Program-made: the position numbers and the translations under genes
From: Cetorhinus maximus
Taxonomy: Eukaryota
NCBI RefSeq assembly: GCF_964194155.1
Contig: NC_135885.1
Span: forward strand, 39,928,001-39,992,000
Direction: 5' to 3'
Length of the DNA stretch: 64,000 nt
Notes under the pieces: generated by a model
Databases searched by the model: none
What the model was told of the DNA's origin: nothing
Seen by the model: only the letters and a program-made list of their open reading frames with translations
Shown: one piece after another, positions 1 through 64,000 of the stretch
How positions within the stretch are numbered: position 1 is the stretch's first letter
Layout: the number at the start of each line of letters is the position of its first letter

Positions 1-757
1 AGGTGGGGGTTGAGGAGTAGGGCGTGATGGAGGAGTGAACCAGGGTGTCCCGGAGGGAACGATCCCTACGGAATGCCGCCGGGGGGGGTGAAGGGAAGGT
101 ATGTGTTTGGTGGTGGCATCATGCTGGAGTCGGCGGAAATGGCAGAGGATGATCCTTTGAATTCGGAGGCTGGTGGGGTGATAAGTGAGGACAAGGGGGA
201 CCCTATCATGTTTCTGGGAGGGAGGAGAAGGCGTGAGGGCAGATGCGCGGGAGATGGGCCGGACACGGTTGAGGGCGCTGTCAACGACCGTGGGTGGAAA
301 ACCTCGGTTAAGTAAGAAGGAGGACATGACAGAGCAACTGTTTTTGAAGGTAGCATCATCAGAACAGATGCGACGGAGGCGAAGGAACTGAGAGAATGGG
401 ATGGAATCCTTATAGGAAGTGGGGTGTGAGGAGCTGTAGTCGAGGTAGCTGTGGGAGTCGGTAGGCTTGTAATGGATATTGGTGGACAGTCTATCACCAG
501 AAATTGAGACAGAGAGGTCAAGGAAGGGAAGGGAACTGTCAGAGATGGACCATGTGAAAATGATGGAGGGGTGGAAATTGGAAGCAAAATTAATAAAATT
601 TTCCAGGTCCCAACGAGAGCATGAGCAGCACCGAAGTAATCATCGATGTACCGGAGAAAGAGTTGTGGGAGGGGGCTGGAGTAGGACTGGAACAAGGAAT
701 GTTCCACATACCCCATAAAGAGACAGGCATAGCTGGGGCCCATGCGGGTACCCATAG
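1..757 (-). mobile_element. Penelope-like retroelement fragment (RT region, frameshifted), runs off the window start
   Basis: ORF 66..755 reads MGTRMGPSYACLFMG...FLRYIDDYFG (PLE RT motifs); closely similar in sequence to the copy at about 43680-44420. Confidence 0.9.
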
Positions 758-984
758 AGCCACTTGGCCTCCTTACTTTCTTTTATAATGAACTTAGTTA
801 TAAAAACACTTTGTCTTGGAAGTACACAAATAGGACTTTCAGATCCTAATGGTTTTGAGAATATTTATTAAGACTTTTTTAAGGATTGTTTAGGCAACAT
901 GTTTCCTACCTCTTGAGGAATAGCCAACGTTATTTAAATATTAAGAGTTGGATGATGTGCTGCTGAAGTGTTCAGGGCATGATT

Positions 985-1890
985 TCAAAATTTGCAGATG
1001 ATACTAAGATTGGAAACGTTGTCATCTGTGATGAGGATAGTCTTGAACTCCATAAGGACATAGACATGTTGGTGGATTGGGCAGACAAGTAGCCGATGAC
1101 GTTCAATGCAGAGATGTGCGAGGTAATTCATTTTGGCAGGAAGAGCATGGACAGACTGTATAAAATAAAAGAAGAAATTCTAAAGGAGGTGCAGGAACAG
1201 GGGAACCTCGGTGTATATTTACATAAGTCATTGAAGATGGCAAGGCATGTTGAGAGAGCAGTTAATAAGGCATATAGTGTATTAGGCTTTATTAATAGGG
1301 GCATTGATTATGAGAGTAAGGAGGTTATGTTGAACTTGTATAAGACACTAGTTAGACCTCATTTGAGTACTGCGTCCATTTCTGGGTGTCATACTTGAGG
1401 AAGGATGTGAAGGCATTGGAAAGTGTACAGAGGAGATTCACAACAATGACTCCAGGAATGAAGAACTGTAGCTATAGATTGGAGAGGTTGGGACTGTTTT
1501 CTCTGGAGAAAAGAAGGTTGAGAGGAGACTTGATAGAGGTATTCAAGATCCTGTGGGGTATGGACAGGATAAATAGTGAGAAACTGTTCCCACTCAAGGG
1601 AGCATCAAGAACTAGAGGACACAGATTCAAAATAATTGGTAAAAGTGATGAGGAAAATTTTTTTCACCCAAAGGGTAGTTGGAGTCTAGAACAAATTTCC
1701 TGAGAGGCTGGTGGGGGCAGATGCAACTGAGGTATTCAAAAAGGAATTGGATTGTTATCTGAAAAGAGAGGATGTGCAAGGTTACGGGGATAAGGCAGGG
1801 GAGTGGGACTAAGTAGAATGTTCTTTCAGAGAGCCAGTGCAGACTTGATGGACCAAATGGTGGCCTCCTGCAAAGTAAGGATTGTGATAA
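985..1890 (+). mobile_element. CR1 LINE 3' fragment (RT C-terminus and 3' UTR)
   Basis: KFADDTK motif at ~989; ORFs 1096/1386 contain LYKTLVRPHL, ALESVQRRFT, LGLFSLEKRRLRGDLIEVFKI; stops and frameshifts. Confidence 0.9.
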
Positions 1891-2502
1891 TTCAGTGTGT
1901 TACTTACATAAAATACAGTGAGGTATTCTGCTCTGGTGGAGCTGTTAAGGCCAGATAATTGAATTGTTACTGACTGAGATTAATTACTGTAATTACAAAT
2001 TGAACAGTGCAAATTTTAGGCTGTTATCAGTGACTGGTAGATTGTTTTGAATTTGTAATGAAGTGATATCTGGTGTGTGTTGGCTAAACTTAGGTGTTTA
2101 TACTCTCTTGCACTGGCAGATTTTTTTGTGACATTCCCTATTGTGAATGAGATCTTATGCTCTTGTTATTGGGGGCTGGATATGGAAGTGAAGGTGATGT
2201 GTGTGCAACTATACAGATAATTCAAAGAAATTTGTAAGAGGCAGAAGTGTTTTTAGATTGGTTCCTTGAAATATGTTTCCTTTATGCCGTACTTCCTTCT
2301 TTACTAAATATTTTCACCAGTAAGTACTTGATGTTAACAAAATATTCTACTTTAAACATGCACGTTTAAATCAAAACTTTAATTCAAAGCCCTGTGAATT
2401 GGCAGCCAGGCTGTCAATCATGAATATTTCCAGTAGTTGTATGCACAGGTGTATGTGTTACATTGCAGCTGCAATTTCCTGGCTTTAGATCCCTCAGTCA
2501 AG

Positions 2503-2945
2503 GTGGTAGGCTTGGCTCGGTGATGGCAATCTCACCTCTGAGTCAGTAGGTTATTGATTGAAGCCCCACTCTCAGCATATAATGCATGCTGACACTTCAA
2601 TGCAGTACTGAGGGAGTTCTGCACTGACAAAGTTGACATATTTTGGATAAGGCATTAAATCAATCCCTCAGGTGGACGCAAAAAAATTCCATTGAATTTT
2701 CCAAAGAAAAGCAGGGAGCTCTCCCTGGCATTGTGGACAATATTTATTGCCTTAACCAACATCACTAAGAACAGATTATCAGGTCGGTATCTTATTGCTG
2801 TTTGTGGGGCCTTGCTGTGCCCAGTTTGGCTGTCGTGTTCACGTTACAACAGTGACTATGATTCAAAAGTATTTCATTGCCTGTAGAGTGCTTTGGAATA
2901 TCCTGAGGTCATTAAAGGCACTATATAAATGCAAGTTATTTTTCC
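2503..2945 (+). mobile_element. tRNA-derived SINE with Deu-like central domain (AmnSINE1/SacSINE1-like) and L2-type tail
   Basis: tRNA-like head, core 'ctcaggtggacgcaaaa...gaaaagcagggagctctccctggcattgtggacaatattta', tail 'aaaggcactatataaatgcaagtt'. Confidence 0.7.
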
Positions 2946-3212
2946 CTCCCTTTTTAAAACTGTTCCAGCGGCCACACAAGCTGGCTGTATTTTGCATTCA
3001 CGTGCTAGAAGCATCTTGTCTACTGAATGTTAATCTATAAGTTTTTTTAATTTGGAATATTCATTGCATTTCTTTGGTTGTGCAGACCAGTGACTTATCA
3101 TCTGGTGTTCCTGATATCTAATGGTTCAGTAGCATTAATTTTGAGCATTGATCAACAACTACAGTTTGCTTCTCCATGCTGTATTGAAGTGTTGTATTTT
3201 CCTTTTAAACAG

Positions 3213-3321
3213 ATTAACTTGCGACTCATTTTGGTGAGTGGAAAAACAAAAGAATTTCTGTTTTCACCCAATGATTCAGCAGCAGACATTGCCAAACATG
3301 TCTACGAAAACTGGCCGATGG
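3213..3321 (+). CDS. UBL3: UBL3 coding exon 2 (109 bp): INLRLILVSGKTKEFLFSPNDSAADIAKHVYENWPM
   Basis: Pyrimidine tract + AG at 3211-3212, GTGAGT donor at 3322; translation nearly identical to vertebrate UBL3 as recalled. Confidence 0.97.
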
Positions 3322-6074
3322 GTGAGTAGTTGTATTGTGATTTATGACTTTTGTGTGCATGGTAGCCTTTGAATCGAATCTGGGCCCATTTTATAACTGC
3401 TGCTCCATCCCCAGAGAATGTCGCAGGCTTTTCTGCAAACATTTTTATCTCCATGCTTCAACTAAATTTATTTTCAGGAGAGTAATATCCCTGCATCCCC
3501 CCCATCACTTATACATTTGGGAGGTGAACTAGCATTTCTCTCTAGGCACTTCGGGGTCTGCTTCTATATGGGAACTGCAGGTGTAAAACTCGAGATTGGC
3601 TTTCTTATCCCAATTGCAGTACTGTTGACCCATATTTTCGCATATCAACAGTGCCTTTTAGGATGAGGCAAGGAATGGAAACCGGTTTTCCTTCAACTAT
3701 ATTCATACAGTGAAAAACTTCTTACATTTATTTAACCCTGGTGTAATCTTTATCATACCAGGGTTTTTAAATAGCTGAAAATTAAGATATCAAATCTATA
3801 CTTTTAAGGCTACAGGCATATTTGTGTTACCATGAAAAAGACGCTTTCAGTCCTGTATATTTTCCTTACTTCTGTAGGTGATGGTAGGATTATGTAGGTT
3901 ATTTATAACCTGCAGATGTTTTTAATGTAATAGGCAGATTGCGTTCTTAAAAGGCCACTGGGTATTTCTAAAGCTTCAGTTTTACAGTACATCAAATGTA
4001 ATAAAACATGAGTGTGCATTGTGGAAGGGTCAAAAGAATGTTGACAATATCATAGTGCTGTAGAATCATAAAAATGCATCAAAACCTCAGCTAGAAGCAT
4101 CAAGAGGTTTCTCTTTCCTTTTCCTGTGGGTCAGAATTAATCTTCAGTAGCAGTCCTTCTATATGATTTTTTTATTTGTTCTTGATGTGCATTACTGACA
4201 TCAAATTCCGCATGGAAGAATTGCTCCTGTGAAGCACCTACAGCAAGAAGTATTTCTAAGTTGCTATACCTGCTCTTCAGCAGGGCCGGTGCTCCCATGA
4301 GGCGAACTAGGTGCTCACCTAGGACTGCAGGAGTGCCACACAGTGACATCCAATTCAGTGCAGTGCCACCCAATCGAACTCAAACCTTATTAAACCGAAA
4401 CCCCAGCCAAGAGAACTATGATTGACTGGATTTTGGCGGGTTGCAATGGGATTGTTGAGATTTGATTTTCATTGAGGGATCAGGCATGAATAGCAAGCAT
4501 TAGTCCAGTTGCATTGGCTGTGAGTGGGGGTTCAGATCACTTTACTTCTGATCGGGTCGGTGATTTGTTTTTGAGGTTTGCTGCAAACGTTGCCACATTA
4601 TTTCTATGAATGACTATGACTGGAAGTTAAACAGCAGAGCTTTAACCCACAGTCTGCTCGTTGCTTAGGTGTGTTCACACAGCAGGGAGTTTTGAGTTCC
4701 CAATGTGAAGGCAGTGAATACCCAAGTTAACCTGCTCCTTAAACCCATACCGGGTTCCCAGGAGTTACCTCCGCTTCAAACCAGCTTGCGCCTTGCTGCC
4801 AACTTTGACGTCATTTCCGCCTGCTTTCCGTGCTGTCACTTCTGTCAACGCCTCAGAATATTGGGGAGAATAGTCGTCAGGCTGAAGGTACGCCCAGGGG
4901 TTCAAATACCCTTGCGCGGCCCTGTTCTTCAGATAATGCACCAAAATCTTTTTCTCATCAACTTTGATTTGTTATGAAAGTCAATAACTTGGTCCTTACC
5001 AGTGAATCCGAACAAACTGTACCAAGAAGGTATTAGACTACTTTTATAGACATTTTATTAGAAACTTTAAAGATCTGGGATGTGATCTATTAGGTGCAAT
5101 TTTTTTTTAAAAATTGTTAATCTCTCAGTAAAAGTTGGTTGTAGATTATATAAATTTCACAATGAGAGTGCCAAACTATTCTAGAAGGATATGGCCAGTG
5201 AAAGGCTTAAAGAATATGTTCAGGTTACAAGCTGTAACCGCTGCAACAGATAACGTCTGCATATGTTGGTAGGAACAATTTATTTTTGAATTTTCCACAT
5301 TGGCAGTGTGCTTCAGAGTGCCCTAATCACAGAAATGTTGCCACCATTTCCTGCAGAGGTCAGCAATACATGGCATCATGTTCCAGCCCGAAAAGTAATG
5401 TGGATTCATAGTTGTAAAGAGAATCTGCAAACAACAATTAAATTTATAATCGTTTTGTCTTAACCAAATCTTCCTAGTACAGACAGGATGTCCAGTTGCA
5501 GAATTCATGTCATCTTATAAAATCAAGTATCTATAAAGGGATTCTTAATGAAATTATTGAAATGGAAAATAATGTTAGTGCTATCAAGGTAGTTGTAAGA
5601 AAACACACCTGGTCTCTTTTGAAGAGCTGTAAGAAAGCTGATATTAAACAGCGGAACCAGTAGAAAAATGGTGAACTCTCTGTTCTATATATCACTGAAA
5701 CTTTTTTTTGTGGCTTCATACCTGCTGCATAGTTCAGTTTTAACTGCTTTAGTTAGAGGTAATATTTTCTAACACATCTGACAGAATCTGCTTTTTTTTC
5801 TCTCTACCCATTTGGCAGACCTAGAATTTAAGTACATCTTGCGCTTGCATTTTAAGTTTATTTTATCATTATATCCCAGTGTTGAAGAGATCTTGAATTT
5901 GACACAATTGGGCATTGTGGTGTCTTTTTTAAAATCTGCTAAACAGAAAAATAGAGTCATAACCATACTTAATCATCTTATGGTATTGGTTACATCAGAT
6001 GAGAATAATAGTGACAACGTATTTTCCATATTCACTGTATATCCTGAACAAAAAAATGAATTATAAATATAATT

Positions 6075-7130
6075 AGGGAATCCTGGTCAGGCAGCATCTG
6101 TGGGGAAAGCAACATAGTTAATGTTTCAGGCCAGTGACCTTTCAACCTTTCATCTGAACTGGAAGATGCTTCTGATGTGGAACAGGTTTTAAGCAGGCAC
6201 GGGGAAAGGGAGGAATAAACTAAGGGAGGGCAAGTGAGGGAGTGAAAAGAAGATGTGGTGAAATGAACAGCAGAACCATTACCAGCATCTGCTGTCCAAA
6301 CAAGTGGGTAAAGTGGTTACGATTTGAAATTGTTGAACTCAATATGTTCAATCCTGATGGTTGCCAAGTGCTTAATGGAAAAATTAGGTGCTGTTCCTTG
6401 AGTTTCCATTGAGCTTCATTGGAAAAATATAGGAGGACAGAGAGGTCAGTGTGGGAGCGAGGTGGAGAATTAAAGTGGCAAGCAACTGGTAACTCAGGGT
6501 TTGCAGACTGAATGGAGGTGTTTGGCAAAACGATCACCAAATCTGCATTTGGTCCCTCCATTGTAGAGGAGGCTGTATCGAGAGCAATGAATATGGTATG
6601 AAATTGAAAGACTCGCAAGTAAATTGAAGGAGTGTTTGGCTCCCTGAGCAGTGGGAAGGGAGGAGGTGAAAGGACAGATATTGCATCTGCTGCACTGTAT
6701 AGGAAGGGGGTGATGGTAGAGTGGACCAGGGTATCTCAGAGGGAATGGTCCTTTTAGAATCCTGAGAGAGGAGGAAAGGTGAAGATGTGTTTGATGGTAA
6801 CATCGCATTGGAGATAAGCGTGTTCTGTTGAATGTGAAGGCTGGTGGGATGGAAGGCGAGGACAACAGAAAGCACACTTTCTGTTCTGGGAGAGAGGGGA
6901 TGAGGGCAGAAGTGTGGAAAATGAGATGAATGTGTTTGATGGGTCTGTCAATGGTGGAGGGGAACCCTCAGTTAACGGAAAAAGAAGATGCATCAGAAGC
7001 ACTAATGTGGAAGGCTGCATCTTCAGGACAGATGCAATGAAGAATGGAGAAACTGGTAGATCTTATGGGAAGTGACGTGGGAGAAAGTGTAATCAAGATA
7101 GCTGTGGGAGTCGGTGAGTGTGTAGTAAAT
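6075..7130 (-). mobile_element. Older degenerate Penelope-like element (GIY-YIG region and 3' end with eroded HHR-like motif near 6115-6162)
   Basis: Minus ORFs contain CSRCNICPF, LYNGGTKCRFGDRFAKHL, LPVACHFN, KLKEQHLIF, homologous to ORF 44143..44850. Confidence 0.85.
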
Positions 7131-7334
7131 ACGTATATGGTAAAAGAATTGCAATCCTATTTTGCTGCAAAAGCCATAAAGAACTGAGAGGATATTTTTC
7201 TCCTGTTACTTATCATATTTTTAAGTTACTCATATGACAACTCTACATTCACAACAGAAAAGTGCTATATGCTAGAATCACTAGGTTCACTGCAGGGAAG
7301 CCTATAACCTAATCTCAAAAATGCCTTCTTCTGT

Positions 7335-7965
7335 CCTCTTCCCCATAGCAACATTAAACACATTAGCCTTGTATCTAGATAAAAATGCTAATTACCTATC
7401 CTAGAGAGCCCAACTCTCTCATTTTAGAAGTAATCTCAGGCAGACAGCAGTTCTTTGTGGTCAGCCAAAAGAGAGGCTGCTTGGCTTTGCAAGCTACCAC
7501 AACCGAATGTGGGAAGGAGACGGTCTCTAGTCGAAGAGACAGATTCCGTAGCTGTCTAGGGATTCCGGGAGATTTCCCCTGGCATGGCCAGGGAGAAGAA
7601 AAATAATCAGAACAGGCTTTACAGCTGGTTGTGAATTTAAGAAGCTCTCCGAAAACTAAGGAAAGCACCTGGAGATGGTCACTGGAAGTTAATACTCAAC
7701 AAATCGGGGATGTGCGAACCCATTGGAAGCTAGAAGCATCTGTGGACTGTTTGCTGTAAGGACTGTAATTCCGTGGAGAATGTAGTTTCTGTAGGTTAAA
7801 GTGTAAGTTGCCCACAAAAATAAAATAATGTTTAGTCAATAGTGTTTTTTATTTTAGCAATTTCTTCCAGTAAAAGATTTAAAACAGGAAATCTTCTGGT
7901 CATTCTTTCAACTAGTAATTGGAAGTTTGAATCTCAAGCTATCGGTTTCAATAGAAATCGTAATA
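7335..7965 (+). mobile_element. Possible LTR-like fragment
   Basis: Non-coding segment with AATAAA and an LTR-like end '...atcgtaa'; no TSD found. Confidence 0.25.
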
Positions 7966-8214
7966 GGGTCGGGCTATGCGCTTCAACAAAGCGCAGAAAA
8001 TACTGGTCCCCTAACAGTACTCATAGTATTAGACAGCTTAAGTATAAATCCAGTAAATTAAAGGAGCATGTAACAAGGGCAATGCAATAAGGACCTGCCA
8101 TTCATTTGACTGCACAAAGCAAATTGATAAAAGATGGAGAATGGTTCATACAATGCATTCAGAACAATATGCCAAGAAACCAATGAGAAAACAGGCTATT
8201 TTAGATTTAGTATT

Positions 8215-8286
8215 GTATTTGCTGAAAAAAAGACACGTCGAAGCTTTTTGTCTTGCACTCAGGATAGTTCGCAAAATACCAATATA
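8215..8286 (-). repeat. Family-B hammerhead-bearing repeat fragment (core damaged)
   Basis: Reverse complement 'tatcctgagtgcaagacaaaaagcttcgacgtgtc' matches 36088-36126 with 3 nt deleted from CTGATGA. Confidence 0.75.
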
Positions 8287-8289
8287 TTT

Positions 8290-9110
8290 TTATTTATGCG
8301 ATGTGGGCTTCGCTGGCTAGGCCAGCATTTATTGCCGATCTCTAATTGCCCTTGAGAAAGTGGTGGTTAGCTGCCTTCTTGAACCATTGCAGTTCCTGTG
8401 GTGTAGGTACACCCACAGTGCTGTTAGGGAGGAGGCTCCAGGATCTTGACCCAGCAACAGTGAAGGAACAGCGATATATTTCCAAGTCAGGATGGTGAGT
8501 GACTTGGAGGGTAACTTGCAGGTCGTGGTGTTCCCATGTATCTGCTGCCCTTGTCTTCTAGATGGCAGTGGTCGTGGGTTTGGAAGGTGCTGCCTAAGGA
8601 GCCTTGGTGAATTTCTGCAGTGCATCTTGTAGATGGTACACACTGCTGCCACAGTTCGTTGGTGATGGGGAGAGTGAATACTTGTGGAAGGGGTAACAAT
8701 CAAGCCGGCTGCTTTGTCCTGGATGCTGTCAAGCTTCTTGAGTGTTGTTGGAACTGCACTCATCCAGGCAAGTGGAGAGTATTCCATCACGCTCCTGACT
8801 TGTGCCTTGTAGATGGTGGCTATGCTTTGGGGAGTCAGGAGGTGAGTTACTCGTCACAGGATTCCTAGCCTCTGCTTTTGTAGCTATGATGTTTATATGG
8901 CTCATTCAGTTCAGTTTCTGGTCAATGGTAACCCCCCAGGATGTTGATAGTGGGGCATTCAGTGATGGTAATGCCATTGAATGTCAAGGGGTGATGGTTA
9001 GATTCTCTCTTGTTGGAGATGGTCATTGTCTGGCACCTGTTACTTGCCACTTATCAGCCTAAGTTTGGATATTTTCCAGGTCTTGCTGCATTTGGGCATG
9101 GATTGCTTCA
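8290..9110 (-). mobile_element. LINE (CR1/L2-group, 'LINE-2nd family') 3' fragment
   Basis: ORF 8329..8790 MEYSPLAWMSAVPTTLKKLDSIQDKAA; 3' tail gggcaattag...aataaatgctggcctagccagc. Confidence 0.85.
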
Positions 9111-9602
9111 TATGACGCAGCTGATGGTAAAGGCTGAGTTGTTCAAATTAACTTGAAACAACTGTCATAACCCATTTTAACAATTTGTATGTTTCGAGAT
9201 GCAGGCTTTGAATTCAGTAGTAATAAAACCACCGCGTCTCGAGGTTTTTTATAAAACTAAATTAAACAGTTATTAAATCAAGAAAGATTGTAAACACATA
9301 CATACCTCTACAAAATTACTACTACAGTAACTACACAAAATCCCCTAATTAATCTCTCGGTTACACCCCCGTTAAGGCAACAGTAAGTCTTATAGGTTTA
9401 AAGAGACACCTGGCAGAGCACACCCTGGACAGTCGCATTCAAAATGAGTTTCTTTCAGCTCTGTGTCCTTGCAGATAGACTTGAGGTTTACAGGCTGGAG
9501 GCTTCTCACACTTGATGGATCTTAAAATGTCTCTGCCTTGCATGCAATCTCCTTTCTCCTTTATATATATCTTTCTCTTTGAATGTGAATTTTCCATTGT
9601 AC
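9109..9602. mobile_element. Partial LTR related to the solo LTR at 17566-18465
   Basis: Colinear similarity (tatga.gcagc.gatg, tttcgagatgc, tgaattcag, ccctggacagt, ctggaggctt, cctttatata) to 17566-18080. Confidence 0.6.
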
Positions 9603-9609
9603 CACTAGG

Positions 9610-10105
9610 AAGAGGGGGAACAACAACTTAAATTGGTTGTCAGCACTCTTTTCTCATACAGTATAAGATTGTCAGTCGAGCTTGCAGTATGGCACACTTG
9701 TGTGTACTGGAAGCTACATATATTAATACACGGGCCCTGTTTTTTGCAGACAGAAAGAACATGTGCACACAATATGCTGTTTCAGCTAAACAAAATAAGT
9801 GGCAGCCATTCGCTGATTCATTCCCCAGGGCAATGCCTTGACCAATCGGGCTCAAGCTGCCTGGTTTAAATTTAAACAATGCTTGGCAGTTAAATGTCAG
9901 TCATCATCACTGGTGCATTCTCTGTGGCAACACCTCTACTTATAAGCGTCGACTTACCAACCAATCAGCACTCTTCTCATGCAGTATAAATTGTTGTTTC
10001 TGCCTTATATTGGTATCTTGCAGTGCCTTGATGAGTGAAAGACATAAAGCTTCGACATGTCTCTTTTTTTTAGCAATACTCAAGTTCTGTACTGCCAAAT
10101 GACCA
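9610..10105 (+). mobile_element. Longer family-B repeat unit (pseudo-LTR-like) ending in a degenerate hammerhead motif at 10023-10058
   Basis: 'ccaatcagcactcttctcatgcagtataaattgttgtttc...cttgatgagtgaaagacataaagcttcgacatgtctc...caagttctgtact' matches 36046-36165. Confidence 0.7.
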
Positions 10106-11082
10106 ATTGCATTTAGAAGTCTTGTGAAGGATCCTCTGTAGTAGAGAGTTCATAATACAATAGAACTTTATAGTAAGTTTGAGTGTGATGTGGCTAAGCC
10201 TGAAACTGGGGTCTTAAATAAATCCAATTACAGAAATGCATGAGGTGTGTTGGCTGAGATAAATTTGGAAATTGGATTAAAAGATATGACAGTAGATGCG
10301 CAATGGTAAATATTTAAAGAAATAATTCATAATTTTCAACAAATATACATTCCTTAGGAATAAACTCCACTAGAAAAGTAATCCATCCATGGTTAATGCA
10401 AGAGGTTAAGAATAATATTAGATTAAAAGAGGAGACTTAAAATGTTGCCAAATAAATAGTAAGCCTTAGAATTGGAAGGGTTTTAAGAATCAGCAAAGGA
10501 TGGCCAAGAAGTTGGTAGAGAAAATAGAATATGGATTAAACTAGCAAGAACTACAAAAACAGGTTGCAAGAGCTTTTGGAGCTATGTTAAAAGGAAGAGT
10601 TAATGAAAGTGAATGTGGGTCCCTTGAAGCAGCAGGAGAACTTATAATAGGAAATAAGGAAATGGCAGAGATGTTAAACAATTTTGTAAGGTAGTGGAAA
10701 AATTAATTGGGCAAAAAGCCAACAAATACCCTGTACCTGATTGCCTACATCCTTGGGTTTTAAAAGAGGTAGCTATAAAGATAGTAGATGTATTGGTTTT
10801 AACCTTCTGGAGTTCCCTAAATTCTAGAATAGCCCTTGTGGATTGGAAGGTAGCAATTGTAACCCCACTGTTAAAATAGAAGAGAAAAGGAAAACTGGGA
10901 GTTATAGGCCAGTTAGCCTGACATCAGTAGTAGGGGAATGATAGAACCTTTGTTGAGGTTGTGGTGACAGGGCATTTGGAATATCACATTATGATTAGGC
11001 AGAATCAACACAATTTTATGAAAGACAAATTGTGGTTGACAAATCTGTTAGAGTTTTTTGAGGGTATAATTAGAGTAGATAA

Positions 11083-11524
11083 AAGAGAAATAAAAACAGA
11101 AAATGCTGGAAAAACTCAAGTCTGACATCATCTGTGGAGAGAGAAACAGAGTTAACATTTTGAGTCTATATGACTCTTCAGAGCTAAAAAGAAGTAGATG
11201 TGATGGAATTTATATTGTTTAAGGGGGGTGGAGCATGTAAAGCAGGATAGAAGGTTAGCAATAGGTGGGGGCTAAAGAGGGATTGACAAAGATGTCATGG
11301 ACACAAGACCAAGGGATTATTAATGGTTGTGGTGAAGACTAACGGTGCTGATAGTGAGTGGCTTAAAGGTAAGAAAGCAGCAAGGGCCAGCACTCTGTGA
11401 AAGAACAACATTGAACAAGTGAAAGATGATGGCCCTTTTGGGTGGGATGGAGGTTGGTTTTCTGTTTTTATTCCATTTTCTGTTTTTATTTTAGATCTCC
11501 AGAACAGTATTTTGCTTTTATCTT
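11083..11524 (-). mobile_element. Family-A Penelope 3' end insertion with an inverted tail piece, nested in CR1
   Basis: AGTAGATAA repeated at 11074-11082 and 11525-11533; minus-strand pLTR with eroded HHR at ~11148-11185; plus-strand tail piece 11460-11523. Confidence 0.75.
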
Positions 11525-11669
11525 AGTAGATAACAGATAACCAGTGGATGTAGTGTATTTGAATTTTCAGAAGGCATTCAGTATGGTGCCACACAAGCAG
11601 TTGTTGTGCAAGATTAAGGCTCATGGGATTGGGGGCAATATATTAGCATGCACTGCTAATATATAAGAT

Positions 11670-12008
11670 ACACTGCAGGAATTCACCAAGGCTCCTTAGA
11701 CAGTGCTTTCCAAACCCATGACCACTACCACCTAGAAGGACAAGGGCAGCAGATAGATGGGAACACCACCACCTGGAAGTTCCCCTCCAAGTCACTCACC
11801 ATCCTGACTTGGAAATATATCGCCGTTCCTTCACTGTCGCTGGGTCAAAATCCTGGAACTCCCTTCCTAACAGCACTGTGGGTGTACCTACACCACATGG
11901 TTCAAGAAGGCAGCTCACCATCACCTTCTCAAGGGCAGCTAGGGATGGGCAATAAATGCTGGCCCAGCCAGTGAAGCTCACATCCCATGAATGAATGAAC
12001 AAAAAAAA
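11670..12008 (+). mobile_element. LINE-2nd family 3' end nested in CR1
   Basis: Same 3' region and tail (aataaatgctggcccagccagtgaagctcacatcccatgaatgaa) as 8290-9110 and 38340-39390. Confidence 0.85.
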
Positions 12009-12919
12009 TGGGTTGAGGATTAATTAAAGGACAGAAAACAGTAGGAAGAAACAGGTCATTTTCAGGCGTAACCAGTGGAGAGCTGTAAGGATCAATGCTT
12101 GGGTCTCAACTATTTACAATCTATCTCAATGACTTAGATGAGGAGACCAAATGTGATATATCCAAGTTTGCTGATGATACAGAGCTAGGTGGGGATGTAA
12201 GCTGTGAGGAGGACAAATAAAGGCTGCAAGGAGATATAGACCAGTTAAGCGAGTGGATAAGGCGGCATATTGGGTATAATGTGGGGAAGTATGACATTAT
12301 CCACTTCAGTAGGAAGAATGGAAAAGGAGAATAGTTTCAAAAGGTGAGAGACTAGTAAATATTGATATTTGGTGGGTATAGGGTCACAAGAAATTAACAT
12401 GCAGGTACAGCAAGCAATTAAGAAGGAAAAATACGTAATCTTTATTGCAAGTGGAGATGGTGAGGAGGAGGTTTGCAGTACAAGAGTAAAGAGTCTTATT
12501 GCAACTATATAGGATTTCAAGACCACACCTGGATTACTGTGTAGAGTCTTGGGCTCCTTACCCAAGGAATGATTTACTTGACTTAGAGGAGCTGCAACAA
12601 AGGTTTACTAGATTGCATAGGACAGCCCCTTCATCTCAGGAATCAGAGATCGAGTAGAATGGGCTTATATTCTCTGATGTTTAGAAGAATTGATTTCATT
12701 AAAATGTATAAAATTCTGACCTCTAGGTGGGTAGAAGCTGAGAGGTTGAGTCCCCTGGCTGGAAATCTTAGAATTTGGGGTGGGGATGGCATCTTCATAG
12801 CCCCAAATAAGAGGTCGGAAAATTAGGACTTGGATGAGAAATGTCTTCACTCAGAAGGCTGTGAATCTTTGGAATTCTCTACCTCAGTGGGCTGTGGGTG
12901 CTCAGTCGACGAGTACATT

Positions 12920-13186
12920 CACAGAATCGCAGAATGGTTACAGCAGAGATGGTGGCCAATAGCCCATTGTGTGCTGGCACTTCGAAGGAGAAATTCACCT
13001 AGTGCCAGTTCCACCGCCTTTACCTATAACCCTGCACTTCCTCCTTTTCAAATAATAATCCAGTTCCCTCTTGAATGTCTCGATTGAACCTGTCACCCCA
13101 CACACTCGGGCAGTGCATTCCAGCTCTTAACCATTTGCTGTGTGAAACTGTTTTTCCTCATGTCACTGTTGCTTCTTTTGCCAATC
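12920..13186 (-). mobile_element. Short inverted CR1 3' end fragment nested in CR1
   Basis: Reverse complement resembles the CR1 3' UTR seen at 40220-40480. Confidence 0.65.
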
Positions 13187-13912
13187 TAGGGCTATAATTG
13201 CTAGATTTTGGGGCATTAAGGGAATCGAGGGATATGGGGATAGAGCAGGAAAGTGGAATTGATGTGGAAGTTCAGCCATGAACTTATTGAATGGTATAGC
13301 AGGATCAAGGGGAAATATGGCCACTCCTATTTTTTAGGTTCTTTCACAAATAGGTACATTGGACATTATAGTCACAAATGGATAGCAATAATGGATACTA
13401 TATTTATGGCTCTCAAAATTTTGTTCTCTACATAAACCCACGTCGTATTTGAATAACTAAGAAAAAGAACAGTGATTTTAGAGTGCTGGTGGATCTAGTC
13501 AGGATCTAGTTCAGTCTCAGACATTAATGCCAACATTATTTCCCTTAAGTGCTAATGGTGCAGGTGGCCTTTTTTTGCAGCAGCAGTGTTGCCTCTTTGG
13601 TGCAAAACTAATAAGCCAACTTTTCTATTCTCAGCCAGATGAGATTTATAGGGCTCACCAAGAAGCCGGTAAAAGGTAGTGAACATTGACTTAAATTCTC
13701 TTTCAAATGCCAGAGACCTACTGTCCAGCATTTTCTGTATTTTTTACTAACTAGAGTAATTGTATAGAATATAGAATTAATTACATTATGCATTCCTTTA
13801 CTCTGGAATAAACTAGTCATTTTGTAGTGTTTTGGTTATAATTGTATAGTTATCTAAACTGTTTCAGGAAGGAGAATACCTTCAGTGTATATATAGTCAA
13901 CCTACATGCAAT

Positions 13913-13982
13913 ATCAGACCTGAGTTTTTCCAGCATTTTTGTTTTTGTTTCAGATTTCCAGCATCTGCAGTATTTTGCCTTT
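13913..13982 (+). repeat. Family-A Penelope tail-only insertion (70 bp)
   Basis: 'tcagacctgagtttttccagcatttttgtttttgtttcagatttccagcatctgcagtattttgccttt' flanked by imperfect repeats acctacatgcaat / accttacatgtaat. Confidence 0.7.
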
Positions 13983-14191
13983 ACCTTACATGTAATTTTC
14001 CCTTGTTGGATTTCAAATAATTCTAAGTTCCATTTATTGGCAATAACCTCTCCAGTTCCTTCTCGAAATCCATTTAGATTCCTTGTGCCAGTATATTCAC
14101 CGCCTCTTTAGATTAACCAGAACTTCTGCATGTCTTTCCTTTTTTTATGTAGTCATGCATTTAAAAATACAACTTTTTATTTGCCCTTCAG

Positions 14192-14278
14192 ATTGGGAAG
14201 ATGAATTGGTCAGCAGTCCGAGCATTCTTAGGCTCATCTACCAAGGGAGATTTCTACATGGAAACGTAACTCTAGGAG
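14192..14278 (+). CDS. UBL3: UBL3 coding exon 3 (87 bp): (D)WEDELVSSPSILRLIYQGRFLHGNVTLG
   Basis: ttgcccttcAG acceptor, GTAAG donor at 14279; splice phase consistent with exon 2; LRLIYQGRFL motif. Confidence 0.97.
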
Positions 14279-14312
14279 GTAAGAAAACTATTGTGTGTAG
14301 CATTCGGGAAAG

Positions 14313-15985
14313 TTGTTTTTTTAATTCATTCACGGGACTTGGGCTTCGCTGGCTAGGCCAGCATTTATTGCCTAACCCTAGCTGTCCTTGAGAAGGTGGT
14401 GGGGAGTTGCCTTCTTGAACCACTACAGTCCATGTGGTGTAAGTACATCCACAGTGCTGTTAGTAAGGGAGTTCCCAGATTTTGACCCAGCGACAGTGAA
14501 GGAACAGCGATATATTTCCAAGTCAGGATAGTGAGTGACTTCGAAGGGAACTTCTAGGTGGTGGTGTTCCCATCTGCCTGCTGCCCTTGTCCTTCCAGAT
14601 GATAGCGGTCATGGGTTTGGAAGGTGCTATCTAAGGAGGCTTGGTGAATCCCTGCAATGCATCTTGTAGATGGTACACAATGCTATTACTGTGTCGGTGG
14701 TGGAGGGAGTGAATGTTCATGGATGGGGTGCCAATCAAGCGGGCTGCTTTGTCCGGGACAGTGTCAAACTTCTTGAGTGTTATGGGAGCTGCACTCATCC
14801 AGGCAAGTGGGGAGTATTCCTTCACACTCCTGATTTGTGCCTTGTAGATGATGGACAGGCTCTGGGGAGTCAGGAGGTGTGTTACTTGTGCGCTTGTAGC
14901 CACAGTATTTATATGGCTAGTCCAGTTCAGGTTTTGGTCAATGGTAACCCCCCAAGGATGTTGATAGTGGGGGATTCAGTGATGGTAATGCTATTGACTG
15001 TCAAGAGACAATGGTTGGATTCTGCCTTGTTGGAGATGGTCATTGCCTGGCACTTGTGTGGCGCAAATGTTACTTGCCACTTGTCACCCAAGCCTGGATA
15101 TTGTCTAGGTCTTGCTGCATTGGAACATGGGCTGCTTCAGTATCTGAGGAGTCACGAATGGTGCTGAACATCGTGCAATCATCAGCGAACATCCCCACTT
15201 CTGACCTTATGATGGAAGGAAGGTCATTAACGAAGCAGCTGAAGATGGTTGGGCTAAGGACACTAGCCTGAGGAACTCCAGCAGTGATGTCCTGGAGCTG
15301 AGGTGACTGACTTCCAACAGCCACAAAACCATCTTCCTTTGTGCTTTGTTCCCCCTGATTCCTGTTGACTCCAGATTTTCTAGGGCTCCTTGATGCTACA
15401 CTTGGTCAAATGCAGCCTTGATGTCAAGGGCAGTCACTCTCACCTCACCTTGGGAGTTCAGCTCTTTTGTCCACGTTTGAACCAAGGCTGTAATGAGGTC
15501 AGGAGCTGAGTGGCCATGGTGGAACCCAAACTGGACGTCAGTGAGCAAGTTGTTGCTAAGCAAATGCTGCTTGATGGCACTGTTGATGACCCCTTCCAAT
15601 ACTTTACTGATGATAGAGAGTAAACTGAAGGGGCGGTAATTAGCTGGGTTGGATTTGTCCTACTTTTTGTGCACAGGACATACCTGGTCAATTTTCCACA
15701 TAGCCTGGTAGTTGCCAGTGTTGTTCCTGTACTGGAACAATTGGCTAGGGGCGCGGCAAGTTCTAGAGCACAAGTCTTCAGTACTATTGCCGGAATATTG
15801 TCAGGCTCCTTAGCCTTTGCACTATCCAGTGCCTTTAGCCGTTTCTTGATATCACATGGAGTGAATTGAATTGGCTGTAGACTGGCATCTGTGTTGCTGG
15901 GGACCACCAGAGGAGGCCGAGATGGATCATCCACTTGGCACTTCTGGCTGAAAATTGTAGCAAATGCTTCAGCCTTATCTTCTGC
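14313..15985 (-). mobile_element. LINE-2nd family, 1.7 kb RT fragment
   Basis: ALDIKAAFDQV, GVPQASVLSPTIFSCFVNDLP, MFADDCT motifs in minus ORFs. Confidence 0.9.
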
Positions 15986-16129
15986 AGATAAAGTTAGAAG
16001 TTAAAGGCAGTCACTTGGAATTGATGGAAATTCTTTAGTATTATAAATACTGACCTTCAACATCGAATTATGAAGTCTTGGTGAAGTTATCAAATACTTC
16101 TAGTTTTATACTTTGATTAACTTTTCCTT

Positions 16130-17165
16130 TTTGTGACATTCTTATCACTGTGACCACTATTCATTATTTTTGCTTAATCTTCCTGCAGCTTTCTATACGG
16201 TCAGTTCTTCCCTCTTTCTCCTGTGTGATCCAGTTCCTTGGCACCATTTAACGCTTTCCAACACATCTGCAATGGCTTCTCCTCTGGCCTGTCAACCCCT
16301 CTTGTTTCTTGCACTCACAAACATCACCTCCAACAATAGAATTAGATTTCATGCGTGTTGTGGCACCTAGCTTTTTCCACTACCTTCAGGTCGGCAACTA
16401 GTTGTGCAGCCTGAATGTCTGCCTGGCATTGTTATGAATCAGTTAAAACTACCTCCTAGTAAATATTGAGTATGACTAAAGCCATAGAGTTCAGCTCTCA
16501 CCAGAACCATCAGAATAGTTCCTGCTTCCTTAGCCGTTCCTAACGTTCTTTTAAGCTAACCCTTAACCTGCCCAACTTGTGTGTCCTAATCATCCTTGAA
16601 CTTCAAACCCTTTGTCCAGTCTTATCTCTGACAGCCTATTTCTACATCCCCAAGCATAGTTTCCCTCTTTCTTCCTTTATTACCCCATACTTGATTCCTT
16701 GCTCTGTTCACAGCCTTCCTGATCTCCTCTCTACATAAGCATGAACTCAACCCATTTGCATCTTACCCCATATTAAGTTGTAGCCGCACATTGCCTCTTT
16801 CCTTGCCATCCATCATCAGTGAATTAATTTCAAATTTCTTACTTCTGTGATCCCCCTACACCCTATCGTTTCATCTTTCTCAATTCCTCAAGCCCAGCTC
16901 ACGCTCTAAGTCTAAACTGATATTCATTCTTCCATCCCTCTCACCGCCAACTCCATCATTGATGATAAAACATTTAGCTGTTACTGTCCTGTGCTTGGGA
17001 ATTCTCCCCTGCTCTTTTGCCTTGCTTCATTTTTCCCAACTTCAAAACCTATATTTTAAACTTTTTTCTTTGCTCACCATTCATAACTCTGGCATAATCC
17101 ATGCTTGATTTATCCCTTCTACTGTGAAGTGCATTGGGATATGCTATGTTAAAGGTACATTTTTT
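16130..17165 (+). mobile_element. Highly decayed L2-like LINE
   Basis: C/T-rich strand, eroded RT-like text, L2-type tail 'gtgaagtgcattgggatatgctatgttaaaggtac'. Confidence 0.45.
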
Positions 17166-17369
17166 AAAAAAGAAAAGCTTGCATTTATTACCCATTAAGG
17201 AAGTGGTGATTGGCCTTTTTAAACAATGTAAGCTAATTAGTGCAAGCCTCAAAACCAACTGGATATATGGGCAGGGTGAGGGCTTTTTTGATATATAAAA
17301 ATATATATTTTTGAATACACAGTAAAATATCAAAATTTACTAATGGTACCAAAGGAATGACAGAGTGAA

Positions 17370-19030
17370 GATGATACCAATCGACTGCAACACAACATAG
17401 GCTAGCAAAATGGGCAGATATGAGGCAGATGGAATTTAATACAGAGGTGTGAGGTAATGCATTCTGGGAGAAGGGATAGGGAAAGGCAATATAGGTTTAA
17501 TGGCACAGTTCTAAAGAATGTGCAGGGATAGAGGGACCTGGAGTTTATGTGCATTGATTTATGCTTGTTATGAAGCAGCAGATGATGTGTGCCAGGCGGA
17601 CCAAATCCACGAGGGAAACTTGGTCGCGATATCGCAACAGCTTTGCAATTTATGTTTATTTCGAGATGCTTGCACTGAATTCAGAAGTAAAAAGTCCACC
17701 AAGACTTTTAGACATTTTTAAAAATTAAATTGAAATATTTATTAACCAAATAAAAGATGTCAAGCACATACATAAGACTACAATTACTACTATAATAATT
17801 CCTAAAATTTCTAATTAACCTGACTTTGAGGTAACGGTCCAAAAATAGATTTTAGATTTTAAACAGATCCAGCAAATTAACACAATACCCTGGACAGTGG
17901 AATTCCAAATGGCTTTTATACAGCTTCAGTTTCCGTAGACAGCAGACTTATGCACAAATCCTGGAGGCTTCATTAAAGCTATTTCACACACTTCTGTTAG
18001 ATCTCACATGGCCTTCTCCTCTTACATAGCCCTTCATACTCCTTTATATATGTTTCTCTCTTAATATATAAATTCTATTGTCCCATATGTCTTTGTATCT
18101 TCCTCACGATATAATGACTTCCATGTTGCTACTATTTATTGTCAGTGACCTTTGGGGAAAAATAAACACCTTCCTTAGCTTTGCTTATCTGACTAGTTGT
18201 AAACAGATGGTGATCGCTTTGAAATCCAAATCTCCCTTCATTTATCTAAAAATGCAAATTCCCTTCACACCTTACATGCTAAGCCAGCATCCATGTTTAC
18301 TCATTAGCATATCAAGCACCTAGCTTCTTTTGATGAGTTAAAGCTTGCAGTCTACTTTACTCCAAATGTAATTAAATCACACACAGACCCAACTATTCTT
18401 ACCCCCATAAATCTATTTACAATAAACCAGAAAAATACTCTGAAAATTATTATACTTTCATGGCAATGCTGAACCCTTAATAAAACTCTGGTTAGGCCAC
18501 AATAAGAGTATAGCATTTAGTTCTGGTCACCACATGTTAGGATGGATGTGAGAGTCTTTGAGAGGGTGCAAAGGAGATTTACCAGAATGGTTCCAGGGAT
18601 GAGGAATTTTAGCTACAAGATTAAGTTGGAATAGCCGGGACATGAAACAAAGGAGATTGAGGGGAGATTTGATAGAGATGTAGAAGATTATGACAGACTA
18701 ATATACGGTAAGCAAAGAAAATCTGTTCCCATTAGCTGATGGCACATGGACTAGGGAACACAGATTTAAGATTTTGAGATGCAGGGGGATATGAGGGGAA
18801 CTTTTTATACAGTAAGTGATAATTACCTGGAACTCACTGCCCATGAGGGTGATGGAAACAGAAACAATCAATGATATTAAAAGAAAGTTGAATGGAGATT
18901 TGAGGAAAATAAACTTGGAGGGCTACACGGATAGAGTGGGAGAATGGACCGACTGGATTGCTCTACAGAAAGCTGGCATAGACTTGATTGGCCGCATGAC
19001 TTCCTTTTGTGCCATAATGGCTCTGATTCC
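17370..19030 (+). mobile_element. CR1 LINE 3' fragment interrupted by a solo LTR
   Basis: CR1 RT C-terminal text on both sides of 17566-18465; WNSLP motif in ORF 18816. Confidence 0.8.
17566..18465. mobile_element. Solo LTR (900 bp) with 5-bp TSD
   Basis: Termini TGTTATGA...TCATGGCA (TG...CA, imperfect inverted); ATGCT at 17561-17565 and 18466-18470. Confidence 0.85.
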
Positions 19031-19614
19031 AAATAAGAACTCTGTGCACAAAATGCACATAGTGTAGGAAATGAAACTGATGAGTTAGAAGCATAAATGA
19101 TATAGTTAGCTATAAAAGAGACTGAACTATAAGCTGGATATGATTGGCTATAGGATCTTTAGAAAAGATTGGGAAAGGAGGAGGAGCAACAATATTAATA
19201 AGAGACATCACAGCAGTAGAAAGGAGAGTTTTCAGTAAGGGTGATCAGACAGTGGAAACACTGTAGCATTGAGGGATACCAAAGATTACAAAAGTAGTAT
19301 GGAGGCCAGAGCAAGAGATAATTACAGATATATTGGACCCAGGGTTCTGAGGGATGCCAAGCTCAGCAGGCCTCAGGCACTGAGCAGGGATAATGGAGCC
19401 ACAGCTCATCTACTCCCTCACTTAGGCTTTATTGCACTGGTAGAATGTAAACTTAAGAAATGATAAGATCTGGATTTAAAAGCTCACCTGTAGAATTGTA
19501 AAAGCAAGAGATTTATCAAAGATCTAAGATGCAACCTGGGCTGAAAAAAAAGTTGATGTATTAAATGATTACTTGCTGTAAGGGTTTGGTAGAAAAGATG
19601 CTAATAGAATGAGA

Positions 19615-21330
19615 TAACAGATAAAAACGCTAGAAACATTTCATTGGTCAGGCAGCAGTTGTGTAGAGACTTCATCAGAACATGAAAATGCTACAAATGA
19701 ATAACTTCAAAGGAGGAACAAAACTTTACATGGGGAAGAGAAAACAAAAATATTTTGGTTAGGTGAAGGACAGGAGATAATTCATTGAAGTGACAATGAC
19801 ATAAAACAAGGGAAGCAATAATGAGTGAGTTAGAATGACAAAAAGGCTATATCCAAATACCAGAGGATGTCTGACTGATTGGAGCTGAACAGAACAAGGG
19901 GAGGAAAGCATGGAAAATCTGGAAAATGCTCCAGTAGCCAAGAGTGTGGTGAGAGAAAAAAGCAGCTAGACACTAGGGGTTCAGAACAACTTGTCGTTCG
20001 GATGGGGAAATCCCATCCCAAGCATGATCTTACAATTTCCTCCGTTAGACTCACTTACTATCCAACAAGAAATGGGAGCTGCAGTTAGGTCTGAAATTAT
20101 TGAAATAAGTGTTAAGGCCGAGAGGCTGTAAAGTGCCCAGACGAAAGATGAGGTACTATTCTTCAAGCTTGTGTGGAGTTCTGATGGAATAGTGTAGGAG
20201 GCCAAGAACAGAGAGGCTAGAGTAGAATGGGGTACTAAAATGGCAACTGAGAGAAAAACGGTGTTGCTTACAGATGGAACTGAGGTATTTAACAACACCA
20301 AAAAAAACCCAGCCTGTGAGCTGTGGTCAAGTCAGAATTTGTTACCTCCTTCCCACCCAACTTCCGGTGAAGATTCCATTCCCATCTCCCAGTTTCTCCA
20401 TCTGTCACATCTACTTTGACAGCACTGTGTTCCGCACCAGAGATTCTGAAATGTTTTCAACTGTGGATTCACTCCACCTTAGAAACAGGCACCTCAACTA
20501 TATCCTATTTTCTGCACCTCTGCCTCTCCTCCTCTTCCTCAGAATTATGATGGGGGGGCCCCCTCTTGTCCTGACCTTCTATCCCACCAGCCTCCGTATT
20601 GGACAAATTATCTTTTGCCATTAGTATCACCTCCATTCTGATCCCATCATCAAACACCATTTTACCCACCCCTTTCAGCGTTCTGAAGGTATCAAATCCC
20701 ACTGCAGGGTCGCACTATCTGAGTTGACAGTTGACTACTGCATTGTTAAGTCTAGCTTTCAGATGAGAGGTTGAACTGAGGTTTATCCACCCCTCAGGTG
20801 GATAAAGAAGTTCCATTGGGACTATTTTGAAGAAGAGCAATAAGTCCTCAGTGTGTCTTGACCAATATTTATCCTCAACTAACATTGCCTGAAACAAATT
20901 ATTTGGTCATTATTTCATTGCCGTTTGTAGGACCTTGTCGAGTGCAAACTGGCTATCATGTTTCCAACATTTCAATAGTGACTGCACTTGAGAAGTACTT
21001 CATTGGCCGTAAAGTGCTATGAAAGGTGCTATATAAATGCAGGTTCTTTCTTTTCCCTGTGTGACAGCATGGCCCACTCCTTTATCACCCCTTATAGCTG
21101 CTCCCCATCACTAGCACCAATCCATAAAAGTGAAGGAGATACAACACCGGCCCTATAATTTCATCCTATATTGAGTGAATTACTGTCTAGGTCCCCAAAA
21201 GCTCTGGTACAGTGATTTACTTGTGCTTATACTGTATTCACTCTAAAAAATCTCATTGTACATCTAATATTCTTTATTCACTAATCAAATCAGGATGATC
21301 TCTACATCAGGGACACCAAATGCAAAGTGG
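19615..21330. mobile_element. Old rearranged Penelope-like fragments (minus ~19615-20280; plus ~20290-20690 and ~21055-21330)
   Basis: KIPFPSPSF, PLVLTFYPTSLRI and YIRDTK-like text homologous to 44030-44620; minus part resembles the GIY-YIG end and pLTR. Confidence 0.6.
20700..21052 (+). mobile_element. Deu-domain SINE
   Basis: 'ccctcaggtggataaagaagttccattgggactattttgaagaagagc...gaccaatatttatcctcaac...aggtgctatataaatgcag', similar to 2503-2945. Confidence 0.75.
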
Positions 21331-21342
21331 CAAGTGAGCAAA

Positions 21343-23400
21343 CAGTGTTCCTTCTAAGCTACACGGCAGCGCAACAGGCCATCAAGTGCCGCACGCAGTT
21401 ATTACAGCCGCGCATATCCTGATGGTTAAATGAGAATTAATTTCACTCTAGCCCACAAGCAAGAAACTGGTAGACTCTCTCACGACAGGAAATTAACGGA
21501 AGACAGCCAAGCCTAACATTACTCAGGTGGAATTAACAGTTAAAATTGGCTCTTCAGTTTCTGGATCCCGAGGCACTTATTTTTCCTGTGGCCTATTCAC
21601 CAATCCTCTTGATCCCTGGCCCTGCTGCTCCCCAGCCCCTCTAAAGTACTTTTAGTATTCTACTAAAGGCCCAATTAAAGTTTTCTAATATCCCAGTTGG
21701 CCCCCTCTATTTTTCTAGTGAATACCACTGTTCTAACCAATGGACATCTGCAAGTTTGTAGTTCATGCTGTCCTTTGGGTGACACTCTGGAATGTGCTCC
21801 CTAAGCTGAAATTCAGTTATGAGTATTCAAAGACTGGTATGCCAATTAAGACATTAGTCATTTTTCAAATGCAGCAGTCATTCTGCACCAAAATGGACTG
21901 TAGGGAACATAAGTACAAGATTGAACCAGTTATAAAATTGGGCGGGGGATGAGAGAGCAAGTCTGGGAATAGATTTCCTGAATAATGCCAATAAATAATT
22001 TTAGCATTAATTGTGCACAAGAAGGGCAAAGTCAGTAACTCTGAGTTACAGTAAATACATTTCCAGAAATCAGAGCAATTTCTTGAAAACAAAGGCAAAA
22101 AAATTATGCATTTAAAACAAGGACAACATACTTCTTAAAGTCCTTGTCAAAGCCCCTCCGCCACCCCATAAGCCATTCATGAAACAGATTCATATATATG
22201 TACTTCATTGACTGGGCTGGTACCAATGCAAACTTATTAATCATTAAATCATTGCTTGTCATAGTAACTCTGTCATATACAGTTTATTGTAACTTTGCTG
22301 TCATGAATCCTTTTGATCTAAACGCAGTCATACATTCCAGTCTGGATGAAATCATGCAATGCAACAACTAATGAGAGTCATTTGAAGATTGTCTTTTTTA
22401 TAAACCTACTCAGAATTTTTATAAAACACAGTTAAAGCCAATTTGGTTTTCAAGGCAGATGTAGCCTGGATAGGAAACATTTCTAACAATCAAGTTTGCA
22501 ACTGCTTCCAATTTAGGACTTCCTCATAATTCCAAGTAATGTTAAAAGCAATTTTAGTTGGTCAGTCACAATCCATTGATGAACAGGATTTCACTGTTCA
22601 TTAAACTCTATTAATATGTTGTTATATTTTACCCCTAACCTTATGTTAGCACCTGAGGGTGCTAAGTACCGTTCATCCCTGATTGGTCTTAAATAATAAT
22701 GATGTAGGACCTCATGTTAGGAAGACCAAACAAATTGGATAAACACTTTGTGACCGATGTTCCCTGTTAAGTTTTTTCATCCATGCGCTTAAGGACTTTT
22801 GTTAGGTGCAACAATATGAAGGTACTGTGCAGACGTGTACCACTAGTAGAAACAAAAAATCCTACATATAATATTTTTTAAAAGTTACCTTAGGTATGGA
22901 AGGAGGAGAATTGACATAGCCATTGACACAGCAGCACATTGTGTCAGGACATTTTTCCAGTAATACATTGGAAGGAGGTTCCTCAAAAGAATCCAAATTA
23001 AAATTCCTTAATAATGCAGAAGGCATTGAAACTGAGGGTGAACTAAAAATATTTAACATAATTATTCGCCTGCAAGTATTCACTAGAAAAGATATGAATA
23101 GCATGTCAAATCAGTTATCAAGCTAAAGTTGTATAGTTAAATTTATCATGCTCTTAAGTTTTAAATTCAGCACCATAATCACTACACTCCCATACTTGAG
23201 AGATTTGTTCGTCTTTTTATATTGTAGCTTGTATTTTTGTCATTTGACAGAAGAAAAGTTGAATTGGTAGCGATGGCTCAAAGCAAGTCAAGCTCTTTTG
23301 TTTCAATTTGACAAACTCAAACTAGAAAGAGTTAAGGAGGTTCGCCTTTTAAATGAATAGAAAATGTGGAAAAGGCGACTTTTTTTCAGCTTATTGAGTG
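21343..23400. mobile_element. Possible decayed hAT-like DNA transposon remnant
   Basis: Starts CAGTGTTCCTTCTAAGCT (resembles hAT/Tip100-type termini); only faint transposase-like text; right end not found. Confidence 0.3.
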
Positions 23401-23825
23401 TTTTCTTTACTTAAAACTCCTATGAAGAGTGAGGAAAATAGCTCAGTAATTCCTTCACGTCAGCAAATATAATCAGGCAGAGGTAACATGTCTCTGTGAA
23501 TTTAGAAATAGGTTGCCTTTTGTGAACTGAAGGGTGAAGGTCAAAGAGACACTGTGTCCATATAAATTAAGTGAAAAATTACATCTGGGAACTGGGGAAA
23601 AGAGTGTTGTGGTGAGGAGAGAATGGGGTGGGAAGGAGGTAACAAGCGGGAAAAGGTCAGCAAGCAGGAGGGGTTCGGCAAAGGAGAAAGAGGTGGCAAG
23701 CGGGTGGGAGGCTGCAGGATTGACAAGTGCAGGCTGCATAGTGAATACCATTGGGTTAGAAGGTGTGCGCCCTACCAATAAAAGGACGAGGATGGAGAAT
23801 TGTCCCACAACTGTACAAGCCAAAT

Positions 23826-24330
23826 GAAGGTGGTGGATAGTGACATTGTCACTGGACTAGTATTCCAGAAAACCAGGGTAATGCTCTGGGGACCTGAGTT
23901 CAAATCTCACCGCGGTAGATGGTGAAATTTGAATTCAATAAAAAATCTAGAATTGAAAGTCTAATGATGACCATGAAACCATTGCCTAATGAAGAGTCAG
24001 ACGGACTTGAAACGTTAACTCTGGCTTCCTTTCCACAGATGCTGTCAGACCTGCTGAATTTTTCCAGCAATTTTTGTTTTTGTTTCAGATTTCCAACATC
24101 TGCAATATTTTGCTTTTATCTTTTATGAAACCATTGCCAATTGTTGTAAAAACCCATCTGGTTCGCTAATGTCCTTTAGGCTGCCATCCTTACCTGGTCT
24201 GGCCTATACATGACTCCAGACCCACAGTGATGTGGTTAACTCTTAAATGCCCTCTGAACAAGGGCAATTAGGAATGAGCAGTAAATGCTGGCCTAGCCAG
24301 TGATGCCCACATCCATGAACGAATAATAAA
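23826..24330 (+). mobile_element. tRNA-derived SINE with LINE-2nd family 3' tail, interrupted by a Penelope mini-insert
   Basis: A/B-box-like head (gagttcaaatc), body gtaaaaacccatctggttc..., tail gggcaattagg...aaatgctggcctagccagtgatgcccacatcc. Confidence 0.8.
23987..24124 (+). mobile_element. 138-bp family-A mini-element starting at the hammerhead core
   Basis: Perfect 14-bp TSD ATGAAACCATTGCC at 23973-23986 and 24125-24138; sequence matches 45231-45364. Confidence 0.9.
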
Positions 24331-24989
24331 GATCTAATTCCTTTTCATTTCCCCTTTTTCTCACTCACGCCTTCTCTTCACTGTCTAGCACTCGATCCTT
24401 TATTGCCTGGTGCAGTATTACTAGAAATGTTACAGTTTTACCAGGGTGCCACATTATGCCAGTGCCATCCTACCACATGGTGGATTTACAGGACATGGAT
24501 TAATGTCTGTACTTTCTGTCAGAGTCCCTGATCTCAAAAGTGCCCTTTCAGGAATAAAAACAACAAAACAAGAAAAAAAAACTCATTATGCTTTGCTGGC
24601 CTTATTAACCATACTTTAGTAGGACATTTTCCAGTAATACAGTGGCAGGAGGTTCCTCAAAAGAATCTAAATTAAAAACCCTTAAGATGCAGAAGGGGTT
24701 GAAACTGAGGATGAACTAAAATAGGTAACATAATTAGTTGCCTGGAAGTATTCACTAGAATAGATATTAATAGCATGTCAAATCAGTGAAACATAAATAT
24801 GAAGTTATCATGCCAAAGTTGTATAGTTTTTTTGTCAGGCCTAACTTCTAATACTGTGTTCAGTTCTGGATGATGAGGCACAAGAGTAACATCCAGTTTT
24901 GAAAAGGTATAAAGAAAATCCACAAAGCTTGGTGTCAGGACTGAGTTATGAAGTAAAAGTTGAAAAAATAGACATTGCTATTACAGCTG

Positions 24990-25330
24990 TACCCATCCAG
25001 GCAAGTGGTGAATATTCCATCATTTCCTAGCTCAAGTCTTGCAGATGGTGAAAAGGCTATGAGGATTTGGAAGGTGAGATATTCCTCGCAGCAGCAGCTG
25101 GTACACTTCAGCTTCTGGTTACTAACACCCAGGATGTTGGTGATGGGGAACTCAGCGATGGTGGTGCCATTGAAGGTTATGGGGAGGTGACTAGGATTCT
25201 CTTTGTTTGAGCTAGTCATTAACCTGGCATTTATGTAGCACAAATGTAACCTGCCCCTTGTCAGCTGAAGTATATATGTTATCCAGCCCTGGTTGGAGAT
25301 TGTATTGTACTGCTTAATTGTTAGTGTGAA
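24990..25330 (-). mobile_element. Diverged LINE-2nd family fragment
   Basis: catccaggcaagtgg and cccaggatgttggtgatgggg similar to 38810-39130. Confidence 0.65.
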
Positions 25331-25551
25331 TTAGTCACAGTGGGGGATGGTGGGGCAAAATGAATAATGTTATAGAGGTGGAAGAAGGCTATCTCTGTGT
25401 AATAAAAATATCTGGAAATTCTTGGTTTGTATTGTTTGAGAAGTTTAAATCTCCTAGCTGATTATTACATCAGTTGGAGGTTTGAAGGAGATTAAGGTGA
25501 ATACAGTAACTGATTTCAGACTGTTTGATTATTGTATTGTTTTCCTTACAG

Positions 25552-25629
25552 CATTAAAGCTTCCTCTTGGTAAAACTACTGTGATGCATTTGGTTGCAAG
25601 AGAGACGTTGCCAGAGCCAAATTCCCAAG
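25552..25629 (+). CDS. UBL3: UBL3 coding exon 4 (78 bp): (A)LKLPLGKTTVMHLVARETLPEPNSQ
   Basis: tttccttacAG acceptor, GTAAGT donor at 25630; absent from the ORF track, translated by hand. Confidence 0.97.
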
Positions 25630-25764
25630 GTAAGTAGATATTAAGCTGGAGTTTTCTTTTTGTTTTTAAAGGATCAGTTCATAATTTACAGTTTTATATG
25701 TATTTATATAGGGGGATGTAGAGAGAGAGAGATGCAGGCTCTTTCTACCCTCTCAATTACACAC

Positions 25765-25935
25765 AAAAGATCCCATTTTTGAAGAAGAGCAGGGAGTTGT
25801 CCCAGGATCCTGTCCGACATTTATCCTTCGACCTACATCTCTCAAATAAATTATCTGATCACTTCAACTCATATTTTTGTGACCATCTACCTTGCAAGTT
25901 GGTCACCACATTTCATTACTGACACTTTGAGAAAA
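25765..25935 (+). mobile_element. Deu-SINE fragment in UBL3 intron 4
   Basis: 'aaaagatcccatttttgaagaagagcagggagttgtcccagga...acatttatccttc' core. Confidence 0.55.
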
Positions 25936-26402
25936 AAACTGTTTTTTCTTGAAAGTGCTTGCTACCTAAAATTATACATATAAACTAAGACACACCATTG
26001 TTTTAGTTGATATTTCATAATAATAGTAGTGATTATTACATGGACATGAGATGCACAAGATATCTACATGTCAGTGTCCTGCCATTTGCATTGTAGAACA
26101 GTAAGGCATGGATTCAAATCATTATTATGTACATAGTTTTATCTTATGTGATTTGGTGGAAAGCTGCCAAGTGGAACCCGGGCATTTTAACTTCTTGAGG
26201 AGTAGTGTAAAGCTGAAGAAAGAGAAATTAGAGTCTGCCACTCAAAGTTGTTACCCAGTCTGTTCTCAAAAAAAATGTCTGTAGATTGTATACGTGTTAT
26301 TACCTAGTGGGGATTGTATAGAAGTGAAAGCCTTGAAAATGGAGAGAGAAGATATTTTTCATGATTTTGTTTCTCACCAAAGTTTTTCTTGAATATCCTT
26401 AG

Positions 26403-26455
26403 GTCAAAGGAACCGTGAAAAGACTGGAGAGAGCAATTGTTGTGTGATTCTGTAA
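26403..26455 (+). CDS. UBL3: UBL3 last coding exon (53 bp): (G)QRNREKTGESNCCVIL*, CAAX prenylation box
   Basis: AG at 26401-26402; TAA at 26453-26455; C-terminus matches vertebrate UBL3 as recalled. Confidence 0.97.
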
Positions 26456-26669
26456 ATACTTCCACTAACTGTTTACCGTGATGTAATATAGTCCTTGTCA
26501 TTCATGCTGCTGGTATAGAAGAGAAGTAACGTTGCTTCAAGGATCTTTTTTAAAAACAAACCTGATTGTTCATGAAAACAATATTAAAAACTGGAGCATT
26601 ACTGTTTTGATTTATTTTAAAGCTGTTCTCTGTTGTAATGTTAATTTGTTTTTCATTTTCTAAGAGGTA

Positions 26670-26785
26670 TTTTTTGTTTTTATTCATTTATGGGATGTGC
26701 TGTCGCTGGCTCAGCCAATGTTTATTGCCTATCCCTAATTGCCCTTGAGGGTGGTGGTGAGCTGCCTTCTTGAACCACTGCAGCC
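26670..26785 (-). mobile_element. LINE-2nd family extreme 3' end inside the UBL3 3' UTR
   Basis: 'tattcatttatgggatgtg...tttattgcctatccctaattgcccttgag...gctgccttcttgaaccactgcag'. Confidence 0.85.
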
Positions 26786-28204
26786 CCTGTATTCCTTCGA
26801 TCGTTTCTGTATTTATTTCTATATACAGACAGGCAAAATTAAACGGAAGAATTTCACACACGATTCCATTCTGTTATCACTGTGCTTTGTAGAGCTGAAA
26901 GGAGTACATCATGCTTTTTTTAAAAATGGTCTTTTTTTAAACCCAGCCACTTCGTGGAGGAAAGTTGCACTGTTAAGTACAGTGTCAATGTTGCTTTGTT
27001 TAACCAGATGATGAAGCCAGAATTACTAAAAGATGAAATTACATTAAACTCTTGGTAGATAATTGTGAAATGATGTTTGTTCTTCTAACCCACAATGATC
27101 TCTTGCAATTTCCATAGCCATTAAAGTACGAATATGTCTGCTGTTAAAAAATAAAGTGGACGTGCCTGTATTTTGATGAGAGTTTGTAGATTTAATTTCA
27201 AGATTCTCTTTCTCTTTATGCACTGTTTTGACGTGGCATTACCTGCATCAGCTTAATTTGTTGTACCAAGTGAATCCTGCAGCATACACCAGTGCATTTT
27301 GTAGCCTTAATGAGAGAGGGGAAAGTTTTGTTGAAGCATTTTTCTCACTGCTGTGTACCATTTACTGTATTTGTGGTAGGAAGTCTGATTAATCATCTCA
27401 CCTGTTTTTAATCTCATAACCTTACTCTTGACTATTGGGCTTATTTTTAACCTAATACAAATTTAAAATCTAATGTGAGGAATTCACTCATTAAGCATTA
27501 GCACATTATGCTCTTTTCCTGTACCATGATTAACTATTTTATTACTTATCATAAATTGCTTTTCTGTATTAAGTGCTTGCAATTGTACAAAAGATAGGGA
27601 AACCAAATTATCAGAAGGACCTAATTTGTTGTGTAGGTTGGCCTTCCCTTTCCTTTTGTATAAATTACAGATGATATGCTAATTAAAACCTAGAGAAATT
27701 TTGCACAGCACTGAAGCATGAGCTACTTTCATCTGAACCTGTAAAAAAAAAAGTTTTTATATTTTTCAGTGGGGGGGGGGTTTCTTCCCAGCTGAATTAC
27801 AGATGTGTAGAATATATTTAATAAGAATCTTATACAGTACATGAGTATAGAACTTATTAACAAGTATAGATTTGCTTGTAGCATAATAGAATATACCATG
27901 TAAGTAACATTAGCAACTTTAAAAAGTCGCAGGTTGACATTGTGTTCTGTATCTAATAAAAGCATCTGCCCAGATTGAGCTCAATGGTATATGTCATAGT
28001 TAGGTGGACATGATATACCCAGTAATGTTTTTTCTTTTACCTGTGTTTATTGCTTTTAAAATGCTTTACATGCTATAGTTCTTACGAAATATTGTTCATA
28101 TTGATCAGGATCAAATTTGTATAGAGCTGAGTTTTGCAATGATTGTAAATATCACTGAACATTTTCTTTCTGCAACCTGTACTGATAGATACTTCTGTAA
28201 ACTA

Positions 28205-28210
28205 AATAAA
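28205..28210 (+). promoter_or_regulatory. Candidate distal polyadenylation signal AATAAA
   Basis: Preceded by several TGTA motifs; last AATAAA of the AT-rich block. Confidence 0.5.
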
Positions 28211-28764
28211 AGAATATTGCAGTTCATGCTGTGAATCTCACTGGGTATTATTTCCATGGATACACTAGTAGATATATTTTAGATAAGCTGCTTTCAAAAA
28301 GTTCTAAGAAAAATCTAACTTGATTTTTTGCCAGCTTATTGACTTGTTTACAATTTTGAGAATTTATATGCTTAAGATGTCACTGTTGACAGATTAAATA
28401 ATTTTACACTGTTACAAAGCAACTACAGACAGATACACAGTAAAGGTCCACATTCCACCCCTACTGTACCACTGTAAAATGCCTTATCCTCAACTTCTCA
28501 ATGCCACCCGTTCAACCCATTCCAACTTTGTGGCCTTTTCATTTCTTTTATCAGTTATCCTTGATGATTCCTTCACCACGTAGTGCCATGCCCATAAATA
28601 TATAGATTACTCAGAGTTATTTCACATTATTCCAGATTCATTTTACTCATGAGCACACTCCCATTAGGCTGTTTATAGCAGAATGCCAATGTCTTTTTCT
28701 GTCCTAACAATCCTAGTTGTTCTGGATTATTAATCAATACAGAATATAATTTGTTTTTGATTGA

Positions 28765-29015
28765 TGAGACCATTAATGACATACTATGTGATTGTCACCA
28801 AAGTGAACTATCCCTCCTAATCCTTTTCGATCTGTCTGCAGCCATTGACAGGGTTGACCACGCCATCTTCCTCCAACGCCTCACCTCTGTCAAGCTGCTA
28901 GGTGGGACTGCCTCTGCCTGGTTCAATTCTTATCTTTTTGGTTTCATTTAAAGAATCACGTTGAAGCGGTTTCCCTTCCCAGTGCAGCACCATTGCTTCT
29001 GGAGTCCCCCAAGGG
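28765..29015 (+). mobile_element. L2-type LINE RT fragment
   Basis: LLILFDLSAAIDRVDHAIFLQRL and SGVPQG motifs. Confidence 0.8.
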
Positions 29016-29204
29016 TCTAGGAACCTAAGAAATGGGAACAGGAATCGGCCCCTAGAGCCTGCTCCACCATTTACTAAGATCATAGCTAAACTTCTGCTTG
29101 AACTTTACTTTCCTGCCCTATCCCTTGATTTGCCATACCCAGAAATCTTATTAATATCAAACTTGAATATACATATCAATTGAGCATCCACAATTCCCTG
29201 GTGG

Positions 29205-29505
29205 TGTTTTACAGTTCACTCGGAGTCTGAGTTGCTGTGGCAACGTGCATTTTCACATGCATGTCGTAGTCTGGAGCTACGGATGGTGACGCTTGATGCT
29301 CCAATGTTCTTTCCCTCACATAGCTGACTAGGAATTTCTCCCGCCCTTACCTGTAATTGGTGTGCAGAAGGATGTGCAGGTTGATAATCAAGCTGTTTGG
29401 CCACATTATTAATGCACATTTTTTAGCCATCACTTCCTGGGCTGGGACTCGAACCTTAAGCTTTGGGTTCAGAGGAAGGGACATATTTACTGCACCACAA
29501 GACCT
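29205..29505 (-). mobile_element. tRNA-derived SINE nested in a CR1 3' end
   Basis: Minus strand starts aggtcttgtggtgcagta...ggttcgagtcccagc (A/B boxes); CR1 text on both flanks. Confidence 0.6.
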
Positions 29506-29580
29506 CCCTCTCTGGGGTAGAGAAGTCCAAACATTCATATCCTGTGAATGAAGGCATTCCTCATCTCAGTCTGAGAATAT

Positions 29581-30773
29581 GGGCAGAATCATCCCAGATT
29601 TGCACTAAGTGCGGTAGCAGGCGGGTAAAATGACATTTAACCTGCCGGTCACGATGGCGGATTTTCACGCCGTATCGTCCAAACTGCTTTTCCATGGATA
29701 CACGCTGCTTCTATGATGGGAGGGATCTCATTTGCCCACCAGGCCATCACCTCGCTGCTTCATCATGCTGGGTGCCATATTTAAACTCCAGCCACGCGCT
29801 CACATCTCAGTACTTCCAGCCCATGACTACTGCAGGGAAGATGTCCATGAAAGGAAAAAAGATTGCAGCCCCCAAGTTTAATGACATGTCACCAGAATGC
29901 TATTTGGAAGCTGTGGAGGCTCGCTGTGATGTCCTCTATCCCTGCTCTGGCCGCAAGACGGGCAGCGGCATCATCAATCCAGCATAGCAGCCAGTGGCAG
30001 GGGTGGTCAGTGCCGGCCATCCAGTGCAGACAGAGGATGAATGATCTCATCTGTGCAGCCAGGGCATGGCAACCATCTCATCACTAAACTCACACACTCA
30101 AGCCCATTGCACATTTACTGGCATCTCACTCACTGTCAGCTCAAGGGACATCACCAGCCCTTCACATACACACACCCTCACGTGTCCTCTGCCCTCACCT
30201 ATTCTTGAGGTCACTTGCACAGATCAACATGTGCCTCCACACACCCTGGGATACCCTCCTTCCCCAGTACTGCTCTCGTCCTGCAGCCTCTTCCCTTGCC
30301 TGAGGCCACTTCTCCTCCTTCCCCAAGCAAGATCTTGCCCTGCAGCTGTTAAAAAGCTACCCACGTATGGCTGATCTGGTAGGTAGAGACCTACCCATGA
30401 GCCCCCCCTAAAAGTGATGTGGTGCTATCTGTGAAGCCTGGCACTGATGACCGCGAGCGCTGACTAAAGCAAGGCAGGCAAACCAGCCTTGAAGTCCCGA
30501 ACGAAGTGCAGCCCACTAGGTGCACGTTGCTTATGTGCTGCTGTGAAACACGTGGGCGGAAGATTCTGATGGGCTGGCCTCATAATGATATGCTAACGTA
30601 TTACAATGAGGCTCCCGACGTCTGATGGTGGGAAATACAGCCTGCTATTGGCGGGCTGAGCGGACGATTGCAAACTGGTTTCACGATGTCATGAAAGTGA
30701 TTTTTGGCCTTCTCGCCACATTGCTCACGCCACCGAACATGCCCGATGCTGGTGGGCACAGAAAATCCTGGCC
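29581..30773 (+). mobile_element. PIF/Harbinger-derived element with decayed Myb/SANT-like gene exon (~29840-30065)
   Basis: AAPKFND...LEAVEARCDVLYP...AIQCRQRMNDL; imperfect termini GGGCAGAATC / GAAAATCCTGGCC; CR1 resumes on both sides. Confidence 0.7.
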
Positions 30774-30774
30774 A

Positions 30775-33700
30775 ATGACTCTCCCCCTCCTGCAGTTCCA
30801 GTCTCTACAGTCAGGGGAAACAACCTCTCAGCACCCACCCTTTCAAACTCTCTAAGAATGAGATCACCACTCATTCTTCTAGACACCTGAGAATAAACGT
30901 ATTCAACTCAATCTCTCATCCTCTCCTCTCTCTCACCCCTCTCATCTCAGGAATCAACCTAGTAAAACATTGTTGCACCCCCTTTAAGACAAATATATCA
31001 TTCCTTAGGCAAAGAGATCAAAACTGTCCACAGTACATTCCAGGCATCGCCCACCAAAACCAAAAATAATTGCAGTACAACTTCCTTACTCTTGTACACT
31101 AACCTTCTTACAATAAAGGCTAATATACCATTTGCTTCCCTAATTGCTAGCTGTACTTGAATGTTAGCTTCCAGTGATTTGTGTACAAGGACACCCAAAA
31201 GCCTCTTAAGATAACCATTTACTAATGTCTCACCTGGTTTAAATAAATTCTGCTTTTCCATTCTTCCTACCAAAGAGGATTATTTCACACCCCTCTACAT
31301 TATACTCAATCTGCCATTTTCTTACCACTCACTTAATTCCTTTGCAACATCTCTGCATCATCTTCCGCTTACTTTCCCACCTCACTTTGTATTGTCAGCA
31401 CACTTGGATATATTACACTCTGGCCCTTCATCCAAGTCATTGATATAGATTGAGGAAAAGAGTTCCAAAGACTCTCGACCCTCTGAGAGAAAAGTTTCAC
31501 CTCATTTCTGTCTTAACTGAGCAACCCCTTATTTTTAAACTGAGCCCTAGTTCTAAATTCTCCCAGAAGAGGAAACATCCTCTCCACATCCACCCAGTCA
31601 AGATCCCTCAGGATCTCTTACTCTTCTAAATTTCAGTGGATACAAGCCTAACCTGTCCAACCTTTCCTCTTAAGACAACCCGCCCATTCCAGGTATTAGC
31701 CTAGTAAACCTCTAAACTGCTTCTAACACATTTACATCTTTCCTAAATAAGGAGACCAACACTGTACACAGTATTCCAGATGTAGTCTCCCCAATGCCCT
31801 GTATAACTGAAGCATAATCTTCCTACTTTTGTGTTAAATTCCCCTCACAAATTATAGCATTCTATTAGTTTTCATAATTACTTGCTGTACCTGCATAGTA
31901 ATCTTTTGTGCTTCATGCACGAGGACACCTATATCCCTCTGTATCTTAGAGCTCTCTTATAATTTAGATAATATATGCTTTTTTATTATTCTTGCCAAAA
32001 TGGACAATTTCACATTTTCCCACATTATACTCCATTTGCCAGATCTTTGCCCACTCACTTTCTATGGGGCCAACATGCACTTTGTTAACTCTTTTCTTTT
32101 TTAACTATCCATAGAAACTCTTACTATCTGTCTTTGTATTTCTAGCTAGCTTTAATTTTTCCTTCCTTATTTACCTTGGAGTCATTCTTTGCTTTTTTTA
32201 AATATTCTGTCTAACATTCTGATCTTCTACCCGTCCTTATGCAATTATCTATATCCCTTTGTAGCCTCCTTATGTCCTCTTCACAACTTAGTTTTCTACC
32301 TATCTTTGTGTCGCCAGCAAATTTAGCAACCATACCTTTGGTCCCTCCATCCAAGTCAGTTATACAAATTCTAAAAAGCTGAGGCCCCAGCACTGATCCC
32401 TGTGGCACACCACTCGTTGCATCTTGCCAACCAGAAAATTACCCATTTATGCCTACTCTGTTTCCTGTTAGCCAGCAACTCTTCTTTCCATGCCAATATG
32501 TTAACCTCTTCACCATGAGCTTTTATTTTCTGCAATAACCTTTGATGTGGCACCTTATCAAATGCCTTCTGGAAATCTAAGTACAGTACATCCACCAGTT
32601 CCACTTTATCCACAGCACATGTTACTTCTTCAAAGAACTCCAATAAATTGGTGAAACATGATGTCCCTTTCACAAAACCATGTTGATTCTGCCTGATTAC
32701 CTTGAATTTTTCCAAGTGCCCTGCTATAATATCTTTAGTCATAGCTTCTAACATTTTCCCTATGACAGATGTTAAAGCTGTAGTTTCCTGCTTTCTGTCT
32801 CCCCACTTTTTTTTTAAATAAAGGAGTTACATTTGTTATTTTCCAATCTAATAGAACCTTCCCTGAATCTAGGGAATTTTGGAAAATTAAAAGCAATGCA
32901 TCAACTATCTCCCTAGCCACTTTAAAGACCCTAGGATGAAGTCCATCAGGACCCAGGGACTTGTCAGCCTGTAGCTCCAACAATTTGCTCAGTGCCACTT
33001 CCCTGATGATTGTAATTTTCTTGAGTTCTTCCTTTCCATTTCCTGATTTACAGCTATTTCTGGGATGTTACTTGTATCCATTATGGTGAAGACTGATGCA
33101 ATTCATCTGACATCTCCTTATTTTCCATTATTAATTCCCTGGACTCACTTTTTATAGGGCCAACATTCACTTTGTTAACACTTCTCTTTTTTAACTATCC
33201 ATAGAAATTCTTACTTTGTATTTCTAGCTACCTCCCCCTCGTACTCTAATTTTTCCTTCCTTATTTATCTTTGAGTCATTCTTTGTTGTTTTTATTATAT
33301 TCTGTCCAACATTCTGACCTGCCACCTGTCCTTGTGCAATTATATGCTTTTTTCTTTAAGTTAAGTTCTTTAAGTTTGATACTAGCTTTAAATTTTTTAG
33401 TTAATCACGGATGGTGGGTCCTCCCCTTGGAATTTTTCTTTCTCGTTGGAATGTATCTATTCTTTGTATTCTGAAATATCCCCTTAAATGTCTGCCACTG
33501 CATCTTTATTGACCTACCCCTTAATCTAATTTGCAGTTCTCTTTAGCTAGCTGTACTTTCATGCCCTCGTAATTGCCCCTATTTAAGTTTAAAATACTAG
33601 TCTTAGACCCACTCTTCTCTCCTCAAACTGAGTGTAAAATTCAATCATATTATTATTGCTGCTACCTTGGGGCACCTTCACTTTGAGGTCACTAATTAAT

Positions 33701-34230
33701 CCTATCTTGTGGCACAATGGAAGGTCTAGTATAGCCTGCTCTCTGGTTGGCTCCAGAATGTGCTGTTCTAAGAAACTATCCCGAAAACATTCTATGACCT
33801 CCTCATCTAGGCTACCTTTGTCCAACTGATTTTTCCAGTCTATATGTAGATTAAAATCCCCCATGATTATCACCATACCTCTGACAAGTTCCCATTATTT
33901 ATTCCTTTATACTCTGTCCTACTGTGAGCCATTATTCATGAGCCATAGTCATGTTTAATAATCATAATCATGTTTAATAACCCCTTGAATGGCACCTTAT
34001 CAAATCTCTTCTGAAAATCCAAGTACACAACACTGGTTCTCTTTTATCTACCCTCAAAAAGCTCTAATAGATTTGTCAAACACAATTTCCCTTTCTAAAA
34101 ACTGTTAGCTCTGCCTCACCATATTGTGATTTTCCAAGAGCCCTGTAAGCATACCTTTAATAATAGATTCCAGCATTTCCCTACCAGTGATGTCAGGCTA
34201 ACTGACCTATAGTTTCCTGTTTTCTCTTCT
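30775..34230 (-). mobile_element. Stacked CR1 LINE fragments; the longest (~31450-33920) spans APE endonuclease to 3' end
   Basis: MGDFNLHIDW, PTREQAILDL, GPDGLHPRV, YLDFQKAFDKVPH, PQGSVLGP motifs. Confidence 0.9.
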
Positions 34231-34259
34231 TGCCCACCACCCTTCCCAACCCCATTTCT

Positions 34260-35235
34260 CTTCTGCATTCTTCCCCTCATTGACATCATCAGTAAACCAT
34301 TTCTGGTTCTACATGTATGCTGACGACACCCAGCTGTACCACTCCACTATTTTGATCCCTCCACTCACTCTGAATTGTCTGTGCTTATCTAACATCCAGT
34401 CCTGCATGAGCAGACCTAAATCCTCCAACTAAGTATTAGGAAGACAGAGCACAAAATCCATTCTGCAGCCACCAATCCCATCCTCCCCCCGGTTACTGTC
34501 TGAGGCTAAACCAGGCTATTCACCAGGTTGGTGTCACATTTGACCTTGAGATGAGCTCCCAACCACACATCTGCTCTACCTAACACCCATCCATCATTTT
34601 CTTACCTCTGGACTTGACTATCTCAATGCTCTCTTGGCTGGCCTCCCACCTTCCACACTCTATAAACTTGGAACTCAGTCAAAGGTCTATTGCCTGTACT
34701 CTAATTCACACTGTCCTATTCACTTGTTACCCTGTGCTTGCTTACCTACATCAGCTACCCATTCTGGCAATACCTCAATTTGAACAATCTTGTTTACAAT
34801 TCCTACATGACCTCACCTCTCCCTATCTCTTAGCAATGTGCTTGAATCTTAGATGCCCTCTGAACAAGGGCAATTGGGGGATGGGCAATAAATGCTGGCC
34901 TCGCCAGTGATGCCTACATCCTAGGAATTAATTTTAAAAAACTCTAACCTCTAGCCCTACAACCCCCTGAGATCTTTGTGTTCCTCCGATTTTGGCCAAC
35001 GCACATTCCAATTTTAAATAGGCCACCATTAGCAACTTTGCCTTCAGCTGCCTGAGCCCTAGGTTGTGGAATTCCTTCCATGATCCTTTAAAAACTACCT
35101 TGTGACCAAGCTTTTGGTCATCTATCCTCATGTCTCCTTATGTGGCTCAGTGTCAAATTTTGTTTGACCCCCCTGGGAAGCACCTTAGGATGTTTTACTA
35201 TGTTGAAGGTGCTTTATGAATGCAAGTTGTTACTT
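34260..35235 (+). mobile_element. L2-type LINE 3' fragment (with a short SINE/LINE tail insert at ~34845-34930)
   Basis: MYADDTQLY at 34314; L2 tail 'gaagcaccttaggatgttttactatgttgaaggtgctttatgaatgcaagttg'. Confidence 0.8.
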
Positions 35236-35419
35236 AATAAGAGATTCAAACTTTTAGAACTCTCTAAACACACGGTTCCACCCGATTAAAAAGAGAAATA
35301 GCCATCCTATGGAGGTGTTGACCAAGAAGGTTTCAGTGGCACACAGTTTCCATAAATCAGCATGTAAAAGAATGGTTATATGACAGTAGCGACTGATTTC
35401 AACACATATTCACAGACCA

Positions 35420-35680
35420 GAGTTCTGGACACTCCCATTAGTGGAAAGGTCATCTCCACCTCCTTAAACCCCTTCATAATTTTGAAGACCTCTACTAGGT
35501 CACCTCGTTTTTTCTCTGGAGAAAAGAGACCCATCCTGTTTAGTCTTTCCTGATAGTTGTACCTTCCGATATCATCCTTGTAAATATGTTTTGCCTTTTC
35601 CCAGTGCCTCCATATCCTATTTGTAGTATGCAGACCAGAACTGTGCACAATATTAAGTGTAGCATAACCATAGTTTGGTT
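35420..35680 (-). mobile_element. CR1 fragment
   Basis: YQERLNRMGLFSPEKKRGDLVEVFKIMKG. Confidence 0.8.
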
Positions 35681-35953
35681 AGAAACCAAGTAATGTCACC
35701 CCTGCCTACTTAAACTGCACAAAAAGCAATCCACCCCACTCATCAACAACATGAAAATATTGTTTCCATTTGTAATGCCTATTCAATGAGGTAAGAATTT
35801 GAGCACACATCCCACCCTGATTTCGGAACAGGTGCTTGTGTTTCACTCTTGGTCTCTTAAATAGTACTTCTAAACCAATTTGAATTTCATTTCTCCCCAT
35901 TTTCCTTGCTAAAGCCAGACTAACCAACTGTCCATATTACTGAAAAAAGAGAC

Positions 35954-35989
35954 ATGTCAAAGCTTTTCATCATGCACTCATCAGGACAT
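35954..35989 (-). ncRNA. Minimal type-I hammerhead ribozyme motif (family B), core intact
   Basis: Reverse complement ATGTC-CTGATGA-GT gcatg AT-GAAA-AGCT-TT-GACAT: stem I ATGTC/GACAT, CUGAUGA and GAAA cores, palindromic AAGCTT stem III. Confidence 0.7.
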
Positions 35990-36087
35990 TCGCAAGAATA
36001 CCAATATAGGGGGGGAAACAATCATTTATATTGTATACTTCACAAACAGTATAAATTGTTGTTTTCCCCTCATATTGGTGTTCTTTC

Positions 36088-36123
36088 GTGTCCTGATGAG
36101 TGCAAAACAAAAAGCTTCGACAT
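36088..36123 (+). ncRNA. Hammerhead motif (family B), GAAA mutated to AAAA
   Basis: GTGTC-CTGATGA-GT gcaaa AC-AAAA-AGCT-TC-GACAT. Confidence 0.6.
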
Positions 36124-36958
36124 GTCTCTTTCTTCGGCAATACTCATGTTCTGTACTACCGGACGATTATCTGTCCCTAGATCATTGCCAAGTGCGTTTC
36201 CAAAATATAACCTCTGATTCTAAAACCTCCTTATTCTTCAAAAATGAATATCTGTCTCTGATTCTCTTTCAAGCACCTCATCTTCTTCCAAACCTCTCAC
36301 CTTTCCTTTAGAATCCCCATTCTCTATCATACCATCCATAGTACCCTCTCTCTTTTCCACCCTCAAAGTCCACTTACGCACTGAGTGATGTCTCATTGTC
36401 AGTTATTTCAATCTCCATCTCAACTTGTCTTCCCCTGATTTCTCTTCCCTCCTGAATTTCTTAAACCTCTCCCTCTGTTAAGCTCCCCTACCATTTCCAC
36501 AGCCTCTCCTTCGACCTTATCATCTCCTGTGGCCTCTCTAAATCAATGATCTTGATCACAGATGAGGACCTTTCCAATCGCATCCTTAACGGCCTTACCA
36601 CCCACATCTTAGCTACTTCAACCCCATTTCTTTCTGCACCCACCTTGAAATAACTCTCCAACCACCCCACCCACCTTCACCTCGTGCTCCCCAGAGGATG
36701 GCATCGGAGGCCAGGGGTGTGTGTGTTGGAGGTCAAAACTGATGGCCCTCACCTCGTCTTCCCGGTAGTTAATTGGAAATTTATTTTAGCTCATATAGGA
36801 TTAGATGTCAGGAAAGCAATCTGAAACACAGGCAGTAGAATGAGGTTGAGAGAGGTGGTGGTGAAGTAGAGATGGGTATCATCAGAATATATGTGGAACC
36901 TGGTGTCTTCGGATTATATCTATGGAACACTAATGTAGCATAATGCGTTAATAGAACA

Positions 36959-37171
36959 GTTATGGTAATGAGTTAGTGATGTATATCATGGTGTGACAGG
37001 ACATCAGCAGTCATGGGCTAGAGACTCTGTAGAGCAGATGGAACAGTCTGTACTCATGCGAGACATACCGACCCTGTAACCTATCTTACATCTAGTGTTA
37101 ATAAAGCAGTTTGAAGTAACTGCCTGAGTCAGACCAAGATAAGATAGACTACACAACCAACATACAAAACA
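36959..37171 (+). mobile_element. Possible short solo LTR
   Basis: GTTATG...AATAAA...AAACA layout like 40945-41191; no clear TSD. Confidence 0.4.
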
Positions 37172-37174
37172 ACT

Positions 37175-37945
37175 AAGAATCCTTACCCTCCCCAACCTCT
37201 CTGCAGCCTTTACTACAACTGACCATACCATTATTCTCCAACACCTCTCTGTTGTCAGGTTTGGTGGGACTGAGAACAGTTCACTCTTAACTATCCAATG
37301 GTAGCAAGAGTATTTCCAACAATGGCTTCTAGGCTCTCCACCGTTTTCCCTGGAGTCCCCCAGTGATTTATCATTGATCCCCTTCTCTCCCTCACCTACA
37401 TGCTGCTCCTTCATAACATCAGCCAAACACATTGGGTCAGCTTCCTCTTTTATACTGATGTTGTCCTTTCCACCATTTCTGTTGACCTCTCAGCTGTTGT
37501 CCAGTCTCAGATGAGCATCAATATTCTTGACACCAGTTCCATTATCCTCCAAGCCACCGTCTCAGTTTGAACCAGATTGTTTGCAAACTCAGTATCTTAC
37601 CTAGCCTTGATCTGAGCTTCTAACCCCGAATCCACTCTGTCACACAAACAACTTGCTTCCACCTCTGTGGCATCCACATCTGCCTCAGCCTGAGGCCCTC
37701 ATCGCACGTTACCTCCAAATTGGAATATGGCAGTGCTTTCCCGGCCAGCTTCCCGTCGTCCATAAATCTCAGCTTGTTCAAAACATTGCTCACTGTGTAA
37801 CATAGCAAGCCAAGTACCACTTGCCAATCACTACTGTCATTGCTGGCATACATTGGCTCCCAGTTCCCTATTGCCTCTGATTTAAACTTGACATCCCTAT
37901 ATTTAAATACCTTTGTGACCTCACCTGCCTATCTCTAACTTCCAC
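37175..37945 (+). mobile_element. Decayed L2-type LINE
   Basis: ctctctgcagccttt, ggagtcccccag, tatactgatg RT-motif remnants. Confidence 0.65.
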
Positions 37946-37949
37946 CCCC

Positions 37950-38310
37950 CAATATTTTTTTTAATTCTTTCATGGGATCTGGGCATTCAAGGCCAGCATC
38001 TGTTGCCCATTCCTAATTGCTCTTGAGCTGAGTAACTTGCTAGGCCATCTCAGAGGGCAGCTAAAAGTCAACCACATTGCTGTGGGGCTGTACTCACCAG
38101 TAGGTCAGACAAGTAAACCAGATGGGTTTTTACAGCAAACAATGAGTTGCATGGTCACCATTATAGGGATTGGCTTTCAATTCCAGATTTTATTAATTAA
38201 ATCTAATTTGCACTAGCTACTATGGTGAGATTTGAATCTTTATCACCAGGCTTATTACCTGGGATCTGGAATTCTAGTCTAGTGATAATACCACTGAGCC
38301 ACCATCTCCT
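37950..38310 (-). mobile_element. tRNA-derived SINE, same family as 23826-24330
   Basis: Reverse-complement similarity across head, body and tail. Confidence 0.75.
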
Positions 38311-38339
38311 TTGAAATTCCTCCTCTGTTCCTCTCACTT

Positions 38340-39620
38340 TGGCTTTTTTTTAATTCATTCTTAGGATGTGGGCATCACTGGCTGGGCCAGCATTTAGCCC
38401 ATCCCTAGTGCCCTTGAAAAGGTGGTGATGAGCTGCCTTCTTGAACTGCTGCTGTCCGTGTGGTGTAGGTACACCCACAGTGCTGTTAGGAAAGGAGTTC
38501 CAGGATTTTGACCCAGCGACAGTGAAGGAATGGCGATATATTTCCAAGTCAAGATGGTGAGTGGCTTGGAGGGGAGCATCCAGGTGGTGGTGTTCCCATG
38601 TGTCTGCTGCCCTGGTCCTTCTGGATGGTAGTGGTCGTGAGTTTGGAAGGCGCTGTCTAAGGAGGCAGTATATTTTGTAGATGTTAGACACTGCTGCCAT
38701 TGTGCGCCGGTGGTGGAGGCAGTGAATTTTTATGGATGTGGTGCCAATCAAGCGGGCTGCTTCGTCCTGGATAGTGTCAAGCTTCATGAGTGTTGTGGGA
38801 GCTGCACTCATCCAGGCAAGTGGGGAGTATTCCATCACACTCCTGACTTGTGCCTTGTAGATGGTGGACAGGCTTTGGAAAGTCAGGAGCCGAGTTACTC
38901 GCTGCAGGATTCCTAGCTTCTGACCTGCTCTTGTAGCCACAGTATTTATATGGTTAGTCCAGTTCAGTTTCTGGTCAACGGTAACCCCCCAGGATGATGA
39001 TAGTGGGGGATTTGGCAATGGTAATGCCAGTGAATGTCATGGGGTGATGGTTAGATTCTCTCTTGTTGGTCATTGCCTGACACTTGTGTGGCGTGAATGT
39101 TACTTGCCACTTGTCAACCCAAGTCTGGATATTGTCCAGGTCTTGCTGCATTTGAACATGGACTGTTTCAGCACCTGAGGAATCGCGAATGGTGCTGAGC
39201 ATTGTGCAAACATCAGCGAACATCCTCACTTCTGACCTTATAGATGGAAGGAAGGTCATAGATGAAGCAGCTAAAGATGGTTGGGCCTAGGAAACTATCC
39301 TGAGGAACTCCTGTAGTGATGTTCTGGAGCTGAGATGATTGACCTCCAACAATCACAACCATCTTCCTTTGTGCTATGTATGACTCCAATTGCCCTTGAA
39401 TAGGTGGTGGTGAGCCACTATCTTGAACCACTGCAGTCCATGTGGTGTAGGTACACCCACAGTGCTGTTAGGGAGGGAGTTCCAGGGTTTTGACCCAGCA
39501 ACAGTGAAGGAACAGTGATATATTTCCAAGTCAGGATGGTGACTAGCTTGGAGGACAACTTCCAGGTGGTAGCGTTCTCATGCATCTGTTGCCCTTGCCC
39601 TTCGAGGTGGTGGAGAATGC
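38340..39620 (-). mobile_element. LINE-2nd family fragments (two adjacent copies)
   Basis: ORF 38350..39018 QKLNWTNHINTVATRAGQKLGIL...YKAQVRSVMEYSPLAW; GVPQDSFLGP. Confidence 0.9.
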
Positions 39621-39639
39621 TGGTTGGAAGGTATTTTGG

Positions 39640-40482
39640 AAGGACTTCAAGGGGACAGAGATAGGCTGGTGGAATAGGCAGACGTGTGGCAGATGCAATT
39701 TAGTGCAAAGAACTGTGATTGGTAGGAAGAATGAGGAGAGGCAATATAAAATAAAGAGTGCAATTCTAAAGGAGGTGCAGGAGCAGAGAGACTTGTGGAT
39801 ATATGTGCACAAATTGTTGAAGGTGGCAGGACAGTTTGAGAAGACAGTTAATAAGGTATATGGGATCCTGGGCTTTAGAAATAGAGGCATAGACTACAAA
39901 AACAAGGAAGTTGTGTTGAATTTCTATAATACATTAGTTCAGCCTCAATTGGAGCATTGTGTCCAATGCTGGATACCGCAGTTTAGAAGGATGTAAAGGC
40001 ATTACAGAGGGTGCAGAAAAGATTGACTAGAATGGTCCTGGAGATGAGAGACTTCAGTTACATTAATAGATTGTGAAGGTGTGCTGTTGTCTTTAGAGAA
40101 GAGAAGGTTGCGAGGGGATTTGTTAGAAATGTTCAAAATCATGAGGGGTCTAGGTAGAGGAGATAGTGAGGAACTGTTCCCATTTGCAGAAGGATCAAGA
40201 GTTAATGACACGAATTTAAGATTATTGGCAAAAGAACCAAAAGTGAAATGAGGAAAAACTTCTTACACAGCGCATGATTAGGATCTGGAATGCACTGCCT
40301 GGATAGAGTGAGGTCCAATCGTGGCTTTCAAAAGTTAATTGGATAAGCAACAGAAGAGAAACAATTTTCAGGGCCACAGGGTAAAGGCAGATCAGTGGGA
40401 TTAGCTGAGTAGCTCTTACAGAGAGCCAGCATGGACAAGAGGGGGTAAATGGCCTTCTTCTCTGCTGTAACCATTCTATGGT
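39640..40482 (+). mobile_element. CR1 3' fragment
   Basis: ORF 39580 VQEQRDLWIYVHK...YNTLVQPQLEHCVQCW; tail ccattctatggttcta. Confidence 0.85.
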
Positions 40483-40861
40483 TCTAGATGCCATTTGTGA
40501 GTTGCCACAAATGAAAAAAAATCAGCATCCTTCTATCAATTTCCAGTCATTTTTGTGTGGGTTCTCCCAAACTACCGCTGTAACTGCAGCATAAAATTGA
40601 CAGAAATCCTGGAGAAATGATGTAAATAGCTGTTTCTCCTGGTTCCCTGCTGAAGTTAAGGTGGGAGAGTGGGGAACCCCCATGTGTAAATCCTAGACAG
40701 AAGCCAAGTTGGATTGTCCACAAAAACATGTGTGGGAATCGTGATGCACGATTAAATCACACCCATTCAATGTAATGCAGATCATCCTTGTGCTTCCCAT
40801 CATTATCATAATGCATGTTCATTGGCTACATACATCAGCAGGGGGTCCAATATTGTTAGTT

Positions 40862-41290
40862 GCAAGCACTACTTAAAGATAGACTGTACCACTCAAAGCT
40901 AGACTGCATCGCTTAACGCTAGCCTGCACAATTTAAAGCTAGCCTGCGTAGTATAAAGGGTTAATGTTAAATATGTAAATATACAGTCTACATCATCAGT
41001 GACATAACATCACATGACAACAGAGCATGGAGACAGGTAGTTCTATGTAAAGCCTCATGCTAAGTCTGTATTGTACATACTTAATATAATGTTCAATAAA
41101 AAGGTAAAGTTTACCAACAGCCCTGACTCCAGCAGTATCTTTAAATCCACATCATGAACAGCTCCCTCTAAGACCCACAATGACGATAACAGAGCCCGCA
41201 CTAATTAAAGCTAGCCCGCACTAATTAAAGCTAGCCCGCACTAATTAAAGCTAGCCCGCACTAATTAAAGCTAGCCTGCACTAATTAAGG
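40862..41290 (+). repeat. 20-bp tandem array (AAAGCTAGCCCGCACTAATT) split by an LTR
   Basis: About 4.5 near-perfect units at 41193-41288; about 4 degenerate units at 40865-40946. Confidence 0.9.
40945..41191 (+). mobile_element. Short solo LTR (247 bp)
   Basis: TG...ATAACA termini, internal AATAAA, flanks TAGCC/GAGCC (5-bp TSD with one mismatch). Confidence 0.65.
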
Positions 41291-43330
41291 AAGATGCATT
41301 GTGTCTGCCAACATCATTCGGAGCAGTGTTGTGTGACAGAAAACAGTGGCTGACCATGGGACCAAGGTTTTCCAATGATGCACTGGAGGTCTTGGTGGAG
41401 GAGGTGGGAAAGAGGGAGAGATGTCCCCTACATGGGGTATTGGGTGGAGGGCAGTAGACCCTCCAGACACACAAAGAGAAGGCAGTGGGAGCAGATAGCT
41501 GTGGAGGTAAATGCCACAAATTTAAAACCTGGATACAGTGCCTCAAGATGTTCAGTGACATCATACAAATGGGCAAGGTCAGTGAATGCATCTTTAAATG
41601 CCATATCCCTATAACTGCATCACTAGCCTCAGCCACGGACCAATTTACTATTCAGCTACAAACAAACAATCTCTTACAATTAGGACCCATACCTAACATT
41701 ATATGCTTCACCTCACCCTCAGGAGAGGCGGGTGGAGATGGTGCCAAACACTGGGGCCTGGGGGCTGGATGGGGGTAGGCCCGGGAGCTGGGTTGGGGCA
41801 GTGGTGGGGCCTGGGCTTGGTGTTGCAAATGGAGTTTCTTGTCATCCAGGCCTGAGCAGCCAGAGCTTCAGACCTGAAAGAGCAGCTTTAAAACTATTGG
41901 AACCGTCAGCCTGACAGTTCCAATTTTTTTTAGCTGATTTTTCAGGTCAGTATCATTCAGTTACTGCGCTGCTGCCTCTGACCTTCAGGCAGCTTTGTGA
42001 TTCCAATTTTTTTTTAAAAGCCTGCCAGAAAACCATGGAGCTGCCCAAAGGTCAGCAGCAGTTCCTATTTGCAGCTACTGTCATGAGAGTGCTCGCAGCT
42101 GAATATTTGCTTGAAAAATGGTAAGTCAAATGCCTGAAATCATTTTAGAGCCAATTGGATTCTGGGGCGGTGGGGTGGTGGGGAGTGGGGAGATCGGGAG
42201 GTGGGGAGATGGGGGGTGGAGTGTTGAGGGGCAGGGCTGGTGGGAAGGTGGGGGGGTGGTGAGTGGGGATGGTGGGGTAAGGGGGTTGTAGGGGTCACTT
42301 TTAAGGCTTAGTGCCACAAAATTAAATACTGTACATGTCTCAAAATTCCCTTCTGAATTTAATCTAGTATATAAATAGCAGTCTAAATTTTCATTATACT
42401 CTAAAGCAGACACAATTTTGATGAAATGCTGTGTTGATGCATCAGAGGTTTGGGAATTTTAGGCCTCATCAAAATAAATATAAGAAACTAAAAACTGGGA
42501 GTGATGCAAAACTCACTATCGTCCATGTTATTATTCTTGTAAAATCTGGGGATGGAATCCCTACTTGTCACTAAGATATTGCTTAAAGAAAGATTTTAAA
42601 AATCTCTACTCCATCCTATGTTCACCCCAGGTAGGCTGTAAATTCAGTGTACAACAATTCGTATGACAGCTTCTGGTGAAGGGGAAGCAATCTAGTTTTT
42701 GAGTTAAGGCCGTACTGGGTTTTTGTACCATGCATCATTCTTCTCTGAAAAATTTAGATCAACAATTCAACCCACATTTTTCCTGAGTTGCTGGGAGATG
42801 TCTGATTGACAAATCCTGGGGATAGTGTCATTAGTGTAAAAGAGGCAAGTGAAATTTATGGTATATTGTGGGTTGGTGCCAGAGAAGTCAGAATGATAAG
42901 GTTGTATTAGCTACAGAGTTGAATTGTTTGTAAATGTAGTGATTTCTTTGTAGCCACTTTCCTGATGTCAGTTATGTGATTAATCAGCTCTTGATTAATC
43001 ATCCTTAGAGAATCAGCATTGGGCCTCCAATTTCACCATTGTCACTCTGCCTACTGCATGCAGATGTAATGAAAAAATGACAAAACCTACATTAATGCAG
43101 CACCTTTCACAATGTCCCAAATTGCTTTACAGCCAGTTCAATACTTCTGAAGTGTAGTCACTGGTATAATGTAGGCAATGTTGTCAAATGGTGGAGCAGG
43201 CTCAAGGGGCTGAATGGCCTACTCCTGCTCCTAATATGAATGTTTCAACCTGATAGTCTCCTAGCCTTGGACGGCCCGCTTCTACCTCCTACACAAACTA
43301 CACAAACAGGACTGTCCCAGCAGACCGATT

Positions 43331-44850
43331 GTGTCAGCCTGTTCCTGCCCCACGGAACTCATTTCTTGCTATCTTGACTCCATTCTCTCTCCCCTTGTCC
43401 AGTCCCTTCCCAGCTCCATCCGTGATTCCTCTGACACACTACATCATATCAACAATTTTCAGTTCCCTGGCCCCAACCGCCTCCTCTTCACCATGGACGT
43501 CCAATCCCTCTACACCTCCATCCCCCACCGGGATGGTCTGAGGGCCCTTAGCATCTTCCTTGAACAGAGGCCTGAACAATCCCCAACCACCACTACTCTC
43601 CTCCATCTGGCTGAACTTGTTCTCACACTGAACAATTTCTCCTTTAACTCCTCTCACTTCCTCCAAATAAAAGGTGTGGCTATGGATACCCGCATGGGCC
43701 CCAGCTATGCCTGTCTCTTTATGGGATATGTGGAACATTCCTTGTTCCAGTCCTACTCCGGCCCCCTCCCACAACTCTTTCTCCGGTACATCGATGACTA
43801 CTTTGGTGCTGCTTCATGCTCTCGTCTGGACCTGGAAAAATTTATTAATTTTGCTTCCAATCTCCACCCCTCCATCATTTTCACATGGTCCATCTCTGAC
43901 ACTTACCTTTCCTTCCTTGACCTCTCTGTCTCAATTTCTGGTGATAGACTGCCCACCAGTATCCATTACAAGCCTACCGACTCCCACAGCTACCTCGACT
44001 ACAGCTCCTCACACCCCACTTCCTGTAAGGACTCCATCCCATTCTCTCAGTTCCTTCGCCTCCGTCGCATCTGTTCTGATGATGCCACTTTCAAAAACAG
44101 TTCCTCTGACATGTCTTCCTTAACAGAGGTTTTCCACCCACGGTGGTTGACAGGGCCCTCAACCGTGTCCGGCCCATCTCCCGCGCATCCGCCCTCACGC
44201 CTTCTCCTCCCTCCCAGAAACATGATAGGGTCCCCCTTGTCCTCACTTATCACCCCACCAGCCTCCGCATTCAAAGGTTCATCCTCCGCCATTTCCGCCA
44301 ACTCCAGCATGATGCCACCACCAAACACATCTTCCCTTCACCCCCCCTGGAGACATTCCGCAGGGATCATTCCCTCCGGGACACCCTGGTCCCCTCCTCC
44401 ATCACCCCCTACACCTCAACCCCCTCCAACAGCACCTTCCCATGCAACCGCAGAAGGTGCAACACCTGCCCCTTTACTTCCCCTCTCCTCACCGTCCAAG
44501 GGCCCAAACACTCCTTTCAAGTGAAGCAGCATTTCACTTGCATTTCCCTCAGTTTAGACTACTGCATTCGTTGCTCCCAATGCGGTTTCCTCTACATTGG
44601 AGAGACCAAACGCAGACTGGGTGACCACTTTGCAGAACACCTTCGGTCTGTCCGCAAGCATTACCCAGACCTCCCTGTCGCTTGCCATTTCAACACTCCA
44701 CCCTGCTCTCATGCCCACATGTCCGTCCTTGGCCTGCTGCATTGTTCCAGTGAAGCTCAACGCAAACTGGAGGAACAGCACCTCATCTTCCGACTAGGTA
44801 CTTTACAGCCTTCCGGACTGAATATTGAGTTCAACAATTTTAGATCATGA
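43331..44850 (+). pseudogene. PLE RT-GIY-YIG ORF with one frameshift near 44120
   Basis: ORFs 43331.. and 44143..44850 join if ~7 nt, present in the copy at 1-757, are restored. Confidence 0.85.
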
Positions 44851-45226
44851 ACTCTCTCCTCCATCCCCACCCCCTTTCCGATCCCCCCCTTTTTTTTCCA
44901 ATAATTTATATAGATTTTTCTTTTCCCACCTATTTCCCACCTATTTTTAAATGTATTTCCATCCATTGTTTTATCTCTACCTTTTAGACTATTTCGATTC
45001 CTTCACCCCACCCCACCCCCACTGGGGCTATCTGTACCTTGCTTGTCCTGCTTTCTACCCTTAATTAGCACATTCCTTAGATAATATCACCACCTTCAAC
45101 ACCTCTTTGTCCTTTTGTCTATGACATCTTTTGGCTATCTCCACCTATCACTGGCCCTCTATCCAGCTCTACTTGTCCCACCCCCCTTCAACCAGCTTAT
45201 ATTTCACCTCTCTTCTATTTTTACTT

Positions 45227-45265
45227 AGTTCTGTTGAAGAGTCATACGGACTCGAAATGTTAACT
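45227..45265 (+). ncRNA. Hammerhead-like motif (family A) in the PLE 3' pLTR, variant core CTGTTGA
   Basis: AGTT-CTGTTGA-A-GAGTC atacg GACTC-GAAA-TG-TT-AACT. Confidence 0.65.
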
Positions 45266-46589
45266 GCGTTCCTCTCCGCAGATGCTGCCAGACCTGCTGA
45301 GTTTTTCCAGGTATTTTTATTTTTGTTTTGGATTTCCAGCATCCGCAGTTTTTTGCTTTTATCTTATGTGTGTTTCTATGTTCGTATGTCATTCTGGATG
45401 GATGAGATGAGCTGGGTTAGATGGTCTTTGTCATCCATAATTATCTTGCGAATAGAGAGTGGAATCATGGCTAGAGTTCTGTTTATTTTGTTGCTAATGG
45501 AAGTTTACTGTGACCAGGCTTTGTGGGGTGAAATTGCCAGGACAGCAGTGCCTAATGGGCTTATAGTGAATCAGTAACCTGTTTTACACTCCACGTGATT
45601 CTCAAGAGTCTTTTCCATTTGTTTCAATCTTGTCCATTTGTCTACTTATCTAATATCCCATTCTATCTTGGTGCTTTTATGAGTTTTTTGAGGTATTTAA
45701 ATATTGTGATAAAGTTTTATTGCATGGTAGATATTGAAAATATCTTATAGTGAGAAGCAGCAATCAGCAGTCTTCAGACCTGCTGATCAAGAAATCACAG
45801 ATACAATTGGGAACCATTCAGTCTTTGTCCTCAAGCCTCTTAAAAATTGTGTTACACAGAAATATCTGAGGGCTCCAATGTTTCTCACTGACAGTGAAGA
45901 CCTATGCTGTTCAATCATTCCATTTTGTTGCTCAGGAGTTATTTGATCTTTCTATCCTGTGAGATTACTGATAAAATAGAATCCAATTATACCCCTTGTG
46001 TGAAATAATTATATTGAATTATATCATGCGCCCAAGCAGGAGAAAGTCTTCTACTTTTTCTACAGAATGGAAAAGCTCTTGTGCAGTTTATCTGGGTTGC
46101 AAGTATTGAATCTTTCCTCCAGATATGAATTTACTATCATTATGTCCATATGGTGCAATGTGCAGAATATGTTAATGAGGGCTGAGGCAGTCACCCAAAC
46201 CATTGTTATCGTCTACACAATGTTATAAGTAACTAATGGGATATCTTCCTGTCAAATTAACAATATTGCACGATGCTGTTAAAGTAAAATTTGTACTCTC
46301 TGGTTTGTTTAATAGTTGCACTGGGATCACCTATAAGGCATACACAAACTAACACTGCATTATATCGTTGCTGTTCTTAATATTAATGACCCATGCTGCT
46401 TATATACCAAGATGACATTTGTAATCAGGTGCCAACAATGGGCATTATCATTTCACTAGGACCGTGCTGTGATTGGTGAATTGATTGGGGAATCTTGAGG
46501 AGGAAGGTTAAAGTTGTTGGCGGTGGGGGGCACAGAATAAGGGGTCCAGAAATAAGACAAGCACCAGGGCCTATGATTTCTGTACCTGG

Positions 46590-47645
46590 CCCTGCTCTCT
46601 CTCACACTTAGCACTACTGTAAGTCTCACACACTTATCGCATAGCTTGCACACACATCCAAGTATTCAGCCATGAAAGCCCCATTACCTAAACAGATTGC
46701 ACAATGTAACTACCACACTTCCTTCTCTCTTTCTGAAGATGGTGGCACATAATCAACGACAGCAGAAACTAACCAGAGGGGGAAAGGTGCACATGCATGC
46801 CCTAAGCTCCATGGAGGAGATGGTGTTGACCATTGTTGGAACAGCCATTGCTGAGCCGGGTGGAGTTGCCCAATCCATTGAAGATAACGATATCCTCAAA
46901 TCTAATCCTCCTTCTCACATCCCACCACCCCCTCATCCAATAATCTGTCTGGATTACAAATTGCACACAGTGTAAGCATGCACTTTCTCCATTCCCTTCA
47001 GGACAATCTTACCCTTGTGCCTTTCTCCTTTCAGGTACCCAAGAAGTACAACTTAGCCAAGCAGTAGAGGAAGACTAAGAAACAATGATAATGAAGACAC
47101 ACTGTTAATTGATTTCACAGTCTCAGCCACCAGCTCAGATACCAATACTCTGCGTTTCTTAGGCAGGATCTGCCATGCGACAACAGGCACAATATGCACT
47201 GCAGCCAGGGGCAATGATATCACAAGTTTCAGCTTGCCAGAGGGCAAGGTAGTACATGAGTTCCAACGTAGAGGACTCAGGTAAGCACTTTGAAGGGAAG
47301 GGCTGATGAGTGCATATACCAAAATGCTTTGCGCGTTGGGAAACTTGCCAGAAAGTCTGCAGTCAATGTCAAAGGATGTGCAGGAGTCTGGCACAAACTT
47401 GTCACAGGGCTTTGCTCTGAGCTTGGAGCTCATCCTTTCCAGCATGGAACAGGTGGCCAGCTCCACCAACACACCCGTGAACCTTGATGGACGAAGTCTC
47501 AGCTCCCGTTGCAGCACAAGCAGCTTCCACTACACGTCTGAGTGCCACAGCGGAAGCTCAGACAGATTTCATGGAAGCTCAAACTGCTGCCAAAAAGGGC
47601 CTTACAGGGTGTCACGCCCTGTCCTCCAACAGGTTATTCACATTG
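46590..47645 (+). mobile_element. Harbinger accessory (Myb-like) gene downstream exons, decayed
   Basis: KMVAHNQRQQKLTRGG...SMEEMVLTIVG; paralogous to 58455-59390. Confidence 0.6.
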
Positions 47646-47829
47646 CTGAGGCATTAATTCCCTCTTAAGGGTGTGAATTGGTGGTGGGGTAGGAAGACCA
47701 TCCATGGGCCTTCCTACCATGGACTTATATCAAGGTGGAGACAGGAGGGTGGTGGGGTCCCCACCTCCCACCCTCTGCCTGATTAAATGCCACCAAATAT
47801 GCCATGGAGTGGGCATTAAATTCTGTCCA

Positions 47830-49300
47830 TTGTGTCAGCGTGCCACTGGTCTGCTCCACCACAATTCCTGTGGTAGCATGTCTCCCATTGTATGTATGAT
47901 GCACACATAAGTATGGATTGTGAATCAAGAGCCTTAGTGGATAGCCTTTGTTGCCCAGTAGCCACCCTTTGGTTTGCGGGCATGGTTGAAATATATTTGG
48001 CACAGCAGACTATCTTAGAATTGAAAAATCGGGAAGTTGTGCCGAGCCTGTTTTGAACCTTGGTTGGAACACACTTGAGTACCAAGTGCAGCTTAGTCGA
48101 CACATTATAAAGAGGATATAGAGGCACTGGCAAGGGTACAGTGAAGATTTACAAGGATGATACCAGAAATGCATGGGTATACATTTCAAGAAAGAATTAA
48201 CAGGCTAGATCTCTTTCCTCCTGAACAAAGAAGGCTGAGGCCTAATAGAGGCCTTTAAAATTATGAAAGGTTTTTATAGACCGGATACAGAGAGAATGTT
48301 CCCTCTTGTGGGGAAGAGCACAATATAAGGCCATCAATATAAGATAGTCACCAAGAAATCCAGTAGGGAATACAGAAGAAACTTCTTTATCCAAAGAGTG
48401 GCGAGAGTGTGGAACTCACCACCACAGGGAGTGGTTGAAGCAAATAGTATAGATGCATTTAAGAGGAAACCAGACAAGCATGTGAGGGAGAAGGGAATAG
48501 ATGATTATGATAAATTTAGATGAGAAAAGATGAGAGGAGACCTGAGTGGGGCATAAAAACCCAGCATGGTCTGGTTGGGCTGAATTGCCTGTTTCTATGC
48601 CATATTTCCTATGTAATACTCAGTAAGAATGAAGGCATCATGGCTGCTGCTAAGGTATTGGGCATTAACTTGCATAATGTGCCACCGATGGTCACACACC
48701 AACTGAATGTTGTGCGAGCAGAATCCTTTCAGTTCATTACATGGCAAACTTGACATGCAGGGCCCACAAAGCAGTGGGCATGCTGTCTATTGCACCCTGC
48801 ACCTCGAAAAAGCCAGCAAATCTTGCAAACCCTTGTGCTCGTTCTTCCACCTGTTCTCTGACAAGTGGAATGAAATGAAATGATCTCCCTTTGAATACAG
48901 AGACTCATTAACCCCCCTTATGCAACATTGGACAGGAAGCTGTGAGATGTTGCTAATATCTCTAGTTCCAGCTTGGAAGGAACCAGATGTATAAAAGTTC
49001 ATAGACATGGTCACCTCTGTCTGAGATTTGGAGTTGTGTCTGCAGCAAGTGACAGAATTCAGTGATAACATCCTCAGTGAAGTTCAGACATTCCAAACAT
49101 TTGTCATGCTGAGATTCAAGTGGATGAAATGCCCCCTGAACACCCGAGGTTGAAATGGCCTCCTGCTGAGAACCCTCCTCCCCTGTCCTCCTCTTCTCTC
49201 TTCTAGCAGCTTGTGCTGCTCTGCATGGCCTCTGCTCTTTCTCCAGTCATTCTCGATTCCAAGAGGAATGCCTACTAGTACTCCAATGTCTGGGAGTAAC
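47830..49300 (-). pseudogene. Harbinger (HARBI1-type DDE) transposase remnant, interrupted by a CR1 fragment
   Basis: NFYTSGSFQ...ISQ, VQGAID, KGFCSHNIQLVCDH, GWLLGNKGYPL, YNGRHATT...VEQTSGTL motifs in the expected order. Confidence 0.85.
48055..48620 (+). mobile_element. CR1 3' fragment nested in the Harbinger transposase
   Basis: cacacttgagta...gtggaactcacc...CR1-type tail. Confidence 0.8.
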
Positions 49301-49523
49301 TGGTTTGTGCAGAAGTCTTAAAGTAAGCAGAAGTCTTGAAATAAGCAAAAGTCCTTCAGGACCTGCCACACATCTGCTACACCTGTCCTGTAGACTTTTG
49401 AAACATAAAACAATGATGGAAAGGAGAAAAACATGAAGAATTGTAGCAACAGGCAGAAGAACTAAACCAGGAACTAACCTATAAGTAGTTGATGATCCTG
49501 TTAAATAGCATTGATGTTGAGGT

Positions 49524-49677
49524 ACAAAGTTGATGTTTCGAGTCCTCATGACCCTTCAAGATGATTCGAAACGTCAACTTTGTTCTTCTCCGCTGATGCT
49601 GCCAGACCTGCTGAGTTTTTCCAGGTAATTTTGTTTTTGTTTTGGATTTCCAGCATCTGCAGTTTTTTGTTTTTATT
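49524..49677 (+). mobile_element. 154-bp family-A mini-element with a 5' inverted hammerhead fragment
   Basis: Perfect 14-bp TSD ATTGATGTTGAGGT at 49510-49523 and 49678-49691. Confidence 0.9.
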
Positions 49678-51119
49678 ATTGATGTTGAGGTGTTCAGCTG
49701 TGTGAGGTTAAGAGAGGAATTCCATTGCATTTGATCTTTGCCTGAAGGCAGTTCTTTGGCCCATTGTCTGCTGATGCTGCATTCTAAGCTGTTTTCCTCA
49801 GCAGTTTTTGTCATTGATGGCTTGCTGTTATCTTCCACTCTCAGGGGAAGGGCCAGGAGGCAGGTCCTAAGTTTTCCTTAGTTGGTACAGGAATTGAACC
49901 CACTCTGTTGGAGTTATTCTGAACCACATGGTAGCCATCTAGCCAACTGAGCTAATTGGGCCCCTGGCTAGAATATGGGGCTCCAAAATATCAATGCTGG
50001 CACCAAATGAATGTTGTCCACTCATTGCAGCCATGACCTATCTGTTCTACATCCTATGGCAGATGTTAATATGCTTCCTATCCCCTTCATCAAGGTGGAC
50101 CCTGGTGCACTTCATGTCAGAAGTGTGTGCATGCCTCCTGGATGCCATTTTGGAATGCTAAGAGCACTTGTAACATCATGTTATCAAGTTCAATTTTTCC
50201 CCCTATATCTTTACAAATGAACTCATATCGCTTGCAGACTAAAACAACTGGTTTAATCTCTATATTAAATAGCAACAAGAAGCATTTAATGTATGCATTA
50301 ACAGATGTGCTAACAATAGCACATAAAGAGAAATAAACCCAGTAATTTCATACCCAGCTACGCATTCCAGTGATCATTGGATAATCATTACATGAAACTA
50401 GAGATCATGCAAGAGAAATCCTAACTACATAAGATTCCTTGTTACATTATAATTTTGTATTCAACTCAAAAGTAACCAAATGGCTTAGTGAACAAGGCAA
50501 CACTCCATTCTTTATTTGGTTATACTTCACATACCATAGATAATCTAAAGTGTGTTCTTTAAAAAGTTGCATGTCTTTATGAGAGCTGGTTTTATTTTTA
50601 TTTAAACAAATGATCATGTGAAGGTAAATTCACTGATCTACATGTGGAGCTGCACACAAAGGGAGTAAATGAGAATGAACACAATGGTGTTGTGCCTTAC
50701 CTCCAAGTTGTACTCTCTTTAAGCTGAGAGCTTAGGATCAGTGAAGTTATTCTCTAGTGTTTAGGTTGAGGCCCAGACATATAACCTCAGTTCAACATTG
50801 ATACTTACCATTTTACAATTTAAAAATGTGGAGATTTTACAAAGCAGAGAGTGGAATATGGATTGACTGCCGTCACCCATCCATAGCTCCTTCACTTATC
50901 CTGGCAGGACTCTTTCATCTGTTTAACTGATTTATGACTGCATTTTCCAGTGTGATACATTGTCAGCTAAAAATAATGATTTTGAAACAAATGTATGTAC
51001 ACATCAGCATGTCTCCAGGAAGTTCTCGATGACAAAGACTCATTGCAAATTGAGAGATCAGCAGAGAGACATCAGAAATTTCAGTTTGAGAGTGAGAAAC
51101 TTGGGTCAGAAACAACTGT

Positions 51120-52470
51120 GCCAAACTTAAATAAGGTTAATTACAAAGGAATGAGGACATAGTTGGCTGGAGTGGACTGGGAAAGCAGTTTAGCAGAAAA
51201 GATGGTTGATGAACAATGGGAGACGTTTAAGAAAATAGTTTATGACTTACAACAAAGATATATCCCAGTGAGGAAGAAGGATTCAAGGAAGGGGTAAACC
51301 AACCATGGTTAACCAAGGAAGTTAAGGATAGTATCAAATTGAAAGAAAAAACTTACGATGTGGTGAAGATTTGTGGTAAGCCAGAGGATTGGGTAAGTTT
51401 GAAAAACCAACAAAAGATGACCAAAAAAATAATAAAGAGGGAGAAAATAAACTTTGAGGGTAAACTAGCAAGTAATATAAAAATAGACAGTAAGAGCTTT
51501 TTTAAATATATAAAAAGGAAAAGAGAGGCCAAAGTGAACATAGGCCCTTAGAGAATGAGGCTGGGGAAATAATAATGGGGAACCAGGAAATGGCAGAAGA
51601 GTTGAATAAATACTTTGCTTCAGTCTTCATGGTAGAAGATACTAATAGCATTCCAAAAATACTAAATAATCAAGGGGCAAAAGTGCCGGGGGGTGGGGGT
51701 GGGGGGGGGGGGGTGGGGTGGTGTAGGAAATAAATACAATAACTATCATTAAAGAAAAAGTACTAGGGAAACTAATGGGGCTAAAGGCCGCTAAGTCCCC
51801 TGGACCTGATGGGTTACATCCTAGGATATTAAAGGAAATAGCTACAGAGATAGTAGATGCACTGGTAGCAATCTTCCAAGAGTCATTAGATTCTGGAAAA
51901 GTCCCAGAGGAATGGAGAACGGCCAATATAACACCCTTATTCAAAAAGGGAGGGAGACAAAAAACAGATGACTATAGGCCAGTTAGCTTAACATCTGTCA
52001 TGGGGAAAATGTTGGAGTCTGTTATAAAGGATGTAATAGCAGAGCATTTAGAAATACATAATCTAATCAAGCAGAGTCAGCATGGCTTCATGAAGGGGAA
52101 ATCACGCCTGACAAATTTATTAGAATTCTTTGAGGAGGTGACAAGCAGGATAGACAAAGGGGAACTAGTAGATGTAATATATTTGGATTTCCAAAAGGCA
52201 TTTGATAAGGTATCGCACATCAGGCTACTTAATAAGATGGTGTTGGTGTTGGGGGTAGTATATTAGCATGGATAGAGGATTGGCTAACTAATAGAAGACA
52301 GAGGGTTGGGATAAGGGGGGCATTTTCAGGATGGCAACCTGTAACTAGTGTAGTGCCACAGGGATCAGTGCTGGGGGCACAATTATTTACAATATATATT
52401 AATGACTTGGATGAGGGAAATGAATGTACTATCACCAAGTTTGCGGTTGACACAAAAATAGGTGGGAAGG
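51120..52470 (+). mobile_element. Relatively well-preserved CR1 ORF2 fragment
   Basis: ORF 51775..52266 KSPGPDGLHPRILKE...QHGFMKGKS...YLDFQKAFDKV. Confidence 0.93.
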
Positions 52471-52479
52471 CAAGTTCAG

Positions 52480-52782
52480 TTCCCTCAAGGTCCTATCGAA
52501 TTTCCTTTTAAAATCACTGATCATCTTCACTTCCACCACCCTCATGGGCAGCGAGTTCCAGGTCATTACCACTTACTTTGTAAAAAAGTTCTTTCTCACA
52601 TCCTACCTGCACCTCTTGCCCAAAATCTTAAATCTGTCTCCCCTAGACCTTGTACCATCAGCCAATGTATTTTGTTGCCTACTTTGTGTAAACCTGTTAT
52701 AATGGTGCACACATCTATCAAGTCTCCCCTCAAATTGCTTTGCTCCAAGGAGAACAACCCCAGCTTCTCCAATCTAACCTGA
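52480..52782 (-). mobile_element. CR1 3' fragment, inverted relative to its neighbour
   Basis: RLEKLGLFSLEQSNLRGDLIDV. Confidence 0.8.
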
Positions 52783-54544
52783 TCTGCTGGGTTGATAAAC
52801 AATGAATGGGGCATGGTATGCTGGAATGCTTTTTTTCTTAAAGCATGCGACTGATGTCCTTGCAATAATCAAGCAATGCCATATCTGTGCTGCATCTCCA
52901 ATTCATGATACATACAGTGCTGATTTTTATGTATGGAAGGATATAATTTCAGCTTAACTCCTGTGATCTGTGATGTGGATCATTGTGCTGTCTCTGGACT
53001 TGTGGTGGAAGTCTTTTTGTTGCTGTGTGGTGACCAGCAAGAGCACCTACACCCTCCACATTAGCCACGGGAAATGTGAGGGAGATATGAAGTGATTAGT
53101 AAAAGTGGAATAGATGTCAAACCATAGAGTGGAGTCGGCTGGTCAGATTTACCTGAGAACACAAAACCCAGCTTCCTATGCCCATTCCTGCAAATTGCAT
53201 TTGAGTATCCTTTAGGTTTTGAAAATAATTGAGGTATACAGTTGTCTTCATTTCCAATACAAAATATGATAGGATCAAAAAAGCAGTGAATGTTCTAAGT
53301 GTCTTGAAAACAGTAACTGTTTGAAATGCACAACAGCTCGAGCAACATCAAATGGAGACTTTACATCAGAACTCAAGTGTGAAGGTTAGCTGCTGATTTA
53401 ATCGACTTCCCTTATCCTTCCTGTAGATTTTAAAATGAACTAACTTCTGTTTAGAATATTTCAATCAATGTACCCTTAAATCAGTTCATATCCCTAATTC
53501 AGTGAGGCCCACTCCCTTGCCACTTGCCAGGGTTGCATTTACAGGATCCATTATGGGGTGGGAATGCTATAGTGAGCTAAGTTTATCTTGTTCATGTGGG
53601 ATGCAGTGCCAAGGTTTTATCATTGGTATATGTGGAAAAAATGTTTCACTTCACTAACTAATATGGTGTATCTGGAGTTAAATTCTCAGTGGAAACAACT
53701 GGATTCTATATTCAAATCTGTACAACAATTTCCATAGGAGTATTTAACTGTAGCAGGATAAATTACTTCTGTCTTTGAAGTCGGAGGTACAGACTTCAAA
53801 ATATTGTAAACTACAACAAGTAAAATAACAAAAAGCTTAATTATCTGCAGTGTGAGTAGATATGCCTGCTCCCAGGTCTCCCTGGTAATAAATCTCATGC
53901 CTTTACCATTTGCATCTCCTTCATAAATTCTAAAGTTTGTCACTGCTGCAAACTTGAGTTTCTTGTTTTATTGCCTCTAATCAAATATTATTAAATGTCA
54001 CAATTTTAGTTATAAACCCACGGTCACACTGCTTTTTCAATGTAATTAGTAGCTTCTACATGGCATGAGTCTATAATCAGAACTGTTGTTAAGTTCTCAG
54101 CTTTTTGTAGGCAGTCAGCTTTTGTTTAGTTTTGTAAATTGGAAAGTATGTGGCCTGTTTAGAGAAAAATCCAGAATGGAACTGTAGCCTGATGAAACAG
54201 GCAATAAATGTTAGTCATAAACTTTGCCACTTTATCACTGTGACAACTACAATGCAAACCCATAAAGGAGAGAAATGGCAACATGAATGCAGTTAATGGT
54301 GATCATCCCATCACACTTCAAGAATTCCACAGACAAAGACAGGAGCCAAAGTTCCCAGAGAATCTTCTTAAGGGATCCAAATCGGTCTCTATGCAAACTT
54401 TGGTTCCATCTTCTCTGACACTGTGAAGTAAATCTAATTTCTTTCAACACTTGTACACCATCTGCTACAAATCAACATGACACTTTAAAGTATCATTGCA
54501 TGAAGGCAGTTTGGGTTTCGCTAGTATTAGGCACTTCACTGCTG

Positions 54545-54920
54545 TTTTTTTTAAATTTGTTCATGAGATGTGAGCATCATTGGCAAGGCCAGCATTTATT
54601 TTCCATCCTTAATTGCCCTTGAGAAGCTGGTGATGAGCCAGTTTATTGAACCACTGCATTCCGTGTGGTGTAGGAACACCCTACAATGCTATTAGAAAGA
54701 TCCAGAATTTTGACCCAGTGACTTCGAAGAAACAGTGAGATCGTTCCAAGTCAAGATGGGACTTGGAGGGGAACTTGCAGGTGGTGGTGCTTCCATGCAC
54801 CTATTGCCCTCGTCTTTCCAGGTGCCAGGGGTTGTAGGTTCGGAGGATGTTGTTGAAGTTTGGCAAGTTGCTGCAGTGCATCTTGTAGAATGGTGTCTAT
54901 TTGGATGTGGAGCCCTCTTG
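54545..54920 (-). mobile_element. LINE-2nd family 3' fragment
   Basis: Same tail and body as 38340-38700. Confidence 0.8.
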
Positions 54921-55539
54921 ATGAAAAGGAGTGTCTCTTTAACAATGTACCAATGAGAAGAGAAAAATGTGAGGTTTGAATAGGCAGTTTATACTTTGAT
55001 GTTATAAGTGTGAATCTGAATTTGTAAAGAGCTAGGTTTGTGCATTGATGTATTACTAGGGACTAATTGAGAAAAAAACATCCTTTCACCAGAGAAGAAT
55101 GGTTTTGTAGCGCTGGTGTGGCAGTGCTGCTAAAGGGATCTAGGATATCTCTCTTGATCCTTAATTAACAAATCATAAGTTTCAATGTATACATGGTATT
55201 CCCCAGTAGTGAGAGGAGACTGCTCACCACTGTACTCTTGTAACTCCTGCAAGCGTACATAGCGCATATATTTAACTTACTAGCTTTCAAAGATTTAACA
55301 CTATGAGTTTTGGAGACGTAATGCCTGATGGGGCTGGCAATTCCATTTTCTAAGGTAGTCTTCTTCCCACTTGAGATCATGGTTCTCATTGCATGAGCAG
55401 CAGAGCCTTCTTTAGACTAAGATGTGCTTGATGATGTACTTACTGGACTTCCTATCTGGCCTTTCCCTTTAACTGCCTATCTGCTCATGCATTTGAGTCA
55501 TAATATCTTAATTTCCTCAGATAATGGAGCAATAATCTT

Positions 55540-55758
55540 GCATATAGCAAGACCTGGAGAACATTTAGGTTTGGGTTTATAAATGGAAAGTACCTTTTGT
55601 GGCACACAACTGTCAGGCAATGACTACCTCCAATAAGACAAAGTCTAACCATCTCCCTTTGACAGTCAAAGGCATTACTATCGCTGGACTCCCACCATCA
55701 ACATCCTGGGAGCTCACCATTGACCAGAAACATAACTGTTCCAGCCACATTAATACAA
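55540..55758 (+). mobile_element. LINE-2nd family internal fragment
   Basis: CQAMTTSNK...SNHLPLT...TIDQK. Confidence 0.7.
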
Positions 55759-56100
55759 TTGTTTTATGCAGTTTATTGGTTATGGAGTTACATGTATTTT
55801 TAGGAATTCCAACCCTGTGTAATATTTTTTCTTTTGTGTCAAATCTTTGAAATTGCTTCTAAATACAAATGTAAATATATATGAATACAAATATTAAAAG
55901 GTTCTGAAATAAATGAAATAAATAATAGTTTTTCTCGCCCAAAAGCACCTACTCTATCCTCAAGACTGTTTCCCCAAATGCCACTTCCAAAAACTTGGCA
56001 TTATACTGAATTCTGAATACATCTTCCCCACATCTAAATCGGTCAAGACCACTTTCTTTCTGTTAGATCCAGAAATTTGTTTACTCCTGCCTCTACCATC

Positions 56101-56214
56101 AAAACTCTGTTCTGATGAAAGGTCACAACCTCGACACATTAACTCTGTTTCTCTCTTCACAGACGCTGCCTGACCTGCTGAGTATTCCTGGCATTTTCTG
56201 TTTTAATTTCCCAG
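56101..56214 (+). repeat. Older family-A-like mini-element with degenerate hammerhead
   Basis: gttCTGATGAaaggtcacaacctcGACAcattaac followed by the PLE tail. Confidence 0.65.
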
Positions 56215-56519
56215 TTCTCTTTCCCTGTTTTATCGTCATCAGAGGTTAATTCAGCTGCTATATCTCCAACCACTGGAACTCCTGCCCTCAACATCTCTGC
56301 TTTGAAATCTCCCTTCCTGCCTTCAAGCTTCTCCTAACAACACTCTCTTTAATCATTCTTCCTTGGGCCCAGTCTGGTTGTCCAGCATCCTGTAAAATGC
56401 TCCAAGATGTGTTTCCCACAGGAAGAGCACTGTCTTGATTCCTGCATGTCTGAGGAGATAGCGCTACCATGTGGCCAAAGGCAAGATAACTGTTTGCCAT
56501 GTTTTTTTAAAAATAGCAC

Positions 56520-57285
56520 AAACTTTCAACTCCTGAGCGGTGGGAAACAGTAAGAGCAGAGCTTAAAAGAGCACAGGAAACAGCGAGGCTTCACTTGCAG
56601 AGCGGTAGGAAAAGAGTGAACTGGAGTCAGTCTGTGAGTTCAGAGCCCATATTCAGAAAGAAAAATCAAGGTATGACATCACAGGGAAGCAGGTAGATAA
56701 TTGGCTGGTGAGTATTTCCTATTTACCTTTTTAAACTTGGGAATTAACTTGTGAATCTTATCTTTCTTTTTTAAAGTAAGGTTTATTGTTTCTAGTAAGG
56801 TGCACCACAGTGATGCCAACGGCTGCCCATGTCCTGAAACTCAGAGTTCAAGCTGCTGCAATGGACAACACTTGCTGCACAAATAGGTATCCAGGAGATG
56901 GGAAGCGTCCTGGAGTTCCAACATAGCACAGGATGTAGGCTTTATCAATATTAGTAAGATTTATTAGTATTGGTATGGTTTATTCACAGTGGTATGGTTT
57001 ATTAGCATTGGTAAAGGTTTATTAGCAATAGTAAGGTTTATTAACAGTAACAAGGTTATTAACTAACATGGAGGAGTGACAGGGCTGCTCCAACCCCTAG
57101 AGTGCACATCCTGTGCTGTGTGGGAACTCTAGAACGCTTTCCATCACCCGGATAACCATTTGTGCAGAAAGCGTCATCCATTGCAGCAGCTTGAGCTCCA
57201 GGTTTCAGAACTTGAGCAGCAGTTGACATCACTACGGTGCATCCAGGAGGTTGAGAGCTTTGTAGATAGCACGTTTATAGCGTGC
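56520..57285 (+). mobile_element. CR1 5' UTR (with ~18-bp gtaaggtttatt repeats) and start of ORF1 (zinc finger/leucine zipper)
   Basis: ECTSCAVWEL...HLCRKRHPLQQLELQVSELEQQLTSL at ~57099-57240. Confidence 0.75.
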
Positions 57286-57299
57286 TAGCCAGTAGAGGA

Positions 57300-57960
57300 T
57301 ATGGGTGTTGGAGGGGAGAGGAGATGGGTGCCGGAGGGGAAAAGAGACAGGGTTGCTGGTGGGGAGAGGAGACAAGGTGCTGGTGGGGAGAGGAGATCGG
57401 GGTGCTGGTGGGGAGAGGAGATCGGGGTGCTGGTGGGGAGAGGAGACAAGGTGCTGGTGGGGAGAGGAGATCGGGGTGCTGGTGGGGAGAGGAGACAAGG
57501 TGCTGGTGGGGAGAGGAGACAGGGGTACAGGAAAAGAGAGGAGACAGGGGTGCAGAGGGGAGAGTAGACAGGGGTGCGGGAGGGGAGAGGAGACAGTGGC
57601 GTGGGAGGGGAGAGGAGAGGAGATAGGGGTACAGGAGGGGAGAGGAGATGGGGTGCAGAGGGGAGAGAAGACAGGGATGCTTGGGTGAGAGGAGACAGGG
57701 GGGCGGGAGGGGAGAGGAGACAGGGGTGCAGGTGGGGCGAAGAGACAGGGGTGCAGGAGGGGAGAGGAGAGGAGATAGGAGTGCAAAGGGGAGAGGAGAC
57801 AGGGGTGCATGAGGGGAGAGGAGACGGGGTGTGGGAGGGGAGTGGAGCTGGTAGTGCTGGGGAGAGGAGACAGGAGTGCTGGGGGATGTGGAGCCAAGTG
57901 TGCAAGTGGGAGAGGATCTGGGGGTGCAGGGGTCTGGAGACAGGATTTCAGATGGGAAGA
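57300..57960 (+). repeat. G/A-rich minisatellite, 21-25 bp unit (GGTGCTGGTGGGGAGAGGAGA(CAA/TCGG))
   Basis: Direct inspection; generates the spurious repetitive ORFs in the track. Confidence 0.95.
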
Positions 57961-58454
57961 TGCTGGGTCTCGTTCATGTCCGAGGAACAGACCCCAGCAA
58001 ACTATTCAAAACTTTTGTAAGGGTGTTGAGTACATAAAAGTTTATAACAATTTTAAACAGTGTCCCAACTGTTTGAAAATATTAAAAATTATTGAAAAAA
58101 ACCTGTCATTGAGCTGAAGACGGCCTGTCTTCAGCTCATTACCTCATTAGGGGCTGTGGCTTCACCGGCAATGCACCAACACTGGAAGCCCTTGTTACTT
58201 GCCTCAATGTTGGGTCCTGCTGCAGGAAGAAGAGGACATTTTTGCTCCAGCCTCGGGACAGGGCAGGCACCGAGTGTTCTTGGGCAGTCAACAATGAACA
58301 CCGCAGTTTCACTACCCAGAGGAAAACTCAGGCCAAGATTTCTGCATGGAACCTGTGCTAACCACACTGCTCATTGGCTCCCCTGTCAGCAGAAGGCTCA
58401 GAATTATAATTTCCTAGCATTACTTAAAGTGAGCCTGCAGTACTCGTTGTGGCT

Positions 58455-59390
58455 GGGGGAAGTCCTGGGATTCATTCAGGAGCTAAAGCTAACCAGGGAA
58501 ATAGCCACCACACCCCCAACACTCACCAAACAACAATCTCTATCAATCAGGATTCATAAATTAACAATGATATGCTCCACTGCACCCTCCCACACATAGC
58601 ACTGTTGCAAGTCTCTCACACAGTTATTCAACCATGACAGCCACATCACCCAAGGAGATTTCATACCACACTCTGAGTGTTATAATTCTGAGCCCCCTGC
58701 TGACACATTTCCCTCTCTCACTTGCAGGACAAGGTGGTGCACAACCAGAGACAGTAGGAGCTAACTGGAGGAAGCAAGCATGCCTGAATGTCCTAACCTG
58801 CTTGGAAGAGATGGTGTTAGTCATTGTTGGATGCCCATTGCTGAAGTCATGGTTTAGTTTCCTCGTATCTAATCCTCCTCCTCACATCCCACAGTCTGTT
58901 CTGACATACAAGCCACAAGTTGGTGTAAGTATGTACCTCAGACATTCCTCCTCCAGTACAATAACCTTAACCTTTCAGATACCCAAGAACTGCAACGAGG
59001 CCATACATGCACCAAGAAGAGAGAGATGATGATAATACACCATCGCCTAATTTCATACATGCAGCCAAGAGTTCCACTGCTGACACTGTGCATACCTTAG
59101 ACTAGAAGCAGGATCTACATGTAATGAGACACTGAGCACAAGTAGGCTGCAGCCAGGGTAGGGCATGGCACAAGGATAGCTCATGTACCAGCTTGCCAGA
59201 GGATGAGGTCACACACGAGTTCTGCTGCAGAGGACTCAGATGAGGACTGTGATGGTCCAGGCTACAGGGGAAGCTGATAGACATGTACGATGAAATGCTT
59301 GGTGCATTCGGAAGCCTGTCAGGAAACCTGCATTCATTGTCAAGGAGCATAGAGGAAGTGGCCTTCCCATCATTTTCCTCCTGCGCCCAA
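58455..59390 (+). mobile_element. Second decayed Harbinger accessory-gene segment
   Basis: Colinear with 46590-47420 (LEEMVLVIVG; MLGAFGSLSGNLHSLS vs MLCALGNLPESLQSMS). Confidence 0.6.
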
Positions 59391-59409
59391 CCTGTGTCCA
59401 AGCTTACAG

Positions 59410-60032
59410 TGGGTGGGGGAGGCGTCAGGCAGCCCCCACCCCCCCCAAATCTCCAACCCCTCACCCTTCGGCTTATTGAGGTCCTTAAGTGGCAAATTAA
59501 TGGCCGCATAAGTGTCCTATTCTGCCTCCGTTGGGTGGGTAGCCCAGCAGCTTTCACAGCGCGGGTTGTTGTTTGGGTAAGGGAGGGGGAACCTCCTTTG
59601 GGGGTCCCCTGTACCCATCGGAAGCAACACTCAAGGTCATACCCCACCTTTAGCCCTTCTCCCTGACCCCCCCACTCCACTCAAACCCCCCAACCCCCAC
59701 CTTGCTGGAATCTGCCAGCCAGGCTCTGCCGATGCTCCAGTCTTACCTTGAAGTCCGGCTCTTGTTCAGAGACGGCCTGTAGTCCCAGCAGTGGCCACTG
59801 CTTGAACTTGGCGCCTTTGGAACTACAGAGCTGTCGGCCAATCAGGTTGGTCAGCAGCTCTCGAAGGAAGGACTCCCTCCCCAGATGGGGATGGTAGTCT
59901 TGCCCTGAACCAATTAATGCCCTGTGGAGCATTAAATAGCTCCGGGGCAGTGGGCCTTTTGGTGAATGGGCTCCTGACCGAATTTTTAGTCGAGGTGGGT
60001 GGGGAATACGGGACCCTGTAAATTCCATACCT
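59410..60032. mobile_element. Probable non-autonomous Harbinger/MITE-like segment
   Basis: GC-rich; shares cttaag/ttaatt motifs and an 'aaattc...cc' terminus with 47650-47830. Confidence 0.4.
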
Positions 60033-61129
60033 ATATATTCAAGTCTGGTTTGAACCCATTGCCTTCTGACTGAGAAGTGACAATGCTATCATTGAGTCAA
60101 GGCTGACCTCTTTGTAGATAACTAAGAGTCTCTAGTTTTTTGGTCACGTAAGAGAGATGGGCAGTGAAATGAAGCAATGTATGGCACAAATAGCAGGACT
60201 TTTTTTAGATTGTGTGTTTGATTTGCATAAAACAAAAAAAAACACAAACTGTGGAATGCAGCACAACTTGTGCAAGGATATGTGATATGAAAATTCTGGC
60301 AAATAATCAGAAGGTAGATAAATGGATCCCGATAATGGAAAATCCTATTCCCTATGCAACAGTCAGGCCAATCATGAATTTGCTGTTTCTACCTGTGTTT
60401 GTGTTTCAAATAATTTGTATCGGCAGCATTGCTCAGAGCAGCATGTGGGCTGACATGAACAAACGTCTATCTGAGGAGCTGTGAGCAATATCTGTTCAGT
60501 TTCACACAGGATTTCAATTAATAATTACTTTACAAGAGGTCCAGTCGAAAGTCTTACAAAGTTCAGACCACATATAAATAAACCTCCCAAACTGGAACTG
60601 TAAAGTCCATAAAATATATGAGAAGAACGTTGAAGGGAGACTTCTACTGGTGTAGTCACATTGGAAGACAAGTTTCTTTAAGACATACATTGAATCAGAC
60701 CTACTGAATTTTATTTTAGAACTCCGCTCAAAGATTGCAGTAGTTCCTGCTACAAGCTCCTTCCCATTGTGCCAGACAGTATTGGCATTGTGATCCACAG
60801 AATGTTCCGGAGAGAATAATGTGTACTGTCCATCATGGCCTTCCAAAGCTCCCCAAACAAGCCTCCCTTTTTGAATTATGTTTGGACACAGATAAACTTT
60901 GCATGTCCTATTCCCCCAAAGGAAATTCATGGGGGAATAAATCAGGGCTAGAATTGTAGAAAACCATTTTTTCACGTGCATTTTTTTTTTGTAGCTGAGA
61001 TCTTCTGTTGCATTCCTGCCTATCAATTCAAACAGATATTAGAGATCTCACAGCATTATTCAAAGGGCATTAAGGAATTCTCCTGATGTCATTGCATCTT
61101 CTTTAAGAAGTTCAGCCCACCCCAGTTCT

Positions 61130-61990
61130 AAATTCCCTGGCCTCTCCAAGATCCTTGAACACATCGTTGTCACCAAGTCTACCTCTCCTGCCACTCCCAA
61201 TTTGAATCCCTTCACCTTGGTTTTCATCAGCCCTTCATAACAAAACTACCTTAGCTAAAGTCACCAATTATGTCTCCATGGTTCTAACCGTAGGATCCAA
61301 TTCCCTGCTTGATCTTGCTGCAGCCTCTGGTGCAGCTGACCACTCCTACCACTTCCATCACTTATTGTCTGTAGTTAACCACTCTTTCTTAGTTCTATTC
61401 CTCTCTGCCCCACATAGGCTCATTTCTTCTTGAACACCTTGAATGACCACCTCCAACATATGCCAAGATTCCAACCTTAGTCCCGAAATCTCATATACAT
61501 GCTGAATCACCAGGAATATGGGTTCAAATTCTCTATGTAGGGCAGTGAGACTCAGTTCTACATCTCCAATGTGAGGGGGTCAACTCCATGAAGGTTGCTC
61601 TGCTGTCTTGCCTGTCTGATATTAAGTCATGGAAAAACTAGAACTTCAACCAAATATAGAGAAGAATAATGCCATTTGGTTCTCCCCAGAAACTCTGTAT
61701 CCTAGTGCTATAGAGTTGATCTTCTAGATAACTTTTCTTAGTGAATACGTTTAACTTTATTTACAAGACAGCAGCAGCAACTACACGTGTGCATCAAACC
61801 CCATGCTGCTAACTCATTGGTTTACACAGATCATGTGATCTTACAACACAGGATTATTCTTAAAGCTACAGCCCAACATTTCCCCAAACTATAATTACTA
61901 TGCCTGGCTTCCAATTCCATTCTTAACCAGCTGCTTACTCAGGCTGAACAATATAGACCTTTGATGTCCGCTTGAAGCAAATCCACCTTA
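61130..61990 (+). mobile_element. Decayed L2-type LINE, possibly with a small LTR-like insert (~61706-61878)
   Basis: Eroded RT motifs (ctgcagcctctggtgcagctgacca, ctctatgtagggcagtgagactcag). Confidence 0.5.
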
Positions 61991-62748
61991 TACTGAAGCT
62001 TCAGTTGAAGTATAAATGCAGGCAAAAAGAAACATAGTTATAATCCAAATGTCAATCTGTCATTTCACAATTATAAAATACCGAGTGTGTCTACCTATAA
62101 ACACGGGCTCCATGTAACTAAAATACAAAACTCCTACTGACATTCTGGGTTGTTTAATTCTTGTATTTTTCAAAATATATCAAATTGCTGTTTATTTTGT
62201 GTTTCAGGTTTTACTGGAAGCCATTAGATGTGATATTAGAATGTGACTAGGATAGGAATTCTGAGAATGCAGAAATTTTGACTGGGTCACATTCCATAGT
62301 GAAACTTGGATTGTAGTTTGATTTATTCCTATATAGCTACAAAATTAAAACAATGGTTAAAGTGATAATTAAAGGCACAATTCCACCCCATTTCATCTAG
62401 TTTCCACATCTCCATTCATAGTGATATATCTGTGAATCTTGCCCTATTCATGTTTTCATCTGAAATTAAACATAGATAATGAGCAATTCATTAGATAATG
62501 AAAGCATAGGGTTTTTATCAATTATTACATAGCTTCTTTCACTGGTACATGTCCCAAAGCAAAGGTTTACAATCAGTGCCAGCTCGCTATGCCATTGTGA
62601 AGGGATCTTATTATGAAAGCTAGGGGGTGTCGTTGAAGTTCCATTTATGACAGAAAAAAAATGAGAATGTTCAATTTTCTTTGAAATTAGACCTGCAAAT
62701 GCGATTTCATTTTCAGAAATTGTGCGATTCAAAGCTACACATTCCACA

Positions 62749-62981
62749 TAAAAGCAAAATACTGCGGATGCTGGAAATCTGAAACAAAAACAAAAACTGC
62801 TGGAAAAACTCAGCAGGTCTGACAGCATCTGTGGAGAGGAAGACAGAGTTAACGTTTCGAGTCCGTATGGCTCTTCTTCAGAGCTCAGATGAAGAGTCAT
62901 ACGGACTCGAAACGTTAACTCTGTCTCCCTCTCCACAGATGCTGTCAGACCTGCTGAGTTTTTCCAGCAGTTTTTGTTTTT
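62749..62981. mobile_element. Family-A fold-back mini-element (99-bp arms, no spacer) with a hammerhead motif on each strand
   Basis: TSD GCTACACATTC(C/T)ACA at 62734-62748 and 62982-62996; arms 62785-62883 and 62884-62982 centred on GAGCTC. Confidence 0.92.
62846..62886 (-). ncRNA. Minimal type-I hammerhead motif (family A), core intact
   Basis: Reverse complement GAGCT-CTGAAGA-A-GAGCC atacg GACTC-GAAA-CG-TT-AACTC; palindromic AACGTT stem III. Confidence 0.7.
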
Positions 62982-63434
62982 GCTACACATTCTACAGTTT
63001 TGTTAGCATTATGTGAATTATGTAGAAAAATCATCATTCTTTAATTTCTCATTAGAAGAGCAATTTTACCCCAACCCACTCACAAAGGTATGTTGTTTTA
63101 ATTCTATTTTTGATACAGCTATGATTTAGCCTCCAATGTGCCCAATGAAATTAAATGTTTACGCTGCTAATTGCCTCTCCTATGGGTGACAGGCATGTGT
63201 GGCGATTGCTGGAAAAAAAATCTTAATTTTGCTTTTAGTGTAAAAGTGCTGCAGAGCACAGCAATGCTTTTTTAGAGTTCACAATGAACCAATTCATTTA
63301 GTTTCAGTTCATTTCAGCTGCTATCATCCATTTCTTTTATACTACCATTGGAGTTCACTGTTATACCTGAACACAGTGACTTTCAATCCAGAACAAGGTA
63401 CCGATCAAAATCAGAATTTCTGTACACATTTTAA

Positions 63435-63657
63435 TATCGCCGAGAAAGGAGACATGTTACTGAAGCTACTCATCTTGCACTGATCAGGGCAAACACAAGA
63501 ATGCCAAATTTCAAACAATCAACGATTTGTACGACAGGAGAGCACCTCTTTTCTCCTGTGGTAGAAGTTGTTGGTATTCTTGCGAGTGTCCTGATGAGTA
63601 CAAGTCAAAAAGCTTAAACGTGTCTCTTTTCTCAGCAATACGCAAGTCCTGTACCAC
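63435..63657. mobile_element. Second family-B fold-back mini-element (older)
   Basis: Plus arm GTGTC-CTGATGA-GTacaagtc-AAAA-AGCT-T at 63586-63615; inverted arm ~63435-63540. Confidence 0.75.
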
Positions 63658-64000
63658 TTTCAGCAGCATCGCCTGATAGGAATCAGGAACAAAAATCCTG
63701 ACTGATTTTCCCCTCCCTAATCCAAGGATGCTAAAGGCAACTGTACCATCCTTATTGCCTTTCTAGTTGAAATTAGTAAATTTAATGGAGACAAGGGACC
63801 AAACTTGGGGGTTCTTCCTAACCTGTATGGCTAAATTACTCACTAACTAGAGCTCATTTGTTATGTTACAGTTTTGGCACAACATCTGATAAGCAAACTG
63901 CTTTTCACTAGCTCCAGCAAAATTGTAGTAATGAGATCATACTGGGAAAATAACATTAAAAGAAAAGGCTTCTGTTAGCCAAGAACTGTTTGAACACCCC

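Follow-up and report, generated by a model that had tools for sequence, protein, structure and literature searches.

Minimal hammerhead ribozymes have been described in the pseudo-LTRs (pLTRs) of the fish Penelope-like elements (PLEs) Xena, Poseidon and Neptune (Cervera and de la Pena, 2014; PMC4209133). These motifs have a palindromic stem III, cleave weakly as dimers and occur as opposite-strand pairs 100-700 bp apart (PMC4209133); the work of Lunse et al. on dimer hammerheads is presented in a review (PMC6765202). An inverted pLTR, a tail, a target duplication, a TATA motif and a pLTR coding for the first residues of the protein are also on record (PMC3846280; PMC8557442), and the Penelope/Poseidon group has been defined by the lack of a CX2-5CxxC linker, a CCHH motif in the endonuclease (EN) domain and a DKG motif (PMC8557442). 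For PAc, the Poseidon element of Anolis carolinensis, uncut RNA was shown to act as template in vitro (Frangieh et al., 2024; PMC11167929). Non-LTR retrozymes are defined as tandem and non-coding in a study that included one cartilaginous-fish genome (10.64898/2026.07.22.740005).

The window analyzed here, 64,000 nucleotides of Cetorhinus maximus DNA (NC_135885.1, positions 39,928,001 to 39,992,000), contains at 35935-36170 a head-to-head fold-back of 236 bp with a minimal type-I hammerhead in either arm. A reading made from the letters of the window alone (the sequence-only reading) had placed this fold-back at 35935..36168; the fold-back stands, but its end has to be moved, since the unit reaches 36170 including a one-sided 28-nt tail. 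We consider it very probable that the fold-back is the truncated, head-to-head doubled pLTR of an endonuclease-positive PLE, likely laid down in one insertion, and that its hammerheads are ordinary minimal ones, predicted to act only as dimers and likely inert at this place. The parts of the locus are as follows:

35928..35933, plus strand: candidate target-site duplication CTGTCC, left copy
35935..36037, minus strand: inverted arm, a 5'-truncated pLTR with a short 3' end without tail (end offset 0)
35953..35990, minus strand: minimal type-I hammerhead of the left arm, core letters intact
between 35959 and 35958, minus strand: predicted cut of the left-arm hammerhead, with the ATG at 35955-35953
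36025..36030, minus strand: TATAAA motif of the left arm, read from sequence
36038..36142, plus strand: direct arm, a 5'-truncated pLTR, 88.8% to the 3' end of the long copy L032
36050..36055, plus strand: TATAAA motif of the right arm, read likewise, ~45 nt before the core
36087..36124, plus strand: minimal type-I hammerhead of the right arm, with G12A at 36109 and N17 at 36118, predicted dead
36122-36124, plus strand: ORF start ATG of the right arm
36143..36170, plus strand: one-sided ~28-nt tail, equal to ORF codons ~8-17 in tandem junctions
36171..36176, plus strand: candidate target-site duplication CTGTCC, right copy

The two arms meet at their 5' ends with no spacer in between and can be aligned over ~100 nt, and the stretch 35935-36142 matches its own reverse complement with 78.7% over 211 nt (E 3e-43), so that the inverted arms of about 100 bp that had been claimed are present here; the claim does not extend to the copies near 63.4k (72.6% over 73 nt, different subfamilies) or to those at 8230 and 10023, which lie 1.77 kb apart. 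In the left arm the hammerhead shows a G10.1-U11.1 wobble and U17, both of them CpG-decay products, while the right arm lacks the complete core owing to G12A and has lost by truncation the upstream CCAAT motifs of longer copies. The RNA of the locus is predicted to fold with -118.9 kcal/mol (z -17, none of 200 shuffles as low), and both strands are predicted to form a hairpin, at about -119 kcal/mol with z between -16 and -17; a read-through RNA would bury both hammerhead motifs in it. According to this model the hammerhead of the locus is likely inert, and the earlier notion of two-stranded ribozyme hairpins as a working device is not borne out: each strand carries only a single ribozyme in sense orientation, that of the right arm is altered by G12A, and in the predicted hairpin the whole motif is paired. 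That the locus serves the host as a ribozyme switch or functional hairpin RNA and is kept for that reason is hardly credible. All core letters are still there in the left arm, yet the two arms share 85% likeness, where 53 copies of the same subfamily have a median of 81% (maximum 95%), and both G12A in the right arm and the burial of the motif in the hairpin speak against such a function. A check of all core letters, stems and the palindrome is passed by 35 of 177 sampled copies, a sample biased by the search patterns, so that one passing copy among the six of the window, namely the left arm of this locus, is expected. None of the RNA runs contained more than 0.09 of the words of the locus, and the contigs of two possible runs lie on the arms only, nearly all with less than 99% identity, indicating that they stem from relatives of the family and not from this locus.

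The motif family to which both arms belong (family B) has on the sense strand a 5-bp stem I, CUGAUGA, a 2-bp stem II with a 5-nt loop, GAAA, the self-complementary AAGCUU at the position of stem III, position 17 and the 3' strand of stem I. The six copies that had been named in the window (8230, 10023, 35954, 36088, 63452 and 63586) are all present at these places, and the consensus built from them by eye was reproduced in an ungapped 38-column alignment of 150 of the 177 copies, which shares its core, its stem II of 2 bp and its palindrome AAGCTT. Judged by its letters, the minimal type-I hammerhead core CUGANGA...GAAA with an NUH triplet is present at the level of the family and in the left arm. 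Hammerheads cleave after NUH triplets, and the bases at position 17 of the 177 extracted copies (C in 94, T in 52, A in 27 and G in 4) are in line with this rule. The core 17-mer has 12,936 exact matches in the 3.99-Gb genome. When exact patterns were searched with the two letters C11.1-G12 left free, 8,022 genome copies were found, with CG in 1,433, TG in 3,806, CA in 2,172 and other letters in 611, whereas the reversed patterns used as control gave 0; this split is the pattern of CpG decay and supports an ancestral GAAA, as the sequence-only reading had proposed from ACAAAA and ATGAAA copies. The decay is asymmetric on the sense strand (TG 3,806 vs. CA 2,172, TG retaining G12), a subfamily founder or a context effect being possible causes. 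A master element without G12 was considered on account of ~22 of 30 fetched loci with ACAAAA, but was rejected because that number is query-driven and the genome counts show both decay products.

Stem I pairing, the absence of which had been named as a point against the hammerhead, is seen in 83.9% of cells, and paired cells make up 92.3% for stem II and 94.9% for the palindromic stem III, where AAGCTT had been read. The outer pair of stem I is GU in 46, UA in 27, CG in 25, AU in 14, UG in 11, GC in 2 and unpaired in 12 of 137 distinct rows. Covariation is confined to one pair with ~4 subfamily events, decay being the main source of variation in the remaining pairs, and shuffles were not exceeded by two of the five whole-structure measures (233 and 244 of 500), so that the evidence from covariation is modest. 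An Rfam search gave no hammerhead match at E<=5. For the natural copy L040 the domain-swapped dimer was modeled at -9.7 kcal/mol vs. -13.4 for an alternative co-fold, which speaks neither for nor against the dimer. A transcript running from one pLTR through the next would carry two motifs, which could swap their AAGCUU stem III and cleave slowly, possibly aided by protein, as in published work.

Extension in the 5' direction, proposed earlier as a check for a linked RT/GIY-YIG ORF, recovered such an ORF on the same strand as the motif. At 29 other fetched family B loci the 3' end is common and fixed while the 5' truncation varies, and upstream of the hammerhead, on its strand, the RT motifs DKG, GLPKxHK, SFD, QxDGVAMGSPL and YVDD are followed by a C-terminal domain VVYEFQCQC..YVGRT. 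A stop-free stretch of 435 residues has 809 relatives, with up to 59% identity among the top matches (P0002); the relative P0016 lies above the Pfam cut-offs for RVT_1 and GIY-YIG, and the fragments of family B itself lie below them. To judge from these decayed copies, the parent is an EN+ PLE with a single ORF that joins a PLE-type RT to a C-terminal GIY-YIG domain, and its length is estimated at ~2.7-2.9 kb. In keeping with EN+ PLEs, copies are 5'-truncated, the pLTR occurs in partial tandems or inverted, and there is a one-sided tail of ~28 nt together with a variable target duplication. The PLE-type origin put forward by the sequence-only reading is thus supported, as the motif closes, on the 3' side, an element with RT and GIY-YIG; by contrast, the label “retrozyme-like” has to be dropped, as this element of ~2.7-2.9 kb is coding and not tandem here. 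The ORF has no CX2-5CxxC linker before the EN, so that the Cys-rich mark of the Neptune clade is absent, and the EN carries CxC...QH...QH with two histidines, which indicates the Penelope/Poseidon group (criteria of PMC8557442 and PMC3846280). Placement by these motifs (no CX2-5CxxC linker, CCHH in the EN, DKG) accordingly points to that group. Of 62,828 candidates 69 were scored, and none of these has a full-length stop-free ORF, one candidate locus having two stop-free ORF pieces; this absence and the median likeness of 81% suggest that the family is old and likely inactive. It may already be named in Repbase/Dfam.

The head-to-head layout is not peculiar to the 35.9k locus. In a set of 105 copies, from which duplicated loci and one misplaced match had been dropped, neighboring copies face head-to-head in 28 cases, lie tail-to-tail in 1 and share a strand in 3; with a larger set that overlaps this one the three numbers became 35, 1 and 4, and inspection by eye of the first 100 listed 17-mer matches gave 13 head-to-head pairs and 1 tail-to-tail within 3 kb. 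The nearly identical flanks of L047 and L048 (G000:C1, 6.8 kb apart) mark a local duplication. The 3' ends are bimodal, at the short end and ~28 nt further, and one short arm is combined with one tailed arm in 20 of the 28 head-to-head pairs, and 11 of these 20 were found by a search biased toward the tail, its query including part of it. Flank duplications scoring at least 8 were seen in 14/28 pairs vs. 14/756 mismatched flank pairings. At the 35.9k locus the 6-bp CTGTCC duplication is weak and alone not significant, since 155 of 756 control pairings match its score.

These features would be accounted for if the endonuclease cut both target strands and the RT started at two internal RNA sites ~28 nt apart, giving one short and one tailed arm, whereupon both cDNAs would stop early and be joined 5' to 5'. 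By analogy with PAc (PMC11167929) we favor this two-strand priming from two internal start sites as the more probable course. The model put forward in PMC3846280 for head-to-head repeats, in which the same element is inverted by self-priming on an antisense template or by fold-back of the cDNA, is possible and clearly less probable. It would explain why the two arms of an insertion usually resemble each other more closely than they resemble other copies (the partner arm fell into the top similarity quarter in 15 of 24 testable pairs and outside it in 9, 24 of 35 pairs being testable and the 35.9k locus being among the 11 left out), and it would suit the arms at 35.9k, which begin within ~6 nt of one another without a spacer. 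However, most pairs have very unequal arm lengths and different 3' ends, the short and tailed ends fitting two RT start sites (PMC11167929) better, and position 17 differs between the arms in four pairs, as does the subfamily at 63.4k. Priming on both cut strands is therefore preferred over self-priming on an antisense template. Four duplication-flanked pairs (L002, L018, L028 and L049) have A17 in the short and C17 in the tailed arm; as a rule this distribution was discarded, being weak and biased (8/21 vs. 12/44).

Paired arms would also result if a non-autonomous fold-back mini-element of MITE-like or retrozyme-like type, bearing a ribozyme on both strands, had multiplied as a whole, and the strong hairpin as well as several short fold-backs in the genome with motif spacings of 34-200 nt could be taken in its favor. 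Yet the spacing from motif to motif ranges from 34 to 1,976 nt and the junction differs in each pair, indicating that the short hairpin did not spread as a unit; longer arms extend into the ORF, the target duplications differ in length and sequence, and same-strand neighbors make up only 4 of 40 pairs. Uniform length, fixed terminal inverted repeats and a fixed target duplication, which would speak for the MITE origin mentioned in the sequence-only reading, were not found, and we regard such a mini-element as very improbable. The six copies of the window were matched at 8219-8286(-), 9973-10096(+), 35935-36036(-), 36038-36160(+), 63435-63507(-) and 63571-63657(+); those outside the 35.9k locus are listed here together with the second PLE of the window:

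148-773, minus strand: Neptune-type PLE, second piece
8219..8286, minus strand: short inverted arm, its inner side interrupted by later repeats (about 8289-9110)
9664..10115, plus strand: tailed arm with the ORF C-terminus (9659-9783), the 3' UTR and a decayed hammerhead (10022-10059)
43277-45334, plus strand: Neptune-type PLE region
63420..63540, minus strand: inverted arm of a different stem-I subfamily with a decayed core
63541..63657, plus strand: direct arm carrying both A17 and G12A and resembling the other subfamily over its first ~30 nt

The copies at 8.2k and 10.0k have the short-plus-tail geometry with later repeats in between and are probably the two arms of one insertion that these repeats have split; the arm at 9664..10115 matches L032 with 81.7% over 459 nt. 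A dispersed repeat that is 70-90% alike among 8289-9110, 14325-15326, 38351-39643, 54547-54858 and 11659-12007 has one copy nested in the 8.2k-10.1k insertion; we take it to resemble a SINE/CR1-type element. At 63.4k the two arms, 72.6% alike over 73 nt, come from different stem-I subfamilies, and no clear target duplication was found; the right arm looks chimeric, and the mixed arms may go back to two templates, two insertions or later conversion. The sequence-only reading had seen no RT in the window, which holds for the RT domain of family B but neither for its ORF C-terminus at 9659-9783 (tblastn E 7.8e-4) nor for another Penelope-like RT at 43277-44643(+) and 148-773(-). The latter is part of a Neptune-type ORF at 43277-44850 with RT, a CNRRRCNTC linker and a GIY-YIG-type domain, and a hammerhead of the other family of the window (family A) lies at 45227-45325, ~390 nt past its stop. 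Family A probably forms the end of the Neptune-type PLE, and with its motif behind a different ORF with a CNRRRCNTC linker it is unrelated to family B, as had been supposed. A family A hairpin at 62825-62942 gave sub-threshold scores against the Rfam microRNA models mir-3202 and MIR529, which are likely an artefact of the long inverted repeat. Tandem arrays occupy 57302-57889 (period ~25 nt) and 40846-41299 (period ~20 nt).

The hammerhead of family B overlaps the start of the ORF. A pattern for the ORF 5' end gave 108 matches, of which 90, the copies reaching the ORF start, were examined. In tandem junctions the motif and the tail continue directly into the ORF, so that the bases after the predicted cut and the 28-nt tail are its first codons, and the ATG follows the predicted cut after 3 nt in the main subfamily and ~6 nt in others. 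It shares the reading frame of the ORF in 29 of the 43 junction copies where an ATG can be recognized, the remaining 14 being off by 1-2 nt, and the N-terminal peptide of L114, MSLFSAILKFCTTKQLFIYLRQRY, matches the N-termini of the database proteins P0010 and P0012. In longer copies TATAAA stands ~45 nt before the core in 9/18 and CCAAT is found in 16/18. The 5' ends do not cluster at the predicted cut (3 of 90 within 3 nt) and the whole core is kept in 46/90. A ribozyme-cut RNA as template was rejected, with a hazard per 7-nt bin of 0.053 at the cut vs. 0-0.10 elsewhere and the whole core in those 46 of 90 copies. Since inserted copies carry the uncut motif, uncut RNA was copied, and cleavage is not required for templating.

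Upstream of the ribozyme there is thus a CCAAT-TATA promoter-like region and downstream of it the start codon of the RT, the predicted cut falling 3-6 nt ahead of the AUG in every subfamily seen. One speculative and rather improbable reading of this position is that in the PLE lineage of family B the ribozyme is a translation switch and not a tool of retrotransposition. If this were true, cleavage would turn the capped 5' end into an almost leaderless mRNA with a 5'-OH, while the uncut RNA would be the template for insertion. Cap-independent translation driven by a ribozyme has been reported for RNA viruses (PMC13725137), and a literature search at the level of titles and abstracts found no such claim for a PLE. 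The predicted cut just before the start codon bears on the role of PLE hammerheads.

Compared with the fish PLE hammerheads (PMC4209133), family B has the same type-I core, short stem I, G10.1-C11.1 pair and palindromic 15.2-16.2 region, and as in these PLEs there are thousands of dispersed truncated copies and dual motifs on opposite strands. Its stem II, by contrast, has 2 bp and a 5-nt loop vs. 6-8 bp in the families described there, and it is without the extra base that those hammerheads carry between positions 9 and 10.1. Pen2a_Av (Arkhipova et al., 2013; PMC3846280) likewise shows an inverted pLTR, a one-sided tail of ~30 bp, a target duplication of 8-10 bp, a TATA motif in the pLTR and a pLTR and tail that code for the first ORF residues, and is described without a Cys-rich linker. 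The pLTR of family B codes for ~7 residues (17 with the tail) vs. 12 (22) in Pen2a_Av, which belongs to another host and differs in sequence; that paper does not report a search for hammerheads. In PAc the hammerhead also overlaps the ORF start, two RT start sites bound the tail, both target strands are cut and extended, and the template is uncut RNA, whereas the cut is placed differently, 26 nt past the start codon in PAc and, by prediction, 3-6 nt before it in family B (Frangieh et al., 2024; PMC11167929). With the non-LTR retrozymes family B shares a dimer-type type-I hammerhead of PLE origin, but those are head-to-tail tandem and non-coding, while family B is a coding PLE with head-to-head stumps and does not form head-to-tail tandem non-coding units with a hammerhead in each (10.64898/2026.07.22.740005). 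The locus is a clean genomic example of the two-start-site tail model and shows templating from uncut RNA. Otherwise it matters little, adding to a well-described class a Penelope family that is abundant and decayed and whose hammerhead is very small. The head-to-head layout itself is already published (PMC3846280; PMC8557442; PMC4209133) and is also matched by PMC11167929, and family B departs little from known PLEs, the small differences being its 2-bp stem II and the predicted cut just before the start codon.

Follow-up and report, generated by a model that had tools for sequence, protein, structure and literature searches.

The stretch of Cetorhinus maximus DNA considered here (contig NC_135885.1, positions 39,928,001 to 39,992,000; 64,000 nucleotides, hereafter 'the window') harbors at positions 62749-62981 a palindromic insertion of 233 nt with a hammerhead ribozyme motif on each strand, and raises the question of whether such a structure travels as a non-coding element in its own right, as a sequence-only reading of the locus had suggested, or is built at its site of insertion by the machinery of a larger retroelement. 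The insertion is an inverted repeat without a spacer, as that reading described, and its center lies between positions 62883 and 62884, in a self-complementary, zero-loop AGCT (62882-62885) that is shared by both arms and that, by its central position and by the analysis of junctions, represents a 4-nt microhomology at the fold point. When positions are counted along the sense strand of each arm from the A of this AGCT (position 0), self-comparison and arm alignment place a minus-strand arm of 137 nt from 0 to +136 (62885-62749) and a plus-strand arm of 100 nt from 0 to +99 (62882-62981). The description of two 99-bp arms thus holds for the paired portion, in which 99 positions pair outward from the center with four mismatches (at +5, +8, +15 and +45), but not for the arms as such, which are unequal: the left arm carries a further 36-37 nt (62749-62785) that have no partner on the right. 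This one-sided 37-nt 'tail' forms the 3' end of the long arm, ends at a point common to the 40 top arm matches, and resembles the 30-40-nt tail described for Penelope-like elements (PLEs; PMC8557442, PMC11167929).

The palindrome is bounded by a 15-bp TSD with one mismatch (GCTACACATTCCACA at 62734-62748 and GCTACACATTCTACA at 62982-62996), and represents a single insertion event, as the sequence-only reading had concluded. Its folding energy is -176.8 kcal/mol (z = -27, with none of 200 shuffled sequences folding as well), and transcription through the locus would yield an RNA hairpin of about 99 bp, close to the double-stranded RNA of some 100 bp that had been anticipated. As judged by sequence comparison, both arms are copies of the tip of the pseudo-LTR (pLTR) of an autonomous Penelope-like retroelement, arranged head-to-head, with the tail present in the long arm and absent from the short one. 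The inserted palindrome is likely to be dead, and the locus itself is a real insertion of an ordinary kind.

The surroundings of the insertion offered little evidence of a host gene: 84 selected frames between 49943 and 63762 (83 of 155 listed frames, together with one short frame) gave no Pfam match other than RT. A short frame at 62151-62246 (plus strand) follows a splice-acceptor-like site, ends in LLEAIRCDIRM and a stop codon 500 nt upstream of the insertion, and could on sequence grounds be a last exon; it had neither a Pfam match nor coverage by assembled contigs. The same contigs did not cover the unique flanks of the palindrome, a result that says nothing about expression. Elsewhere in the window, self-comparison revealed a G-rich tandem repeat with a period of about 72 nt (57294-57957).

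The hammerhead layout was found on both strands, as reported: a minus-strand motif at 62847-62885 (helix I AGCU/AACU, core CTGAAGA, GAAA, CGTT and the palindromic ACGU) and a plus-strand motif at 62882-62920 with the mutated core CAGATGA and the same GAAA and CGTT elements. Both motifs were matched by hand to the published description of minimal hammerheads (PMC4209133), with which the proposed identity as minimal type-I ribozymes of a Penelope pLTR agrees, and the fold point does fall within the 5' strand of helix I. The minus copy has an intact core, as stated, but is not intact as a motif: besides its CUGAAGA core it has 4 of 5 pairs in stem II, where C and A are mismatched (C.A), 3 of 4 pairs in helix I and a U at the cleavage position, and the plus copy, with all 5 stem II pairs and 3 of 4 helix I pairs, has the altered core CAGAUGA, such that neither is intact. 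An Rfam scan of the palindrome returned no hammerhead, only matches to miRNA hairpins below gathering scores that are due to the palindrome itself, and single arms folded freely yielded neither a hammerhead fold nor a better energy than shuffles, as is expected for a minimal motif. Nor would the presence of the motif on both strands supply a working ribozyme dimer, since a transcript of the palindrome contains a single ribozyme together with the complement of it; imposing the ribozyme fold on that transcript costs 50.7 (plus) or 52.2 (minus) kcal/mol.

The motifs share with the minimal hammerheads of metazoan pLTRs a short helix I, an unpaired base before stem II, a palindromic 15.2-16.2 segment and the lack of stem III (PMC4209133), and differ from them in that the two motifs of the palindrome have four helix I bases in common and are both damaged; in Schistosoma, motif pairs on opposite strands have likewise been noted, 100-700 bp apart (PMC4209133). 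Among copies centered on AGCT, 9 of 50 arms have an intact hammerhead. The core of the youngest subfamily reads CUGCUGA or CUGCCGA (A6 to C; loci L166-L185) and that of a sister subfamily CUGUUGA (A6 to U; for example at 45216-45361 of the window), so that the most active lineages carry non-canonical hammerhead cores.

The postulated Penelope origin of the arms was confirmed by a one-arm search of the 4-Gb genome, from which the 40 top copies were taken: most of the best 30 loci run on past position 0, and single-arm matches continue into an element that encodes RT and GIY-YIG domains. A protein search for this parent produced 50,603 candidates, of which 139 were scored, many of them with an open frame of 924 amino acids. 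That frame matches RVT_1 (E = 8e-7) and GIY-YIG (E = 4.5e-4), both slightly below the Pfam curated cut-offs, and contains the motifs DKG and YIDD, a CX4CX2C linker (CPRRRCNTC) between RT and endonuclease (EN), and a CxxC within the GIY-YIG domain. A CX2-5CxxC linker at this place defines the Neptune and Nematis groups (PMC8557442), and by that definition, applied to the predicted protein, the parent is a PLE of Neptune/Nematis type. It has the further hallmarks of an EN+ PLE, namely a single ORF with RT and, at its C-terminus, GIY-YIG, and pLTRs that derive from tandem or partial tandem arrangement, and the insertion in the window has those of an EN+ PLE insertion unit, namely an inverted 5'-truncated copy, the 37-nt one-sided tail and the 15-bp TSD. 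In one tandem array (locus L167), intact 924-aa ORFs recur with a period of 3292 nt and a pLTR of about 500 nt, which ends with the hammerhead and tail directly before the start of the next ORF. Intact 924-aa copies belonging to a very young subfamily are numerous in the genome, and the window itself contains, by similarity, a 5'-truncated and frameshifted copy of a sister subfamily (43243-45361, plus strand) with RT, zinc-finger linker, GIY-YIG and a full pLTR with hammerhead and tail, which over 2148 nt shows 87.8% identity to a young natural copy. Two larger arrangements were also observed: a 6.7-kb near-perfect palindrome (L166:1547-8259) with two full 924-aa ORFs, no difference over 3280 nt and a joint inside the hammerhead, and a locus (L167/L168) with two tandem ORFs and an inverted full copy.

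Copies of the arm are abundant. Around 83 positions picked regardless of content, 63 arm matches were found in 821,700 bases (77 per Mb), which extrapolates to hundreds of thousands of arms in the genome. A genome search for the exact two-arm junction pattern identified at least 595 short palindromes, and the proposed count of copies with the same fold point yielded an exact AGCT center in 93 forward and 92 reverse matches; reverse-read control patterns gave no match. Seven further pieces of the pLTR family lie within the window (6085-6127, 11087-11194, 11474-11520, 13914-13983, 23991-24118, 49524-49675 and 56130-56210), among which are run-on copies, solo stubs bounded by TSDs and one small fold-back. 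The same design, with an inverted pair, a one-sided extension and a CTGATGA core, is shown by a second repeat family that is unrelated to the first; it occurs at 35935-36175 and 63566-63657 and accounts for 9 matches in 4 of the 83 random loci (L255, L193, L217 and L195).

Whether these palindromes descend from a palindromic master can be read from their junctions and from the relation of their arms. In the first 50 palindromes picked by pattern, 24 junctions show microhomology, 23 have gained 1-10 bases, which in many cases repeat arm sequence, and three are blunt, and an identical junction string occurs in at most three; 47 of the 50 pair one tailed with one tail-less arm, and 38 have a TSD of 11-17 bp (mode 14), as compared with 3 of 50 when flanks are swapped. 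Two kinds of arm end are also evident from arm 3' ends, which cluster near +100 and +135. Within a larger set of 77 (27 picked by similarity, 50 by pattern), copies fall into several subfamilies and the two arms of each copy agree: they are discordant at subfamily-diagnostic columns in 2 of 70, 5 of 67 and 5 of 61 cases, where independence would give 34, 43 and 32. No column among 93 separates tailed from tail-less arms in these 77 palindromes after correction (lowest p = 0.027), and in exact-AGCT copies the lowest of 15 values (p = 0.009, at a CpG site) is likewise not significant after correction. The 25 exact-AGCT copies analyzed, of about 100, comprise at least four haplotypes that are concordant within copies, which implies that an identical fold point arose repeatedly. 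The partner arm is the single closest arm in just 4 of 68 cases, which is what one would expect if the copies are old and belong to a small number of large subfamilies. The fixed junction and side-specific variants of a SINE- or MITE-like clonal master are thus lacking, as are the head-to-tail tandem units, each with an intact ribozyme, of a retrozyme, the present units being head-to-head and two only. The insertion was likely built de novo at its site in one event, as opposed to moving as a unit of its own.

Coding insertions display the same design over much greater lengths. Of 19 elements chosen because their ORFs are long, 15 consist of two head-to-head arms, and in nearly all of these one arm ends at the tail and the other about 40-55 nt earlier; the tailed arm is longer in six, the tail-less arm in seven, and two pairs are near equal. 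The stretch of overlap between the two arms measures 342-3280 nt and contains 0-15 differences, in long insertions (to 3.3 kb), and alleles private to a locus are common to both arms in 12 of the 15. This near-identity, to which gene conversion could have added, indicates together with the private alleles that a single source supplied both arms and that they are copies of one and the same stretch, and the fact that either may be longer indicates that neither is regularly the template of the other. In two three-arm inserts (L261:3806-4152 and L103:4894-5240) some 15 nt from the opposite flank are present on the additional arm, which suggests DNA-templated synthesis during joining.

The 5' boundary of the arms is equally informative. 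The fold points are not scattered at random along the pLTR, which was one part of the outcome that the sequence-only reading had named as refuting its proposal, and recur at hammerhead helix I. In a sample of 101 untargeted arms of at least 85% identity (from which edge matches and two duplicate calls were dropped, and 24 more diverged arms left out), the 5' ends of short arms are distributed between +70 and 0, where they meet a wall: 30 of the 59 arms that reach +4 end between -6 and +4, only one of the 29 survivors ends in -7 to -30, and the hazard falls from 0.046 to 0.001 per nt beyond (Fisher p = 4e-7), with 20 untargeted arms running for 300 nt or more. Genome-wide 7-mer counts gave 18,713 arms that reach +1, of which 14,544 (77.7%) keep a downstream control 7-mer, and 10,488 (53-56%) that keep a TATA-like 7-mer at -33; if both 7-mers decay equally, about 28-31% of arms stop between +1 and the TATA-like 7-mer, and the sample gives 14 of 42. 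No peak of 5' ends marks the ribozyme cleavage site (2 of the 101 untargeted arms end at +33 to +37), which fits the use of uncleaved RNA as template in vitro (PMC11167929).

Arms mostly start at 0 or +1, and at junctions with inserts an extra G precedes 9 of the 16 that start at +1 (p = 0.019, in a small sample) and none of the 21 that start at +2 to +7; an untemplated G has been taken as a copy of the cap for L1 and SVA (PMC4859970). Run-on copies have a TATA-like stretch near -30 and, in 31 of 32, a pyrimidine tract with YAG at -1 to +1, directly 5' of the core. Sequence context and end positions together make it likely that the AG at helix I is the RNA start of the Penelope element, about 30 nt 3' of its TATA-like box, although the pyrimidine tract and YAG fit a 3' splice site equally well, exon ends could also supply the extra G, and short-arm ends are spread from 0 to +70 and are not confined to 0. 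For D. virilis, an internal promoter that lacks a TATA box (PMC2377424) and an intron whose end lies at helix I (PMC4209133) have been described.

These observations can be joined in a double-priming model, which we consider probable as a whole, whereby the palindrome would arise de novo from the RNA leader of a Penelope element. The element RNA would start at the AG that immediately precedes the hammerhead core, so that hammerhead and tail form its 5' leader, with the hammerhead carried as uncleaved cargo. At the locus, the GIY-YIG domain would nick the two strands of the target with an offset of about 14 nt, and the 3'-OH at each nick would serve as primer for RT at an internal site of the RNA, in one case the tail end (+136) and in the other a point 37 nt further in (about +99); cutting and extension of two strands, and two internal RT starts, have been shown in vitro for a PLE of the Poseidon clade (PMC11167929). 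When the pLTR copy in the leader serves for both primings, each cDNA would run off the RNA 5' end after 100-137 nt, the two 3' ends would be joined by microhomology (here AGCT), and repair would leave a palindrome flanked by a TSD; if priming took place in the 3' pLTR, the same shape with kilobase arms would result. The zero-loop center excludes a hairpin primer within one strand, and the AGCT ends would anneal between two cDNAs. Against the model, a short partner in head-to-head orientation is present for only 36 of 72 short arms, and some tail-less arms end well before +99.

The original proposal of a separate non-coding palindromic RNA element with a fixed fold point, mobilized as a unit by the PLE protein, draws on the hundreds of short palindromes, about 100 with the exact center and with independent TSDs, and on a length that is constant in 27 distinct top matches (themselves selected by similarity). 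It is set against variable junctions, concordance by subfamily within copies, the lack of side-specific variants, coding copies that show the same design and, if the TATA-like box is the promoter, a unit that has no internal promoter; it is largely refuted at the level of the family, and as an account of this insertion we regard it as highly improbable. Another possibility retains the de novo double insertion, with the wall reinterpreted as a 3' splice site at which either spliced templates have a very short first exon or the splice junction stalls RT. The pyrimidine tract and YAG, the mapped intron end in D. virilis, and the fact that exons ending in AG, GG or TG would mimic starts at 0 and +1 all speak in its favor. 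Yet no constant upstream exon is found at junctions, where inserts are variable, 1-10 nt long and often arm copies, solo stubs carry differing extras of 5-15 nt before the TSD, and no canonical donor was seen by eye in the upstream pLTR; we consider this version unlikely. Assembled contigs of four runs (guessed to be RNA, or DNA), which cannot show starts, contained no splice joint into the AG.

A more general challenge to double priming comes from fold-back or self-priming, published as a hypothesis for the PLEs of Adineta (PMC3846280), in which only one cDNA is made and its 3' end (or an antisense template) serves to copy itself after folding back at a local palindrome. The near-identical arms with their private alleles, the microhomology at 24 of 50 junctions, and the short flank copy in three-arm inserts (L261), which shows DNA-templated synthesis at some junctions, could all be accommodated in this way. 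But either arm may be longer by kilobases, zero-loop centers and blunt joins are ill-suited to a hairpin primer, and the fixed tail-less end fits the second RT start observed in vitro (PMC11167929), so that self-priming appears quite unlikely and double priming remains the preferred account.

The inverted-plus-tail architecture is already published. The Adineta element Pen2a_Av (PMC3846280; see also PMC8557442) likewise has head-to-head arms, a tail at one end, a TSD and a junction with palindrome or microhomology, with an inverted pLTR that is 37 bp shorter and TATA and Inr-like motifs in the pLTR; in the Cetorhinus palindromes the arms are by comparison reduced to 100-137 nt, and thousands of copies make the 5' boundary measurable. 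PAc, the Poseidon element of Anolis carolinensis (PMC11167929), similarly cuts and extends two strands, has two RT starts that bound the tail, and uses an uncleaved template, but belongs to a different clade, and the ORF of the Cetorhinus element starts after the tail and not at stem II; the main text of that study does not explain inverted pairs or the 5' wall. Non-LTR retrozymes (bioRxiv 10.64898/2026.07.22.740005) are also non-coding, hammerhead-bearing and pLTR-derived, but consist of head-to-tail tandems with intact ribozymes. The present palindrome, being head-to-head, cannot yield a tandem dimer. In L1 twin priming, the pair of cDNAs is copied from different portions of a single RNA. 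In the Cetorhinus insertions, by contrast, both copy the same stretch, over up to 3280 nt, and two RNAs from one source, or two passes, are therefore needed; as in L1, both target nicks would prime cDNA, and small indels occur at the inversion joint (cited in PMC4859970). In the literature searched (outside subscription papers, repeat databases such as Repbase/Dfam, and supplements), nothing relevant to twin priming, head-to-head double priming or shark palindromic PLEs was found beyond PMC11167929, and neither a 5' wall nor double priming of the same RNA stretch was described.

The present analysis adds a genome-wide measure of how large the wall is and a comparison between paired long arms. 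The family is useful as mechanistic evidence: the origin of the tandem and inverted structures of PLEs is called undefined in PMC8557442 and is left open in PMC11167929, and the double-priming model predicts an RNA start at 0 or +1, two priming sites 37 nt apart and a stagger of 14 nt. The stubs may, with perhaps even chances, be a genome-wide fossil record of the Penelope cycle, in which a dimeric RT-endonuclease would prime both strands on two copies of the source RNA, the pile-up at helix I would mark the capped start, and the ribozyme would persist as an uncleaved 5' leader. If true, that interpretation would argue against the self-priming and antisense-template hypothesis, and would account for the inverted-plus-tail architecture that all EN+ PLEs have.
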